From assembly GCA_965248355.1 (NCBI GenBank), contig OZ252098.1, positions 928,001-992,000 on the forward strand: a stretch of 64,000 nt of DNA. The letters are read 5' to 3'. The position numbers were made by a program, and so were the translations under genes. The notes below the pieces were generated by a model that saw only the letters and a list, made by a program, of their open reading frames with translations, was not told where the DNA came from and did no database searches. Every line of letters starts with the position of its first letter. The first letter of the stretch is position 1. Shown in pieces: positions 1-64,000 of the stretch. The DNA comes from Candidatus Latescibacterota bacterium (GTDB lineage Bacteria; Latescibacterota; UBA2968; UBA8231).

Positions 1-321
1 CTTTGCGAGATCTCCCAGGGGATCTCGGCCTACTCCGACGCTGACGCCGAGGTGCTCGGCGTCAGCGTCGACAGCCCCTTCGCGCAGAAGGCCTGGGCGG
101 AGCAGGAGGGGATCGGCATCTCCCTGCTGAGCGACTTCAACAGGGAGGTCTGCGCCGCCTACGGTGCCCGGTACGATGATCTGCTGGGCATGGTCGGCGT
201 GGCCAAGCGTGCGGCCTTCGTCATCGACAGGGAGGGAATCGTCCGTTACGCCTCCGTGTCCGAAGACGCCAAGGTCCTGCCCGACTTCGAGGCGGTGAAG
301 GCCTGCCTCGGGTCGATGTAG
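1..321 (+). CDS. Peroxiredoxin / AhpC-TSA family redoxin (5' truncated by window edge)
   Basis: Frame open from base 1 (LCEISQG...EVLGVSVDSPF...LLSDFNREV...RAAFVIDREGIVRY), typical AhpC/TSA C-terminal motifs. Confidence 0.85.
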   Translation, partial: LCEISQGISAYSDADAEVLGVSVDSPFAQKAWAEQEGIGISLLSDFNREVCAAYGARYDDLLGMVGVAKRAAFVIDREGIVRYASVSEDAKVLPDFEAVKACLGSM

Positions 322-358
322 TCGCAGGACCCTTCCCAAGGCCCAGGTCCACGCCGAG

Positions 359-1789
359 ATGCCTACTGAAGGCACGAGCCGCTCCCTGGCGGCTTCCGAG
401 GAGGTCCGTGAGGAGACCTCTCTGACGGGCGCGACGAGGTCCGCCGTCCGGGGTTGCGTTCATCCGCCATCCTTTCCGACGGCGGTCCTCGACGAGTCCC
501 ACCGCGATTTGCGGGACGACGAGTTCTGGCGCGCCGTTCCGGCCTACGCCCACCTGCGGGCCGACGAGTTCCACGACCACCGATTCCAGAGCCGGAACGG
601 CGTCACCAGCCTCCACAAGCTGCGGCAGGTCCTGGGCGGCCTCGTCTCCGAGGCGTTCTACGCCGATGTGGAAGCCGGGCTGCGTCGGTCGACGATGAGC
701 CTGCGCATCTCCCCGTACCTGATCTCACTGGTCGACTGGTCGGCGCCGGAGACCGATCCGATCCGGCTTCAATTCCTGCCGCTTGGTTCGCGGCACGAGG
801 CCGACCATCCCGAGCTGGATCTCGATTCGCTGAACGAGCAGGCCGACTCGCCCGTGCCCGGGCTCACGCACCGCTACCACGACCGGGCCCTGTTCCTGGC
901 CCTGGACACCTGTCCCGTGTACTGCCGCTTCTGCACGCGTTCCTACTCGGTCGGCCTCGACACCGCCGACGTGGACAAGGTCCACCTCGGCGTCAGCCGC
1001 GAACGCTGGGAGCAGGCCTTCGACTACATCCGCCGCAATCCCCAGATCGAGGACGTGGTCATAAGCGGCGGCGACATGTACAACCTCAAGGCCGAGCAGG
1101 TCGAGCTGCTCGGCCGCACCCTGCTCGACATCGAGCACGTCCGGAGGTTCCGATACGCCACCAAGGGGCCGGCCGTGATGCCGCAGAAGCTGGTTACCGA
1201 CCCCGACTGGGTGCGCGCCATCGCCCGCGTCGTCGCCGAGGGCCGTCGCCGCCACAAGGAGGTGGCCCTGCATACGCACTTCAACCACCCGCGGGAGATC
1301 ACCGCCTTCACCCGTCATGCCATGGAAGGGTTGATGGCGGAGGGCATGATCGTTCGCAATCAGGCGGTGCTGCAGCGCGGCGTGAACGACGATGCCGACA
1401 CCATGCGCCTGCTGGTCCGGCGCCTGGGATATCTCAACATCCATCCCTACTACGTCTTTGTGCACGACATGGTCCGCGGGGTCGAGGAGTTGCGCACGAG
1501 CCTGCGGGCCGCCATCGAACTCGAAAAGCTTGTGCGGGGGGTCACCGCGGGCTTCAACCTGCCCGCCTTCGTCCTCGACACCATGGGCGGCGGGGGCAAG
1601 CGGCATGTCCACTCCCACGAGCGCTACGACCACGACACTGGGATCGCCGTCTTCACCAGTCCCGCGGTACGGCCGGGTCGACGCTTCCTGTTCTTCGACC
1701 CGCTGCACAGCCTCGGTCCCGGTGCGCAGGCGCTCTGGGCCGATCCTCATTCCCGGGCCGGCATGATCGCCGAGGCCCTGGAGGGGTAA
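359..1789 (+). CDS. KamA-family radical SAM/PLP aminomutase (lysine 2,3-aminomutase-like)
   Basis: SPVPGLTHRY, CPVYCRFCTR (CxxxCxxC), ISGGD, HFNHP, NQAVL, GGGGK PLP-lysine motif; exact start uncertain. Confidence 0.88.
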   Translation: MPTEGTSRSLAASEEVREETSLTGATRSAVRGCVHPPSFPTAVLDESHRDLRDDEFWRAVPAYAHLRADEFHDHRFQSRNGVTSLHKLRQVLGGLVSEAFYADVEAGLRRSTMSLRISPYLISLVDWSAPETDPIRLQFLPLGSRHEADHPELDLDSLNEQADSPVPGLTHRYHDRALFLALDTCPVYCRFCTRSYSVGLDTADVDKVHLGVSRERWEQAFDYIRRNPQIEDVVISGGDMYNLKAEQVELLGRTLLDIEHVRRFRYATKGPAVMPQKLVTDPDWVRAIARVVAEGRRRHKEVALHTHFNHPREITAFTRHAMEGLMAEGMIVRNQAVLQRGVNDDADTMRLLVRRLGYLNIHPYYVFVHDMVRGVEELRTSLRAAIELEKLVRGVTAGFNLPAFVLDTMGGGGKRHVHSHERYDHDTGIAVFTSPAVRPGRRFLFFDPLHSLGPGAQALWADPHSRAGMIAEALEG

Positions 1790-1875
1790 CCCGCGGTGCG
1801 CTGTCAGACCGGCTCCCAGGAGGAGAAGCGACGGGCGAGGGCCGCGTCCTTCCCGGAAATGGAATCGACGACGAC

Positions 1876-3573
1876 ATGAATTCAAAGGACATCCTGCCCG
1901 CCGAACTGTGGCTGGCCGTCCTCTGCGGCTTGGGGTTGCTGCTGGTCGGTGTCGGCCTCGGGTACTTGATCAACCTCTACCTGAGAAGGCCGGATCAGCA
2001 CCGTGTAGAGGAGGAAGCCGAGGCCCGGGCCATGCGCCGCTTCGCCGAGCGGGAGCGCGCCCAGCGGCTGACCTTCCTCGAGGAGAAGGACAGCTGGTAC
2101 AAGCTGAAGGCCGACCAGGAGAACCAGCTGGAAGAGGCCCTGGAGGAGCAGAACCGCCGAGGCAAGGAGCTGGCCACCCGGGAACGGGAGATCGACACCC
2201 GGCGGCAGGAGATGCGCAAGGAGTGGGGCCGGTTCAAGAACCAGGAGAGGCGGCTCAGCTCCCGGGAGCGGGCGATACGGGCCACCGAGGTCGAGATCGA
2301 GACAGTCCAGCGAGAGTACCGGGAAAAGCTTGAGCTCGTGGCCAACCTCACCGAAGACGAGGCCAAGGAGCAGCTCCTGGAGCACCTCTCGGGCAAGGTC
2401 AGGGCGCGGGCGGCGGCCATGATCCGGGCGGAGAGGACGCGCGCCCGGGAGGAGGCCGATCGAGAGGCGCGCAAGATCATCGCCCAGGCCATCCAGCGTT
2501 GCGCCGTGGAGGAGGCGGAGCACGCGGCCACCTCCACCATGACTCTCCCCAGTGAGAGCCTCAAAAGTCGGATCATCGGCAAGGAGGGACGCAACGTGCG
2601 TGCCTTCGAGAACGCCACAGGGGTCAAGGTGGTGGTCGACGACACCCCCGACACCGTGCTGTTGTCCTCCTTCGATCCCCTTCGCCGCGAGGTGGCGGCG
2701 CGTTCCATGGACCGTCTCGTCCGCGATGGTGGATTCACGCCGAGCCGGATCGAGGAGGTCGTGGCCGAGGCTCGGCAGAGCGTTGACAAGGAGATGGAGG
2801 AAGCCGGTCACCGGGCGCTCGCGAAGATCGGAGCCAGCGACTACCACCCCGATCTGCCCGCCTCCGTGGGCCGGCTCAAGTTCCGTTCCAGCTACGGGCA
2901 GAACCAGCTCCAGCACTGCCTGGAAGTGGGGCAGTTGGCGGGGCTCATGGCCCAGGAGATCGGTCTCGACCCCAAGCTCGCGCGCAGAGCCGGACTGCTC
3001 CACGACATCGGCAAGACGGTGAGCCGGGAGGTGGAGGGATCGCACATCGAGCTCGGCGTGGAGATGGCCGAGCGATTCGGGGAGCATCCCGTCGTGCGCG
3101 AGGTGATCGCCGAGAGTCACGAGGAACACGAGCGTGTGGATCCGATCTGCTTTCTCGTGAAGGCCGCCGACGCCATCTCCTCGGTCCGGCCGGGAGGCCG
3201 CCGGGAGGACTTCGAGGGATACGCGCGCCGCATCATGAAGCTGGAGGAGATCGCCACCTCCTTCGAAGGCGTGAAGGATGTCTACGCCATCAACGCCGGG
3301 CGCGAGATCCGCGTCATGGTGCGGGGGGAGCACGTGAGCGACGACGACGCGGAGATCCTCGCCTTCCACATCGCCGAGCGAGTGAAGAACGAGCTGACCT
3401 TCGCCGGCGAGGTGAAGGTGATGGTCGTTCGCGAGACCCGCGCCGCCCGCTACACCGGCCTGAGGTCCCGCGGCCAGCGAGTCGCGAATTCGCGTTCCAG
3501 GCGCCGGGGACACGATGCCTCGCCCCACAACGGACGCCACCCGCGCAACGGGCAGTCCCGTCCCGGCGGTTGA
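1876..3573 (+). CDS. rny: Ribonuclease Y
   Basis: N-terminal TM helix, coiled coil, KH domain (RIIGKEGRNVRAFE..TGV..VVDDTP), HD domain (LLHDIGK, ADAIS..RPG), YAINAGREIRV; ATG at 1876 rather than the ORF-track start 454. Confidence 0.95.
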   Translation: MNSKDILPAELWLAVLCGLGLLLVGVGLGYLINLYLRRPDQHRVEEEAEARAMRRFAERERAQRLTFLEEKDSWYKLKADQENQLEEALEEQNRRGKELATREREIDTRRQEMRKEWGRFKNQERRLSSRERAIRATEVEIETVQREYREKLELVANLTEDEAKEQLLEHLSGKVRARAAAMIRAERTRAREEADREARKIIAQAIQRCAVEEAEHAATSTMTLPSESLKSRIIGKEGRNVRAFENATGVKVVVDDTPDTVLLSSFDPLRREVAARSMDRLVRDGGFTPSRIEEVVAEARQSVDKEMEEAGHRALAKIGASDYHPDLPASVGRLKFRSSYGQNQLQHCLEVGQLAGLMAQEIGLDPKLARRAGLLHDIGKTVSREVEGSHIELGVEMAERFGEHPVVREVIAESHEEHERVDPICFLVKAADAISSVRPGGRREDFEGYARRIMKLEEIATSFEGVKDVYAINAGREIRVMVRGEHVSDDDAEILAFHIAERVKNELTFAGEVKVMVVRETRAARYTGLRSRGQRVANSRSRRRGHDASPHNGRHPRNGQSRPGG

Positions 3574-3588
3574 AGCCGAGGATCCCTC

Positions 3589-4023
3589 GTGGCGGCGGGA
3601 AGGCGCAGGGGGTACGGAACGTTGAGCGGCCTTTGGCGGGTCATCCGCCGAACCACGGCCAGACGCGCGCCTGCAGGATTCCGTGCCGGGGGCGCCCCTC
3701 TGCACGGGATCCCTCGCTTGCGGAAGGGCTCCGACGGCCGCCCGCGGTGTGTCGCTTGTGCCTTGTGCGCGGCTGCCTGCCCCTCGAACTGCATCCATAT
3801 CGAGCCCGCCGCTCCTCCCTGGGTGGACGAGGAAGCCGTGTCGACCACGAGCGAACGCTGGCCCGCCGTGTTCGAGCTCGACCTGGGCCGGTGCCTGCTG
3901 TGCGGTCTGTGCGAGTCGGCCTGCCCCGAGCAGGCGATCTCCCTGGACTCGGCGGGCCCTGTCCCGGTGAAGGCCGAGCGCCAGGATCTGTATCTGGGCC
4001 GTGAGGCCCTGTTGCGGCGGTGA
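3589..4023 (+). CDS. 2x[4Fe-4S] ferredoxin-like protein, NuoI-like
   Basis: CVACALCAAACP and CLLCGLCESACP motifs; HGIP.L, CIHIE and FELDLGRC context as in NuoI. Confidence 0.75.
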   Translation: MAAGRRRGYGTLSGLWRVIRRTTARRAPAGFRAGGAPLHGIPRLRKGSDGRPRCVACALCAAACPSNCIHIEPAAPPWVDEEAVSTTSERWPAVFELDLGRCLLCGLCESACPEQAISLDSAGPVPVKAERQDLYLGREALLRR

Positions 4024-5219
4024 CGCGCCTCGCCATCCTCGGGAGCACCGGGTCGATCGGTTCGACGACCTTCACGGTTCTGGAGAGTCTGCGCCGTCAG
4101 GACGGGGAGGCGGAGTGGGAGGTCGTGGCATTGGCCGGGGGACGGCGTATCGACGAGCTGATCCGCCAGGCCAGGCGTTGGTCTCCCAGACGCATATGCG
4201 TGGCCGGCCGCGAGGACGCTCAACGGGTCCGGGGTGAGTTGCCCGGTATCGAAGTCCTGTCCGGAGAGCAGGGGCTGTGCGAACTGGCCGCCGACGACAG
4301 GGTGGACGTCGTCGTCAACGGCCTCGTCGGCGCCGTGGGACTGCCGCCGACGATGGCCGCCCTGGGCGCCGGCAAGGCGGTGGCCATGGCCAACAAGGAG
4401 CCGCTGGTCATGGCAGGGGGTCTGCTGCAGGAGGCGGCGCGGGCGGGCGGGGGAGAGCTGCTGCCCGTGGACAGCGAGCCCAGCGCCCTGTGGCAATGTC
4501 TGCGAGGCGAGCGTGAGGAGGATGTCTCCCGGCTGATCCTGACCGCCTCGGGCGGGGCCTTTCGCGACCGCAACCGCAAGGAGCTCGCCCGGGTGACGCC
4601 GGCCGAGGCCCTCGATCACCCGACCTGGAGGATGGGACCGAAGATCACCATCGACTCGGCGACCCTGATGAACAAGGGATTCGAAGTCATCGAGGCGGCC
4701 TGGCTCTTCGGTGTGGACGTAGACCGCGTGGAGGTCGTGATTCATCGGGAGTCGATCGTGCACTCCATGGTGGAATTCACCGACGGGTCCATCCTCGCTC
4801 ACCTCGGACGAACCGACATGAGCCTGCCCATCCAGTACGCCCTCACCCATCCCAGGCGCAGGCCCGGTCCATTGCCGCGGCTGCCTCTTGCAGGCGTCGG
4901 GGCCTTGCACTTCGAAGCCCCGGATCCGGAGCGGGTCCCGGGCCTGTCCCTGTGCTACGATGCGGCCCGAGCCGGCGGCACCACGCCGGCGGCCTTGAAC
5001 GCGGCCAACGAGGTCGCGGTCTCCGCATTCCTCGAAGGGAGGCTGGGCTTTCTGCAGATCCACGAGTTGAACCTGTCCGTCGTCGACGGCTGGGAGTCCG
5101 GTCCGGCCACCGACCTGGAGACCATCCTGGAGGCCGACCGGCGGGCCCGGGCTCGGGCCGGAGACCACCTGTCTGCCGCCACGACCGGAATCGGCCATCG
5201 AGGGAAGGGAGGGACATGA
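4020..5219 (+). CDS. dxr: 1-deoxy-D-xylulose 5-phosphate reductoisomerase
   Basis: ILGSTGSIG, ANKE, LPVDSE, TASGG.FR, HPTW.MGPKITIDSATLMNKGFE, NAANE. Confidence 0.97.
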   Translation: MTRLAILGSTGSIGSTTFTVLESLRRQDGEAEWEVVALAGGRRIDELIRQARRWSPRRICVAGREDAQRVRGELPGIEVLSGEQGLCELAADDRVDVVVNGLVGAVGLPPTMAALGAGKAVAMANKEPLVMAGGLLQEAARAGGGELLPVDSEPSALWQCLRGEREEDVSRLILTASGGAFRDRNRKELARVTPAEALDHPTWRMGPKITIDSATLMNKGFEVIEAAWLFGVDVDRVEVVIHRESIVHSMVEFTDGSILAHLGRTDMSLPIQYALTHPRRRPGPLPRLPLAGVGALHFEAPDPERVPGLSLCYDAARAGGTTPAALNAANEVAVSAFLEGRLGFLQIHELNLSVVDGWESGPATDLETILEADRRARARAGDHLSAATTGIGHRGKGGT

Positions 5220-5485
5220 CCCGGCAGGATTCCAAGCCACCGACGGCGTCCGTCCCGGACCTGAACGCCATCTACGAGGTCTCCCACCGCGTCCTGCGCT
5301 ACCTCACCGGCGTGATGATCGTCGCCTTCATCCTGATCGTCGTGCTCACCAGCATCTCCACCGGACCCTTCGTGCAGGTCGTGGCCCGCGGGCTGTACTT
5401 CCTGATTCTCGCCGTTCCCCTCGCCTCTCTGCTCACCTGGATCCTGCGATTGTGGGCCGAGAGAAGGGCCCGGGAGCCGCTGTGA
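5216..5485 (+). CDS. Small two-TM membrane protein
   Basis: ATGA overlap with dxr stop, GGAGG RBS, two hydrophobic stretches. Confidence 0.65.
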   Translation: MTRQDSKPPTASVPDLNAIYEVSHRVLRYLTGVMIVAFILIVVLTSISTGPFVQVVARGLYFLILAVPLASLLTWILRLWAERRAREPL

Positions 5486-5527
5486 TCCGGGCCGGCTGAA
5501 CCAGGGGCAGGCCGGCCGACCCGCCCG

Positions 5528-5968
5528 ATGGAGATCCTCACCGCCAGGGGGCACTTCCACGCCGCCCACCGACAGCTCGACTACGCCGGCAAGTGCGCCA
5601 ACGTCCACGGCCACACCTGGCGAGGTTCCTTCGTGGTGCGGGCCGAGCGCTTCCCGCGGCTGGAGGGTATCGACATGTCCATCGACTTCGGGGCCCTCAA
5701 GGAGATCTTCAAGGGCCTCGACCATCGCATGCTGGTCTCCGCCCGGGACCGGGTCTTTCTCGATGGCGGGCTCTTCGATCCGGAGGGCGTCGTGCTGTTG
5801 CCCGGCGACAACCCGAGCGTGGAGAACGTGGCCCGGTACTGCATGGAGAGGGCGGTCGAAGCCCTGTCCAACCTGTTCCCGGATCGTGGGATCGACTACG
5901 ATTTGGAGGTCACCATTCAGGAGACGGACAACAACCTCTTCACCCTGCAGCGTTCGGTGACCATCTGA
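5528..5968 (+). CDS. queD: 6-carboxy-5,6,7,8-tetrahydropterin synthase (QueD/PTPS family)
   Basis: FHAAH, CANVHGHTW (CxxxHGH), IDFG, LDH, NPSVEN, QET motifs. Confidence 0.85.
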   Translation: MEILTARGHFHAAHRQLDYAGKCANVHGHTWRGSFVVRAERFPRLEGIDMSIDFGALKEIFKGLDHRMLVSARDRVFLDGGLFDPEGVVLLPGDNPSVENVARYCMERAVEALSNLFPDRGIDYDLEVTIQETDNNLFTLQRSVTI

Positions 5969-5970
5969 AC

Positions 5971-6228
5971 ATGCCTCGTGAAGCGCTGATGACCGTGGGC
6001 GAGGTGTCGAGCTACCTGCGGTGCTCGGTCTCGATGGTCAGGAGGCTGGTCAGGCGATCGGAGATCCCCCACTTCCGGCTGGGCCGGCTCGTTCGTTTCC
6101 GTCGCAGCGAGGTCGATGGCTGGCTGGCGGGGCACCACGGGGGCGACTCGTCCTCCGACGGGAATCGCAAGTCCGCCGCCCACCCCGATCAGTTGTTCCT
6201 GTTCGGCGAGTCGGGGCGCGGAGCGTGA
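5971..6228 (+). CDS. Excisionase-like helix-turn-helix DNA-binding protein
   Basis: LMTVGEVSSYLRCSVSMVRRLV..EIPHFRLGRLVRFRRSEVDGWL matches the HTH_17 pattern. Confidence 0.8.
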   Translation: MPREALMTVGEVSSYLRCSVSMVRRLVRRSEIPHFRLGRLVRFRRSEVDGWLAGHHGGDSSSDGNRKSAAHPDQLFLFGESGRGA

Positions 6229-8558
6229 GCCTCCCGGTCGATCCTGGGACCGATCAAGCCCATCAGGCCGCGGACGGACCGCGTATCGAGAGAGTCGCCG
6301 TCCTGGGCGCCGGCGTCATGGGCAGCCAGATCGCGGCCTTGCTGGCCAACGCCGGAATCGAGGTCGATCTACTCGACCTCGCCGAAGGGGGCGACGAGGC
6401 GGGACGGGCCCGGTCCGGACTCGAGAAGCTGCGGCGGCAGCGGCCGGGGCCACTGTTCCAGCCCGAGGTGGCGGAACGAATCCACCCAGGCTCCCTGGAC
6501 GACACGTCGGCCCTGGCCCGCGCCCAGTGGGTGATCGAGGCCGTGGTGGAGGACCTCGCGGCCAAGCGCTCCCTCTTCGAGGAGCTTCACCGCCACCTCG
6601 GGCCCTCCGCGGTGCTCACCAGCAATACCTCCGGCCTGTCGATCGCCGCCCTCGGCGCGGCCCTTCCGAAGGACCTGCAGAGCCGCTTCTTCGGCGTTCA
6701 CTTCTTCAATCCCCCGCGCCACATGAAGCTCGTGGAGGTGGTCCCGGGGCCCGCCACCGATCCCTCGCGGATCGAGGTCCTGACCGCCTTCCTGCGGAAC
6801 GGCCTCGGCAAGGGCGTCGTCGCCTGCCGGGATACGCCCAACTTCATCGCCAACCGCCTGGGAGTGTTCGCCGTTATGGACGTCCTGCGCCGCATGGAGG
6901 CCGGAGGTCTCAGCGTGGAGGAGGTGGACGCCGTCACCGGTCCGGCCCTGGGACGGCCACGCAGCGCCACCCTGAGGTTGTGCGATCTCATCGGCCTGGA
7001 TACGCTGGTCCACGTGGCCCGCACGGCCTACGACGGCCTGGACCACGACCCCTGGCGCGGCACCTTCGAGCTCGGCCCCGCTCTGCGCTCCATGGTCGAC
7101 GCGGGACTGCTGGGGGACAAGTCCGGGGGCGGATTCTACCGCAAAGGGGAGAGCGGGATCGAGGCCATCGATCCCGCCACGCTCGAGTACCGCCCGCGGC
7201 GCAAAGTGGCCGCCCCTCTCCCGGACCGTGGCGACCTCGCGGAGAGGTTGGCCGCGGCAGTCGCCCCGGCCGGGGAGGATCCCCTCGCCTGCTTTGCGCG
7301 CGATCACCTGTTCACGACTTTGAGCTACTGCGCGGCCTGCGCGGCCGAGGTGGCCGACTCCCTGGAGGCCATCGACCAGGTCCTGCGCTGGGGATTCCAC
7401 TGGGAAGCCGGGCCCTTCGAGCAGATCGATCTCATCGGCGCACGCGTCCTGATCGAGGGCCTGGAAGCGGCCGGCATCGACCCGCCGGAGTTGCTCGCGA
7501 GCATCGCCGCCACAGAGACCGGTCGCGTCTATGGCCGGGAGGCCGGAGAGCGCGGGGTCCTGGCCCCGGACGGCCAGGGATACCGTCCGCTCCGCCCGCC
7601 CGGGCCCCCGGCCGATGCGGAACGCCTGGCCACCGCCGAGGTCCTGCGGGAATGCGAGACCGCACGCCTGGTTCGTCTCGGGGACGGGGCCGCGGTGATC
7701 GAGCTGCGAGGCAAACTCAACGTCCTCGGGCCCGGGTCCCTGGCCTTCGCCCGCGATGCCGTGTCCGGGGAGGTCTTCGACCTCATCGTCCTCACCGGCG
7801 CCGGCGAGCACCTCTCTGCGGGCGCCGACCTGAGGTACGTCCTGCACCTCATCGACGACGGTCGCTGGGCGGAGCTGGACTCGTACTTGCAGCTGTTCCA
7901 GCAGGCCAGCTCGGGGGTGCGCTATTCGCCGGTGCCGGTGGTCACGGCCGCACGCGGCCTGGCCCTCGGAGGGGGCTGCGAGTTCAATCTCGCGGCGGCC
8001 GCCCGGGTCGTGGCCGCCGAACTGCGGCTCGGTCTCGTGGAGACGCGGATCGGCGTCGTGCCCGGAGCCGGCGGCTGCAAGGAGATGGTGCGGCGCTTCG
8101 GAGCGGAGGTGGATGCCTTCCTGCCCATTCTCCAGGAGGGACGGACGTCGGACAACGCGCTGCAGGCGAGGGCCTGGGGCTTCCTCGATGGCTCCGACCT
8201 GGTCCGGCTCGACGGCGACCGGCTCCTCGTGGCCGCTGTGACCCGGGCCCGGGAGCTGCTCGAGGGAGGTTGGACCCCGCCAAGGCCGAAGGCATTGCCG
8301 GTGGCGGGTCCCCATGTTCTCGACCGGCTGCACGCGGAGCTCGACCAGGGCGCGGCAGAGGGTCGGCTGGGTGCGCACGATGTGGTGGTCGGCAAGGCCT
8401 TGGCCCGGGTGGTGTGCGGCGGCGGCGCCCGCGGGGCCATCTCCGAGGAACGACTGCTCGAACTGGAGCGCGAGGCCTTTCTCGAGCTCTGCGGTACCTC
8501 GGCTACCCGGGCGAGGATCGCGCACATGCTCGAAACCGGGAAACCCTTGCGCAACTGA
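6225..8558 (+). CDS. 3-hydroxyacyl-CoA dehydrogenase / enoyl-CoA hydratase fusion (FadN-type)
   Basis: VLGAGVMG, EAVVE, SNTSGL, HFFNPP, DTPNFIANR; C-terminal crotonase ALGGGCE and GLVE..IGVVPGAGG; ends TGKPLRN. Confidence 0.92.
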   Translation: MSLPVDPGTDQAHQAADGPRIERVAVLGAGVMGSQIAALLANAGIEVDLLDLAEGGDEAGRARSGLEKLRRQRPGPLFQPEVAERIHPGSLDDTSALARAQWVIEAVVEDLAAKRSLFEELHRHLGPSAVLTSNTSGLSIAALGAALPKDLQSRFFGVHFFNPPRHMKLVEVVPGPATDPSRIEVLTAFLRNGLGKGVVACRDTPNFIANRLGVFAVMDVLRRMEAGGLSVEEVDAVTGPALGRPRSATLRLCDLIGLDTLVHVARTAYDGLDHDPWRGTFELGPALRSMVDAGLLGDKSGGGFYRKGESGIEAIDPATLEYRPRRKVAAPLPDRGDLAERLAAAVAPAGEDPLACFARDHLFTTLSYCAACAAEVADSLEAIDQVLRWGFHWEAGPFEQIDLIGARVLIEGLEAAGIDPPELLASIAATETGRVYGREAGERGVLAPDGQGYRPLRPPGPPADAERLATAEVLRECETARLVRLGDGAAVIELRGKLNVLGPGSLAFARDAVSGEVFDLIVLTGAGEHLSAGADLRYVLHLIDDGRWAELDSYLQLFQQASSGVRYSPVPVVTAARGLALGGGCEFNLAAAARVVAAELRLGLVETRIGVVPGAGGCKEMVRRFGAEVDAFLPILQEGRTSDNALQARAWGFLDGSDLVRLDGDRLLVAAVTRARELLEGGWTPPRPKALPVAGPHVLDRLHAELDQGAAEGRLGAHDVVVGKALARVVCGGGARGAISEERLLELEREAFLELCGTSATRARIAHMLETGKPLRN

Positions 8559-8571
8559 AGGGAGAGATCGC

Positions 8572-10038
8572 ATGGGATTGCGCACGGCGTCGGAGTACAT
8601 GCAGGGGCTGAGGGACGGACGCACCGTGTATTTTCATGGAAGCTCCGTGCCCGACGTGACCCGGCACCCTCACCTCGGCATCGCCGCCAGACACGCGGCC
8701 CTCGACTTCGAGCTGGCCGAGGAGGCGCGATGCAGGGAGCTGTTCACCTGGACCGATGCTGGGGGGGATGTGCACAGCCGCTACTACAAGCGGCCGGAAT
8801 CCTCCCGGGACCTGTTGAATCGGCGCGAGATGATCGAGACCTCCACGCGCCGGGGCCGCAGCGTGGTGCTCCTGGTCAAGGAGATCGGCACCGACGCCCT
8901 GTTCGCTCTGGATCTGGTCACGCGGGTCGTCGACGAACGGGCCGGTACGGCCTACAACGACCGGGTCGCGGCCTTTCACCGCCACTGCCGCGATCTCGAC
9001 CTGACCCTGGCCGTGGCCCAGACGGACGTCAAGGGAGACCGGAGTCTGCTGCCGTCGCAGCAGGCGCATCCCGACTACTACGTGCGCATCGTGGAAGAGC
9101 GCAAGGACGGGATCGTCGTACGCGGCGCCAAGGCTCACACCACCGGAACCCCTGTCGTGGACGAGATCGTCGTGCTTCCCACGCGGGCCATCGGCGAGGA
9201 GGATGCTTCCTACGCCGTATCCTTCGCCGTGCCGGTCGATACCCCGGGAGTCAAGCTCCTGGCCAGCCCCTTTGGCGCCGCCGAGGAGGACAGCTCCTTC
9301 CACCACCCGGTCAGCTCCCGGCATCGACTGGTGGACACGCTGACCGTGTTCGACGACGTCTTCGTTCCTGCGGAGCGGGTGTTTCTTCAGGGGGAATGGC
9401 AGGCGGCCGGGTTCCTGGCCAACACGTTTGTCGAGTTTCACCGATTCACGGCGGTTTCCTACAAACCGCCGCTGTGTGACCTCTTCATCGGGGCGGCCGC
9501 CTTGCTCGCGGAATACAACGGCATCGAGAAGGCGAGCCACGTTCGCGAGAAGCTGATGCAGCTGATCGCCTGGACCGAGACGGTGCGCGGCCTGAGCCGG
9601 GCCGCCGCCCACGATTGCCGCATCACGGATTTCGGTCTTGCCGTCCCCGACGTGGTGCTCACCAATCTCGCCAAGTATCACTTCGCCGCTCGATACCACG
9701 AGGCCGTCCGCTGGGTGCAGGACATCGCCGGAGGTCTGGTGGTGACAGGCCCCTCGGAGCAGGACATGGACAGCGCCGAGACCCGTCCGTACATCGACAG
9801 GTTTCTCGGCGGCAGCGGCACCGATGCCTCGGACAGGCTGAAAGCCATGAACCTCGTCCGGGACCTGACGGCCTCGGACTTCGGCGGCTACAACCAGTTC
9901 CTCGCCATCCACGCCGAGGGATCTCTCGAAGCGCAGAAGATCACCATCTACCGCGACTACGACTTGGACCGCTGCAAGAGCCTGGCCGCCGAAGTGATCG
10001 GTGTGGACAGGGATGAGCGCATGGAGGGAGGTTCCTGA
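8572..10038 (+). CDS. 4-hydroxyphenylacetate 3-hydroxylase / 4-hydroxybutyryl-CoA dehydratase family flavoprotein
   Basis: AQTDVKGDRSL.PSQQ.HPDYYVRIVE...DGIVVRGAKAH.T, VFDDVFVP.ERVF, DIAGG, H.EGS.EAQ. Confidence 0.88.
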   Translation: MGLRTASEYMQGLRDGRTVYFHGSSVPDVTRHPHLGIAARHAALDFELAEEARCRELFTWTDAGGDVHSRYYKRPESSRDLLNRREMIETSTRRGRSVVLLVKEIGTDALFALDLVTRVVDERAGTAYNDRVAAFHRHCRDLDLTLAVAQTDVKGDRSLLPSQQAHPDYYVRIVEERKDGIVVRGAKAHTTGTPVVDEIVVLPTRAIGEEDASYAVSFAVPVDTPGVKLLASPFGAAEEDSSFHHPVSSRHRLVDTLTVFDDVFVPAERVFLQGEWQAAGFLANTFVEFHRFTAVSYKPPLCDLFIGAAALLAEYNGIEKASHVREKLMQLIAWTETVRGLSRAAAHDCRITDFGLAVPDVVLTNLAKYHFAARYHEAVRWVQDIAGGLVVTGPSEQDMDSAETRPYIDRFLGGSGTDASDRLKAMNLVRDLTASDFGGYNQFLAIHAEGSLEAQKITIYRDYDLDRCKSLAAEVIGVDRDERMEGGS

Positions 10039-10070
10039 GTCGACTCTGGCCGTTCCCGCGCGGGGACCGG

Positions 10071-10847
10071 TCAGCTGGCCGTCCAGCCCCCGTCCACGTA
10101 CAGGGTCGTGCCGGTGATGTAGCTGGCCGCCTCCGAGGCCAGGAAGACCACGGCCCATGCCACCTCCTCGGGACGTCCGAAGCGGCCCAGGGGCGTACGG
10201 TCCTCCACCCAGCCGCGAAGCCTTTCCCGCCGCTTGACCTCCGCTGTCATGTCCGTGTCGATGTACGCCGGCGCCACGGCGTTCACGCGCACGCCCCGGG
10301 GAGCCCACTCCACGGCCAGCGTCCGGGTCAGGGACGCCAGGGCTGCCTTCGAGGCCGAATAGGCCGCCAGCCTCGGGAGGGCCCGGTCGGCGCCGACGGA
10401 CGTCACGTTGATGACCGAGCCAGCGCCGCGCTGGAGCATCCCCGGGCCGAGGCAACGGAGAACGCGGAAGGTCCCGTCGAGGTTGATCCGGAGGACCTCG
10501 CTCCACTCCTCGTCGCTCCACTCCTCTGCGGCTTTCACGTACGGGCTGACGGCGGCGTTGTTGATCAGCACGTCCACACCATCAGGCCACTTCGCCTCGA
10601 TCCGTTCCGCCAGCCGGTGGACGCCGTCGGTGGTTCCCAGATCCGTGGGTACGGCGAGAGCCTGGCCCCCAACCGACTCCACCATGTCCACGGTGGTCCT
10701 CAACTGGGACTCCGTGCGGCTTGTGACCGCGATCTCGGCGCCGGCCCGGGCGAGGGCCAGGGCGCAGGCCTGGCCGATCCCCCGACCTCCACCGGTGACG
10801 AGCGCCCGCCGGCCTTGCAGGCTGAAGGGCATGGAATGGTCAATCAT
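10071..10847 (-). CDS. Short-chain dehydrogenase/reductase
   Basis: TGGGRGIG, NNA, YSASK, VNAVAP, VDGG. Confidence 0.93.
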   Translation of the reverse strand: MIDHSMPFSLQGRRALVTGGGRGIGQACALALARAGAEIAVTSRTESQLRTTVDMVESVGGQALAVPTDLGTTDGVHRLAERIEAKWPDGVDVLINNAAVSPYVKAAEEWSDEEWSEVLRINLDGTFRVLRCLGPGMLQRGAGSVINVTSVGADRALPRLAAYSASKAALASLTRTLAVEWAPRGVRVNAVAPAYIDTDMTAEVKRRERLRGWVEDRTPLGRFGRPEEVAWAVVFLASEAASYITGTTLYVDGGWTAS

Positions 10848-10982
10848 CCCGGTCCTTTCTCATGTTGACCGTGCCCAATATAGCTCAGGGAGTTCCACCG
10901 TCGTTGCCACGGCCGGACCGCCAGCGATAACCGGGGAACCGGTGACGAGCTCGGCGCGTTCCCCCGTAGGGTGAGAAGGGGG

Positions 10983-11011
10983 TTGATATCCCTCATTCCT
11001 CAGGTTATACT
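10983..11011 (+). promoter_or_regulatory. Putative sigma70 promoter for the sigma-factor gene
   Basis: TTGATA-17 bp-TATACT in an otherwise GC-rich intergenic region. Confidence 0.7.
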
Positions 11012-11267
11012 CTCAGCGATTCATGGGGCCCTGTTCATTCTCCGGGATCCCCTTCCCGGACGCCCCGCCATTCCCCGTCGAAGCGATCCCCGCAATCCCG
11101 GCGCCCGTCTCCCGCGGGTGTGGTTCCACATATCTCCTCCCCCAAGTTGCTCTCCCGGCGACAGGGGCCCGGTGTACCGTTCTTGTCGTCCGAGCCGCTG
11201 CCGTCCTCCCCCTCTCCAGGAACCTGCAAGAGGAGAGGGCACACCCGCCTGAATGGAGGGGTGTCGC

Positions 11268-12122
11268 ATGTCGTCATCAACGCTGCAGACCGATACCCTG
11301 GTCGATCGATACTTTCATGAGATAGAGAGTTCGGTCGGCCTCTCAGCTGCCGAGGAGATCGAAGTCGCCAAGCGGATCAAGGACGGCGACGAGGAAGCCC
11401 TGGGCGAGTTGGTCCAGGCCAACCTGCGCTTCGTCGTCAGCGTCGCCAAGCAGTACCAGAACCTCGGGCTCCCCTTGTCGGACCTGATCAACGAGGGCAA
11501 CCTCGGGCTGATGGTCGCCGCCCGGCGCTTCGACGGGTCGAAGGGTTTCAAGTTCATCTCCTACGCGGTCTGGTGGATCCGTCAGTCCATCCTGCAGGCG
11601 TTGGCCGAGCAGTCCAGGATCGTGCGACTGCCTCTGAACCGGATCGGCGAGCTCACCAAGGTCAACAAGTGCATGACCCGCCTCGAACAGCGCCTGGGCC
11701 GCGCCCCCGAGGTGGAGGAAGTCGCCGCCGAGCTCAAGACAAACCCGGACGACATGGAGATGGTTCTTCGTTTGGCCCAGCGGCCCGTGTCCCTCGAGAC
11801 ACCGTGCGACGAGCAGGAACCCGACCGCCGCTTGGGGGATTTGCTGCCCGACGACACCTTGAGGGCCTTCGATGAGGTCCTGTCGGAGGGGGACTTGCGG
11901 GAGGAGATCCAGTCGGCCATGGACGGCCTCACCCGGGGCGAGGCCCGCGTGTTGCGCATGTACTACGGGCTCGACGGCCAGGATCCGATGACGCTGGAGG
12001 AGATCGGCAGGTACGTGGGACGCACGCGCGAACGGGTACGCCAGATCAAGGAAAAGGCGCTGCAAAAGCTCAGGCACCCGAACCGCAGCGAGGTGCTCAA
12101 GGAGTACTACGGGGAGGACTGA
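11268..12122 (+). CDS. RNA polymerase sigma factor, RpoD/RpoS-like without region 1.1
   Basis: ANLRFVVSVAK.Y, DLINEGNLGL, FKFISYAVWWIRQSI, RIVRLP.N, TLEEIG...TRERVRQIKEKAL.KLR; GGAGG RBS at 11255. Confidence 0.93.
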   Translation: MSSSTLQTDTLVDRYFHEIESSVGLSAAEEIEVAKRIKDGDEEALGELVQANLRFVVSVAKQYQNLGLPLSDLINEGNLGLMVAARRFDGSKGFKFISYAVWWIRQSILQALAEQSRIVRLPLNRIGELTKVNKCMTRLEQRLGRAPEVEEVAAELKTNPDDMEMVLRLAQRPVSLETPCDEQEPDRRLGDLLPDDTLRAFDEVLSEGDLREEIQSAMDGLTRGEARVLRMYYGLDGQDPMTLEEIGRYVGRTRERVRQIKEKALQKLRHPNRSEVLKEYYGED

Positions 12123-12144
12123 GTCTCCCGGGGGGCGTGCTTGG

Positions 12145-12172
12145 TTGACAGAGTCAGGCCCTCCGGTATTTT
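12145..12172 (+). promoter_or_regulatory. Putative promoter of tRNA-Asn
   Basis: TTGACA-16 bp-TATTTT about 28 nt upstream of the tRNA. Confidence 0.55.
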
Positions 12173-12200
12173 TATCGCACAGATGTCGACGCCATGCGGT

Positions 12201-12276
12201 TCCGGCGTAGCTCAGTTGGCAGAGCGGGTGGCTGTTAACCACTTAGTCGTAGGTTCGAGTCCTACCGCCGGAGCCA
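12201..12276 (+). tRNA. tRNA-Asn (GTT)
   Basis: TCCGGCG acceptor stem pairing with CGCCGGA, D-arm AGCTCAGTTGGCAGAGC, anticodon loop CTGTTAA, GGTTCGAGTCC T-arm, encoded CCA. Confidence 0.97.
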
Positions 12277-12376
12277 AAAAAACACCCGGCCGCTGAGGTT
12301 CGCGGCTTCCTTGCCGGTCGAGACCCCGAGGGGACCCTTCGGGGTCTTGCCGTATCTGGCATCGATTTCCCTCCAC

Positions 12377-13627
12377 ATGATCTGGCCCTGCAAAAGGCTC
12401 GACTTCACCTGGGCCGACTGGCTCTTCGCCTTCCGGAGATGCTTGTGGCCCCCCCGGCGGGAGAGCGTTGCAGCGCGGGTGGAGGATCTGTGGTCGGCGA
12501 AGGGCGATGCCATCGCATGCCTCACGGTGCGCTCGGCCTTCGACCTGTACCTGCGTGCGAAGCAGTGGAGAGCCGGCGACGAGATCATCTTCAGCGCCCT
12601 CACCGTGTCGGACATGCCGCGGATCGCCCGGCAACACGGCCTGCGCGTGGTGCCTCTCGACATCGACCCTCTGACCGCGCGGTGGGACGAGCGCGCCTTG
12701 GAGCGGCGCATCGGACCTCGCACGCGAGCCGTCGTGCTCACACACCTCTTCGGGGCCCGGCTCGACGTGGAGCCGGCCGCGGCCATCGCCCGGCGGCACG
12801 GCGTCGCCGTGGTGGAGGACTGCGCGCAGGCTTACTCCGGACCGGACCAGACCGGCCATCCTCGGGCCGACCTGACGCTGTTCTCCTTCGGCCCCATGAA
12901 GATCGCCACCGCCCTTGGCGGAGGACTCGCCCGCGTCCCTCAGGCCGAGGTGCGGGCCTCGATGCGGGCGCTCCTGGAGCAGGACGCCTTGCACCCGACG
13001 CGCGAGTTCGCCCGCCGGGTGTTGCTCTACGGCGTGCTGAAGGCGGCATCCAATCCCAGCGTCTACGGCGGGCTGGTGGCCTTGGCGGAGTCGTTGGGTC
13101 TCCACCGGGAACGGTGGATCCATGGGCTCACGCGCAACGTGCCCGGCGATGGCCTCATGAGTCATATCCGCCGCCGACCTTGCGCCTCCCTGCTGAGCCT
13201 CCTCGAGCGCAGGCTGCAGGAGGGGGATGCGCCCATCGCCCGCCGCGCGGCTCCGGGAGCCGCTCTCTTCCGTGCTCTGGGCCAGGAAGTACAGCTGCCC
13301 ACGCGCGACGCGTACGCCCACGCGTACTGGATCGTGCCCGTTCTGGTCCGCAACCGCGAAGAGTTGAAGGACGGCCTTCGCCGCCACGGTTTCGATGCCA
13401 TGTCCGAACGGCTGAGCGTCGTTTCCGAAGGCGGGACGGAGGCGCCCGGGGCCCGGCGCCTGTCGGAGGTCCTTTACCTGCCCTTCGATCCGGGGATGCC
13501 CGAAAGCGAGCTCGAGCGGCTGGGGGCCCTTGTGACACGCCTGGTCGCCCGGGAGCGGGAGGGAACCGCTCAGCAGTTGACGATGCCGGCTTCCATCACC
13601 CGAGCTCTCCCAAACGAATCCCGTTAG
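12377..13627 (+). CDS. DegT/DnrJ/EryC1/StrS-family PLP-dependent aminotransferase
   Basis: THLFG, VEDCAQA, FSFGPMKIATALGGG. Confidence 0.85.
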   Translation: MIWPCKRLDFTWADWLFAFRRCLWPPRRESVAARVEDLWSAKGDAIACLTVRSAFDLYLRAKQWRAGDEIIFSALTVSDMPRIARQHGLRVVPLDIDPLTARWDERALERRIGPRTRAVVLTHLFGARLDVEPAAAIARRHGVAVVEDCAQAYSGPDQTGHPRADLTLFSFGPMKIATALGGGLARVPQAEVRASMRALLEQDALHPTREFARRVLLYGVLKAASNPSVYGGLVALAESLGLHRERWIHGLTRNVPGDGLMSHIRRRPCASLLSLLERRLQEGDAPIARRAAPGAALFRALGQEVQLPTRDAYAHAYWIVPVLVRNREELKDGLRRHGFDAMSERLSVVSEGGTEAPGARRLSEVLYLPFDPGMPESELERLGALVTRLVAREREGTAQQLTMPASITRALPNESR

Positions 13628-13668
13628 CCCGTTGATTCTCGCCCTTCTCTCCGTACTCACGGGCATCG

Positions 13669-15198
13669 ATGGCCCTGAACCCGGATCGCGCACTCACGGC
13701 TGATCCGAGCCCTTCGATCGGCATACGGGCGTGGTGGCTGACGCTGGGCCGCCTGGCCCACGTCGCCTCCCTTCTGCTGGTGTGGGCGATCCTGTCCCGT
13801 ACCCTGTCCCACGTGGAATACGGTCAGTACCAACTGGTCTGGTTGTACCTGAATATCGTGATACCCGTTTTCCTGTTCGGAATGCCCGTGAGCATCAGCT
13901 ACTTCCTGGCTCCATCGGAAGGCCTCCACCGCCACCGGCAGGCCGCCCAGCACGTCGTCCTGATCGTCCTGCTCGCCGCCCTGTTCGCGCTCTGCGCTGG
14001 AGGCCTCTGGATAGTGGGGGGCGTCGGTCCTCTCGCCATTCCGGCCGAGGTGGAGCCTCTCATGCCGCTCCCGGTGTTCATCGGTTTCGGAATGATCGCC
14101 TGCGGATTCCTCGAGCCCGTTCTCATCGTCTACGGAAGACTCAGGGTCCTGGCCGGGTCGCTCTTCCTGTTCTCGAGCCTGCACCTCGCAGCGGTGCTGG
14201 CGGGTTGGTTCCTCGGGGGATCGCTGGGGTGGGTCTTCGCGTGTCTGAGCGGTGCCGTGGGACTGAGGGTTGTCTGGAGCTATGTCCTCTTGTTCAAGCT
14301 GTTGCGGCCCCTGCCCCGCGACTTTCACCGGCGTCCTTTCACGGAGCCATTGACGTACGTATGGCGCATAGGCCTTCGCGACGCCATCGAGGTGCTGTCC
14401 AGGTACTCCGACAAGCTGATCTTCGCCTCCTTCTTTACCACCGCCCAGCTGGCAGTCTACTTCAACGGTGCCTGGGAACTCCCTCTGGTGGCCATCGTCG
14501 TCCATTCTCTGCTGGCCGTTCTGCTGCCCGAGTTGCGAGTGGTCTACCGCCGTGGAGAGATGGACAGGGTCCTGGCCCTTGTGCATCTGGCCGCCAGGAG
14601 GGTGGCCTTGCTGCTGTTCCCGGTGGCGGCCTTCTCCTTCGCGGTGGCCCCTGAGCTGACGAGCCTCCTCTTCAGCGAAGACTATCGCGCCAGCGGTACC
14701 GTCTTCCGCGTCTTCCTTTTCCTGCTTCCCTTGCGGGTCTCGACGGCCGGGCCGGTGCTGCTGGCCGCGAACCGGACCCGGGCGGTCCTCCTGGGCACCG
14801 TGATGGACCTGGTGCTGGCCGTCGTGCTGGGACTGGCTTTGATACCCTGGCTGGGGACGCTGGGGCCGGCGGTGGCGCTCATCGTGAGCACGTCCTGCCA
14901 GGTCGGCCTCTACAACTGGCGGGCGGCGGCAGCCATCGACCGGCGCTTGCTCGACATGCTGCCGTGGCGGGCTCTCGGCCGGCTGGCCTTGCCGAGCCTG
15001 ACCGCGGCCCTGGGGGCTTCCTTCTGCGTGCGCTTCGAGTCGGCTGGCTTGAACCTGGCCGCAGCCGGCGGCGCCTTCGTCCTGTTCCTTGCCGGGCTGG
15101 GTCTCGGCCTGCGCTTGTTCGAGGCCGAAGAGCGGGGCGTGGTGATCGGGTCCTGCCGTATGGCGGCGGCGAGGTGCCGATCCATCCTGGGTTCGTAG
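13669..15198 (+). CDS. Wzx-like oligosaccharide flippase / polysaccharide export membrane protein
   Basis: About 14 hydrophobic segments; LSR.L...EYG.YQL N-terminus; DKLI...F...QLAVY.NGA.ELP motif. Confidence 0.8.
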   Translation: MALNPDRALTADPSPSIGIRAWWLTLGRLAHVASLLLVWAILSRTLSHVEYGQYQLVWLYLNIVIPVFLFGMPVSISYFLAPSEGLHRHRQAAQHVVLIVLLAALFALCAGGLWIVGGVGPLAIPAEVEPLMPLPVFIGFGMIACGFLEPVLIVYGRLRVLAGSLFLFSSLHLAAVLAGWFLGGSLGWVFACLSGAVGLRVVWSYVLLFKLLRPLPRDFHRRPFTEPLTYVWRIGLRDAIEVLSRYSDKLIFASFFTTAQLAVYFNGAWELPLVAIVVHSLLAVLLPELRVVYRRGEMDRVLALVHLAARRVALLLFPVAAFSFAVAPELTSLLFSEDYRASGTVFRVFLFLLPLRVSTAGPVLLAANRTRAVLLGTVMDLVLAVVLGLALIPWLGTLGPAVALIVSTSCQVGLYNWRAAAAIDRRLLDMLPWRALGRLALPSLTAALGASFCVRFESAGLNLAAAGGAFVLFLAGLGLGLRLFEAEERGVVIGSCRMAAARCRSILGS

Positions 15199-15237
15199 AT
15201 TGAGCGGCGTCGCCCTTGCTGTCCCGGTGGCTGCGAT

Positions 15238-17229
15238 TCAGGCTGGGGGGGCGATCGCGCGGATCGCTTCGACCGCCTCGGGATTGACCAGGCTCGAGGT
15301 GTCCCCGGGGTCTTCCCCGAGGTAGGCGGCCCTCAGCACGCGGCGCATCAGCTTGGCGTTGCGCGTCTTGGGAAGATCCGGCACGAACAGGATGCGAGCC
15401 GGACGCAGGGGCTTGCCCATCTCCTCGACGATGCGCTCGCTGAGAGCGGCCTCCAGCTCGCCGCCGGCGGAGCACCCTTTCTCGAGCACGCAGAAACAGA
15501 CGATTCTCTCGCCCTTCAACTCGTCCGGCGCGCCCACGGCACCGGCCTCGACCACGGCCGGATGGGCCACCAGGACCGACTCGAACTCGGAGGGGCCTGC
15601 GCGCTTCCCGCCGACGTTGATGGTGTCGTCGGAGCGTCCCAGGATCCACCAGTGTCCGTCGTCGTCGACCAGGGCCCAGTCCCCGTGGACCCATACATCG
15701 GGGAACCGCGACCAGTAGGTCTCCAGGTAGCGCCGATCGCCCTCGTCCCGCCAGAAGCCGCGAGTCATGCCGATCCAGGGCGTGCGTACGGCGAGCTCGC
15801 CCACCTCGTTGCGCACGGGGCGGCCCTCCTCGTCGAGGACGACGACGTCCATCCCGGGACAGGGCGCCGAGAACGCGGCCGGCTTGGCCGGTCTCAGGGG
15901 ATTGTCCATGAGGATGCCGCCGCTCACCTCGGTGCCGCCGGAGTAGTTGACGATGGGGATGCGCCCGCCGCCCACCTCCTGGAGCAGCCAGCGCCAGGGC
16001 TCGGGGTTCCAGGGCTCGCCGGTGGAGCCGAAGGAGCGGAGCCGGGAGAGGTCGCGGTGGCGGTGGTGCTCCGCTCCGCTGGACTTGAGAGCGCGCACCA
16101 GGGTGGGGGACAGCCCGAGCTGGGTCAGACCGTGGCCTTCGGCCATGGACCAGATGCGTCCGGGGTCCGGGTAGTCGGGGGCCCCCTCGTACAGGAAACA
16201 GGCGGCGCCGAGAAGGCTGGCCCCGAAGACCAGCCAGGGGCCCATCATCCAGCCCATGTCCGTGATCCAGTAGACGAGGTCTCCCGGGTGGACATCGAGT
16301 CCGAAGGACATGTCCTGGGCCGCCTTCACGGGAAAGCCGCAATGGGTGTGCACCGCTCCCTTGGGGCGGCCCGTGGTGCCGGAGGTGTAGAGGATCATCA
16401 CGGTCTCCTCGGCCTCCGTGTCCCGGGGGGGGCAGCCCGGATCCTGATCGGACACCAGGCGGTGCCACCAGTGGTCCCGTCCCCCGCGCATGTCCACCGT
16501 GATTCCGGCGTGCCGCAAGACGAGGACCGACCGCACACCGGGCACCTGGGCCAGGGCGGCGTCGGCGACGCTCTTCAGAGGGACCTTCCCGCCCCGGCGG
16601 GAGAAGCCGTCGGCGGTGATCAGAGCCGTGGCGCCGGCGTCGGAGAGGCGGGAGGCGATGGCTCCAGCCCCATAGCCGGTGAACAGGGGAAGGACCACGC
16701 CGCCGATGCGCGCCACGGCGAGCAGGGCCACGACGATCTCCGCCGTCATGGGCAGCAGGAGACCGACACGGTCGCCGGGGGCGATGCCCAGTTCCCGCAG
16801 GGCGTTGGCGCATCGACCGACGGAGGCCGCCAGCTCGGCGTAGGTGAGCGTCGTGACCTCCCCCGCCTCGGACTCGGCGACCACGGCCCTGCGGCTCGCG
16901 GTCTCGGGGGATTCGAGCCAGCGGTCGAGGCAACTGACGGTGATGTTCATGCGGCCCCCGGGGCACCAGCGGGGCAGGGCGGGACCCCGGCTCAGGTCGA
17001 CGACGCGGTCGTACGGAGTCGAGAACCGGATCCCCAGGAACTGCAGGACCGCCTCGGTGAACCCGGCCACGTCCCGGGTCGACCGGGTCATGAGCTCGTC
17101 GAAGTCGGCCGCTCCATAGAGGCTCATGAAGGCCCTGAGATTGGCGCGGGCCCGACGGGACGGTTCCGGGTACCAGGCGATCGAGTCGGCGTCCGGAAGG
17201 GGGTGCCTGTCCGGCGAGGATTCCGTCAT
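15238..17229 (-). CDS. AMP-dependent acyl-CoA synthetase (acetate-CoA ligase-like)
   Basis: YTSGTTGRPKG, SGGTE, HGD, GRSDD, LPKTRNAKLMRR. Confidence 0.92.
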   Translation of the reverse strand: MTESSPDRHPLPDADSIAWYPEPSRRARANLRAFMSLYGAADFDELMTRSTRDVAGFTEAVLQFLGIRFSTPYDRVVDLSRGPALPRWCPGGRMNITVSCLDRWLESPETASRRAVVAESEAGEVTTLTYAELAASVGRCANALRELGIAPGDRVGLLLPMTAEIVVALLAVARIGGVVLPLFTGYGAGAIASRLSDAGATALITADGFSRRGGKVPLKSVADAALAQVPGVRSVLVLRHAGITVDMRGGRDHWWHRLVSDQDPGCPPRDTEAEETVMILYTSGTTGRPKGAVHTHCGFPVKAAQDMSFGLDVHPGDLVYWITDMGWMMGPWLVFGASLLGAACFLYEGAPDYPDPGRIWSMAEGHGLTQLGLSPTLVRALKSSGAEHHRHRDLSRLRSFGSTGEPWNPEPWRWLLQEVGGGRIPIVNYSGGTEVSGGILMDNPLRPAKPAAFSAPCPGMDVVVLDEEGRPVRNEVGELAVRTPWIGMTRGFWRDEGDRRYLETYWSRFPDVWVHGDWALVDDDGHWWILGRSDDTINVGGKRAGPSEFESVLVAHPAVVEAGAVGAPDELKGERIVCFCVLEKGCSAGGELEAALSERIVEEMGKPLRPARILFVPDLPKTRNAKLMRRVLRAAYLGEDPGDTSSLVNPEAVEAIRAIAPPA

Positions 17230-17283
17230 CGCTGCTCATTCCGACCTGCGTTGCGGGGGAGGGCGCCGGATGGCGCCCCGGCA

Positions 17284-18405
17284 TCAGACCGCGTAGGCCA
17301 CCGAGCCGTCCTGGCGAAGGGGGGTGGCGCCCGTGTTCATCGGCTGGAAGGGCCGTTCGGGGATCAACTCGTCCACCAGCTCCACACCAAGGCCCGGCAC
17401 CTCGGGCACGGGAATATGGCCGCCCTCGCGCCGGTGGGCGCAGCGGTACACCGCGTTCGCCTCGGCCTCGTCGCCCTTGGTGTACTCCTGGGTGATGAAG
17501 TTGGGGATGGAGGCGTCCAGGTGCACGGAGGCGGCCGTCACCAGGGGGCCGAGGAAGTTGTGAGTCACCACGGCGCAGTGGTAGGCCTCGGCGATGGCGG
17601 CGATCTTCTTGCACTGGGTCAGGCCCCCGGCCAGACCCACGTCCGGCCTCACGTACTGGGGGCCGCCGCTCTCCAGCAACTCGCGGAACTCCCAGATGGT
17701 GGTCAGCCGTTCCCCGTTGCCCATGGGCACGTTCGAACGCCGCGCCACCTCGGCCTGGGTCTGGACGCTGTCGATCTGGATGGGGTCCTCGAGGAAGAAC
17801 AGGTTGAAGGGCCGCAGCGCCTCGGCCAGGGTCCAGGCGGTCATGGGGGTCAGCTTGCGGTGGACCTCCACGATCAGGTCGAGGTCGGGCCCGCCGCCCT
17901 CACGGGCCGCGGCGACGAGATCCCGGGCCCGCCCCACCATGCGGTCGATGCCGGTGTCGATGTGGTGGACGGGGTCGAACTTCAGGGCCGTGAATCCCTC
18001 GGCCACAGCGTTCCTCGCGGACTCTAACATGGCCTCCGGCGTATCGGCCCCGCCCAGGAGGTGGAGGCGGATGCGGTCCCGGCAGCGGCCTCCGAGAAGC
18101 TCCCAGACGGGCGCCTGGTAGTGCTTCCCCTTGATGTCCCACAAGGCGATGTCCACGGCGCTCACGGCCCCGGCCAGGGCCGTTCCCCGGAATGGGGACA
18201 TGCGATAGAGGTGTTGCCAGTGGTGCTCGATGCGCAACGGGTCCTGCCCGATGAGATAGCGCTCGAAGGCGGCCACGATGCTCCGCACGGCCTCGGGGTA
18301 GCCCCAGCAGGCGGTCTGCCCGACGCCGGTCAGGCCGTTGTCGGTGGTGATACGCACGACGTAGCCGCCGCCGATCAGGAAGGATTCGATGCGTTCGATC
18401 TTCAT
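17284..18405 (-). CDS. Enolase-superfamily acid-sugar dehydratase (galactonate dehydratase-like)
   Basis: MKIERIE start, AVDIALWDIKGK, LKFD, EVHR, FLEDP, GERL, HNFLGP, QEY. Confidence 0.88.
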   Translation of the reverse strand: MKIERIESFLIGGGYVVRITTDNGLTGVGQTACWGYPEAVRSIVAAFERYLIGQDPLRIEHHWQHLYRMSPFRGTALAGAVSAVDIALWDIKGKHYQAPVWELLGGRCRDRIRLHLLGGADTPEAMLESARNAVAEGFTALKFDPVHHIDTGIDRMVGRARDLVAAAREGGGPDLDLIVEVHRKLTPMTAWTLAEALRPFNLFFLEDPIQIDSVQTQAEVARRSNVPMGNGERLTTIWEFRELLESGGPQYVRPDVGLAGGLTQCKKIAAIAEAYHCAVVTHNFLGPLVTAASVHLDASIPNFITQEYTKGDEAEANAVYRCAHRREGGHIPVPEVPGLGVELVDELIPERPFQPMNTGATPLRQDGSVAYAV

Positions 18406-18577
18406 CGCCGAGGGGTCTCCGCTTTTTCGAGACAGGGCTCTGCCGGCTATATTAGCAACCCCTGCCTCGACGACGCGAACCTCCGGCCGTTTCGCCCCAC
18501 CGCAACCGGCCGCTGCGCCCCTGCCGGCTCGGCGCGTCATCGATGTGCCCGCGAGCGATTCCCGGGAGCGAGGACGG

Positions 18578-19534
18578 ATGGAATACGTACAACTTGGGAG
18601 GCTCGGTGTTCGCGTGAGCCGGATCTGTCTGGGCACCGCCTTCCGCGGCCAGCGCGACGACGGCGTCGCCATGCGCGTCATCGATCGGGCCATCGACCTG
18701 GGGTGCAACTTCATCGACTGCGCCAACTTCTACGGCCGGGGGCGCTCCGAGACCGTCCTCGGGCGGGCCATCCGGGACAAGCGCGACGATTTGTTCCTCA
18801 CCACCAAGGTGTGGAGCCGGATGGGGCCCGGACCCAACGACGCCGGATCCTCGCGCTACCACATCGCCCGCGAGGTCGAGCGCAGCCTCGGGCGGCTCGG
18901 CACCGACCGCATCGACCTCTACCTGCTTCACAGCTGGGATCCCGACTCGCCCCTGGACGAGACCCTGCGGGCCATGGACGACCTGGTGCGCCAGGGCAAG
19001 GTCCTCTACGTGGGCGCCTGCAATTTCACCGCCGCCCAGGCCGTGGAAGGTCTGTGGACGGCCGACCGCCTCGGCCTCGACGCCTTCGCCTGCCTGCAGA
19101 ACGAGTACAACCTACTTCACCGCTGGGAGATCGAGGCGGAGTTGCTGGCCCTGGTCCGCCGCCGCGGGCTCGGGATGATGACCTACAGCCCGCTGGCCGT
19201 GGGCCTGCTCACCGGACGCTTTCGCCGCGGACAGCCGCCGCCCCCGGGATCGCACTGGGCGGGACGCCAGGACTTCGACCAGACCATGTCCGAGCGCACC
19301 GACGGCGTCGTGCAGACTCTCGTCGACATCGGCTCGCGACACGGCCGGACACCCGCCCAGGTGGCCCTGGCCTGGCTTCTCGACCACCCGGAGGTGACGG
19401 CGCCGATGATCGGCCCGGACCGGCCCGAGCACGTGGACGAAACCCTCGCTGCCGTCGACTGGCAGCTTCCGTCCGAGGATCGAGCCACCCTCGACGCGGT
19501 GACGAAGGTGGAGCTGTCACGGCAGTACAAGTGA
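18578..19534 (+). CDS. Aldo/keto reductase
   Basis: LGRLG..VSRICLGT, IDCANFYG.G.SE, TK, RLGTDRIDLYLLH, YSPLA.G.L. Confidence 0.93.
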   Translation: MEYVQLGRLGVRVSRICLGTAFRGQRDDGVAMRVIDRAIDLGCNFIDCANFYGRGRSETVLGRAIRDKRDDLFLTTKVWSRMGPGPNDAGSSRYHIAREVERSLGRLGTDRIDLYLLHSWDPDSPLDETLRAMDDLVRQGKVLYVGACNFTAAQAVEGLWTADRLGLDAFACLQNEYNLLHRWEIEAELLALVRRRGLGMMTYSPLAVGLLTGRFRRGQPPPPGSHWAGRQDFDQTMSERTDGVVQTLVDIGSRHGRTPAQVALAWLLDHPEVTAPMIGPDRPEHVDETLAAVDWQLPSEDRATLDAVTKVELSRQYK

Positions 19535-21438
19535 CCGGCGGAGGGTCGGGTGCGCTCCCCGCAAGCGCCCGGCCCGCGGGAAGCCCTCTGCAGCCCCCGG
19601 AGGAGGTCTGGCTCCACTCCGACCTTCGGGGCCGCTATGAGCGCTCGTACCGGTTCTCCCGGCTCGAGGCGAGTCTGCAGGCCGACGAAGCGGGAGCTGT
19701 TGCCGGGCTCCTGACGGCCGTGGAAGAGGCCGTGAGCCGCGGCCTGCACGCCGTGGGCTTCGTCTGCTACGAAGCGGCGCCGGCCTTCGACCCGGCCCTG
19801 TCCTCCCGGCCGGGGGATCCGCTGCTGCCCCTTGCCTGGTTCGGGATCTACCGGAAGAGGCGGGATGCCGCCACCACCGACGGGCCGCCTTTCCTGAAGT
19901 ACAGACTGGGCCCTTGGGAGCCGGGCCGCAGCCCGCGGGCACACGCCGCCGCCGTGCGCCGCATTCACGACCATATCGCCGCGGGAGACACCTACCAGGT
20001 GAACTACACCTTTCCCCTGGAAGCCTCCTTCGCGGGCGATCCCGGAGGACTCTACCGCGACCTGCGGCGCTCCCAGGGAGGCGCCGGGTTCTGTGCCTTT
20101 CTGGACCTCGGGCGGGCCGTGGTGGTCTCCGCCTCACCGGAGTTGTTCTTCGCGCTCGGCGCTGACGGCCGCATCGAGGCGCGTCCCATGAAGGGCACCC
20201 GCCCCCGGGGACGCTGGCTGGAGGAAGACGAGGAACTCGCCCGCGAGCTGATGGCCAGCAGCAAGGAGCGGGCGGAGAACGTCATGATCGTGGACCTGCT
20301 GCGGAACGACCTCGGCCGGGTGGCCAGGAGCGGGTCGGTGCGAGTACCCCGCTTGTGGCAGGCGGAGGCTCTGGACACGGTCTGGCAGATGACCTCGACG
20401 GTCACCGCAAGGCTGCGGGAGGAGGTGGGGTTGCGGCAGATCTTCGAGGCCCTGTTCCCCTGCGGATCGGTCACCGGGGCGCCGAAGGTGCGCACGACCC
20501 GGATCATCCGACAGCTCGAGACCACCCCTCGGGGGGTGTACACGGGCTCCATCGGTTACCTGTCTCCAACCGGCCGGGAAGGCGGTGCGGGCCGGCTGCG
20601 GGGGATGGAAGCCCGGTTCTCGGTCGCCATCCGCACGGTCACCCTCGACCGAACGGCCGGCATCGCCAGGGCCGGGGTGGGCGGCGGCATCACCTCCGAC
20701 TCGGAGGCTTCCTCCGAGTACCGGGAATGCCTGACGAAGGCCCGCTTCCTGACCCCTTCCGCGCCCGAGTTCGAGCTCCTCGAGCGTCTCCTGTTTGAGC
20801 CGGAACACGGATACTATCTTCTCGAGCGCCATCTGCGCAGGCTGGAGGGCTCGGCGAGGTATTTCGGATTCGACTTCGACGAAGCCCGGGTGCGCTCCAG
20901 CCTTGCCGCCGCCGCCGCCGGGGCCCGCCGGCCCCTGAGCGTGCGACTGACGATGACCAGGGACGGCCGCACCGCCGTCGAGTCCTTCGAGGCCGAGGCG
21001 GCCCCCTCGGAGATGACGGCGGTCATCGCCCGGCGGGTCGTGGTCGACGACGAGGACCGGTTCCTCTACCACAAGACCACCAACCGCGGGGTCTACGACA
21101 CGGCCCGGACCGAGGCGCGCCGACGCGGCGCCCAGGAGGCGATTCTGCGCAACCAGCGCGGCGAGGTCACCGAAGCCACGGGGGGAAACGTGGTGGTGGA
21201 AACGGCGTCCGGGCGCTTCACTCCGCTCCTTTCCAGCGGACTTCTGCCCGGGACGATGCGCGCCGAATTGCTGGCCAGGGGCGAGGCGAAGGAGCGCCGC
21301 ATGCGGGTGGAGGACCTGGAAGCCGCGAAGGCGGTGTACCGGATCGATTCGGTACGGCGCAAGGTGCGCCTGAGGATTCTGGACACGGCCGGCCGGGAGG
21401 CCGTGCCGAAACGAGAGACCGCCGGCTCCGGCCGGTGA
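19531..21438 (+). CDS. pabB: Aminodeoxychorismate synthase component I fused to ADC-lyase/aminotransferase class IV domain
   Basis: GDTYQVN, SPELF, PMKGT, KERAENVMIVDLLRNDL, FPCGSVTGAPK, AIRT; C-terminal LLERHL.RL, HKTT.R, TE...N, GLLPG..R. Confidence 0.88.
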   Translation: MTGGGSGALPASARPAGSPLQPPEEVWLHSDLRGRYERSYRFSRLEASLQADEAGAVAGLLTAVEEAVSRGLHAVGFVCYEAAPAFDPALSSRPGDPLLPLAWFGIYRKRRDAATTDGPPFLKYRLGPWEPGRSPRAHAAAVRRIHDHIAAGDTYQVNYTFPLEASFAGDPGGLYRDLRRSQGGAGFCAFLDLGRAVVVSASPELFFALGADGRIEARPMKGTRPRGRWLEEDEELARELMASSKERAENVMIVDLLRNDLGRVARSGSVRVPRLWQAEALDTVWQMTSTVTARLREEVGLRQIFEALFPCGSVTGAPKVRTTRIIRQLETTPRGVYTGSIGYLSPTGREGGAGRLRGMEARFSVAIRTVTLDRTAGIARAGVGGGITSDSEASSEYRECLTKARFLTPSAPEFELLERLLFEPEHGYYLLERHLRRLEGSARYFGFDFDEARVRSSLAAAAAGARRPLSVRLTMTRDGRTAVESFEAEAAPSEMTAVIARRVVVDDEDRFLYHKTTNRGVYDTARTEARRRGAQEAILRNQRGEVTEATGGNVVVETASGRFTPLLSSGLLPGTMRAELLARGEAKERRMRVEDLEAAKAVYRIDSVRRKVRLRILDTAGREAVPKRETAGSGR

Positions 21439-22652
21439 CTCGGGGAGGGGGCATCGTGTATCGCATGGGAGAGGCGGAGATCCGCCGGATCCGCCGCCTG
21501 ATCGAGTCGGGAGAGATCTTCCGCTACGGCTCCGGAGGCGAGTGCGACCGATTCGAGGCGGCCTGGGCCTCCCACCTGGGCGTGAAGTACGCGCGCATGA
21601 CCCGGTCCGGAACCTCCGCCCTGTACACCGCCCTCGTCGGTCTCGGCGTGGGACCGGGGGACCAGGTGGTGGTGCCGGCCTACACCTACATGGCGACGGC
21701 GCTGGCGGTGCTGTCGGCCGGGGCCATCCCCGTGATCGCCGACGTGGACGACTCTCTCACCCTGTCGGCTGCGGACCTGGAACGCCGCCTGACCCGGCAC
21801 ACGCGGGCCGTGATCCCCGTGCACATGGTCGGGCTCCCCTGCGACATGGACGGCATCATGAAGGTCGCCCGGCGCCACGACCTGCTCGTCCTGGAAGACG
21901 CCTGCCAGGCCGTCGGCGGGGGCTACCGGGGCAAGGCCCTGGGAGCGATCGGCCACGCCGGCGCCTTCAGCTTCAACTTCTTCAAGAACATCACCTGCGG
22001 AGAAGGCGGGGCCTTCGTCACCAGGTCCAAGGCGGTGTTCGACCGGGGCTCCGTGGCCGTCGACTGCTGCTCCTTCTACTGGGAAGCGGGCCCGGAGGCG
22101 GACGACGGGCCGCGGTCTCCCGAAGACCTGCAGTTCGCCGGTCACAACTTCCGCGCCTCCGAGTTCGAGGGAGCCATCCTCAACGTCCAGCTCCGGCGCC
22201 TCGATCGGATGCTCGCAAGGATGCGGGATCAGAAGAAGGCCCTGGTCGAGGCCGGGGAGGCCGCGGGTCTGACCTCGATCCGCAACCACAGCCTGGACCA
22301 CGAGTGCGGTACCCACGCCGGTTTCCTGTTCGATACAGCGGAGCGAGCGCGGGCGTTCTCGGCGGAGCTCGGCCGCAGGGGCGTGGGCAGCTTCCGACCC
22401 GTGGATACGGGCCGCCACGTGTATACCCGGTGGGAGCCGATCCTGCGGCAGCAGGGAGCGCACCATCCGGCCCTGGACCCGTTCAAGATCCCGGCCAACC
22501 GCAAGTGCCGGGTGAGCTACTCCCGCGACATGTGCGCCCGCTCCCTCGACATCCTGGGGCGCGCCGTGCTGGTGCCGTGCCATCCCGACCACCGAAAGCC
22601 CCGGATCGAGGCCATGATCAGGGGGCTGGAAGACGCCTCGGCTGGGTCATGA
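21435..22652 (+). CDS. DegT/DnrJ/EryC1/StrS-family aminotransferase
   Basis: SGTSAL, GVGPGD.V.VP, PVHM.G, EDACQA.G, FSFNFFKNITCGEGG; start may be 21456/21465. Confidence 0.9.
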   Translation: MTRGGGIVYRMGEAEIRRIRRLIESGEIFRYGSGGECDRFEAAWASHLGVKYARMTRSGTSALYTALVGLGVGPGDQVVVPAYTYMATALAVLSAGAIPVIADVDDSLTLSAADLERRLTRHTRAVIPVHMVGLPCDMDGIMKVARRHDLLVLEDACQAVGGGYRGKALGAIGHAGAFSFNFFKNITCGEGGAFVTRSKAVFDRGSVAVDCCSFYWEAGPEADDGPRSPEDLQFAGHNFRASEFEGAILNVQLRRLDRMLARMRDQKKALVEAGEAAGLTSIRNHSLDHECGTHAGFLFDTAERARAFSAELGRRGVGSFRPVDTGRHVYTRWEPILRQQGAHHPALDPFKIPANRKCRVSYSRDMCARSLDILGRAVLVPCHPDHRKPRIEAMIRGLEDASAGS

Positions 22653-24670
22653 AGGGCCCCCCGGAGCTGATCACCGTCGGTTCCGATCCCGGCAGCGGCG
22701 ACCGGCGCCTGCTGGCGCCCCGCGCTCTGACGACGCCGTGCGGGCTGGCTCCGCCCGCCGACCTGGCGGCCTGGCGGCGCCGGGCCGCCCACATCCGCGA
22801 ACGGATCCTCTCGGTGACCGGGCTCTTGCCGTGGCCGCCGCGGCCGCCCCTGAGAGCCCGCGTCTTCGGCCGCGTCGAGGGGCGGGGCTACTCGGTCGAA
22901 AAGGTCCACTTCGAGAGCCTGCCGGGATTCTTCGTGTGCGGCAATCTCTACCGGCCCCTCGGTCTGAGCGAGGCGGCGCCCGGGATCGCCTGCCCCCACG
23001 GACACTGGTCGGCGGGCCGGCTCCACCACGAGCCCGTGGGCTCGGTCCCCGGCCGCGGCATCGGTCTGGCCCGCCTCGGCTGCGTGGCCTTCACCTACGA
23101 CATGGTGGGCTACAACGACTCCGCCCAGGTCGAGCACCGCCACCCCTTCGGGCCTGGCGCCGGGCCGTGGGGCGTCGGCCAACTCGGGCTGCAGCTGTGG
23201 AACAGCCTTCGGGTCATCGATTTCCTGTGCTCGCTGGACGACGTCGACGATGGCCGCATCGGCGTCACCGGCGCCTCCGGCGGCGGCACCCAGACCTTTC
23301 TGCTGACGGCCGTCGACGACCGCGTGGCCGCCGCCGCCCCGGTGAACATGATCTCGGGTCACATGCAGGGGGGGTGCGTCTGCGAGAATCAGGCTCATCT
23401 GCGCATCGATCTGAACAACATCGAGATCGCCGCCTGCGCGGCGCCCCGGCCGCTGATGATGGTCTCGGCCACCGGCGACTGGACCGTGCACACGCCGTAT
23501 CACGAATACCCCGCCGTCCGCCGGGTCTACGATCTCTTCGGAGCCGCTGGCCGCGTCCACACCTGCCAGGTGGAGGCGGAACACAACTACAATCAGGCGA
23601 GCCGGGAGGCCGTGTACGGCTTCTTCCGCCGCTACCTGCTCGATGGTTCGAGCGCATCGGTGCGGGAGGCAGCCCTGGACCCCGTCGATCCGGCGGATCT
23701 CCAGGTCTTCTCCCGGCATCCCGCCTCGGGCCGGCCCCTGCTGCCGCAACGGGCCCTGGCGCCGCAGGGCCTTGTCGACGCCGTCGAGCGCAGGCTCAGG
23801 CGCCGCAACGCCCTCCTGCAGCCGGGGGACAGCCGCGGACTGCGGCGGTTGCGCTCGGTCCTCGGTCCGGCCCTGAGGCACTCTCTCTCGGCGCGCATGC
23901 CCGCCGACGGCGAGGTGGATGTCCTGGAGCGGGGGCGGGAGCGCCTGCGCCGGTCCGGAGGAGATCTGTTGTACGAGCGTTTCCTGCTGAGGCTGGATGG
24001 CGGCGCCGTTCCGGCGCTGATGGTCTCGGCGCCCTCGGCAGCCCGGGGCCCGGCGGCCCTGCTGGTCCACGGCGAGGGCAAGGCGGCGTTGTTCACGGGG
24101 GAGGGGAGACCTCGCGCTCCGGGCCTGGACCTGCTTCGGGCGGGGCACCGGGTGTTGTACATCGATCCCTTTCTCACCGGAGAAGCCGGCGGCGGCGATC
24201 ACCCCTACCCGGGCGAGGGGATCGACCACTTCTTCACCTACAACCCGGTGCCGGCGGCGGCGCGGGTCCAGGACGTGCTCACGGCCCTGGGCTATCTGCG
24301 CGACCGGCACGACACCACCAGCCTGCGCCTGGTCGGTCAGGGGCAGGCCGGCCTCTGGTGCCTGTTCGCCGCCGCCGTGGCCGGCTCCCGGGGGCCGAGG
24401 GCCACCTGTGTCGAGGTGACGGGATTCCACTTCGAGCGGGACTGGGAGGAGACCTGCCCCGTCCCGGCGATCCGCGCCGCCGGCGACGTGACCACCGCCG
24501 CGGCCCTGGTCGCGCCGGCCCGGCTGGCCGTTCACGGGGCCACGGCCGGCCATCGATTCCCGGCCGCCGCTGTCAGGAGGGTCTTCCGGTCGTCGGCCCA
24601 CCCCGAGGCCCTGACCATCGCCAGCCGCCCATGGCCGGCCGCCCGGCAGGCGAGCTGGCTCCTGGCCTAG
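22649..24670 (+). CDS. Two-domain alpha/beta hydrolase (acetylxylan esterase-like)
   Basis: CPHGH, YDMVGY, GVTGASGGGTQT nucleophile elbow, GGCVCEN, AAPRP, HNY; second degenerate hydrolase domain. Confidence 0.8.
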   Translation: MKGPPELITVGSDPGSGDRRLLAPRALTTPCGLAPPADLAAWRRRAAHIRERILSVTGLLPWPPRPPLRARVFGRVEGRGYSVEKVHFESLPGFFVCGNLYRPLGLSEAAPGIACPHGHWSAGRLHHEPVGSVPGRGIGLARLGCVAFTYDMVGYNDSAQVEHRHPFGPGAGPWGVGQLGLQLWNSLRVIDFLCSLDDVDDGRIGVTGASGGGTQTFLLTAVDDRVAAAAPVNMISGHMQGGCVCENQAHLRIDLNNIEIAACAAPRPLMMVSATGDWTVHTPYHEYPAVRRVYDLFGAAGRVHTCQVEAEHNYNQASREAVYGFFRRYLLDGSSASVREAALDPVDPADLQVFSRHPASGRPLLPQRALAPQGLVDAVERRLRRRNALLQPGDSRGLRRLRSVLGPALRHSLSARMPADGEVDVLERGRERLRRSGGDLLYERFLLRLDGGAVPALMVSAPSAARGPAALLVHGEGKAALFTGEGRPRAPGLDLLRAGHRVLYIDPFLTGEAGGGDHPYPGEGIDHFFTYNPVPAAARVQDVLTALGYLRDRHDTTSLRLVGQGQAGLWCLFAAAVAGSRGPRATCVEVTGFHFERDWEETCPVPAIRAAGDVTTAAALVAPARLAVHGATAGHRFPAAAVRRVFRSSAHPEALTIASRPWPAARQASWLLA

Positions 24671-24695
24671 TGGGGGGCAGGCCCCCGGTCCGGCG

Positions 24696-25583
24696 ATGAA
24701 CTCCGAAGAGCTGCAGGCGAAGAAGGGCCGAGGCGAGCCGATCGTGGTGCTCACCTGCTACGACAGCCCTACGGCGGCCTGGCAGGAGGCGGCCGGTGTC
24801 GACGTCGTGTTCTGCGCCGACAGCGTCGGCACGAACCTGCTCGGGTACGACGACGAGCGGCAGGTCACCATGGACGACATGATCCACCACCTCAAGGCCG
24901 TCCGGCGCGGCCTGGGGGACGGCGCCTACCTGCTCGCCGACCTGCCGTACGGCTCCTGCGACCGGCCCGGGGAGGCTCTGGACAACTCCCTGCGCTTCAC
25001 CGCTCTCGGCGCCGACGGCGTCAAGCTGGAGGGATTCAGGCCGGGAGAGGTTGCGGCCCTGAGCGAGCGCGGACTCGACGTGTGGTGCCATCTCGGCCTG
25101 AACCCGCAGATCCATGAGGCCAAGCGGATCAAGGCGCGTACGGCAAAGGCCGCCGCCCGGCTCGTGGAGAGGGCCCTCCGGCTGGAGGACGCGGGGGCGC
25201 GTTTCCTGGTCCTCGAGCTGATCCCGGAGGAGGTGGCCCGCGCCGTCACCGAGCGCCTCGCCATCCCCACCATCGGCATCGCCGCCGGCCGCTTCACGGA
25301 TGGTCAGGTACTCGTCGTCACCGACCTGCTCGGTGTCCACGAACTCGATCTGCGCCACGTGCGCCGATACGCCGAGTTCGCGCGGCAGGGGAGACGGGCC
25401 TTCGCCGACTACGCCGCCGATGTGCGCCAGGGCCGCTTTCCCGCCCCCGGGCAGGCATGGCGGATGAAGGAGGGCGAGGCGGCCGAATTCGAGCGGTGGC
25501 TGGCCGGACATCCTTCCATCACGACGCTTCCTTCAGGTCCGCCTGCAGGTCGAGGCGGGGCAGGTCCACATGCCGGACCCTGA
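24696..25583 (+). CDS. panB: 3-methyl-2-oxobutanoate hydroxymethyltransferase
   Basis: LTCYD, ADS.G, VTMDDM.HH..AVRRG, DLPYGS, VKLEG, HLGLNPQ, IPTIGI..G...DGQVLV..DLLG. Confidence 0.9.
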   Translation: MNSEELQAKKGRGEPIVVLTCYDSPTAAWQEAAGVDVVFCADSVGTNLLGYDDERQVTMDDMIHHLKAVRRGLGDGAYLLADLPYGSCDRPGEALDNSLRFTALGADGVKLEGFRPGEVAALSERGLDVWCHLGLNPQIHEAKRIKARTAKAAARLVERALRLEDAGARFLVLELIPEEVARAVTERLAIPTIGIAAGRFTDGQVLVVTDLLGVHELDLRHVRRYAEFARQGRRAFADYAADVRQGRFPAPGQAWRMKEGEAAEFERWLAGHPSITTLPSGPPAGRGGAGPHAGP

Positions 25584-27384
25584 CCTCGTAACGACTCCCC
25601 GGCCGGCCCCCTGACGGCAGGCTGACCGAGGTCTCCAGGGCGAGCTCAGGGATCAGCAGCAGGCCCCGCCGCCCCCTCACGTCGATCAGCTCCGCTTCGC
25701 CCTGCCATCCGGGCCGCTGTTGCAGCCAGGCCAGGGTCCAGTGGCGGTTGGCGAGCCGTTCGGTGGTGCGCACCGCCCTGGACGCGGCCTCGGCCTGTGC
25801 CCCGCGCTCCAGCATCCGCCCTTCGTCGAGTGGCTCGGTACCCGTCGCCCAGGCCCGGAGCTGCTGATGGACGAGCAGATCGAGATAGCGGCGCAGGGGG
25901 CTCGTTGCGCGCACATAGGCCTGCAGTCCCAGGCCCTGGTGCGGCGCCGGCTCTCCGCTGACGCGGGCGGGAGCCTGTCGGCGGCGCAGGGAGAAGGCGG
26001 CGGCCAGGGACCCCTCCGGGGCCGGCTGGACCGCGTCGATGGCGGGGTTCGCCTGCTGCACGGAGAACGGCATGGGGACCCCGCTCTCGGCGGCCCGGCG
26101 GGCCGTCCCTTCGCCGGCCAGCACCATGGCCTCGGCCACCATCCTCCGGATCGGGGAGGGCACGAGGGGCTCGATGTCGATGACCGGCCCCTCCCTCTCA
26201 CCGCTGACGCGGATGCGCGCTTCCGGCCACTGCAGGTCGAGGGCCCCTGCGGCCATCCTCCGGAAACGGGCCAGATCGGTCAGCTGCACCAGCTGCTCGA
26301 GGATCGGGTTCCCGGCCCGGCGTTCCTGGGCGGCTCCATAGCTCAACCGCTCGACCCGCACCTGGGAAAGCAGGAAACCGCACTCCGTGACCGAGCCCTC
26401 GCCGTCGAGCACAAGGCGAAAGGACAGGGCTGGCGACTCCCCCCCTTCGCCCAGGCCCAGCGCCAGTCCATCCACCACCCGGCCCGGCAGCATCGGCACC
26501 TGGCCATCGGGCAGATAGAGGGTGGCCCCTCGTCCCCGGGCCTCCAGGTCCGCCGGGGTGTCCGGGGCCACCACGGAGGCCACGTCGGCCACGTGCACCC
26601 AGATGGCTCCGTCCTCGTCCAGGGAGACGGCGTCGTCGGGATCGCGGCTGCCTTCGTCGTCTATGGCGAAGGCGGGCATATGGGTGAGATCCCGCCGGGG
26701 CTCGGAGGCTGGATCTCCGACGGGCGCACGGGGCGCCTCCAGGGAGAGTCCGTTCCTGGCGGCGTAGGGCAGGTCGCTCACCGACCAGTGGCCGATTTCC
26801 AGCAGCAGAGCATGTGCGTTCTCCGCCGTCTCGGCGCGGCCCAGCTCCTTCAGCAGGGAGGAACCCTGGCGGCGGCCCCGGGCCAACTCCTCCAGGGGGC
26901 GGAGGAAGTCGTCGTCCCCGGCGGCCGCGGCGCCGCGGCGCATGCGGTCGACAAAGGCGGACCAGGCTTGGGCCCGCAGGGCCGCCTGCTCGCGGCGGAG
27001 GCTCTCCTCGGCCACCTCCCCGGAGGAGCGGGCGAGCACGGCCTCCGGCGATCCGGAGAAGTGCAGACCGTCGGCGACCAGTCGCCAGCTGGCCCATACG
27101 GCGGCCGGTGTGACGCCGCCGAAGAGGAGCTCGGCGAGAGTCGCCAGATCGCAGGAGCCTTCGCCGTGGAGCAGGTCGCGCACCACGTCGACGGGCTCGA
27201 CCGGTTCCGGGGCGGAGAGGCCGGCCAGCGTACAGGGTCCGGGATGCAGCAGCGTCACGTCTTTCGGCCGAACGCGGCGCAATCCACCCTCGGTCTCGAT
27301 TTCCAGGCGGTTCGTCCCGGGTTTCTTGACGCAGGCTTGACGGCCCTTGTAGAGTACGAGCCCGCCTGTGGGCAGTTCACTCAT
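25519..27384 (-). CDS. RNB-domain 3'-5' exoribonuclease (RNase II family)
   Basis: FAIDDEGSRDPDDAVS, VHVADV, TLYLP...PMLP, EAMVLAG, HQGLGL.AY..ATSPLRRY.DL..HQQL. Confidence 0.9.
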   Translation of the reverse strand: MSELPTGGLVLYKGRQACVKKPGTNRLEIETEGGLRRVRPKDVTLLHPGPCTLAGLSAPEPVEPVDVVRDLLHGEGSCDLATLAELLFGGVTPAAVWASWRLVADGLHFSGSPEAVLARSSGEVAEESLRREQAALRAQAWSAFVDRMRRGAAAAGDDDFLRPLEELARGRRQGSSLLKELGRAETAENAHALLLEIGHWSVSDLPYAARNGLSLEAPRAPVGDPASEPRRDLTHMPAFAIDDEGSRDPDDAVSLDEDGAIWVHVADVASVVAPDTPADLEARGRGATLYLPDGQVPMLPGRVVDGLALGLGEGGESPALSFRLVLDGEGSVTECGFLLSQVRVERLSYGAAQERRAGNPILEQLVQLTDLARFRRMAAGALDLQWPEARIRVSGEREGPVIDIEPLVPSPIRRMVAEAMVLAGEGTARRAAESGVPMPFSVQQANPAIDAVQPAPEGSLAAAFSLRRRQAPARVSGEPAPHQGLGLQAYVRATSPLRRYLDLLVHQQLRAWATGTEPLDEGRMLERGAQAEAASRAVRTTERLANRHWTLAWLQQRPGWQGEAELIDVRGRRGLLLIPELALETSVSLPSGGRPGSRYEVRVRHVDLPRLDLQADLKEAS

Positions 27385-27475
27385 TCCCGATCCTCCGTCC
27401 TCTTCGTGCAAAGCTGCACCCGCCCCTGCCGGCTGTCCACGGCGGCCTTTCCCGGCGGCCCCCGCTAGGCTCGGC

Positions 27476-28969
27476 GTGTCCCGGGATCTCTCTCTCGGCA
27501 TCGACCTGGGCACCACCAGCGTCAAGGTCCTGCTGCTCCACCGGAGCGGACGGGTGGAGGCGACCGCCTCGGCCGGCTACCCCCTGCACACCCCGAGGCC
27601 CCGGTGGGTCGAGCAGGAGCCGGGGGACTGGTGGCGGGCCACGTGCGAGGCCTTGCGCCAGGTTCTGCGGGCGATAGAGCCCGGCCGCATCGACGGACTC
27701 TCCCTTTCGGGGCAGCTGAACGGCGGGCTCTTCCTCGACGAGAGGCTGGAGCCGCTGCGACCGGTGCCGATCTGGCTCGACCACAGGGCCGAGGAGGTCT
27801 GCCGGCGGGTGCATGCCAGCAGGGCGGCGGCTTGTCTGCTCGAGAGGGCCCGGCAGCGCTTGACGCCCGTCAACACGCTGGCCAAGATCCTCTGGGTGCG
27901 CGACCACGAACCGGAGGTGTACGAGAGGACCCGCGTCGTCCTGCTGCCGAAGGACTGGCTTCGCCTGCGCCTCACCGGCAGCCCGGGCACCGACCTGACC
28001 GATGCCTCGGTGACCGCCGCCCTCGACCTGCAGGAGGGATGCTGGTCGTCGGAGATCCTCCAGGCCCTGGGTGTGGACGAGGGCCTGTTTCCATCCCTGT
28101 CCCGGTCGACCGACGTGGTCGGCGCCGTCACCGAGGAGGCGGCGGCCGCCACCGGACTGCCGGCCGGCATCCCGGTGTGCGCCGGAGGCGGGGACATGCC
28201 CTGTCTGGCGGTCGGCAGTGGCGTGGTTCGTCCGGGGGTCGTCTCCCTGGGGATCGGCACCGCCGCCCACGCCACGACCTACGCTCCACGGCTCGAGACC
28301 GCTTCGGAGGCCGCCACCGAGGGGTTGTGGCCCATGTGTCATCCCGACGCCCGCGGCTACGCCTGGCTCGGCTGCTCCTTCACCGGGGGCGAGAGTCTGC
28401 GCTGGCTCACCGGGGTCCTGGAAGCCGGCTTCGAGGACCTGCTGGCCGGCGCCGCCGGAATCGATGCCGGGAGTGAAGGACTGGTCTTCGCCCCCTGGCT
28501 GGAAGGCCGGGCCACCCCGGGCCCCGACCCCTCCGCCCGGGGATGCTTCCTGGGACTGAGCCTGCGCCACGGCCGCGGCCACATGGTCCGCGCCGTCCTG
28601 GAGGGTGTGGCCTACGACCTGCGAGAGTCGCTGGAGTGCTTCCGTCTGGCCGGACTGGAGGAGCACGAGATCCGCATCGGGGAAGGGGGCCTGCGCTCCG
28701 CCTTGTGGCGGCAGATCGTGGCGGACGTGGTTGGCGTTCCGGTGCGGGTCCTGGCCGTGGAAGATCCATCCGCTCTCGGCGCGGCCCTGATCGCCGCCGT
28801 CGGAACGGGGATGTTCGACGACTTCGAGGAGGCCTGCGACGCGGCGGTAGGGCTGGCCGGGAGGGTGGAACCGGAGGACGAGGCGCGCTCGGTCTACGAG
28901 GAGGGGTTCGAGGAGTACCAACAGATCTATCCCGCCCTGCGGGACTGGCACGGAGCCCGCGGCGCGTGA
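27476..28969 (+). CDS. FGGY-family carbohydrate kinase (xylulokinase-like)
   Basis: LGIDLGTTSVK, EQ.P..WW, SGQ, PKDW...RLTG, GGGD, RAVLEGVAY, EGG..S.LW.QI.ADV. Confidence 0.9.
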   Translation: MSRDLSLGIDLGTTSVKVLLLHRSGRVEATASAGYPLHTPRPRWVEQEPGDWWRATCEALRQVLRAIEPGRIDGLSLSGQLNGGLFLDERLEPLRPVPIWLDHRAEEVCRRVHASRAAACLLERARQRLTPVNTLAKILWVRDHEPEVYERTRVVLLPKDWLRLRLTGSPGTDLTDASVTAALDLQEGCWSSEILQALGVDEGLFPSLSRSTDVVGAVTEEAAAATGLPAGIPVCAGGGDMPCLAVGSGVVRPGVVSLGIGTAAHATTYAPRLETASEAATEGLWPMCHPDARGYAWLGCSFTGGESLRWLTGVLEAGFEDLLAGAAGIDAGSEGLVFAPWLEGRATPGPDPSARGCFLGLSLRHGRGHMVRAVLEGVAYDLRESLECFRLAGLEEHEIRIGEGGLRSALWRQIVADVVGVPVRVLAVEDPSALGAALIAAVGTGMFDDFEEACDAAVGLAGRVEPEDEARSVYEEGFEEYQQIYPALRDWHGARGA

Positions 28970-29208
28970 AGTCCCGACCCCCAGCCGAGGTGGAGGGACT
29001 CCGCGACGAGCCCCGGCGGCATCCGCTGGTATGGGTGGTGTACCTGCTGCTGTTCGCCGGCGCCGTTCCCTGGTACTGGCCCACGGGCTACCGGGGCCCG
29101 CTCGTCCTCGGCCTGCCTCTGTGGGCCGCCGTGAGCCTGGGCGCCGTGGTGCTCATGGCCCTGTGGACGGGGTTCGTGATCCGGCGCTGGTGGCGGGAGG
29201 AGGACTGA
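28966..29208 (+). CDS. Small two-TM partner protein of sodium:solute symporter
   Basis: GTGA overlap with kinase stop; VPWYWP...P.VLGLPLW motif; abuts the SSS gene. Confidence 0.7.
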   Translation: MKSRPPAEVEGLRDEPRRHPLVWVVYLLLFAGAVPWYWPTGYRGPLVLGLPLWAAVSLGAVVLMALWTGFVIRRWWREED

Positions 29209-30672
29209 ATGGAATCCGGATCCGGCTTCGGCATCGGCGCCCTCCTTCTCATCGGCCTCTACCTGGTCATGATGATCGGCGTCGGCTGGATCGGCCGAAT
29301 GCGGCGCCAGAGCGACAGCATGGCCGACTTCTACCTGGCCGGGCGCTCCATGGGCCTGCCGGTGCTGCTGCTGACCCTGTACGCCACCCAGTACAGCGGC
29401 AACACCCTGTTCGGGTACACGGGCAAGGCCTACCGGATCGGGTTCGAGTGGACGGTTTCGGTCATGTTCATGTTCTCCATCATCGTCGGCTACCTCCTCT
29501 TCGCGCCACGGCTGGTGGTCCTGGCCCGGCGCCTGGAGTTCATCACCCCGGGCGACTACATACGGCACCGCTTCGGCTCGCCCTTCCTGACCCTGCTGGC
29601 CACCCTGCTCATGATCTACGCCCTCGGCAACTACACCCTGGCGCAACTCAAGGCGATGGGGGTGGCGGTGGAGGGGATCACCGACGGCGGCATCCCCTCG
29701 GCCTACGGCATCATCGCCCTGGCGGTGATCATGGTCGTCTACGAAACCCTCGGGGGCATGCGCTCCGTGGCCTGGACGGACGTCATCCAGGGCGTCGTCC
29801 TGCTCACCGGCTTCTCCATTCTCCTGTTCCTGGTGCCCGGGCTCGGCGGCGGCCTGACGGCGATCGTGGAGGAGCTGAGCGTGAGCGAGCCCGCCATGGT
29901 CGGGGCGCCCTCCCTGGAGATGTGCAACACCTGGATCAGCTTCGTCCTGCTCCTCGGCTGCGGCGCCGCCATCTATCCCCAGGCCATCCAGCGGCTCTAC
30001 GCCAGCCGCTCGGTGAGCGTCCTCAAGCGGTCGCTCACGATCATGGCCTTCCTGCCCCTGACGACGACCCTGATCGCCCTCCTCTGCGGCCTCACGGGGC
30101 GCGTCGTACTCCCGGGCCTGGAGGGGGTCGAGACCGATCAGGTCCTCGGCCGTCTCTGCGCTCTGATCATGGAGCAGTCCGTGGCCGGTTACTGGCTCGT
30201 GGTGGTGATCTTCGCCGCCGCCCTCGCCGCCCTCATGTCCACGGCCGACTCCGCCCTGCTGAGCATCTCCTCCATGTTCACGCGCGACATCTACCAGGTC
30301 CACCTGCGGCCCCAAGCGGCCCAGTCGGAGTTGACCCTGGTGGGCAAGATCGTCTCCTGGGTGGTGGTGGCCGTGCTCGTGGTCATCGCCATCAGCACCG
30401 AGAAGACCCTCGTGCGCCTGCTGGAGCTGAAGTTCGAGGTCCTCATCCAGATCGTGCCCTGCTTCTTCCTCGGGCTGTACTGGCGCCGGCTGCGGACCCG
30501 GGTGGTCACGGCCGGCCTGCTCACGGGCCTGGCCATCGCCCTCGGCCTGACCGCCGCCGGCGTGAGCAAGCTCTACGGCTTCCACGCCGGCGTCGTCGGT
30601 CTGGGCGCCAACTTTCTCATCTGCGCCGCCGGCTGCCTGCTGGCGCCGGCGGAAAGGGAGGACGAAGGGTGA
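29209..30672 (+). CDS. Sodium:solute symporter family transporter
   Basis: DFYLAGR, ATQYSGN, GGMRSVAWTDVIQG, AALMSTADS; about 13 TM segments. Confidence 0.93.
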   Translation: MESGSGFGIGALLLIGLYLVMMIGVGWIGRMRRQSDSMADFYLAGRSMGLPVLLLTLYATQYSGNTLFGYTGKAYRIGFEWTVSVMFMFSIIVGYLLFAPRLVVLARRLEFITPGDYIRHRFGSPFLTLLATLLMIYALGNYTLAQLKAMGVAVEGITDGGIPSAYGIIALAVIMVVYETLGGMRSVAWTDVIQGVVLLTGFSILLFLVPGLGGGLTAIVEELSVSEPAMVGAPSLEMCNTWISFVLLLGCGAAIYPQAIQRLYASRSVSVLKRSLTIMAFLPLTTTLIALLCGLTGRVVLPGLEGVETDQVLGRLCALIMEQSVAGYWLVVVIFAAALAALMSTADSALLSISSMFTRDIYQVHLRPQAAQSELTLVGKIVSWVVVAVLVVIAISTEKTLVRLLELKFEVLIQIVPCFFLGLYWRRLRTRVVTAGLLTGLAIALGLTAAGVSKLYGFHAGVVGLGANFLICAAGCLLAPAEREDEG

Positions 30673-31793
30673 AGATCACCTCCGTGGACATATGGACCGT
30701 CGTGGTGCCGACGATCCCGGGGCGGGTGCATAGCCCGGAATGGGTCCCCGAGACGGGCTGGGACCAGGTGCCCAAGCATCTCCTGCGGCTGAACACGGAC
30801 ACCGAGCTGCACGGGATCGGGGAGACGGGACGGGGTGTCCCCCTGGACCAGGTGCAGGAAGGGGCGCGGCTCCTGCTCGGCAGCGATCCCGAGAGGTTGT
30901 GTCTCCGGGACATCTACAGCGTGCCCTGCGGGCGGGTCCTCGACGGCAGCGAACGCGGAGTGCCGGCCGGGGTGCAGCAGGGCCCCGCCTACGCGGCCTT
31001 CGAGATGGCCGTCCTCGACCTGGTGGGCCGTGCCCGGCAGCTGCCCGTCCACGCCCTGCTGGGGGGCGCCGTGCGCTCCCGCGTGCGCGCCGACTACTGG
31101 ATCGGCCACCAGACCCCCGAGGACGGCAGGCGTTCGGTCGAGCGCGCCCTGCGGCTGGGGTTCCACGGGGTCAAGATCAAGTGCAAGCTGGAGGAGCCGA
31201 TGGAGGAGCGCCTGCGCGCCATGCGCGACGCGGGGGGCGTCGACTTCAAGGTCACCGTCGACCCGAACGAGCGGTTCCATACGGCGGAACAGGCGATCGA
31301 GCTGGCCCACCGGCTCGTGGCCCTGGGCAACGTCGAGGTCTTCGAGGATCCGATACCGAAGTCGGACGTGGAGGGCTACGTCCGCATCCACGAGGAGGTG
31401 GACGCGCCCATCGCCATGCACCTGGGCAGCGGAGCGGCCATGCTGAAGGCGCTGGAGGCCGGATGCGTGGACTGCTTCAACCTGGGCAGCGGCCCCGTCC
31501 GGATGCCGGATCTGGCGCAGATCTCCGAGGCCGCGGGCCTGCCCTGCTGGCACGGGTCCGGCAACGACCTGGGGATCATGGACACCTCCTATGTCCACGC
31601 CGCGGCCCTGGCCCCCGCCTGCACCATGGCCTCCGACTTCGTCGGCAGCTGGACCCGGGAGGACGACCTCATCGTCGAGCCCATCGAGTTCGTCGACGGC
31701 TACGTGGCCACACCGCAGCGGCCGGGCCTGGGGTGCGACCTGGACCTGCGGGCCCTGCCCAGGTACACCCGGGCCCACGAGGAGATCCGTTGA
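30669..31793 (+). CDS. Mandelate racemase/muconate lactonizing enzyme family protein
   Basis: MKIT.V, GIGE, EMAVLDL.GR...LPVH.LLGG.VR, KIK, VDPNE, FEDP, WHGS, PGLG. Confidence 0.88.
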   Translation: MKITSVDIWTVVVPTIPGRVHSPEWVPETGWDQVPKHLLRLNTDTELHGIGETGRGVPLDQVQEGARLLLGSDPERLCLRDIYSVPCGRVLDGSERGVPAGVQQGPAYAAFEMAVLDLVGRARQLPVHALLGGAVRSRVRADYWIGHQTPEDGRRSVERALRLGFHGVKIKCKLEEPMEERLRAMRDAGGVDFKVTVDPNERFHTAEQAIELAHRLVALGNVEVFEDPIPKSDVEGYVRIHEEVDAPIAMHLGSGAAMLKALEAGCVDCFNLGSGPVRMPDLAQISEAAGLPCWHGSGNDLGIMDTSYVHAAALAPACTMASDFVGSWTREDDLIVEPIEFVDGYVATPQRPGLGCDLDLRALPRYTRAHEEIR

Positions 31794-33544
31794 TGGATCC
31801 GCCTGCCGCGGCGCCGTCCCCCTTCACAGCCGCGGTACGGGACTGGAGGCGCTCCTTCGACGACCGCGGCTCCGCCCTTGGCCGGGATCTGCAGCAGCTC
31901 TACGGCGAGGAGTGTGAAGCCTGGCGCCGCCGATACGGGGAGGCCCTCTCGGCTTTCGTCGATCGGTATCCCGGGGGCGGGGAGGGACGCCCGGTGGTCA
32001 TCAGCCGTTGTCCCGGACAGATGAACATCATGGGCATGCACATCGACTACGGCGGCATGCCCAGCCTGCGGCTGGCCGTGCGCGGCCACGACACGGTCAC
32101 CGTGGCGGCGGCGCGCGACGACGACCGGGTGTGCCTCCACAGCATCTACCAGGGCGACCGGGGCGCCGCCCAGGTCTTCGAGCCCGTGGACTTCCGCCTG
32201 TCGGACATGGCCTCCGCCGAGCCGCTGGCCTCGCGGCAGGACCTGATGGACTACGCAGGGACGGTGTGCACCCGCCGGGAGCGGGAGACGGGAAACACCA
32301 TGGACGACCACTGGGGCATCCTGCCCCGGGGCCAGCTCGTCTACCTCGACAGCTGGCTGCGGCTGCACGGCCGCCGGCCGCGGGGCATGGACGCTCTCCT
32401 GTTCAGCAACGTCTCGCCCTCGGGAGGCATGTCCTCCTCGTCGGCCCTGGTCATCTCCACCGCCTTCGCCGTCCTCGGGCTCCACGGCCTGCGGCCGGGC
32501 CGCGACATCTCCTGGGAGGACGTCATCGACGGCGTCGGCACCTCCGAGTGGATCCGGGGCACGCGGGGCGGCACGGCCGACCACGGCGGCATGGTCCTGG
32601 GCCGCGCCGGGCGGCTGGTGAGCGTCGGCGTCTTTCCCGCCCGGGACTGCGGCTCGGCGCCGCTTCCGGAGGAGTACGTGGCCGTCCTCCTCGACAGCGG
32701 GGTGCCCCGCGTCTACGACGAGGCCGGGAAGGAGGAGACCGTCCTCGCCTACCCGTTGGGCACCTACCTGCTTCGGGACATGCTGCTGCCGGGGCGCTTC
32801 GGCACCCCCGGGTGGGAGGGCTTGGTCCCGGGGTTTCGCGAGCGGGTCGAGATGATCCGCGACCTGACGCCGGAGAACCTGGGCCTCACCACGGCCCAGC
32901 TGTGCGAGCTGCTGGCCATGGTGCCGGAGCGCACCAGCCTGGCGGAGCTCGAAGCCGGCGCCCGCCGCTCCGGCGGGGGGGAGGCGTACGCTGAGATGCA
33001 TCGGCGTGACGTGGGGGAGCGCTTTCCCCATACCCGGCCCGACTCCCCGATCCTGCTGCGGCGGCGGTTCGTCTTCGGCCTCGCCGAGCAGGACCGGGTG
33101 GCGGCCGCCGCCGACCTCCTGGCCGCCGGTGACGTGGGCACCGCTTTCGAGCTGGTTCGCCTGTCCCACGCGGGAGACCGGGATGCCGAGGTGCCCCGGG
33201 AAGAGCTGGCGTCGCTGGCCGAGACCTCGCTCCGAGGTGGTCCAAGGGCCCGCCTCGCCTTCGTGGCCGGCGGGTATGGACGCATGACGGAGGCCTACGA
33301 CCGCGTGGTGACGACCCTGAACGACTTCCTCGAGGGGTATGGGAAGGACGCCGGGGCGGTGCAGCGGCTGGGGGCCGGATGGGGCGGCAACCTGGGCGGG
33401 CTGATCTCGCGCCGGTTCCTCGCCGGCCCGGAGCGCGACGCCCTGGAGGGTGTCATCGCCGGTCTCGGTCTTCCGGCGGCCGATCTCGACCGCTCCGTGG
33501 CCACCCCGGGAGACGGCGCGTGCCTGCTGACCCTTCCCTCCTAG
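31793..33544 (+). CDS. Divergent GHMP-family (galactokinase-like) kinase
   Basis: PGQMNIMGMHIDY (GalK-like motif I), SPSGGMSSSSA ATP loop, GGTADH, LGAGWGG motif III. Confidence 0.75.
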   Translation: MDPPAAAPSPFTAAVRDWRRSFDDRGSALGRDLQQLYGEECEAWRRRYGEALSAFVDRYPGGGEGRPVVISRCPGQMNIMGMHIDYGGMPSLRLAVRGHDTVTVAAARDDDRVCLHSIYQGDRGAAQVFEPVDFRLSDMASAEPLASRQDLMDYAGTVCTRRERETGNTMDDHWGILPRGQLVYLDSWLRLHGRRPRGMDALLFSNVSPSGGMSSSSALVISTAFAVLGLHGLRPGRDISWEDVIDGVGTSEWIRGTRGGTADHGGMVLGRAGRLVSVGVFPARDCGSAPLPEEYVAVLLDSGVPRVYDEAGKEETVLAYPLGTYLLRDMLLPGRFGTPGWEGLVPGFRERVEMIRDLTPENLGLTTAQLCELLAMVPERTSLAELEAGARRSGGGEAYAEMHRRDVGERFPHTRPDSPILLRRRFVFGLAEQDRVAAAADLLAAGDVGTAFELVRLSHAGDRDAEVPREELASLAETSLRGGPRARLAFVAGGYGRMTEAYDRVVTTLNDFLEGYGKDAGAVQRLGAGWGGNLGGLISRRFLAGPERDALEGVIAGLGLPAADLDRSVATPGDGACLLTLPS

Positions 33545-34734
33545 AGGCCCCGTCCCTGCTGGAGGGCGTCCGGGTCCTCGATTTCACCCGCGTCCTGGCC
33601 GGTCCGTACGCGACCATGGTGCTGGCGGATCTCGGCGCCGAGGTGATCAAGATCGAGCTGCCCGGCGGCGGTGACGAATCGAGGAGCTTCGGTCCCTTCG
33701 TCGCCGGGGTCAGCGCCTACTATCTGAGCGTCAACCGCGGGAAGAAATCGGTCACCCTGGACCTGCGCACGCCCCGCGGCGCCCAGCTGGCCATGGACCT
33801 CGTGGAGCGGGCCGACGTTCTGGTCGAGAACTTCCGCCCCGGCACCATGGCCCGCTTCGGCCTCGACTACAAGCGGGTCTCGGCGCGCAATCCGCGCCTG
33901 GTGTACGCATCGATCTCCGGTTTCGGCCAGAGCGGACCGTACTCCCACCGGCCGGCGTACGACGTGATCGTGCAGGCCATGAGCGGCCTGGCCTCGATCA
34001 CGGGCCTGCCGGGTCAACCGCCGGTCCGCGTCGGCTCGTCGACGGCGGATCTCAGCGCGGCCCTGTTCGCCTGTGTCGGACTACTGGCGGCCCTGGGGCG
34101 GGCCCGGGAAAGCGGGCGGGGCCGGCATCTGGACGTGTCCATGCTCGATTGCCAGGTGGCCCTTCTGGAGAACGCCGTCGCCCGCTACGACGTGACCGGG
34201 CAGGTCCCGGGTCCTCTTGGATCTCGCCATCCGGCGATCACACCCTTCCAGTTCTTCGCCGCCGCCGACGGATGGGTGGTGGTGGCGGCCGGCAACGACC
34301 GCCTCTTCGCCCGACTCTGTCAAGTGCTGCAGCGGCCGGAGCTGGCCGCTGACGCTCGCTTTGCAGGCAACGCCGGGCGCACCGAGCACCACGGCGCCCT
34401 CGAGTCGGAGCTCGCGGCCATCTTCGCCAAGGGTTCGGTGGCCGAGTGGCTCGACCGCCTGGAGGAGGCCGGGGTCCCCTGCGGTCCCGTCAACGACGTG
34501 GCCGACCTGGTGCAGGATCCACAGGTCCGCTCGCGCGGGATGATCCGGCGGCAGCCCTGCGATGGGGAGACGGTGGCCGTTCCGGCCTCCCCTCTGCGGT
34601 TTGCGGGTGAGACGCCGGAGGTGGACCCGAGGCCGGCGCCGGACCTCGGTGAGCACACGGAGTCCGTCTTGCAGGAGCTGCTCGGCCTCGACGCCGGCGA
34701 GCTGGGCTCGATGCGGCAGGACGGCGTCATCTGA
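33520..34734 (+). CDS. Class III (CaiB/BaiF) CoA-transferase
   Basis: LEGVRVLDFTRVLAGP, LADLGAEVIKIE, NRGKKS, DVLVENFRPG, SGFGQ.GP, AYD...QAMSG, P.LGEHT; start by inference. Confidence 0.93.
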   Translation: MPADPSLLEAPSLLEGVRVLDFTRVLAGPYATMVLADLGAEVIKIELPGGGDESRSFGPFVAGVSAYYLSVNRGKKSVTLDLRTPRGAQLAMDLVERADVLVENFRPGTMARFGLDYKRVSARNPRLVYASISGFGQSGPYSHRPAYDVIVQAMSGLASITGLPGQPPVRVGSSTADLSAALFACVGLLAALGRARESGRGRHLDVSMLDCQVALLENAVARYDVTGQVPGPLGSRHPAITPFQFFAAADGWVVVAAGNDRLFARLCQVLQRPELAADARFAGNAGRTEHHGALESELAAIFAKGSVAEWLDRLEEAGVPCGPVNDVADLVQDPQVRSRGMIRRQPCDGETVAVPASPLRFAGETPEVDPRPAPDLGEHTESVLQELLGLDAGELGSMRQDGVI

Positions 34735-34757
34735 CCCTCCATCGAGAAAGGCATGGG

Positions 34758-35657
34758 ATGATCCCCCTGATCAGCAGTCTGTGCTGCGGCCCCATGGAGA
34801 TCTGTCAGCTCCCCCGGCTGTGGTGGAAGGCCTCGTTGAAGGCCGCCGGCCGTCTGGCCGAGGACTATCCGGAGTGCACTCACGTCCTGGACAGCATGGT
34901 CCTCGAGCGGCTCGGCCTCGATCGCCAAGCAACCCTCGAGCATATCCACTCGGCCCGGCCCGACTATCTGGCCTTCGAGGCCTGGGTCCGCGAGCAGACA
35001 GGGGGTGAACCCTCCCGGGAACTGGGCGAGGAGTGGAACGGCTTGATCCGCTCCCGGGTGCACGAGCAGTGGAAGATCGACGACATCTACTCGACACTGG
35101 GCTTCGACGGATCTGAGGGCATCACTTCAGCCGTGGTCCTCAACCACTTGGAGGACTGGCACTTCTGGCATTCCCGCGATCTGGGAGATCCGGGGCTGGC
35201 CGCCTGGGCCGGACGCACCGTGCCCCTGGTGGCAACACTCGACTACGGTCCTCTGGGTGTCTGCCAGCTGCCGCGCACCTGGCACAAGATCCTGCTGCAG
35301 GCGGCGGGCCTTCTGCACGCCGAATACCCGGGGCTGGGCGGCGGCCTCGACCGGAGGGTCGTGGTGGACGTGCTCGGTCTCGACGCCGGCCGGGTCGTCG
35401 AGCACCTGACCTTGGAAAGACCCCGCTATCTAGAATTCGAAGGCTGGGTGCGGGAACAGCTGGGAGGGCGCGACGTGAGCGGTCCGGTGGGGGAGTGGAA
35501 CGAGTTCGTGAGCAACCGGGTCCACCAGGCCGACAAGCGGGCCGACATCCACGACAACCTCGGACGTCCCGACGACGGCTCGCTCCCGGCTTCGGCCGCA
35601 GTCCTCAACCACTTGGAGGACTGGCACCTGGCCCACGGCATCTTGTGGGCTGGTTGA
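34758..35657 (+). CDS. Tandem-duplicated DUF5069-like domain protein
   Basis: Two similar ~145-aa halves (GP..CQLPR.W.K..L.AAG.L...YP.....LD..V...LGLD...P.YL.FE.WVREQ...EWN....RVH...SA.VLNHLEDWH). Confidence 0.7.
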   Translation: MIPLISSLCCGPMEICQLPRLWWKASLKAAGRLAEDYPECTHVLDSMVLERLGLDRQATLEHIHSARPDYLAFEAWVREQTGGEPSRELGEEWNGLIRSRVHEQWKIDDIYSTLGFDGSEGITSAVVLNHLEDWHFWHSRDLGDPGLAAWAGRTVPLVATLDYGPLGVCQLPRTWHKILLQAAGLLHAEYPGLGGGLDRRVVVDVLGLDAGRVVEHLTLERPRYLEFEGWVREQLGGRDVSGPVGEWNEFVSNRVHQADKRADIHDNLGRPDDGSLPASAAVLNHLEDWHLAHGILWAG

Positions 35658-35680
35658 TACGGCTGGCGCCCGGAGGACGA

Positions 35681-37243
35681 TCAGGGCTGGAAGACGAGGG
35701 CCCGCCCGGGCAGGGGCTCGCCCAGATCGGAGACCGCCACCCCGGCGTCGATGACGGGCGTGCCGTTGACGAGGACGTAGTCGATGCCCGCGGGCAGCTG
35801 TCGGGGGTCGTCGTAGGTGGCCCGGTCGGCCACCTCATCGGCGTCGAACACGACCAGATCGGCGAACCAGCCCTCCCGGACCTGCCCGCGCTCGGCACAC
35901 CCGAAACGCCGGGCCGGCCGGTCGCTGAGCTTGGCCACCGCCTCCTCGAGGCTGAACAGGCCCTGGTCGCGCACGCAGGGTCCGAGCACGCGAGGCGCCG
36001 ACCCGTACATCCTCGGGTGCACCTGGCCGTCGGGGAAGTAGATGCCGTCGGTGCCCATGACGTAGCAGTCGTGGGCGAGGAAGGGCGCGATCAGCTCGTC
36101 CTCGCCGTGGTGGAAGACCAGGAGCACGGCCAGGTTCTCCTCGATCAGCAGGTCGCACAGGGCGTCCTCGGGGGACTTGCCCACGTCGGCCACGTACTCG
36201 GACAGCAGCCGGCCGATGTAGCGCTGGTTGTCCCGTGAGGGGAGCCAGGCGATGTGCATGTTCTCCAGCCGGGTCCGGGACAGGTCCCGGGCGAACTCGC
36301 GGCGCAGCCTGCGGTGGCTCAGCTTGCCCAGCACCTGAAGGGAGCCCTCCTCCCACACCTCGTGGGGCAGGAGGAAGTTGAGCATCGTCGACCCGGGCAG
36401 GTAGGGGTAGACGTCGAAGGAGAAGCTCACCTCCTGGCGGGCGGTGCCGTCGACATACTCCAGCAGTTCCTCGATCTGCTCGGGCGTCGTGGCCTTCAGG
36501 TGGGAGATGTGGACGGGCACCCCGGCGCGGCGCCCGATCTCCACCGCCTCGGCCACCCCCTCCAGGGTCCCCTTCCGGTAGCGCACGTGGCTCACGTAGA
36601 GCCCGTGGGGAGCCATGGGCTCGCAGACTTCGGCGAGCTCGTCCACGGTGGCAAACCACTGGGGCATGTATTCGATACCCGTGGACAGGCCCACCGCTCC
36701 CTCCGCCATGCCCCGCTCCACAGCGGCCCGGATGCGCGTCATCTGGAAGTCGTCCGGCACCGCCCGGCTCCATCCGGCGGCCATGGCGCGCACGTTGCCG
36801 TACGGCAGGTGGGCGATGGCGTTCTGCGCGGTGCGCCGGTGCAGGCCGGCCATGTAGTCGCCCAGGGAGCGCCAGCCGTCGTACTCCTCGAAGAGCAGCC
36901 CGTTCAGGGCGCGCAGGTAGTGGATCCACTCCGGCGCCGTGTCCTCGTCGACGGGCGCGTAGGAGATCCCGTCGGCCATGATGACCTCGGTGGTGAAGCC
37001 CTGGGCGGTCTTCGGGACCAGGTGGGGGATCTTGCGCAGCCAGGCGTCCGAGTGGTTGTGGACGTCGACGAATCCGGGGGTCACGATGCGGTTCGAGGCA
37101 TCGATCCGCCGGCCCGCCTCGGCGCTGGAGAGATCCTCGGCGACCGCCTCCACCCGCTCTCCGCGCAGGCCCACGTCGGCGCGCTTCCGCGGCGCCCCGG
37201 TGCCGTCGATGACGGTGCCGCCGGCGATGACGATATCGAACAT
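35681..37243 (-). CDS. N-acyl-D-amino-acid deacylase (D-aminoacylase) family amidohydrolase
   Basis: MFDIVI.GG.VIDGTG, PGFVDVHNHSD, GLSTG.EY, HISHLK, GTDG, HPR.YG, ADLVVFD, VLVNG. Confidence 0.9.
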   Translation of the reverse strand: MFDIVIAGGTVIDGTGAPRKRADVGLRGERVEAVAEDLSSAEAGRRIDASNRIVTPGFVDVHNHSDAWLRKIPHLVPKTAQGFTTEVIMADGISYAPVDEDTAPEWIHYLRALNGLLFEEYDGWRSLGDYMAGLHRRTAQNAIAHLPYGNVRAMAAGWSRAVPDDFQMTRIRAAVERGMAEGAVGLSTGIEYMPQWFATVDELAEVCEPMAPHGLYVSHVRYRKGTLEGVAEAVEIGRRAGVPVHISHLKATTPEQIEELLEYVDGTARQEVSFSFDVYPYLPGSTMLNFLLPHEVWEEGSLQVLGKLSHRRLRREFARDLSRTRLENMHIAWLPSRDNQRYIGRLLSEYVADVGKSPEDALCDLLIEENLAVLLVFHHGEDELIAPFLAHDCYVMGTDGIYFPDGQVHPRMYGSAPRVLGPCVRDQGLFSLEEAVAKLSDRPARRFGCAERGQVREGWFADLVVFDADEVADRATYDDPRQLPAGIDYVLVNGTPVIDAGVAVSDLGEPLPGRALVFQP

Positions 37244-38643
37244 CAGATCACCTCCACTTCCAGGTCGTCGAACCAGGAGGTGCCGGCGCCGTCCTGGCGC
37301 AGGACGATCTCCACGGCGCTGACCTCCGGCGGGGAAGGTCCCCGGATCTCGACGGCCAGGCGGGTCCAGTCCCGGGTTCCCGTGAGACGCTCGGAGCAGA
37401 CCAGGGGATAGCGCTCCGGGTGGTTGTAGATGATCCAGCGCAGGGCCAGGCAGGAGCCCCGGCCGGAGACGGATTCGGTGCGAACCCAGAGGGCGACCCG
37501 GAAGCCGGTGTTCTCCCGCCAGCGCTGGGTGAAGGCGCCCTCGCCCTCGCGGTCCATCGACCATTCGGTGACCCCGTCGGCCTCGCGGTGGATCTTCAGC
37601 GAGCAGTCGTCGCTGCGGCCGTGGTCCCGGCACCACTCGGCGCCGTCGCCGGCGGGCAGCCACGGCCAGGGATCGAGCTCGCCGGCGGGCCGGTCGAGTC
37701 GCAGGGGCTTCTCGAAGCTCGACCGGCGCTCGTACCGCGGCAGCTCGCGGAAGCCGGCGAACTCCACGGGGGGCACGGGCTCGGCTCGGCGGCGAAGCTC
37801 CGCCCCCTTGTCGTCCGGGCACAGGCGGATGCGGAAGCGCTCGCAGATCGGCTCGTACAGCTCCTCGGCCCGATAGCGGGAGCTCAGGTGGATGTCGTAG
37901 CCCCAGTTGCACACAGAGGCCGAGGTTCTCCCCGCGGTATCCCCGAGGAACTCGAAGGCCGGGTTGTGGCCGGGGTCCGCGGCCAGCACGAAGAGGCCGC
38001 CATCGCGGAAGGACCGTGGGCCGGGAATGCCGGTAGCCATGTGGTTGAGGGGCATCTGCCATACCGTGCCGTCGGCGGGCTCGGCGAGCAGGTGGGTATA
38101 GCCGTGCGGGGTCCAGGCCCCCTCGAAGGCGACGGTGGGAGCGGGCACGTCGCAATACCAGGGGTCGCTGTACTCGAAGGAGACCCGCTCCACGCCGGGC
38201 CGGTGAAAGACCTCCGGGCTGTGCAGCTCCAGGTGGCAGGCGAAATCGTACACGTAGGAGCCCAGATCCTCGTCCCAGGTGATGGTGAGGACGCGGCGGG
38301 ACGTGGCGACGCCGCCGGGGTCGGCGGTGGTCACGGCCAGGGTGAGGCGGTCGCTGCCGCGCCCGCCGACGGTGACCTCCTTCAGCTCGGTGGTGATGAT
38401 GTGGCCATCGAAGTTCCAGAACAGCTGCGTCCCGGCCACCAGGGCACGCCCGCCGGGAGAGAGAGTGAGATCGCGGAGCACGACGGGTCGGAGGTTGCGG
38501 TCGAAATAGCGCAGGTTCTGCTCCGGCTGCTCGACGACGGCCCGCTCGAGCCGGGCGATCGGTTCCCCACCGTCGCAGATCCATTCCTCCCCGGCCGTCA
38601 CGCCGCCGCGGGTCACAAGGTCGAAGCGGCTCCGGTGGGCCAT
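37243..38643 (-). CDS. Hypothetical protein with C-terminal carbohydrate-binding-module-like beta-sandwich
   Basis: 466-aa ORF with genome-typical codon usage; C-terminus (CSLKI...WVRTE.V.G...LTGT.DWT.L....GTSWFDDLEV) resembles CBM4/9-like folds. Confidence 0.6.
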   Translation of the reverse strand: MAHRSRFDLVTRGGVTAGEEWICDGGEPIARLERAVVEQPEQNLRYFDRNLRPVVLRDLTLSPGGRALVAGTQLFWNFDGHIITTELKEVTVGGRGSDRLTLAVTTADPGGVATSRRVLTITWDEDLGSYVYDFACHLELHSPEVFHRPGVERVSFEYSDPWYCDVPAPTVAFEGAWTPHGYTHLLAEPADGTVWQMPLNHMATGIPGPRSFRDGGLFVLAADPGHNPAFEFLGDTAGRTSASVCNWGYDIHLSSRYRAEELYEPICERFRIRLCPDDKGAELRRRAEPVPPVEFAGFRELPRYERRSSFEKPLRLDRPAGELDPWPWLPAGDGAEWCRDHGRSDDCSLKIHREADGVTEWSMDREGEGAFTQRWRENTGFRVALWVRTESVSGRGSCLALRWIIYNHPERYPLVCSERLTGTRDWTRLAVEIRGPSPPEVSAVEIVLRQDGAGTSWFDDLEVEVI

Positions 38644-38801
38644 GGAAGATCCCTTTGAGTTCGGGTGGATGGCAGGCGTACGCGAACAAGGCCGGTCCCG
38701 TCGGGGCCGGTCTTTTGGGGAGGCCGCAAGATATCCTCGACTCAGCGGAGCGGCAACCGACTCGATTGACAGGACCGGCGCACCGGGTCTTCGTATACGC
38801 C

Positions 38802-39632
38802 ATGACGATCATCGATCCCCATACCCACGTCTGGGTCAATGACCCGCGCTTTCCCTGGCCCGCCGAGAACCCCGCTCCGCCCGCCGAGGACCGGACGGCC
38901 GAGATGCTCCTCGAGGAGATGGCCGCCCACGGGGTGGAGAAGACGGTGCTGGTGCAGGTGATCCACTACCGGTGGGACAACCGCTACGTCGTCGATGTCA
39001 TCGGGCGCTACCCGGACAGGTTCATGGCCGTGGGCCGGATCAACCCCGAGGACCCGGCGGCGGCGGACCATCTCAGCGAGTGGACGGAGCAGGGCCTCCA
39101 CGGCGTGCGCCTGAGTCCGTCCGTCGACCCTTCGGGGGACTGGTTCGCCGACCCTGCGAAGATGAACCCCGTCTTCGCGCGGGCCGAGTCCCTCGGAGTG
39201 CCCCTGCTGCTGTTGACGCGGCCGCCGCGGCTGCGCGATCTGGTGCCCCTCCTCGACCGCCACCCGGATCTCGACCTCGTCATCGACCACATGGCCGATG
39301 TCCATCCCGACGACGCCGAGGGACGCCGGCTCCTGACCGATCTCGCGAGATACCAACGGGTCTACGTGAAGATCAGCCACACCTGGTCGATCTCCGGAGA
39401 AGGCTTCCCGTGGGTCGACACCCACGGCCTGGTGGAGCAGGTCTACCAGAGCTTCGGGGCCCGGCGCATCATGTGGGGCACGGACTGGCCGGTCTGCCTG
39501 AGCAAGGCGGAGTACGGCCAGACCCTGTCCGTGGTCCGCGACCACATGAGCGCCTTCATCGCCCCCGAAGACATGGAGTGGGTCCTGGGCCGGACCGTCC
39601 TTCGGCTCTGGCCCTTCAAAGAAGGGGAGTGA
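38802..39632 (+). CDS. Amidohydrolase_2 family protein (sugar-lactonase-like)
   Basis: IDPHTHVW, VLVQ, DN.Y, GVRL, IDHMA, VKIS, FG..RIMWGTDWP. Confidence 0.88.
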   Translation: MTIIDPHTHVWVNDPRFPWPAENPAPPAEDRTAEMLLEEMAAHGVEKTVLVQVIHYRWDNRYVVDVIGRYPDRFMAVGRINPEDPAAADHLSEWTEQGLHGVRLSPSVDPSGDWFADPAKMNPVFARAESLGVPLLLLTRPPRLRDLVPLLDRHPDLDLVIDHMADVHPDDAEGRRLLTDLARYQRVYVKISHTWSISGEGFPWVDTHGLVEQVYQSFGARRIMWGTDWPVCLSKAEYGQTLSVVRDHMSAFIAPEDMEWVLGRTVLRLWPFKEGE

Positions 39633-39635
39633 CCC

Positions 39636-40505
39636 ATGCTGAAGATCGGCATGGTGGGCGCCGAGAACAGCCACACCCTGGCCATCGCCAAGGTGCTCAA
39701 CGTCGACAAGCGGCTTCGGGGCGTGCGCGCCACCCACGTGTGGGGGGAGACGCGCCGCTACGCCCGGGAAGCGGCGGAGGCCGGCCAGATCCCGTGCATC
39801 GTCACCCGTCCGGAGGAGATGATCGGCGAGGTCGACGCCATCGTGGTGGACCACCGCCACGGCAAGTTCCACCTGCTGGCGGCCCAACCCTTCCTCGAGA
39901 CCCGGGTGCCCATGTTCATCGACAAGCCGTTCTGCTGCCGGCGGGCCGAAGGGCGGCGGTTCCTGGCCCGGGCTCGTGAGCTGGAAGTGCCGGTCTGCTC
40001 GTTCTCGACGCTGCCGAAGCAGCAGGCCTTCCGCGACCTGAAGCGGATCTCCGCCAAGCTGGGGCCGATTCACACCGTGGTCTCCACCGGCCCCTGCGAC
40101 ATACGCTCGAAGTGGGGCGGAATCTTCTTCTACGGCATCCACCAGGTCGACTTGATCCTCCGGCTCGTGGGCTACGACTTCTACCGGGTGCAGATGGTCA
40201 AGGGGGCGGGCGCCAACCACAGCGCCAGCATTCTCTTCCGATCCGGTACGGTGGCGACCATGAACCTCATCGGCGAAGGCACCCCCGGTTTCCACCTCTC
40301 CGTGATCGGGGAGGGCGGGAGGGTGGATCAGCCGATCCCCATGGACGAGAGTCCGTACCTGACGGGAGTCCGCGACTTCGTGCGCATGTTCAAGACGGGG
40401 GAGACGGAGGAGACGGAGCAGACCATGCTCGGGCCCGTGGCCGCGCTCGAGTCGCTGGAGAAGTCGGTGGCCAAGCCCTTCGCACGCGTGGGGGCCGGGA
40501 TCTGA
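39636..40505 (+). CDS. Gfo/Idh/MocA-family oxidoreductase
   Basis: KIGMVG..NSH, VDAI.V, FIDKP, FYGIH. Confidence 0.82.
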   Translation: MLKIGMVGAENSHTLAIAKVLNVDKRLRGVRATHVWGETRRYAREAAEAGQIPCIVTRPEEMIGEVDAIVVDHRHGKFHLLAAQPFLETRVPMFIDKPFCCRRAEGRRFLARARELEVPVCSFSTLPKQQAFRDLKRISAKLGPIHTVVSTGPCDIRSKWGGIFFYGIHQVDLILRLVGYDFYRVQMVKGAGANHSASILFRSGTVATMNLIGEGTPGFHLSVIGEGGRVDQPIPMDESPYLTGVRDFVRMFKTGETEETEQTMLGPVAALESLEKSVAKPFARVGAGI

Positions 40506-40518
40506 ACGGGAGCAAGGG

Positions 40519-41652
40519 ATGACGGACTGGCAGTTGAAATCCGAGCGGGAGACGCGCTACGACGCCGTCTCTCTCGGCGAGATCCTGATGCGCATCGATC
40601 CCGGTGACGTGCCCACGGCGCGGGCCCGGACGGCGCGCATCTGGCACGGCGGGGGAGAGACCAACGTCACCGAGGGCCTGAGCTATTGCTTCGGTCTGCG
40701 CACCGCCGTGATCACCGCCCTCGTGGACGACGGCATCGGCCGCAACATCGAGAACCAGCTGCGCGAGGCGGGCATCGACACGGGCCACATCATCTGGTTC
40801 AGCACCTCGGGCAAGGGGGAGCACGCCACCGACGGCAAGGGCACGCTGCACAACGGCATCAACTTCACCTGGTCCGGCAAGGGGGTGCTGCCGTCGATCA
40901 CCGAATACTACCGGGCCCACACCCCGGTCCGCGAGATCGGCCCCGGCCACGTGGACTGGGACCATCTCTTCGGCGAGCTGGGCACGCGCTGGTTCAGCAC
41001 GGGCGGCATCTACACCCTGTTGTCGAAGAACACGGCCGCCCTGGCCCTGGAGGCGATGACCAGGGCGGGGGAGCACGGCGCCGGACGCTCCTTCGACCTC
41101 AACTACCGGTCGAAGGTGGAGCCGGACAAGGACCGGGCCCGCGAGATCAATCGCGGCATCGTGCCCCATGTCGACTTCCTCGTGGGCAACCAGGACGACT
41201 TCGACGACGCCCTGGGGTACGAGACCGAGTCCGTCGACAAGCAGGCCCCCTTCGACGAATGGCTCGAGATCTATGCGGGGATGCTCCGGCGGGTATCGAC
41301 GGACTACCCGAATCTGAGGTTCATCGGCACCCAGTTGCGCGGAGCCCTGTCGGCGGACCGCATCCACTGGGGGGCCGTGCTCTACGAGGTCGCCACCGAC
41401 ACCGTGCACCAGGCGGCGGTGCGGACGGACGTGGAGATCGCCGACCGTACCGGCGGGGGGGACTCCTTTGCCTCGGGTGTCATCGCGGCGCTGCTGAAGG
41501 GACGGGACCCGGCCGAGGCCGTGCAGTGGGGGGCCGCCCACGGCATCCTGGTGCAGGAGACGGTGGGCGACACCTCCATGGTCACTCAGTCGGACGTGGA
41601 GAAGGAGGTGGACCGGGCGCTGAAGGGCGGAGGCGTATCCGCTCTGCGCTGA
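40519..41652 (+). CDS. PfkB-family sugar kinase (2-keto-3-deoxygluconate kinase-like)
   Basis: SLGEILMR.DP, GGGE.NV, SFDLNYR, GNQDD, DRTGGGDSFASG. Confidence 0.9.
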   Translation: MTDWQLKSERETRYDAVSLGEILMRIDPGDVPTARARTARIWHGGGETNVTEGLSYCFGLRTAVITALVDDGIGRNIENQLREAGIDTGHIIWFSTSGKGEHATDGKGTLHNGINFTWSGKGVLPSITEYYRAHTPVREIGPGHVDWDHLFGELGTRWFSTGGIYTLLSKNTAALALEAMTRAGEHGAGRSFDLNYRSKVEPDKDRAREINRGIVPHVDFLVGNQDDFDDALGYETESVDKQAPFDEWLEIYAGMLRRVSTDYPNLRFIGTQLRGALSADRIHWGAVLYEVATDTVHQAAVRTDVEIADRTGGGDSFASGVIAALLKGRDPAEAVQWGAAHGILVQETVGDTSMVTQSDVEKEVDRALKGGGVSALR

Positions 41653-41695
41653 CCGCTGCCTGGCGCACTCACGGCCCGGACGGCCGCCGGGATCG

Positions 41696-42919
41696 ATGAC
41701 CGACCGGGGTTACGAAGGCTGGCGGCGCAACTTCTACACCCTCTGGGCGGCGGAGCTGACGGCCATCATCGGCTTTCAGGCGATGCAGCCCTTTCTGCCC
41801 TACTACATCCAGGAATTCGAAGTCGGCGACTTGTCCGAGGCCCTGGTCTGGGCGGGTCGCATGGGCACGTCGGCCGGCTTGGCCATGGCGGTTTCCGCGC
41901 CCGTCTGGGGTACCCTCGCCGATCGCTACGGGCGCAAGCCCATGGTCGTGCGCTCCATGCTTGGCGGCGGTCTCAGCGTCGTGCTCATGGCCTACGTGGC
42001 CAGCGTCGAGCTGCTCCTGCTGGCCCGGGTTCTCCAGGGGATCCTCGCCGGCACGGTCACGGCCTGCCTGACCCTGGTCTCCACTTCGACCCCCCGGGCC
42101 CATCTCGGCTTCGCCCTCGGCCTGATGCAGGGCGCCTTCATGCTCGGCGCCTCCGTGGGGCCCCTGGTCGGAGGGCCCATGATCCAGGTCTTCGGCTACC
42201 GGTACTGCTTCCTCGTCTCGGGCGGCCTCGTCGTGCTGGCCGGGCTCTGCGTCCAACTCCAGGTGCGCGAGGACTTCCAACGTTCCCGGTCCGTAGAGAG
42301 TTCCTCGCGCTACCGCCTGCCCGGACGCGACATGGCGCGGCTTCTTTCCATACGTCCCTTCCTGGTGCTCGTGGCGACGGTCACCTCCATGTCCTTCGCC
42401 TTCGGCTTCATCATGCCCGTGGTGCCCCTCTTCCTGCAGAAACTGGCGGGCGGCCGGGACATCCTGTCCCTTGCCGGCCTGATCTTCGGCCTGGGTGGGC
42501 TGGTGGGGGCCTTGTCCTCGGCGGTCATGGGCCGATTCTCCGATCGTCTCGGCCCGCGCCGGGTGCTGGTGGGCGGTCTCTGGGCGGCGGGCGCCATCTA
42601 CTTTGCCCAGGGATTCTCGACCACCGTATGGATGCTCGGGACGCTGGTCATCCTCAATGGCGTGGCCACCGGGTCGGTGCGGCCCGTGGCGAACTCGGTG
42701 CTGACGCGGATCATCGATGAACAGGACCGCGGCAAGGCCTTCGGGGTCATGTCCAGCCTGGCCGCCCTGGGCTGGGCCCTCGGCCCCCTGGCCGGCAGCC
42801 ACCTGGGAGCGGAACTCGGGTTCCGGTCGGTCTTCTACGCGACCTCCGTGCTCTTTCTCATCGTCGGCGGCTGGGCCTGGTTGGCCATGGGCCGTGACCG
42901 GAAAGGATGGAACCGATGA
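41696..42919 (+). CDS. MFS transporter (MdtG-like)
   Basis: W.RN...LW, PFLP.YI, PVWG.LADRYGRKPM..RS, about 12 TM segments, GRFSDRLG. Confidence 0.9.
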   Translation: MTDRGYEGWRRNFYTLWAAELTAIIGFQAMQPFLPYYIQEFEVGDLSEALVWAGRMGTSAGLAMAVSAPVWGTLADRYGRKPMVVRSMLGGGLSVVLMAYVASVELLLLARVLQGILAGTVTACLTLVSTSTPRAHLGFALGLMQGAFMLGASVGPLVGGPMIQVFGYRYCFLVSGGLVVLAGLCVQLQVREDFQRSRSVESSSRYRLPGRDMARLLSIRPFLVLVATVTSMSFAFGFIMPVVPLFLQKLAGGRDILSLAGLIFGLGGLVGALSSAVMGRFSDRLGPRRVLVGGLWAAGAIYFAQGFSTTVWMLGTLVILNGVATGSVRPVANSVLTRIIDEQDRGKAFGVMSSLAALGWALGPLAGSHLGAELGFRSVFYATSVLFLIVGGWAWLAMGRDRKGWNR

Positions 42920-43926
42920 GTCGTCCCAGGGTGCTGGTGGATCCCGGACCGTATGCGACCGAGGAGGACTGGAAGCGGCTGGAGGAGGTGGCCGAGGTGG
43001 TGCGCGTCACCGAGGAGCGGGACGAAGCCGGCCTGATCGATGATCTGGATGGATGCGCCGGCCTGATCGCGCAGGGGGGGAGACTTCCGCCGCTCACCGA
43101 GACGGTCTTCCGCGCCCGTGCCGGACTGCGGATCGTCGGTGTACGGGGGGATCGTTTCGGCACCGGGGTCGATCTGCCGGCGGCTCACGAGCAGGGCGTG
43201 CGCGTCATCGATACCGACAATATCTCCTCCGCGCCTCCCGTGGCCGAATGGGACCTGGCCATGATGCTGATCTGCCTGCGAAACGCCGGCGCCGTGTACC
43301 GGCAGATGATGGCCGGCACCGAGACCTGGGCCGTGGCCGGCAACCAGGGGTTCGTCCACGGCGAGTTGACCGGGAAGCGCGTGGGCCTCGTAGGCTGCGG
43401 GCACGTCGGGCAGCGCCTGATCGAGTTGCTGGCGCCCTTCCGCGTCGACCTGCTGGTCAGCGATCCCTATCTGGAGGAGGAGGTCGCCGGGCGGCTGCGG
43501 ATCCGCCGGGGCCGCCTGGAGGAGGTCCTCGACCACGCCGAGATCCTCGTGGTGCAGGTGCCGCACACACCGAGGACGGAGGGACTCATCGGCGCCGCCG
43601 AGCTGGAGCGGCTGGGCGACGGCAGGATCCTCGTCAACTGCAGCCGGGGCAAGGTGATCGACCAGCAGGCGTTGATCGCGCGGCTGCAGACGGGGCGGCT
43701 CATCGCCGGACTGGACGTCTTCGACCCCGAGCCCCTGCCCGCCGACAGCGTCCTGCGCCGCCTGCCCAACGTGTTCTGCACCCCGCATATCGCCTGGTAC
43801 GCGCCCCACGTCTTCTACCGCTACTTCGGCAGTCTCGTGGACGAGTTCGTTCGCTTCTTCATCGGGGGCGAGCTGCGCTGCGAGTTGACCCAACGGATGG
43901 TGGACATCCGGCACGGCCGGCTGTAG
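42916..43926 (+). CDS. D-isomer-specific 2-hydroxyacid dehydrogenase family
   Basis: VAE, GKRVGLVGCGHVG, P.TP.TEGLI, VNCSRG, AGLDVF.PEP, TPHIA. Confidence 0.9.
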   Translation: MSRPRVLVDPGPYATEEDWKRLEEVAEVVRVTEERDEAGLIDDLDGCAGLIAQGGRLPPLTETVFRARAGLRIVGVRGDRFGTGVDLPAAHEQGVRVIDTDNISSAPPVAEWDLAMMLICLRNAGAVYRQMMAGTETWAVAGNQGFVHGELTGKRVGLVGCGHVGQRLIELLAPFRVDLLVSDPYLEEEVAGRLRIRRGRLEEVLDHAEILVVQVPHTPRTEGLIGAAELERLGDGRILVNCSRGKVIDQQALIARLQTGRLIAGLDVFDPEPLPADSVLRRLPNVFCTPHIAWYAPHVFYRYFGSLVDEFVRFFIGGELRCELTQRMVDIRHGRL

Positions 43927-43946
43927 CTCCGCGGAGTACACGAAGA

Positions 43947-43984
43947 AGGGGAGGCGCTCCCGGGCTTCCGGGAACGCCTCCCCT
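43947..43984. terminator. GC-rich hairpin between convergent genes (likely bidirectional terminator)
   Basis: AGGGGAGGCG-CTCCCGG-GCTT-CCGGGAA-CGCCTCCCCT inverted repeat; no clear U tract. Confidence 0.55.
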
Positions 43985-44003
43985 GTGATGAAAGGCCGCG
44001 GAC

Positions 44004-44987
44004 TCAGCGCTTCCTGGCCTTCGCCTTGCCCTTCGCCTTTGCGGCCTTCCGCCCTTTGGCTGACTTCTTCGCCGCCTTGGATCTGGCCCAGGCGCGGCCG
44101 GGGAAGGTGAGCTCGGCAACGCCGGACTTGTCGAGCTCGCCCTTGCCCAGGGCGATCATGCGGTCGAACTGGGCCTTCGTCCGGCGCGCCAGGGGCAGGT
44201 CCAGGCCTTTCTGCCGGGCCAGGCCCAGGGCGATGCCGGAGTCCTTGGCCGCGTGAGCGGCGGAGAAGTAGCACTCGTGGTCGCGGGCGACCATGTCCTC
44301 GCCGTCCGTCTCCAGGACGCGGGAGTTGGCGCCGGTCTGGGAGAACACCTCCATCAGGATCCCCAGATCGAGGCCCAGTGCCTTGCCGAGCCCCAACCCT
44401 TCGGCGAGTCCGGCGGTGTTGATGTTCATCACCATGTTGACCAAGGCCTTCACCTGGGCCGCCTGGCCGGTGGAGCCGATGTAGCGCAGATTGACGCTCA
44501 TGCTGTCGAGGAGCGGGTGGCAGCGGTCGAAGACGCTCTGCTGGCCGCCGCACATCAGGTACAGGGTCCCGTCGCGCGCCTGGGTGATGGAGCTGGCCAT
44601 GCAGCCTTCGAGGGTGCTGGCTCCCGCCTTGGCCGCCCGTTTCTCCACCAGCACGTGCGTGTCGGGTGAGATGGTGGCGCAGTTGATGAAGGTCTTGCCC
44701 GCGGCGCCCTGCAGGAGGCTGTCGCCGCGCTCCGCGAAGATCGACTTCATGGCGCGGTCGTCGGTGACCACGGTGATGATGTAGTCCGCGGAGGCTGCGA
44801 CGTCGGCCAGCTTCGAGGCGGCCCTGGCTTCCAGCTCTCTCGCGACGGAGGCCGCCAGCCGCGCGTGGACGTCGTAGACGACGGTGACGGGGAAGCCGTC
44901 GTCCTTCAGGTGGCGGGCGATGTTGGCGCCCATGCGGCCCACTCCGACGACTCCCACGGAGTAGTCGGCCTTGTTCAGGCTTGGCAT
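44004..44987 (-). CDS. NAD(P)-dependent beta-hydroxyacid dehydrogenase (3-hydroxyisobutyrate/tartronate semialdehyde reductase family)
   Basis: VGVVGVGRMG.NIA, NCATISP, A.DGTL..M.GG, VKALVN, KD..IAL. Confidence 0.9.
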   Translation of the reverse strand: MPSLNKADYSVGVVGVGRMGANIARHLKDDGFPVTVVYDVHARLAASVARELEARAASKLADVAASADYIITVVTDDRAMKSIFAERGDSLLQGAAGKTFINCATISPDTHVLVEKRAAKAGASTLEGCMASSITQARDGTLYLMCGGQQSVFDRCHPLLDSMSVNLRYIGSTGQAAQVKALVNMVMNINTAGLAEGLGLGKALGLDLGILMEVFSQTGANSRVLETDGEDMVARDHECYFSAAHAAKDSGIALGLARQKGLDLPLARRTKAQFDRMIALGKGELDKSGVAELTFPGRAWARSKAAKKSAKGRKAAKAKGKAKARKR

Positions 44988-45162
44988 CTTTCTCGTGGCT
45001 CCTGGCTCACAGGTGCGGTGGGAGGGGGGGGGATCCGGGGGCCGGGAAGATAACTTTCCCCTGTACGGGGCACAACGAGACGAAGCCCTGCGGCTCGAGT
45101 CCCGCCGACCGCCGCCCAGATCCATCTGGACACTCGGAAAGGTCCCGGTTACCTTAGCCGCC

Positions 45163-45966
45163 ATGAAGATCGGACCCACACAGATCATCCTGCCGGACAT
45201 GAGCCTGGAGGGCACCCTCTCCCTGTGCGCCGAGGCCGGGTACGACGCGGTGGAGCTCACCTTTACGGCGTCGGGCAAGGACCTGAACGTCGAGATGAGC
45301 GACGACGAGCTCGCCGCCGTGGCCAGCCGCTGTGCCGAGGCCGGGGTCACCATCGCCGCCTCGATCGCGCACTACGCGGACCGCGGCAACCTGATGAGCC
45401 GCGACCCGGCCGAGCGCCGGGCCTGCAGCCGATGCCTGGCCCGCTCCGTCGAGATCGCCGGCCGGATCGGCACCGACGCCGTCCTCCTGCATCCGGGGCA
45501 GCTTCAGGTGGAGGGGACCTATTCGGAGGCCTGGGACGATCTCGTGGGGGCCCTGCGGGACCTGGCGCCGCTGGCCGAGCGCCACCGGGCGGCGATCGCC
45601 GTGGAGAACGTGTGGAACAAGCTCATGCTCAGCCCCCGGGAGGCGGTTCAGCTGACCGACGAGGTCGGCAGTGACTGGGTCGGAATCTATCTCGATACGG
45701 CGAACATGATGGCCTACGGATACCCCGAGCACTGGATCCGGGATCTCGGGGGCCGCATCAAGAAGGTGCACCTGAAGGACTTCGACCGGGGCAGCGGGAG
45801 GTTCGTCGACCTGATGGACGGAGATACCGACTGGCCGACGGTGATCGCCGGGCTGCGGGCCATAGGCTACGACGGCACCCTGATCCACGAGGTCGGCGGT
45901 GATCGGTCCAAGCAGTTCGAGATGGCCCGGCGCATGCGCCGCATCCTGACCGGTGAGAGGACGTGA
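45163..45966 (+). CDS. Sugar phosphate isomerase/epimerase (xylose-isomerase-like TIM barrel)
   Basis: AGYDAVEL, AVENVWN, YLDTAN, VHLKD, GD.DW, GYDG.L..E. Confidence 0.88.
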   Translation: MKIGPTQIILPDMSLEGTLSLCAEAGYDAVELTFTASGKDLNVEMSDDELAAVASRCAEAGVTIAASIAHYADRGNLMSRDPAERRACSRCLARSVEIAGRIGTDAVLLHPGQLQVEGTYSEAWDDLVGALRDLAPLAERHRAAIAVENVWNKLMLSPREAVQLTDEVGSDWVGIYLDTANMMAYGYPEHWIRDLGGRIKKVHLKDFDRGSGRFVDLMDGDTDWPTVIAGLRAIGYDGTLIHEVGGDRSKQFEMARRMRRILTGERT

Positions 45967-46691
45967 GCGGGATCTATCTGAGGAACTGGCGCGACTTCCA
46001 GCCGAAGATCGCCCATCTGAGCGCCGTCCACTGGGGCGGGCTCAGGTCCGCGGAGAGGGACTCCGAGGACGACCGCGACCGGCTCGAGCGGCTGGGTGGC
46101 TTCGCCCGGCACGCGCTCCAGGGCCGGAAGACCTCCGATCATCACAAGCACCAGAACCAGGAGCAGGTCTACTACGTGCTGTCAGGGGCGGGAGAGGTGC
46201 TCTACGACCGACGCCGGTACGCGGTGGAGGCCGGCGACGCCATCTACCTGCCCTCCGGCGTCCACCACCAGATGTTCAACGACGCCAGCGACGACTGGCT
46301 CGAGCATCACGTGATCTCGCAGCCGGTGGACGGCAACGGTGGACGCTTCTGCGTCCGCCACTGGCGGCAGGCGGCTCCCGCCGGCGATGGGAGCGGCGCC
46401 GTGCGCTGGCGGCAGCTGGGCCCGGAAGACGGCCAGGGCCCGGGGGCCTGTCTGCGCGGCATGGCCTCCATCGACCGCTGGGCGGTACAACCGCGCAGCG
46501 CCAGCGCCGAGCACGTCGAGGAGGAACTGGAACTGGTCTGCTATGTGCTCGGCGGCCGTGGCATGTTGCACGCGGCCGGATCGGAGCACGAGGTCACCGA
46601 GGGCGATATGATCCACCTGCCGCCGGGCACCCGGCATGGCGTGCGCAATCCCCACGATGAGTGGGTGGCCTACCTCGTGATGGCCGCCTGA
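45963..46691 (+). CDS. Bicupin protein
   Basis: HHKH.NQEQVYYVLSG.G...GDAIYLP.GVHH and a second cupin EELELVCYVLGG.G...GDMIHLPPG.RH. Confidence 0.82.
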   Translation: MSGIYLRNWRDFQPKIAHLSAVHWGGLRSAERDSEDDRDRLERLGGFARHALQGRKTSDHHKHQNQEQVYYVLSGAGEVLYDRRRYAVEAGDAIYLPSGVHHQMFNDASDDWLEHHVISQPVDGNGGRFCVRHWRQAAPAGDGSGAVRWRQLGPEDGQGPGACLRGMASIDRWAVQPRSASAEHVEEELELVCYVLGGRGMLHAAGSEHEVTEGDMIHLPPGTRHGVRNPHDEWVAYLVMAA

Positions 46692-46692
46692 G

Positions 46693-46923
46693 ATGCCCCC
46701 GGAAACGGCTGAGTTGCATCGAGCCCTCAAGGGGTTGATGGCCGCCATCTCCAGCGGCGACGGAGAGGCCCTGCGCAGAGGCCTCGCGGAAGTCGACCGC
46801 CGACGCGACGCTCTGGGCGAGGACGCCCCGTCGATGCTACGGCACTACCTCGAGAGGCGCAGTTACGAGAAGGCCATCGCCTTTCTCGAGGGTCGTGACG
46901 GGAGCGTCGGGGCCGAGGGCTGA
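46693..46923 (+). CDS. Small conserved hypothetical protein
   Basis: Helical 76-aa ORF in operon context with L.HYLERRSY.KA..FL motif. Confidence 0.6.
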   Translation: MPPETAELHRALKGLMAAISSGDGEALRRGLAEVDRRRDALGEDAPSMLRHYLERRSYEKAIAFLEGRDGSVGAEG

Positions 46924-47281
46924 GCAACAGTCCCGAGGGCGACCGGCCCTGTCCTCCCACCGAACCGCCACCACATCGCGCTGGCAGGAGTTCTACGCGG
47001 TCATCGCCCGCATTCCCCCGGGTCGGGTGGCCACCTACGGCCAGATCGCCAGCCTGGCGGGCTACCGGGGCCATGCGCGCCAGGTCGGTTATGCCCTGGC
47101 GGCCGATCCGGCCGACCCGTCCGACCTCCCCTGGCATCGAGTCCTCAACGCCCGCGGGGAGGTCTCGCCGAGGGCCCGCTCCCGGGCTCATGAGCACCAG
47201 CAGGCGCTGCTCCAGGAGGAAGGGGTCGAGTTCGTGAATGGCCGGGTCGACCTGGGGCGCTTCGGCTGGGAGGGCTGGTGA
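46895..47281 (+). CDS. Alkyltransferase-like protein (ATL, MGMT family)
   Basis: IPPGRVATYGQIA.LAG...ARQVG.AL, PWHRV (Trp replaces the catalytic Cys), Q..LL..EGV.F..GRVDL. Confidence 0.88.
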   Translation: MTGASGPRAEQQSRGRPALSSHRTATTSRWQEFYAVIARIPPGRVATYGQIASLAGYRGHARQVGYALAADPADPSDLPWHRVLNARGEVSPRARSRAHEHQQALLQEEGVEFVNGRVDLGRFGWEGW

Positions 47282-48645
47282 AAGACCGGGCCCCGGGGCG
47301 GACTCTCGACCGGCCGATCCTGCGCCTGGCGATTCCCGGTCTGCTGGCATCCGTATCCGTGCCCCTCATCGGGATCGCGGATACGGCCATGATCGGCCAT
47401 CTCCCCGAGGTGGCTCTGCTCGGTGCGGTGGCCACTGCCAGCGTGCTCTTCGACTTCATGTTCTGGAGCGCCGGCTTCCTGCGCATGGGGACGACGTCGA
47501 TCGTCTCCCAGCATCAGGGCGCCGGGGACCCTTCCGGCAGCGCCGCCGCTCTCTACCGCTCCCTGCTGCTCGCCGCCGCCCTCGGCCTGGTCGCCCTGTC
47601 GATGCGAGGTCCGATTTCCGAGGTCGGTTTCACTCTGGTGGGGGGGTCGGAACAGGTACAGCTCTGGGGGCGGGCCTACTTCGATGTGCGCGTGCTCAGC
47701 GTGCCCCTGGTCCTGGCAACCATGGTCCTCAACGGGTTCTTCCTCGGCTCGGCCAATGCCTGGGCCCCACTTGTGGTGACCGTGGTGACCAATGTCGTCA
47801 ACATCGGCGCCGACTACGCCCTGATCTTCGGTCACTGGGGAGCGCCCGAGCTCGGTGTCATCGGTGCGGCCTGGGCCTCGGTGCTGGCCAGCGCCACCGG
47901 GCTCGCCGTGGGTGGGGCCGTTCTCCTCTTCCTCTATCGAGGGACGATCTTCGGCTCCAGACCCCAGGCCCTGTTCGACACGGAGAGGCTGAGGCACATG
48001 CTCTCCACGAACCTCAATCTCTGCGGCCGCACCCTGTGCCTGTTGTTCGCCCAGTTCCTCATGATAGGGCTGGTGTCACGAATGGGGGAGGTGCCGCTGG
48101 CGGCGCACGCCGTCGTCTGGCAGCTGTGGTCCCTGGTCAGCTACGGAGTGGACGGCTTCGCCCACGCCGCCGAGGCCCTGGTGGGCAACCGGCTCGGGGC
48201 CGGCGATCCGCTGCTGGCCCGGCGGTACGCACGGCGGATCCTCACTTGGGGCGGGGGGATCGGACTGATGTTCAGCGGCATCTACGCCGTCGGCCTCGGG
48301 CGGATCGCCGGCTGGTTCACCCCGCACACCGAGGTTGTCGCCGCCGCCGCGTCCCTCAGCGTCGTGATCGCCCTCGTGCAGCCCCTGAATGCGTTGGTCT
48401 TCGTGCTCGACGGGATCTTCATCGGGGCCAACGACACGGCCTTTTTGTTCCGGGCCATGGCGCTGGCCGCCTTCGCCGGGTTCGTCCCCGCGGCGATCGT
48501 GCTCGTGGTCTTTCTCGAGGGCGGGCTGCTCTCCGCCTGGGGCGCCTACGTCCTCCTCATGGTCGGGCGTTTTCTGCCGCTCGCCCGGAGATACCGCAGC
48601 CAGGATTGGCTGCGCACCTTTCTGCCCACTTCCGCGGGAGACTGA
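47278..48645 (+). CDS. MATE family efflux transporter (DinF-like)
   Basis: ILRLAIP, PLIG..DTAMIGHL, GFLRMGTT, DGFAHAAE.LVG, FVLDGIFIGA. Confidence 0.9.
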   Translation: MKDRAPGRTLDRPILRLAIPGLLASVSVPLIGIADTAMIGHLPEVALLGAVATASVLFDFMFWSAGFLRMGTTSIVSQHQGAGDPSGSAAALYRSLLLAAALGLVALSMRGPISEVGFTLVGGSEQVQLWGRAYFDVRVLSVPLVLATMVLNGFFLGSANAWAPLVVTVVTNVVNIGADYALIFGHWGAPELGVIGAAWASVLASATGLAVGGAVLLFLYRGTIFGSRPQALFDTERLRHMLSTNLNLCGRTLCLLFAQFLMIGLVSRMGEVPLAAHAVVWQLWSLVSYGVDGFAHAAEALVGNRLGAGDPLLARRYARRILTWGGGIGLMFSGIYAVGLGRIAGWFTPHTEVVAAAASLSVVIALVQPLNALVFVLDGIFIGANDTAFLFRAMALAAFAGFVPAAIVLVVFLEGGLLSAWGAYVLLMVGRFLPLARRYRSQDWLRTFLPTSAGD

Positions 48646-48646
48646 C

Positions 48647-49021
48647 ATGTCCTTCATCCGAGCCGATGACCTGCCCCGGCTTGAGCTGTTCCCAAAGGCC
48701 CTGAGCGGCATCGTTCAGGGCGAGCAGCTGATGCTCTCCTTTCTCGAGCTGGCCCCCGGATGCCGGATCCCGGAACACAGCCATCCCCACGAGCAGGCTG
48801 GACTGGTGCTGTCGGGCCGGCTGCGGTTCCGGATCGGGGATGAGGAGAGGCTGGTCGGTGCCGGGGACGCCTTCCTGATTCCGCCGAACGTCGTCCACGA
48901 AGGAGAGGTGACCGGCTCCGAGGACTGCCGGATCCTCGATATCTTCAGCCCGCCCCGGGAGGACTACGCGGAGCGCTACAACCGCTACACCGAGACCTCC
49001 GGGGAGACCCGCTGGCGGTGA
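48647..49021 (+). CDS. Cupin-domain protein
   Basis: PEHSHPHEQ.G.VLSG...F.IG.E, GD...IPPNVVH, LDIFSPPREDY. Confidence 0.88.
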   Translation: MSFIRADDLPRLELFPKALSGIVQGEQLMLSFLELAPGCRIPEHSHPHEQAGLVLSGRLRFRIGDEERLVGAGDAFLIPPNVVHEGEVTGSEDCRILDIFSPPREDYAERYNRYTETSGETRWR

Positions 49022-49097
49022 GCGGGGGCATCTTGTGCCGCCACACTCGAATGCAGAGGATTGACGGGGACCGCAACCGCAACCGAGGAGACCCGCC

Positions 49098-50045
49098 TTG
49101 AGCAGCCGAGAACTGACTCCCGCAGACTGCCACGATGTCCTCGTAGTGGCCATCACGCCCCGTAGACCCGACGGCTCCGTCGACCTGGATGGCGTGCACG
49201 GCAACGTGACCCACCTGATCGACGGCGGAGCCCGCTTCCTCATGCCCATGTGCGGCACCGGCCTGGTCTACGACGCCACTCTGGACGAGTTCGAAACGGT
49301 GACCGGCGCCTTCGTCGACGCCGCCGCCGGCCGGGCCCTGGTGGTGCCCGGCATCGGGCCCGGATACGGCCGGGCCCTGGAGATGGCCGCCATCGGTCGC
49401 GGCCTGGGCGTGGCCGGCGCCATGATCATGCCCATCGTGGGCCCGGCCTCCCCGGCAGGGGTATCGGAAGGCCTCGGCCGCATCGCAGAGCGCGCCGGCT
49501 TCCCCGTCGTGCTCTACCAGCGCCGGCTCGACATCATGCCCGTGGACCGCGTCGTCGACCTGTGCCATCGAGACGACGTGGCAGGGTTGAAGTACGCCGT
49601 CGACGATGTCCTGGCCTTTCGCCGGATCGTCGATCGGGCTGGGTCGGCCTGCGCAATGGTCTGCGGCATGGCCGAGGATCCCAGCGTCGAGTACCTGCGC
49701 GCAGGGGCCGTCGGCTTCAGCTCGGGCATGGCGAATTTCGTGCCTCGCCTGGGCCTGAACCTGCTCGCTGCCTATCGCCGGGGGGACGTGGACGAGGCGG
49801 AGAGGCTGCGGCGGATGATGGTTCCCTTCGAGGATCTGCGCGGGGAGAGCGGCGCCCGATACTCCGGCTCGGCCCTGCATGCGGCCATGGACTACACGGG
49901 GCTCGCCGGGGGGCCCGTGATTCCCTTCGCCGAGGACGTGGAGGCCGCGGATCTGCCGCGCCTCCACGAGCTGATGGATCTCCTGCTGACCGAAGAGGCC
50001 CGCCTGCGGGGTGATTCGGCCGCCGGCGGCGGTGGCGCCGGGTGA
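49098..50045 (+). CDS. Dihydrodipicolinate synthase-family lyase/dehydratase
   Basis: ITP...DG.VD, GTG..Y, VLYQR, GLKYA (Schiff-base Lys), GFSSG.ANF.P. Confidence 0.85.
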   Translation: MSSRELTPADCHDVLVVAITPRRPDGSVDLDGVHGNVTHLIDGGARFLMPMCGTGLVYDATLDEFETVTGAFVDAAAGRALVVPGIGPGYGRALEMAAIGRGLGVAGAMIMPIVGPASPAGVSEGLGRIAERAGFPVVLYQRRLDIMPVDRVVDLCHRDDVAGLKYAVDDVLAFRRIVDRAGSACAMVCGMAEDPSVEYLRAGAVGFSSGMANFVPRLGLNLLAAYRRGDVDEAERLRRMMVPFEDLRGESGARYSGSALHAAMDYTGLAGGPVIPFAEDVEAADLPRLHELMDLLLTEEARLRGDSAAGGGGAG

Positions 50046-51160
50046 GCGGGGAGGGCTCTCCGGTACGGGTCGGCCTGGTCGGCCTCGGCGGCGTCTGCGA
50101 GAGGGTCCACTACCCGGGACTGTCCCGCATCCAGGACGTGGAGATCACCGCCCTGTGCGATGTGGACGAGGAGCGGCTCGCCCGCAGAGCGCGGGAGTGG
50201 GGAGTCGAGACCTGCCACGCCGTCCTGGATGACTTCGCGCGCGGCTCCCAGGTCGACGCCGTGGTCATCGCCACCCCCAATCACCAGCACCGGCAGTTGA
50301 TCGAGGCTGCCCTCGATGCCGGTCTGCACGTGCTGTGCGAGAAGCCCTTGGGAATGGACCTGCCCGAGGCCGTGGCGATCTACCGCGCCGCCGCCGACTC
50401 CGGGCGGCGGCACATGACGGCCTTCACCTACCGCTTCGTTCCGGCCATGGCCTACCTGAAGTGGTTGGTGGAGGCGGGGCACCTCGGCCAGATCCGCCAC
50501 GCCCGGATCCAGCGGCTTCAGGATTGGGGTGAGGCAGCCATCGGCTGGCGCCAGTACCGACGTCTGGCCGGACTCGGCGAACTGGGGGACATGGGCATCC
50601 ATCGCATCGATTACGCCGAGGATCTGATGGGGCCGATCCGCTCGGTGTGCGCCTCCATGAAGCAGCTGGCGTCCCGGGATCGGACCCCCGACGGAGAGGT
50701 CTGCCCACCCCAGGACGTGGAGGACTGGGTCGCCTGGATCGCCGACTTCGAGAGCGGTGCCACCTGCGTCTTCGAGATGGGCAAGCTGTCCAAGGGGCGC
50801 GGTCCCCGCGGCGATCACGATCTGGCGGAGATCAACGGTACGGAGGCGTCCGCGGTCTACCAGCTCGACCGACCCCACGAGATCCTCTTCGCACCGAGAG
50901 GAGAACCTTACCAGGTCCGTCCGGTGCCTCCGTCCTTTCTGACCAGGCCGGGATCGCCTCGGGATCCAGCCCAGGGAGATCCGGACATCGCCTTCCGCTA
51001 CGACCAGGCCTGGGAGTTCATCACCGCCATCCGCGAGTCCCGGGACTGCGTGCCTTCCTTCTACCACGGCATGCGTGCCCAGGCCGTGGCCGAGGCGGTC
51101 GTGGAAGCCGCACGGGAGCGCCGGTGGATCGATGTTCCGGAGGTGCCCGCACAGGCCTGA
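50042..51160 (+). CDS. Gfo/Idh/MocA-family oxidoreductase
   Basis: VGLVGLG, VDAV.IATPN..H, HVLCEKP, G.LGDMGIH.ID. Confidence 0.92.
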   Translation: MSGEGSPVRVGLVGLGGVCERVHYPGLSRIQDVEITALCDVDEERLARRAREWGVETCHAVLDDFARGSQVDAVVIATPNHQHRQLIEAALDAGLHVLCEKPLGMDLPEAVAIYRAAADSGRRHMTAFTYRFVPAMAYLKWLVEAGHLGQIRHARIQRLQDWGEAAIGWRQYRRLAGLGELGDMGIHRIDYAEDLMGPIRSVCASMKQLASRDRTPDGEVCPPQDVEDWVAWIADFESGATCVFEMGKLSKGRGPRGDHDLAEINGTEASAVYQLDRPHEILFAPRGEPYQVRPVPPSFLTRPGSPRDPAQGDPDIAFRYDQAWEFITAIRESRDCVPSFYHGMRAQAVAEAVVEAARERRWIDVPEVPAQA

Positions 51161-51216
51161 CTGACACGGGGCCCGCCGGGCCGAGCCGCCGTGCGGTCCC
51201 GGACCCCAGCCTGCCC

Positions 51217-52767
51217 CTATGGCCGGCGACGGAAGCAGCGACGGCTCAGCAGGACCCAGGCCCCCAGAGCAACACCGCTGAGCAGGAACACCCAATCGCC
51301 CCGACGGGTGTAGGGGGTGGTTTCCCCTCGCGGATACACGCTCGCGACGATGGTATCCGTCTCGAGCAGCCGTGTCCTCTCCCGGATTCGACCGCTGGCT
51401 TCCACGACACATGAGATCCCGGTGTTGGCCGCTCGCAGGACCGGGCGGCCTGTCTCCACGGCGCGCAGCACGGCCATGGCCAGATGCTGCCTCGGGGCCG
51501 CGGAGGTCCCGAACCAGGCGTCGTTCGTGGTGTTCACCAAGAGCGTGGCCCCCCGCACCGCGAGAGTACGGGGGATCGACGGGAAGATCGATTCATAGCA
51601 GATGAAGACGCCCAGCCGGGCCTCCGCTCCCGGTATCTGCAGGACCTGGTGGTCTTCTCCCGGGTCGAACCGTCCACTGTGGACGGTCAGCGCTTCGAGG
51701 TAGCCGAACAGCCATGGAAGAGGCAGGAACTCGCCGAAGGGCACCAAGTGGACCTTGTCCGCCGAACCGACCACGGTCCCGCTCCGGTCGGTGAGGAAGG
51801 ACCGGTTGTAGAGTCCGGGCCGTCCCGAAGGGGAGATGGATCCGAGGCTGCCCACCAGCAAGGGAGTGTCGGTCTCGCGGGCGAGCTGCTGGATCTGCAG
51901 GCGGTGGTCCCGGTGGCCCTCCGCGTCAAGGCGGAAGGGGAGGGCCGTCTCCGGCCAGAGGATGAGATCCAGGGGGCCCTCCTCCTGCACCAACCCCCGG
52001 GTCAGCCCGCTGTAGTGGTCGGTCGCCGAGCGGACCCCCGGCCCCAGCCACTTCTCGCCCTGGGGGATGTTTCCCTGCACGATGCCGATCCGCAGGGCCT
52101 CTGCGCGCGTCTCGGACTGGAGGCGATCGAGCCGGTCGAGTCCAAAGATCAGCGAGATCAGCAGAAGGCCTCCCGCCATGGCGGGAGAGCGGACCCTGGC
52201 GGAGGGCTGGACGATCGCCTGGGAGGCCACCGCGTTGACGAGGACGATGAGGAAGGTGATTCCGTGGACGCCAGTCACCGCCGCCAGCTGGGTCAAAGCC
52301 GGGTAGCGATACTGGGTGTAGCCCAGTAGCTCCCAGGGGAACCCGCTGAGCATCCACGTCTGCACCCAATCCAGAAGCGTCCACAGGCAGGCGGTCAGCC
52401 ATGGCCAGCCGTGCGAGGACCTCGGCAGGTGCCGGCACAGCAGCAGGAAGAGCGTGGGATACGCCGCCAGGTACAGGATGAGGAACGCCGCCGTCAACCA
52501 GGCGAGAGGAGGACCGAGACCGCCGTAGAGCTGCAGGGTCTCGGCGACCCAGTAGACGCGTCCAGCGCCGGAGACCAGACCGAAGGAAAGGCCGGCCAGA
52601 GCAGCCTGCCGGGTGGGAAGCGGAAGACCCCGCCTGCCTCGGAGCACGAGGAGGAGGCAGGGGATCAGGCACCCCCATGCGACCCACCCCTGATCGGCCT
52701 TGGGCAGAGCCAGGCAGTACAGCAGGCCGCTGCCGGCGCCAACGAGGACGCTGACGCCGGAGGACAC
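51217..52767 (-). CDS. lnt: Apolipoprotein N-acyltransferase
   Basis: GFPW.LLGY.Q, VQGNI, WPET, KVHLVPFGE, ICYE (E-K-C triad), TNDAWFG, RAVE..RP..RAANTGIS. Confidence 0.96.
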   Translation of the reverse strand: MSSGVSVLVGAGSGLLYCLALPKADQGWVAWGCLIPCLLLVLRGRRGLPLPTRQAALAGLSFGLVSGAGRVYWVAETLQLYGGLGPPLAWLTAAFLILYLAAYPTLFLLLCRHLPRSSHGWPWLTACLWTLLDWVQTWMLSGFPWELLGYTQYRYPALTQLAAVTGVHGITFLIVLVNAVASQAIVQPSARVRSPAMAGGLLLISLIFGLDRLDRLQSETRAEALRIGIVQGNIPQGEKWLGPGVRSATDHYSGLTRGLVQEEGPLDLILWPETALPFRLDAEGHRDHRLQIQQLARETDTPLLVGSLGSISPSGRPGLYNRSFLTDRSGTVVGSADKVHLVPFGEFLPLPWLFGYLEALTVHSGRFDPGEDHQVLQIPGAEARLGVFICYESIFPSIPRTLAVRGATLLVNTTNDAWFGTSAAPRQHLAMAVLRAVETGRPVLRAANTGISCVVEASGRIRERTRLLETDTIVASVYPRGETTPYTRRGDWVFLLSGVALGAWVLLSRRCFRRRP

Positions 52768-53096
52768 TACAACTCCAGATAGTCGACCAGAGGCTGGCGC
52801 AGCTTTTCCAGGGCGCCGCCCTCGAGATCCCGGACCTCCTGGCGGGACAGGCGCAGACGGGAAGCGACGGCGCCGGGAGAGCGTTTCTGCTGGTAGCGCA
52901 GCTTCACCACCGTGAGTTCCTGAGGGGTGAGCCTCTCCAGAGCGCCTGAGACGATCCGGCGCAGCTCCTGGCTCTCCACTCGATCGAGGGGTGATTCGGG
53001 CAGAAGAAGGGCGATGAACCGTTCGTCGAGGGGCACCCGGCCGGTGAGCTCGGCACCCGTAGGCGGATCCTGGGAGATGCGGTCAAATCTCGACAT
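52767..53096 (-). CDS. Stand-alone sigma70 region-4-like HTH protein
   Basis: ELR..V..AL.RL.PQE..VV.LRY......VA.RL.LSRQEVR.LE..ALEKLR; GGAG RBS; TAGTG overlap with lnt start. Confidence 0.75.
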   Translation of the reverse strand: MSRFDRISQDPPTGAELTGRVPLDERFIALLLPESPLDRVESQELRRIVSGALERLTPQELTVVKLRYQQKRSPGAVASRLRLSRQEVRDLEGGALEKLRQPLVDYLEL

Positions 53097-53114
53097 GTCT
53101 CTCCTGCAGGCAAT

Positions 53115-53147
53115 AAAAAATCAGGGAGCTGAAGCCGGCTCCCTGAT
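53115..53147 (-). terminator. Rho-independent terminator immediately upstream of the sigma-4 gene RBS
   Basis: Minus strand ATCAGGGAGC-CGGCTTCA-GCTCCCTGAT followed by TTTTT. Confidence 0.75.
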
Positions 53148-53339
53148 CGATTTGGCAGGCCGACCGCAACCCTCTTCATAACCACTCACCGGCAGGCCCT
53201 GGAGAATCAACTCCTTGTATTTTAAGGACTTATGAAAATCCGGGCCGTTGCGCGGAGGAGGAAGCGGGGTTGAGGCCAATTTCCCTTTCCCCTCAAAGTC
53301 GGCAAAAGCGGAAGCGGGGTCAAGACGACTTCCGCTCTT

Positions 53340-53557
53340 CGGGGGTCGATCAGCAGCTGTTTGGGTGGACGTGGGATCTCCCAGTAACGTGAATTCCTGT
53401 TGATGGTCAGCCCGGGCAGGGCCATGTCCCATGGATCATCTAATCCTGTGATCAGGACTTCGGGACTCGAGTCCGACCAGTAGACTCTATCGTGGGTCTC
53501 GTCCGGTTCCTGAGCGTAACTGATACCCATAAAGCCAAAGGCCCATGTCAATACCAA
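53340..53557 (-). pseudogene. Remnant of secreted YWTD/LDL-receptor class B-like beta-propeller protein
   Basis: Signal-peptide-like LVLTWAFGFMGISYAQ, then DRVYWSD...EVLITGLDDPWDMAL; no proper ATG, short. Confidence 0.4.
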
Positions 53558-53883
53558 AAAAATGACGTTTCGACAGGCACTATATCGTCCCTAAGAGGGC
53601 GTCCGGCGAGGGCCTCCCAGGGGCGTGCACCCGGTTTGCCCGGGTATCTGCTACGGGTTGAAGCGCCTGACGAAGCGTTCACTCTCTATGGCGAAATTTG
53701 GATGAAGGGGGGGGATCGGTCGGAGACAGACGGGAGTCCAGAAGTAAGCTAAAGCGTGAAAAACACTCAGTTGCGCAGACTAGGCGTGGGGGAAACTTTT
53801 TTCGAAATTTCTTCCAGAGGCCCAGCGAAAATTCGCTGAGAGGGGTCAGGAGGGACCGCTTGGCTCGCGGGCCGGGCGGGGCA

Positions 53884-53925
<42 letters not shown>

Positions 53926-54267
53926 TTCAGAATCGAGACCCCGTGGGGCGATGGGGAGGACATCCCTCGCTCCGGGAGCGGGGAACGGCAAGGCGGTCCT
54001 GGACGCACCCGCGCTGCCTGTGCTGACCCCGGTGGGTCCCGCTCAACCGGTCCTGAAAGGGCCAAAGCGGACGCTTGGGGGCGTTGTATAAGGTGGGAAC
54101 AGCTTTGCCTTTGACGATTTCCGTTAGACCGGCCTGCGAATCGACCGCCGGGTACGGAAGGCCGTAGCTGGTGCTACGATGACCTCTCAAGCAAGAAGTG
54201 GTAGGGTTGGACGCCCATCTGAGAGCCAGTGGGACACGGGCTTCCGGGCGCCACGCCACTCGTCGAT

Positions 54268-54296
54268 TTGACAAGAGTTATCTGTTGGCCTATATT
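54268..54296 (+). promoter_or_regulatory. Putative sigma70 promoter of island protease gene
   Basis: TTGACA-17 bp-TATATT. Confidence 0.7.
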
Positions 54297-54504
54297 CATA
54301 TCACTTTTTCACTTTTTGCAATCCCTAAACAAAGAGAGCCCCCAAATCGTCGGCATATCTACAGTAAATGGCCGGCGCAAGCCCCAGGGGCCCAAGCTCG
54401 CGGGGCAAGGGTAGCTCGGCCGTTAGTTGGGACCCTAATCATTTTCATGCGTGGGCTTTAGGTTTTATTTCACAAGGCCGAACCGAGGCTAAACGGGAGG
54501 TAGT

Positions 54505-55890
54505 ATGGAGATGAGATATCGAAATTCGAGCATAGTGTGGGTATGGACGATTTGCCTACCCTTACTGGTTGCATCTGGGTTGTGGGCGAGTATTCGTCGT
54601 CCGCCGCCGCCCGAAGAGATTGTGGCTCAATCAGAGCGAACCGTGTTAGCCAAGGTATTGGGCAAGGAGACGGTTGATGATGGAGCGAATGTCTATACCC
54701 GTACCCACTTACGAGTTCTCTGGGATATGACTCACGCCGCGGGGAGGGGTGGAGAGCAGGATTTGGCGGACACCGAAATCTCTGTCGTGGCTGGACTGGG
54801 GTCGTAAACGGTTGGATTACGGGTTTAAGTCCTGCGATATTCTGGAAGAACGAAGTAGTGGTTGTCTCTCTTGAGCTATTGGGAGATGACGACGAGGTGG
54901 AGATGTATCACAACGGGGTCGACATATTTGAAGACTTTTTTTGGGGAATGGCACGTTGTGCATGGAAGGGGAGGTAAGATTGGGTTCAATAGGCATGCAA
55001 GAGATCCACGAGAAGAAGCAAAGCCGATGCGCGATGTAGACTGGCAGCGTCTGGTGGATCACTCGGCCCGAGTGCTGACTTGGTTGGGTGTTGAATCGGA
55101 CGCGGCGATTTCAACGGCGAAACAACACCTTCGGACTTTGCGTCCGCAGCTACCACCGTCAGGGAAGATTCTACAAAGTGGCCCACAAATAACGGGCATG
55201 TCGCCAACCACCATTCCTGCTGGGACGGATTCAGTAGTGACCTTGACCGGTAGTAATTTCGGCACAAGTGAGGGTACGGTTCAGCTTTTTGCCCTGCCCA
55301 ACCCGGATGAATGGGCTGAACTTTTTGACGACGAAGTCCTATCTTGGACCGATACCCTGATAACCTTCGCACCCCCCTCTGATTTGTACGGCTCTAGTGC
55401 ATCTGGATACTCCCCATTCCCGAGTAGTGGAAGAGTTGTTATCGAGACGACTTCATCCCAGACGGACACAAGCAGCCAAGTACTAAATATCAAGTATAAC
55501 TACGTTACTCGCATCTGGGCGGACAGTTCAATCCCAATGGTATATCGTATGAACAGCAATGGGACTGCGGACTGTACAGGAGAATTTGCTGCGGTGGAGG
55601 CAGCGTTTGACACTTGGCAAGATATCGGTAGGTCCTATATGACCTATGAGCGCGGTCCGGACACCACCCTCACAACGCAAGCGGCGGACGGGGTAAACCT
55701 GGTCGTCTGGGAGGATTTAGGTTCGGATGGGCCCATTGCACGTCTCCGGCCTTGGAATTATCCTATTACCGAGGTGGATATTACATTTAATGATTATTTC
55801 AATTGGACGACCTCTGGACAAACGGGTCGGTTTGATGTCCAAAATGTGGCTACGCATGAGATAGGTCATACTCTTCTTCTTGGGGATCTC
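54505..55890 (+). pseudogene. Secreted IPT/TIG-domain + matrixin/metzincin-like metalloprotease, frameshifted and IS-truncated
   Basis: GGAGG RBS, signal peptide, PQITGMSP...VTLTGSNFG...SWTDT.I (IPT/TIG), AAFDTW, EVDITFN, DVQNVATHEIGHTLLLGD; frame breaks near 54790 and in the T7 run near 54936; cut by IS at 55891. Confidence 0.75.
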
Positions 55891-57316
55891 GGGCAAGTCC
55901 CATTTTCAGTTGAAACGTAGCCCAGGCTCGAGTGGATGAGTCAGCCCGTCATCGCGAGCTGTTTGAGGCCGAGTTCGGCTTGGAGCGCTTGTCGGAGCAT
56001 CGGCAGGTGGTGGTAACCGTTGATCCGGCGCAGGCGAGGTTCGATGTCGAGCAACGCCGTGGCGACCCAGCGGTGACGCTGCGACGAGTTGGTCCAGCGC
56101 CGCACGTTGTGCGTCAACTGCTCCAGGAGACTGTTGACGTTCTCGATACAGTTGGTGGTACGGAAGGAGGCCTTCAGCATCGGCATCAGGCCCAGGCGGT
56201 GGAGCGTGAGGGTTTCTTGCTGGCCTTCCTCCAAGCTGCGCAGGGCCGACTGGTTCATCAACTGCAACCCCGGTTTCAGCGCCTCCAGGGCGGCTTGGGC
56301 CTCCTCGTACGTCGAGTGCCCATACGCCGCTTCCAGCTTTCGACGAACGCCGCCCTGCTCGCTCTTGGGCAGGTACGAGACCACGTTCTGGCGCTTGTGA
56401 TACTGGCATCGCTGCACGCAGGCATGGCCCTGGAGCACCGACCGCACTGCCTTGTACAGGCCCTTGCCTCCATCGATCACCACGAGCAGCCCGGCCTCGT
56501 ATTGCAGGCCCCGCTCGACCAGCTCCGCCAGGAAGCGACGACAGACGCGCTCGTTCTCGGTCGCCGCCTGCACGAAACCCAGAGGGATCTTGTGTCCTTC
56601 CACAGTGACGCCCAGGGCGATGAGGATTTCCTCGTCGGCAAAGCTCTTGCCGTCCAGAAACAGCGCCACCAGGTCGTAGCCTTCCAGGGATCGCTGCTGG
56701 AATTCGGCCAGCTTGCGCGCCGTGCCTTTCACATACCGGCGAGAGACCGAGGAACGGGACAGACCGAAGGCTTGCGGGACGGTCTCGGCGCAGGCCTCGT
56801 AGTTGCGCGTGGCCAGGCCCTTCAGCACCCGCAACAACAGCCCCTGATCCATCTGCCTCGGCGTCTGCAGGGCCTGGTAGGCCTCCAGCGGGACCTCGGT
56901 GCCGCGGACCACATCGCGCACGCGCGGCACCTCGACCGGCAGTTTCTGATCGCCCAGGTACACCGACCCGGCCTGCGCCCCCCAGCGGCGCAACGGCTGA
57001 TCCGGCCCCTTGCGCTGATACCGAGGTCCGGCCAGGGCCTCCACGCCCCGTCGCAGCTCCTCCCCAACCGCCTGCAGCCCCAGGGGGATCAGCAGCTGGA
57101 TGATCTCGATGCGAGTCTCCAGATCGTCCATCGACGCGGTGGCTTGGCGGTTCACGGGGCCGATGGTCACGGTCCGTTTGACGCCCCTTTTCCGTGCTTG
57201 TAGCTTGCTCATGGCAGGCTCCTTGGGTTACCGAATACGAGGCTTCTTGGCGATTTCTCGTATCAAACGTAACGATGGGAGCCTGTGTTATTTCAACTAA
57301 GATCGGGACAATGCCC
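55891..57316 (-). mobile_element. IS256-family insertion sequence
   Basis: Imperfect terminal IRs GGGCAAGTCCCATTTTCAGTTGAAA (55891-) and reverse complement GGGCATTGTCCCGATCTTAGTTGAAA (-57316) flank the transposase. Confidence 0.88.
55941..57212 (-). CDS. IS256-family DDE transposase
   Basis: VPRVR, G.STR-like GLATR, LFLDG (D), VIDGGKGL (D), QRCQYHK.RN-like, TTNCIENVN (E). Confidence 0.93.
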   Translation of the reverse strand: MSKLQARKRGVKRTVTIGPVNRQATASMDDLETRIEIIQLLIPLGLQAVGEELRRGVEALAGPRYQRKGPDQPLRRWGAQAGSVYLGDQKLPVEVPRVRDVVRGTEVPLEAYQALQTPRQMDQGLLLRVLKGLATRNYEACAETVPQAFGLSRSSVSRRYVKGTARKLAEFQQRSLEGYDLVALFLDGKSFADEEILIALGVTVEGHKIPLGFVQAATENERVCRRFLAELVERGLQYEAGLLVVIDGGKGLYKAVRSVLQGHACVQRCQYHKRQNVVSYLPKSEQGGVRRKLEAAYGHSTYEEAQAALEALKPGLQLMNQSALRSLEEGQQETLTLHRLGLMPMLKASFRTTNCIENVNSLLEQLTHNVRRWTNSSQRHRWVATALLDIEPRLRRINGYHHLPMLRQALQAELGLKQLAMTG

Positions 57317-58197
57317 GCTTTTCCCGCTTGCGGGTGTAGGTGTGCGCCATGCCGGTCTCGCAGGGCGTGCAGTAGAGCAGGCCGTTGAGCAGCGCCCCGT
57401 ACTTGTTGCGCACCTCTTGTCCGCCCGCCAGGCCGTTTCTTCGCAGGGTCTGCTGCACCTGCTGCCACAGATCGGGATCGACGATGGCGTCGTGTTCGCC
57501 CTCGTAGAGCGCGCCTTCGAACCGCACCTTGCCGGTGTAGAGCGCGTTGGTGAGGAGCCGGTACAACCCGTTCTTGGTGAAGGGCTTGCCGCCACACTCG
57601 TGGCCGTCCCTGGTGATCCAGCGCTTGGTGCCCCAGCCACGGCGGTCGAGCTCTCGGATCACGGGGATGGCGGCCTGGTATTCCAGATAAAGCTGGTAGA
57701 TCGTGTGCACCTGCGCCGCCTCCTCCGGGTTGACGAAACCGACGGCCTTCCGGAGCCACGTCGTAGCCCAGCACGGGCCGGCCTCCGATCCACTTTCCTT
57801 TACGCCGCGCCGCCGACACCTTGTCCTTGATGCGCTCGGAGATGATCTCGCGCTCGAACTGGGCGAACGAAAGGAGGCGATCCACCTTGTAGACCACCAC
57901 GCAGTCGACCTGGCCGGCTTCGATGTCGGCGCACAGGCGCTCGAGGGCGGGGCGCTGCATGTTGCCGCCGGTGAAGCCGCCGTCGTCGTAGCGGTCGGGC
58001 AGGCAGATCCAGCCCTCGGAGCGTTGACTGGCGATGTAGGCTTCGGCCGATTCCCGCTGGGCGTCGAGGCTGTTGAACTCCTGGTCGAGCTCCTCGTCGG
58101 TGGACTTGCGCGTGTAGATGGCGCAGCGGAGGGCGCCGTTTAGAATCGAGGCCGGCGCCGCTTGGGTCGCCCGGGCTGGGTGGAGGGTTCCGTTCAT
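57317..58197 (-). pseudogene. Large serine recombinase (resolvase + recombinase + Zn-ribbon start), internally deleted, frameshifted, IS-truncated
   Basis: RCAIYTRKST, NSLDAQ, YDDGG.TGGNM.RPAL, VVYKVDRL, FAQFERE.I.ERI.DK, GYD; continues in another frame with LL.N..Y.G, GEH.AI, LL.GLLYC..C. Confidence 0.88.
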
Positions 58198-58724
58198 GCG
58201 CTCACCTCCTCGTGCGTGCGCCGGCTCGCCGGGGAGTCGCCACCGGTCAGCCTGAAGAACAGGAACCCGTTCCATTTGCTGCCGGTGACTTCCCTGGCGA
58301 TGGCGGACAGAGACGGGTAGCGCCGGTTTTCGAACTCGAAGCCCTCGTCGAGGACTTTGACCGCGATGTCGAGGCCCCGAAACGTCCGAGCCAGCAGCGT
58401 GCCGGGCAGCGGCAGCCGGGGGTCTCGCGAGGGCGGGATGCGTCTCTTCGCGGTTCGTGCCCTGACCTGGGCCGAGCCCGGCTTGATCGGGTCACGCGGG
58501 GGGCGCTGCCGCAGATCGGCGTCGTTGGCCAGTTCCTTGGCCCGCCGCCGGGCGCGCTCGGACAGGTCGCCCTCGGCCACCGCCTGCAGGCGCCAGGCGA
58601 TGCGCTTTGCGCAGAAACGCCTTGTGGTTGGAGCGGGTTTCCTCGCCGAACACGTCGAGGTATTCCTCCCGGAGCTGGCCCAACGTCATGCGGGACAGCG
58701 CCTGACGAAGTCCTCCGGATTCAT
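58194..58724 (-). pseudogene. DUF2924-domain protein, frameshifted
   Basis: MTLGQLREEY..VFGEETRS.HK.FL | RIAWRLQA.AEG.LSERARRRA, DPRLP.PGT.L.R.F.G....VKV...GFE.....Y.SLSAIA..VTG.KWNG..FF.L; extra base at 58606-58608; ATGA overlap with recombinase. Confidence 0.8.
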
Positions 58725-59425
58725 GGGGCCCCGGGCGGGCGGTCTATCCGCCGCGCCCTCTCGGGGCGTTAACCGTGTTCATGAATGAGGCCCTTCGATC
58801 TCCCGAACAGTCAAGGCAATTCTCCCGTAACCGCCTGATAATATTCGGCTTTTTCGGTATTCTCCCCGGATTCTGGCGCCATCTGGGGGCTTCTCTGCAG
58901 GCGCAGGTATCGGGGATGGGCGCGAGGGTGGGCATCCGCTCCTCCTTTGCGGCCGGTGTGCCGCTGCTGGCAGAAAACCAGGGGAGGGGGACGTCGCGGA
59001 TGCCGGGGGACGGAACGGTCGCGGGGAGCCCGTTGGAGCCCCGCTCGACATCGCAAGCGCGATGCCGCCGGCACCCACAGCGGGCTCCGTGCTCCTGGCC
59101 GCTGCCGCTGTCTGGTGATCAGCCGAACCCCAGTGGTCCGGCTTCGCGTAGATACTACCGGAGCGGGTTAGGAAACGTCGACATCGGTCGACCGAGTGCC
59201 ACGAGAGCGTTAAACAAGGCGGAGTGATGAACGGAGAATGGGAGAATCAGGAAGTGAGATTTCGGACATCCGAGCGCAACCCCCACGGTTGCACTCGGAT
59301 ACCGAGCGGCTCGTTTCAAAACGGAGAATCGGGGAGGATGTGCCCAGCGGCGCAAGTGCTTGAAAGAGCGCCAGATACGACAAGCCCCCGAGGGGGTGAT
59401 CCTCCGGGGCTCGCGTTAACCAACA

Positions 59426-59445
59426 AACCGCCAAAGTTAGCGGTT
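59426..59445 (-). terminator. Hairpin directly downstream of tRNA-fMet
   Basis: Minus strand AACCGCTA-ACTT-TGGCGGTT followed by TGTTGGTT. Confidence 0.45.
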
Positions 59446-59452
59446 GGAAATT

Positions 59453-59529
<77 letters not shown>

Positions 59530-59539
59530 ACACGTATGG

Positions 59540-59567
59540 AATATACGCTCTCCAGGGGCGAATGCAA
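59540..59567 (-). promoter_or_regulatory. Putative promoter of tRNA-fMet
   Basis: Minus strand TTGCAT-16 bp-TATATT, 10 nt upstream of the tRNA. Confidence 0.6.
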
Positions 59568-59576
59568 CCCCCAGGT

Positions 59577-60917
59577 TTACCCCTGCGATGCCGTAGAGGC
59601 CTCGGTCCGGGCGCTCCCCCCGTTCGGGCGCCGCTTCATCTGCACCTGCGAGATTCGCTGCCCATCGACAGCCAGGATCGTAATCTCGAAGCCGGGGACG
59701 AGGATGGACTGCCCCGGGTCGGGCACATGGCCCAGGTGGTCATAGATGAAGCCGCCCAAGGTGTCGAAACCGTCGCTCGGAAGATCGGAGGCCAGGAGCT
59801 CGTTCAGTTCCTCGATGTTGATGCGCGGGTTGACCACCAGCACCTCGTCCGGCTGCCAGTGGTACAGGGTCTCCTCGGCATCGTACTCGTCCTGCAGCTC
59901 GCCGACGATCTCCTCCACCAGGTCCTCCGTGGTCACCAGGCCGGCCGTGCCGCCGTATTCATCCACGACGATGGCCAGCCGGGTTCGGGCCTGGCGGAGG
60001 TCGCGAAGCAACTGGTCGATTTTCCTGGTCTCGGGCACGTAGAAGGGTTCGTGCAACAGCTGAAGCCCCTTGCCGTCGCTGGTAGGGATCTCGTCCAGGA
60101 GGAGACGCATGGGAGAGTCCCCGTTGACGGGGCTCGGCATCCCCAGAAGCTGCAAGAGATCCTTGGCGTAGAGGATGCCCCGGATCGAGTCGAGGGACTC
60201 CTGGTAGACGGGGACCCGGGAGTGGCCCTGGTCACGGATCGTGTTCAGCAGGTCCGCCACGGTTCCGTTCATCTCCACGGCGGTGATATCGACCCTTGGG
60301 ACCATCACCTCGCGAACCACGCGGTCGTGGAAGCCGAAGACGCCCTGGATCATGTCTCGCTCCCCCTCGTCCAACACCCCGGTCTCGCCTTCCGAATCGA
60401 CCAGGCTGCGCAACTCCTCTTCCTTTTCCGCCTTGAACTCCTCGTCGGAATAGTCGGCGGCGGCGAGGCGTTGCACGACAGCGGCCAAAGGGCCGAGAAG
60501 GAGATGCATGGGGACGTACAGAAGGGTCAGAGCCGGGATCCTGGGATCCTCGCCTTCGACCTCGAAACGGACGCGGCGCGCAGTGGAGGCGGCGAGAAGG
60601 CAGAGCGAGACGACGGCGATGGCTGTTACCCCCAGGGCCGACCATTCGACGTCGAGCTGGGAGCGAAGCAGGAAGTACAGGGACAGGGTCAGGACGGCGG
60701 CGCAGAACCCCTGACCGAGGCGGGAGATCAGCAGCAGCCGGTGGCGCGGCTCGTGGACACGCAGCATCAGGGGGGCGCGAGGCACCCCGGCGTCTCTCAT
60801 CTTCTCCAAGGAGGACCGTGAAAGGACGCCGAAGGTCGCCTCGTAGCTGGCGAGGACAAAGAGCGCCGCAGAAGAGAGGATGGTCAGCGCGAGTTCAGCG
60901 ATTTGGGGAGGTTCCAA
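59577..60917 (-). CDS. Hemolysin-family / CorC-TlyC CNNM-CBS-CorC domain protein
   Basis: TM N-terminus, EEELR.LV, VREVMVPR.DI, GHSRVPVY, G.LYAKDLL, VPET..I..LL, AIVVDEYGGTAGLVT.EDLVEEIVGE..DEYD, DTLGG; start inferred at TTG 60917. Confidence 0.92.
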   Translation of the reverse strand: MEPPQIAELALTILSSAALFVLASYEATFGVLSRSSLEKMRDAGVPRAPLMLRVHEPRHRLLLISRLGQGFCAAVLTLSLYFLLRSQLDVEWSALGVTAIAVVSLCLLAASTARRVRFEVEGEDPRIPALTLLYVPMHLLLGPLAAVVQRLAAADYSDEEFKAEKEEELRSLVDSEGETGVLDEGERDMIQGVFGFHDRVVREVMVPRVDITAVEMNGTVADLLNTIRDQGHSRVPVYQESLDSIRGILYAKDLLQLLGMPSPVNGDSPMRLLLDEIPTSDGKGLQLLHEPFYVPETRKIDQLLRDLRQARTRLAIVVDEYGGTAGLVTTEDLVEEIVGELQDEYDAEETLYHWQPDEVLVVNPRINIEELNELLASDLPSDGFDTLGGFIYDHLGHVPDPGQSILVPGFEITILAVDGQRISQVQMKRRPNGGSARTEASTASQG

Positions 60918-60975
60918 GAATGGGCTCTCCAACTCCTTTCTGAAAAACAACCTGCCAGGGCTGTCGAGGAAGTCA

Positions 60976-61440
60976 TCACCGTGGTTGGACGAAGCGCTCC
61001 GTCTCCCTTTCCATGACGCCCAGTTCCGCAGCCGTCCGGTGGTCGAATCCCGCCAGATGCAGGAGACCGTGGACGAGAAGCCGGGCCAGTTCCTCCTCAA
61101 CGGTCACCCCCCGCTCCTCGGCCTGCGCAGCGGCCCGCTGCAACGAGATGTAGAGTTCGCCCGCCGGGGCCTCCAAGGTCGGAGGGGGAAGGACATTACC
61201 ACCTCCCGGGCGCCCGGCAGGGTCCCCGAGGAAAGAGAAGGAAAGGACATCGGTGTTCCGGTCCCGGCCGCGGTAGGCCGAGTTCAGGCGGCGGACCTCG
61301 CTGTCGTCGGTGAGCACGGCCTCCACGGGGCCGCCCGCGACATGCACGGAGAGAACCCTCCGGGCTACCGCCGTCAGGCGGCGGCGCGTCTCGGCCGCAA
61401 CGGCCTCAGGCAGGTTCGGGCTGCAGTGCAGTCGAAACAT
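60976..61440 (-). CDS. ybeY: rRNA maturation endoribonuclease YbeY
   Basis: LN..YRG.D..TDVLSF, GE.YIS, HGLLHLAGFDH. Confidence 0.95.
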   Translation of the reverse strand: MFRLHCSPNLPEAVAAETRRRLTAVARRVLSVHVAGGPVEAVLTDDSEVRRLNSAYRGRDRNTDVLSFSFLGDPAGRPGGGNVLPPPTLEAPAGELYISLQRAAAQAEERGVTVEEELARLLVHGLLHLAGFDHRTAAELGVMERETERFVQPR

Positions 61441-63682
61441 CGGCCTGGCTCCGCTGGGTCTGCCATGGATATTCGAGCCGCCCGTGCAGGGTGCCCATCA
61501 GTACGGGGAGGAAGGATTCCTCCACGCCGTGCAGGTCCCGCAGTGTCAGCGGGCATTCGTCGAGCTCGCCGGCGGTGAATTTCTGCTGAATGATGCGGCG
61601 CACGAGCTGACGAACGCGATTCGGCGTGTGCTCGGGGAGGGTTCGGGCCGCCGACTCGACCGAGTCGGCCAACATCAGGACGCCGGCTTCCTTCGTCTGC
61701 GGCTTGGGGCCGTCGTAGCGGAAGTCGTCGCGGCGCACGTTCTTGATGCCCTGCTCGACGGCGCGGTTGTAGAAGTACTCGATTACCGTCGTTCCGTGGT
61801 GCTGCGGGATCAGATCGATCAGCGCTTTCGGGAGCCCGTTCTCCTCGGCGAGTTCCACGCCGTCCTTGACGTGGGAATCGACGATCAGGGCGCTCATGTT
61901 CGGCGTCAGCTGATCGTGCGGATTGCGTCCGCCGCGGAGGCCCTGGTTCTCGGTGAAATACTCGGGCTTGAGCATCTTGCCGATGTCGTGGTAGTAGCAC
62001 CCGACCCGGGCCAGCAGGGGATTGGCGTCGATCCGCTGGGCGGCCGCCTCCGACAGGTTGGCCATGATCAGGGAGTGCGTGTAGGTGCCGGGTGCCCGGA
62101 TCGCCAGCTCGCGCAGCAGGGGCCGGTTCAGGTCGGACAACTCCAGGAGCGTGATATCGGTGGTGACGCTGAACAGACTCTCGAAGATCGGCAACAGTCC
62201 CTGGATGACGATGGGGGCCGCCACCCCGATGAAGATGCCGGGCAGCACGTGCTCGGGGATATCGTCGATGCTGACATATCGCAGCAGGTCGGCAGCGGCG
62301 ATCAACACGGCGTACGAGGCGGTGAGAAGGACCATTGGCCGGTAGAACTGGTTTCGGTGACGCACATGGCGCAGCGAGAACACGGCGACGGCGGAGGTGA
62401 GAGCGCAGATGAGGGCCACGTAGAAGTCGCCGAACAGGCTGCCGATGAACAGGGCGAGAAGAAAGGAGACGATCAGTGCGAGTTGTGGGCTCAGCAGGAT
62501 CGTCAGCAGCATGGCCGCCAGGGGAGTGGGCACGAAGAAGGTCGGAATACCGTTGGCCCGAATGTAGGAGGCGATGGCCGCCGTCGACAGGGTGATGATG
62601 GCGAGAAGCAAAAGCAGGTTGGGGCTGTCGAAGACCGCCCGCTCTCGGGCGCCGAGGTAGAAGCCGAGGACCAGGACGATGAAGCCGGCAATCACGGCGG
62701 CGCTCAGGATCTGATACAGGCTCGTTGCGAAGTCTTTCTCCGCCACCTCCGTGAGGTGCTCGGCGAGAGCATCGAGGGCCTCCACGTGGTGGGGCTCGAC
62801 CTTGGCGTTCTTGTCGACGATCATCTCGTCCTGCAAATAGCGACGCTTGATCCGAGCTACGCTTCTCCGGGCCTCCTCCCGCTGCTGCCTGGTAAGCGCC
62901 GCATCCACGACGACGTTCTCGGTGACGAACAGGCCGAGCAGCTCGTGCAAGGCCTCGGCTGCCCCGCTTGAAGCCAGCGAGGGATAGTTCTCGATCAGGG
63001 AGAGGAGTTCCCCCCGTCTCAGGGAGCCGGCGTCGTAGAGGCCGTCGATCAGGATGTCCTGTCCGTCGAGGCGTGCCTGGTGGGTAAGCGTCGTGAGGGT
63101 GTCGGCACGAGACGCCAGGATGCCGGTGGAGTAGGCATCGCCGAGTACCTGCTGAGCGGCCTGCCGAAAGGCCGCGATCGTGTCGGGCGGGGCCGTGGAC
63201 AGCGTCGCGATCAGCTTCCGCAACGCGTTTTCGGACAGGGAGCCAATGACGTCGGGAAGCGCTCGCTGCAGGCGTCTGTGCTTTACGGACGCGGGCATCT
63301 CCATCCGTATGTTCGGCAACAGCACGGCAAAGACCGAGTCGAGGCGAGAGAGCTGGCGGTCCTTTACTTGGTGGTGCAGCGACAACTGGGTCGGCACGGC
63401 GCGCTCGGCTTCATGCCGCTCCCGCTCCAGCTCCTCGGGTCCCTTGCGCACGAAAAAGGCCTGGCTGGCGTTGATGCGTTCTGGAGCGATGCTGCCGACG
63501 CGCAGCTTGGTGACGTGATACGGGCGCTGAAAGGGGGAGAGGTAGGTCAGCAGAGCAAGCGCGGCCAGGGCCAGCCCCAGCCGGTACAGGCGAATGCCGG
63601 CGACCCCGGGCCGGCCCTTCCTCTGACGGCCCTGAGGCGACGCCAACGAGGTCCATGAGCGTCTGAGGGAGGGCGTCTTCAC
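61406..63682 (-). CDS. 7TM-HD (HDIG) membrane phosphodiesterase, PgpH-like
   Basis: Extracellular domain, 7 TM helices, [13 protein letters not shown]...APGTY.HS..ANL.E.AA, YYHDIGK, YF.ENQ, QHHGT, FRY.GPKPQ.KE...LMLAD..E.A.R. Confidence 0.92.
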
Positions 63683-64000
63683 GTCGAAGACACGGGCTGG
63701 GTCCCGTGCCCGTGCCTGTCCCTTGCCTCGGTCGTTGTCCGCCGACTCTCGCCCTGATGCTCATAGGCTTGTACGATCCGCTGTACGAGGGGGTTGCGCA
63801 TGACATCACGCTCGGTCAGGTGAATGAAGTCGAGACCATCGATGTCGCGCAGTACACTGCGCACGTCGACCAAGCCGGATACCTGCCCTTCGGGCAGGTC
63901 GGTCTGGGTGATGTCACCCGTCACGACCGCCTTGGACCCTGCGCCCAGGCGGGTGAGGAACATCTTCATCTGCGCGGGGGTCGTGTTCTGCGCCTCGTCG
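63679..64000 (-). CDS. phoH: PhoH-family ATPase (5' truncated by window edge)
   Basis: [39 protein letters not shown]. Confidence 0.95.

Follow-up and report, generated by a model that had tools for sequence, protein, structure and literature searches.

The window analysed here, a stretch of 64,000 nt, carries on its minus strand a short gene, sig4 (52767..53096), whose 109-aa product is a stand-alone sigma-70 tail consisting of the end of region 3.2 followed by regions 4.1 and 4.2. The gene is joined to lnt, and the ancestral order in the family, all on one strand, would have been corC, tRNA-fMet, an intrinsic terminator, sig4 and lnt. An integrative island of 6,300 bp appears to have entered the present strain at the CCA end of its tRNA-fMet gene and to have decayed since, its recombinase gene being frameshifted and cut by an IS. 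Taken as a whole, this explanation of the ancestral layout, the decayed island and sig4 seems to us quite probable. A preliminary description of the region had proposed an undescribed module in which an sRNA or attenuator controls sig4 and, through translational coupling, lipoprotein maturation. Our data speak against that proposal, as the hairpin on which it was built is island DNA and the terminator is that of the tRNA-fMet.

Results

Residues 52–101 of sig4 match the Pfam family Sigma70_r4 (PF04545; E 2.5e-9, above the cut-off), and no match to Sigma70_r2 (PF04542) or to UPF0122/YlxM (PF04297) was found in the protein at E <= 0.1. The NCBIfam model TIGR02937 is covered at its profile positions 96–165 of 165 alone, and residues 27–102 align with residues 522–601 of the E. 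coli sigma70. The fold predicted for sig4 (AF2, pLDDT 79) had sigma region 4 as its top Foldseek matches, namely sigma-4 of SigL and region 4 of sigmaE. Compared with a functional sigma-70 factor, the region 4 helix-turn-helix is present, whereas region 2, which serves in core binding and −10 recognition, is absent; this agreed with the preliminary description of the 109-aa protein as essentially a region-4 helix-turn-helix. The family alignment, the sigma70 alignment and the fold matches all liken sig4 to sigma-70 region 4 with the end of region 3.2, but it differs from full sigma-70 factors in lacking regions 1–3.1 and in that the −35-reading positions are not conserved. By match to sigma70, these positions vary among the orthologues, with 11, 9 and 9 residue types at 86, 89 and 90, respectively, while R85 is retained in 31 of 36. 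Between regions 4.1 and 4.2, the loop of sig4 has four residues fewer than that of the cyanobacterial SigA chains to which it was aligned (9dvs_G and 8gzg_F). The best-conserved stretches fall outside the DNA-reading face. The orthologues are mostly acidic to neutral, which argues against a fixed DNA target for sig4.

In one Gemmatimonadota-type family, 62 of 75 further genomes each gave a single match to sig4, and 92 genomes from 13 other families gave none. The homologues are 107–129 aa long (107–111 aa at most loci), the dN/dS values of 0.14–0.34 indicate purifying selection, and an alignment of 19 sequences holds 28 invariant columns. Judged from these genomes, sig4 encodes a real protein that is present in one copy and limited to a single bacterial family. 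The range of homologue lengths also supports the reading that it is a genuine stand-alone region-4 (3.2–4.2) protein rather than part of a full-length sigma gene; C-terminal pieces of full-length sigma factors among the homologues would, according to the preliminary description, have spoken against its view, but the homologues are not such pieces. A decaying sigma-gene fragment or a chance ORF might be suspected from the facts that sig4 corresponds to no more than the final third of a sigma factor and that its nearest paralogue in its own genome shows 31% identity over residues 21–102. Its occurrence once per genome across the family, its steady length, the selection acting on it, the invariant columns and the confident fold prediction stand against this suspicion, which is extremely improbable and is ruled out by the conservation of sig4.

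A region-2 partner was sought with one Pfam model, PF04542, which gave 20 matches, all of them listed. Four open frames of less than 200 aa were read among these; no region-2-only gene was seen, and the two shortest frames have a region 4 of their own. Uncharacterised clusters of 90–108-aa proteins named 'Sigma-70 region 4 domain' exist among the Atlas neighbour clusters. In one neighbour cluster of sig4, PF04297 is found on 54% of the members, which we take as a lead only.

The lnt gene (51217..52767, minus strand, GTG start) encodes an apolipoprotein N-acyltransferase of 516 aa, identified as Lnt at the domain level by an LNT_N membrane domain (E 3.9e-35) and a CN_hydrolase domain (E 9.9e-32), each above its cut-off. 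As noted in the preliminary description, the stop of sig4 overlaps the start of lnt (TAGTG), one G being common to the TAG and the GTG. The same description had called for a comparison of the neighbourhood among homologues, and lnt lies directly downstream of sig4 with a tight junction in all 36 distinct loci: the stop and start overlap in 14, are separated by 1–4 nt in 15 and by 11–28 nt in 5, and are unclear in 2. Because lnt always follows sig4 with an overlapping or near-touching stop and start, one mRNA is very probably translated for both proteins. The ribosome-binding site GGAG (53101..53104, minus strand), read from the sequence 4 nt upstream of the sig4 ATG at 53096, is also where it had been described; an SD-like motif precedes sig4 in just 14 of the 36 loci. 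Five outgroup genomes carry lnt with no tRNA within 1.5 kb, and four of these five belong to the 92 non-family genomes in which sig4 has no match. At the outgroup locus of G030, the sole one whose ORFs were read, lnt is preceded by a helicase-like ORF.

Upstream of sig4, an intrinsic terminator with an 11-bp stem and a T run is predicted on the minus strand at 53112..53148. Folded alone, the stretch 53148–53119 reached −19.1 kcal/mol (z −4.85), and 0 of 200 shuffles were as good. A scan of 51000–55000 counted 1 terminator-like site, which is not above the shuffles (2.7 ± 1.8), so that the support for the terminator comes from its fold and its conservation. Across 16 loci, compensatory change was seen in 5 of 10 pairs, and the consensus energy was −20.19 kcal/mol; as read from sequence and folding, the element shows the hairpin, the T run and the compensatory change of an intrinsic terminator. 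In relatives, the same hairpin stands between a tRNA-Met gene and sig4, directly 3' of the tRNA. A tRNA-Met(CAT) gene lies directly upstream of sig4 on the same strand in 23 of the 35 other loci; the adjacent tRNA is missing at the remaining 12, and at the locus L017, a tRNA-Met(CAT) gene lies about 420 nt upstream of sig4. The script detected no terminator-like hairpin within 260 nt in 11 of 36 loci, two of which show one by eye. Because tRNA-Met and the same covarying terminator occur directly upstream of sig4 in those 23 related loci, comparison among relatives indicates that the terminator before sig4 is the ancestral tRNA-fMet terminator. The strong terminator of the preliminary description (53147–53115) is thus confirmed as a structure, but its origin is a different one and predates the island; that description had itself named a displaced tRNA-fMet terminator as a finding that would count against its module.

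The tRNA gene in question is found at 59453..59529 on the minus strand (ARAGORN). Hallmarks of an initiator tRNA, besides the CAT anticodon, are an anticodon stem that closes onto its loop with three G-C pairs and positions 1 and 72 that do not pair. The tRNA-Met(CAT) at 59453..59529 has GGG/CCC beside the anticodon loop and unpaired U1/U72, whereas the other two of the three CAT tRNAs are without these features; by its sequence it is the sole initiator type (tRNA-fMet). Promoter-like hexamers, TTGCAT-16-TATATT, were read by eye before it (59540..59567, minus strand), and similar hexamers precede the tRNA in relatives. Further upstream lies a corC/ybeX-like gene (59577..61100, minus strand; CNNM, CBS and CorC_HlyC), the putative ancestral upstream neighbour. 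A corC orthologue was found upstream at 23 of 36 loci, which are identical to the loci with the adjacent tRNA. In Proteobacteria, a ybeZ-ybeY-ybeX(corC)-lnt gene neighbourhood is known; the present locus resembles it in having a corC-like gene upstream of lnt on the same strand, but here the tRNA-fMet gene, the terminator and sig4 stand between corC and lnt.

A contig of a related strain (run X5, 8,740 nt) covers 51000–53149 and then joins 59450, skipping 6,300 nt, with 6 letters shared at the joint. This joint, 53149|59450, points to a decayed island of 6,300 bp in the window (53150..59449), with the CCA end of the tRNA as its insertion site. The island has a G+C content of 0.50–0.58 compared with about 0.68 in its surroundings and is low in G+C in the 53–56 kb part. 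The 6-bp core, CCAAAT on the minus strand, is present at the right junction (53150..53155) and again at the left (59450..59455), where it takes in the CCA end of the tRNA; a crossover within CCAAAT would have parted the tRNA from its own terminator. Near one end, the island holds a DUF2924 gene (58194..58580, minus strand; PF11149, E 6.5e-27) and the remnant of a large serine recombinase in two frames (57297..58275, minus strand), with a Resolvase domain at about 57874–58122 (E 5.7e-17) and a Recombinase domain in another frame in the ORF 57297–57710 (E 2e-10). The remnant is truncated beside an IS, which cut the recombinase gene and whose Mutator-family transposase (55941..57212, minus strand; Transposase_mut, E 6.3e-35) has a read depth of 900–1800 against about 23 (run X1). 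A cargo ORF of 352 aa on the plus strand (54862..55920) has weak matches to matrixin (Peptidase_M10, 21 bits; cut-off 24) and TIG (19.7 bits; cut-off 20.9), both below the curated cut-offs. As the recombinase is frameshifted and cut by the IS, current mobility of the island is unlikely.

The island shares with the islands known from tRNA 3' ends the insertion at the CCA end, a short direct repeat, a recombinase gene near one end, an empty-site allele and the reuse of the site. It differs from them in that the repeat is only 6 bp, the enzyme is a large serine recombinase with DUF2924 and not a tyrosine integrase, and the far end has a conserved 215-nt module. In G019, G011, G124 and G129, the tRNA-fMet gene lies 4.2, 11.8, 12.4 and 8.5 kb upstream of sig4, respectively; as far as these genomes tell, insertions have landed repeatedly at the CCA end of tRNA-fMet in this family.

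The right end of the island is formed by a conserved module, which we call module X (53150..53364, minus strand); it holds a long hairpin (53162–53277) and an invariant 25-nt core (53166–53190) and ends in CCA. The stretch 53160–53280 on the minus strand forms a single long, imperfect hairpin of −49.2 kcal/mol (z −3.12), which none of 200 shuffles equalled; for the 241-nt stretch 53090–53330, z was −2.37, and 3 of 200 shuffles did as well. Copies with 77–81% identity occur in 5 other family genomes, all ending at the equivalent of 53150/53151, which is the island boundary. Nine of 168 genomes contain the core (none contains the reversed pattern used as a control), as do 4 metagenome contigs, where no match lies beside sig4, lnt or island genes; no viral contig matched. 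About 150–215 nt of the body are conserved, the 25-nt core is invariant across three families, and the copies always end in CCA or GCCA. Elsewhere, module X is present in multiple copies, which are not beside sig4 or lnt; no DUF2924 or recombinase gene was found within 1.5 kb of 13 other copies, no tRNA heads the G019 array of copies on that strand within 18 kb, and no second copy of the hairpin region was found in the genome of the window.

These observations bear directly on the proposal of a dedicated sRNA or attenuator, in which a promoter, the 115-nt hairpin and the terminator would together control sig4 and, through coupling, lnt. The hairpin and the terminator do fold better than shuffles, and any transcript that enters sig4 in this strain must cross module X. 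The hexamers TTGACC (53323–53318) and GACTTT (53300–53295), with their 17-nt spacing (53295..53323, minus strand), are also present as described, with similar hexamers in the G019 copies of the module. However, this pattern lies inside module X, is conserved only in the G019 copies and is not above chance; GACTTT is a poor −10 box, and a promoter scan of the minus strand of 51000–55000 called nothing. The hairpin, although it folds as described, lies inside the insertion that is missing from the related strain, and it is absent upstream of sig4 at all 35 other loci, so that relatives have no conserved leader structure of this kind. The checks suggested in the preliminary description went the same way: Rfam at E <= 10 gave only two chance-level matches elsewhere in 52500–54600 and none at the hairpin, and the copies of module X showed no covariation (68.3% of cells paired compared with 67.5% in shuffles, 73 of 500 shuffles being as high). 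The minimum-energy and centroid folds of the stretch 53090–53330 showed no alternative, anti-terminator pairing. The terminator is older than the island. We consider control by a dedicated sRNA or attenuator very improbable; the supposed long hairpin leader would be the conserved right-end module of the island and not a leader of sig4.

Module X might also be read as the gene of a small RNA that ends in CCA like a tRNA and is carried on mobile DNA, and not as a protein-binding att arm. The conserved body with its invariant core and constant CCA or GCCA end is consistent with this, as are the hairpins that follow several copies (terminator-like in one, G019c) and the TTGAC-type hexamers upstream of some. 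On the other side, covariation and an Rfam match are lacking as stated, the minimum-energy fold differs for each copy, and RNAalifold on the copies gave −6.48 kcal/mol; an RNA gene seems to us rather unlikely.

Discussion

The conserved arrangement suggests how sig4 and lnt may be expressed. In one genus, the ATG of sig4 stands 8 nt past the terminator stem without an SD motif. Since the ancestral layout leaves no room for a promoter between the terminator and the start codon, the message would be produced by read-through of the tRNA terminator and then processed, by analogy with E. coli metY-rimP-nusA-infB. An excerpt of a published account of that operon describes the initiator tRNA as coming first and being cut out of a longer transcript, with terminators between the tRNA and rimP and processing of the transcript by RNase III (PMC6511841). 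As far as this excerpt goes, the two loci are alike in that the initiator tRNA comes first, Rho-independent terminators precede the first ORF and the downstream genes lie on the same strand. They differ in what follows downstream, which at the present locus is a sigma tail and lnt and not translation or transcription factors, and co-transcription is only presumed here; moreover, a further promoter, P2, stands inside the E. coli operon after metY, whereas no counterpart could be seen in our locus. On this analogy, sig4 and lnt are probably expressed by read-through of the terminator or by processing, and in this strain their transcription would have to enter from the island.

In at least five genomes from four genera, the present one among them, 4–12 kb of foreign DNA separates the tRNA from an intact sig4 and lnt, which indicates that the tRNA promoter is not indispensable. 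This tolerance would suit a message with its own 5' end directly after the terminator, set by a promoter overlapping the hairpin and T run or by an obligatory processing site, and independent of the tRNA promoter. The genus with the ATG 8 nt past the stem fits such a very short leader. Two RNA libraries contain sequence of sig4 and lnt from a close strain, which attests presence and not transcription, and the island is uncovered in both runs. The contigs X22 and X23 from these libraries end at 53099 and 53103, 3–7 nt before the ATG, where the DNA contig continues. It weakly hints at a 5' end right after the terminator, be it a start or a processing site, given that contigs cannot show starts or transcripts, that both runs come from one study and that DNA may be present in RNA libraries. 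Against a separate 5' end, no sigma-70-like −35/−10 pair could be placed by eye in the tRNA end, the hairpin or the T run, and the scan found none. We judge a 5' end independent of the tRNA promoter somewhat unlikely and prefer terminator read-through with processing.

Other stand-alone sigma-4 proteins are YlxM/UPF0122, encoded upstream of ffh in Firmicutes, gp33 of T4 and the split sigma SigO-RsoA of B. subtilis. Like these, sig4 is small and essentially a sigma-4-like helix-turn-helix, and like ylxM with ffh, it lies directly upstream of a membrane-biogenesis gene. It differs in that it does not belong to UPF0122, is confined to one bacterial family and showed no region-2 partner in the PF04542 search. 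We know of no function for free sigma tails outside a few cases, and in the literature on stand-alone region-4 proteins and on lnt in Gemmatimonadetes, nothing specific was found.

As to the role of sig4, we lean slightly towards an action on transcription as a sigma-4-like module, through the RNA polymerase flap, sigma-4 partners or DNA, which would tie envelope-gene expression to lnt. A direct action on Lnt or on the lipoprotein pathway is improbable in our estimate, and some other function takes up the rest. If it acted on Lnt or the lipoprotein pathway, the protein would be a partner of Lnt or of lipoprotein maturation in the cytoplasm and not a transcription factor, by analogy with YlxM and Ffh/FtsY. 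The strict coupling to lnt in all 36 loci is in keeping with such a partner, and so are the variable recognition-helix positions, the acidic character of many orthologues and the location of the most conserved stretches off the DNA-reading face. On the other hand, sig4 has no UPF0122/YlxM match, the five outgroup genomes possess lnt and four of them are without sig4, and Lnt has a topology that is little exposed to the cytoplasm; a partner of Lnt is thus doubtful, and we return to the transcriptional role as the preferred one. A more specific version of it, which we offer as a speculation with a small chance of being right, is that sig4 is a free sigma tail (3.2–4) of a new type, which would attach itself to RNA polymerase or to a partner that binds sigma-4. 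It would be produced at a constant ratio to Lnt, and leakage through the initiator-tRNA terminator would set the amount of their message. In a bolder variant, sig4 would bind Lnt itself.

For the biology of the locus, it follows that the RNA-controlled module as first described does not exist, the 'leader' being mobile-element DNA that came to lie before an old tRNA terminator. Such insertions bring with them a conserved module of 215 nt at the island end. What this little-studied bacterial family has kept is the tail of a sigma factor as a separate gene, one per genome, family-wide and always joined to lnt. Because its partner gene and the signal upstream of it (tRNA-fMet plus terminator) are both fixed, sig4 is a clean test case for free sigma tails. 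If the docking of the tail and the leakage of the terminator were true, the maturation of outer-membrane lipoproteins would be linked to transcription as well as to the tRNA-fMet promoter, which is under growth-rate control.

The sigma-70 tail and its coupling to lnt

The 109-aa ORF sig4 (minus strand, 52767-53096) matched Pfam Sigma70_r4 (E 2.5e-9, residues 52-101), while no region-2 model was matched in the Pfam search. Of the 165 positions in the NCBIfam general sigma-70 model, sig4 matches only the final 70, and its residues 27-102 align with residues 522-601 of E. coli sigma70. The AlphaFold2 model (mean pLDDT 79) has five helices and a disordered N-terminus (residues 4-21). Its best Foldseek matches in the PDB were the SigL sigma-4 domain with RslA (TM 0.78 on the target) and sigmaE region 4 on DNA, with E-values of only ~1e-2, as expected at such a small domain size. 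sig4 thus consists of the end of region 3.2 followed by regions 4.1 and 4.2.

In a word-indexed search, sig4 had 38 homologues, all 107-129 aa long. Searched against 1.84 billion cluster representatives, the profile A2, an alignment of 19 of these homologues, recovered 16 at E <= 1e-10; below these it matched mostly the C-terminal ends of longer proteins, at <=54 bits. The homologue records with a named organism were Gemmatimonadaceae, Gemmatimonadetes or Candidatus Latescibacterota MAGs. Within the phylum, the sig4 profile gave a single match in each of 62 of the 75 other genomes of the GTDB family to which the window belongs and none in 92 genomes of 13 other families. The dN/dS values against ten orthologues were 0.14-0.34, with one pair saturated. 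sig4 is thus a real gene limited to one family. Within its own genome, sig4 is closest to a 289-aa sigma factor (31% identity over 94 aa, residues 21-102 against 183-276), a paralogue whose gene also lies in the window, at 11409-11618 on the plus strand.

The 516-aa protein encoded directly downstream (lnt, 51217-52767, minus strand) carries LNT_N and CN_hydrolase domains, and the TAG stop of sig4 shares its G with the GTG start of lnt. We compared 36 distinct loci including the window, leaving out identical duplicates and L018-L021, where the orthologue was absent or only a fragment. lnt followed sig4 on the same strand in all 36; the stop and start codons overlapped in 14, were 1-4 nt apart in 15 and 11-28 nt apart in five, and were unclear in two. 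The stand-alone region-4 protein and its coupling to lnt, both proposed in the preliminary description, therefore hold and are conserved across the family. In some genera of the family, represented by six loci (L026, L027, L029-L032), the lnt ORFs are 731-754 aa long, with an extra C-terminal ~220 aa that have no Pfam match. The genome also has a second lnt outside the window (G000:C1:2070366-2071727), a paralogue with 38% identity to the Lnt described here. In five genomes of other families, no tRNA was found within 1.5 kb of lnt; the nearest of them has a helicase-like ORF, judged by motifs and not by Pfam, 5' of lnt.

The region upstream of sig4

The preliminary description had proposed that a promoter, a long hairpin and a terminator form an sRNA or attenuator that controls sig4 and, through coupling, lnt. 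Most of these features are real. The long imperfect hairpin (53162-53277, minus strand; folded as 53160-53280) reached -49.2 kcal/mol with z -3.12, none of 200 shuffles being equal or better, and its 241-nt context gave z -2.37. The terminator (53148-53112, minus strand) has an 11-bp stem and a T run (-19.1 kcal/mol, z -4.85), and is followed on this strand by GGAG (53104-53101) and the ATG of sig4 (53096). The promoter is the weak point: the minus-strand hexamers TTGACC (53323-53318) and GACTTT (53300-53295) and their 17-nt spacer are present, but GACTTT makes a poor -10 box and the promoter scan called nothing on the minus strand. Rfam gave no match in the hairpin or terminator at E <= 10.

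The terminator belongs to an older arrangement. In 23 of the 35 other loci, a tRNA-Met(CAT) gene lies directly 5' of sig4 on the same strand, with a corC/ybeX-like gene 5' of the tRNA in the same 23; in L017 the tRNA-Met(CAT) is ~420 nt from sig4. A hairpin with a T run stands between tRNA and sig4 in the relatives. A script found such a terminator-like site in 22 of the 36 loci, three weak flags not being counted, and two further loci showed a longer-loop terminator hairpin by eye. The terminators of the four closest relatives are nearly that of the window, with arms CAGGGAG-/-CTCCCTG and 25 nt from stem to ATG. RNAalifold on 16 loci gave -20.19 kcal/mol, with compensatory changes in five of ten pairs. 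An SD-like motif precedes sig4 in only 14 of the 36 loci, and in L061-L067, all from one genus, the ATG falls inside the T run, 8 nt past the stem, without an SD.

The island and its conserved end

In the window, the tRNA-Met gene is found at 59453-59529, 6.3 kb upstream of sig4. Initiator tRNAs lack a base pair at 1:72 and carry three G-C pairs where the anticodon stem meets its loop; since this tRNA alone among the three with a CAT anticodon has these features, we identified it as tRNA-fMet. An 8,740-nt contig of the sequencing run X5 matched 51000-53149 (48 other letters, 13 gaps) and then joined 59450, omitting 6,300 nt (53150-59449). Six letters fit both sides of the joint, the minus-strand hexamer CCAAAT, which is the CCA of the tRNA plus AAT. 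The omitted island has a low-G+C part (0.50-0.58 vs ~0.68 in its surroundings) and carries a DUF2924 gene, an ORF that weakly matches matrixin and TIG models, and a large serine recombinase in two frames (Resolvase, then Recombinase domain), cut off beside a Mutator-family IS. This IS (55941-57212) is high-copy in the sample, with a depth in run X1 of 900-1800 vs ~23 in flanking DNA. A plus-strand run of ~40-50 G (53869-53920, repeat family D1) also lies in the island, and X1 contigs break there.

Other genomes show that the insertion site at tRNA-fMet is also in use elsewhere, the tRNA being on the same strand as sig4 and upstream of it by 4.2 kb in G019, 11.8 kb in G011, 12.4 kb in G124 and 8.5 kb in G129. 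In G019, the retained terminator is directly preceded by GCTACCA, which repeats the end of the tRNA. Two island-derived hairpins (59380-59449) have followed the tRNA-fMet gene of the window since the insertion and may have taken over as its terminator. Hairpins like these come after module X, the island's other end described below, in G124, G019 and G017.

The terminator is just outside the insertion and the long hairpin just inside, within the island's terminal 215 nt (module X, 53150-53364). Five other genomes of the family carry copies of module X that are 77-81% identical: G019 has five, G017 has two, and G124, G119 and G145 have one each. Of these ten, six stop no more than one base from the island boundary (query 300/301, window 53151/53150) and four stop 2-15 nt inside it. 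Three G019 copies (G019:C2:273853-286997) lie at spacings of 6.0 and 6.9 kb, as tandem islands would. A 25-nt core (53166-53190), allowing <=2 mismatches, occurred at 15 sites in nine of 168 genomes of the phylum, two other families included, while the reversed pattern gave none in the 168. The core was also present in four metagenome contigs and in no viral contig. Apart from those of G048, G017a and the divergent G141, every module X copy read terminates in CCA or GCCA, and in three copies the following bases resemble the left end of the window's island. The island ends had X1 depths of 293 and 268 vs 21-34 in the middle, about ten times higher. We read module X as the conserved end, or putative att arm, of an integrative-element family. 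No DUF2924 or recombinase gene lay within 1.5 kb of any of 13 other genomic copies, and sig4, lnt and the island genes were absent from all four metagenome contigs.

Module X found no support as an RNA. For 12 copies, RNAalifold returned -6.48 kcal/mol and a covariation term of +0.14, and the best fold differs from copy to copy. When the alignment was made to follow the hairpin of the window, 68.3% of cells paired vs 67.5% in column shuffles (73 of 500 as high). By two of the preliminary description's own tests, the proposed sRNA or attenuator is not upheld: its terminator is the ancestral tRNA terminator, and its hairpin is no conserved leader but part of the island.

Expression and possible function of sig4

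In the ancestral layout we saw no room for a promoter, because the terminator fills the gap from tRNA to start codon. On the simplest reading, the sig4-lnt message would arise by read-through of the tRNA terminator and later processing. The arrangement of tRNA, terminator and then genes resembles E. coli metY-rimP-nusA-infB, where terminators t1 and t2 separate metY from rimP and the tRNA is released by RNase III (PMC6511841). Strict dependence on the tRNA promoter has two points against it. In five genomes, 4-12 kb of foreign DNA separate sig4 from the tRNA. In addition, contigs from two RNA libraries, both of the same study, break off 3-7 nt ahead of the ATG, at 53099 and 53103, where a DNA contig runs on; these stops are a weak hint only, as contigs cannot show RNA ends. 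We consider a separate 5' end after the terminator possible but less likely than not. By analogy with the E. coli operon, sig4-lnt is probably expressed through terminator read-through and processing.

Among 36 orthologues, the best-kept stretches of sig4 are L23-F27, V40-R46 and R67-G75, and E92 never varies. Of the 36, 31 retain R85, the counterpart of sigma70 R584, and the positions aligned with the other -35-reading residues of sigma70 hold 9-11 residue types. As these positions vary and the pI lies at 5-6.7 in most orthologues, a protein-binding sigma-4 mimic would fit the sequences better than a protein that recognises a single fixed DNA motif. Of 20 listed region-2 matches, the four shortest frames were read and gave no region-2-only partner; the two shortest carry their own region 4. 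sig4 is not a member of YlxM/UPF0122, which is absent from its Pfam matches at E <= 0.1.

Stand-alone region-4 proteins are not new as a kind, because the ESM Atlas holds many such clusters of 88-108 aa, mostly from Bacillota and phages. What is new in this family is the fixed coupling of a sigma tail to lnt, behind tRNA-fMet.
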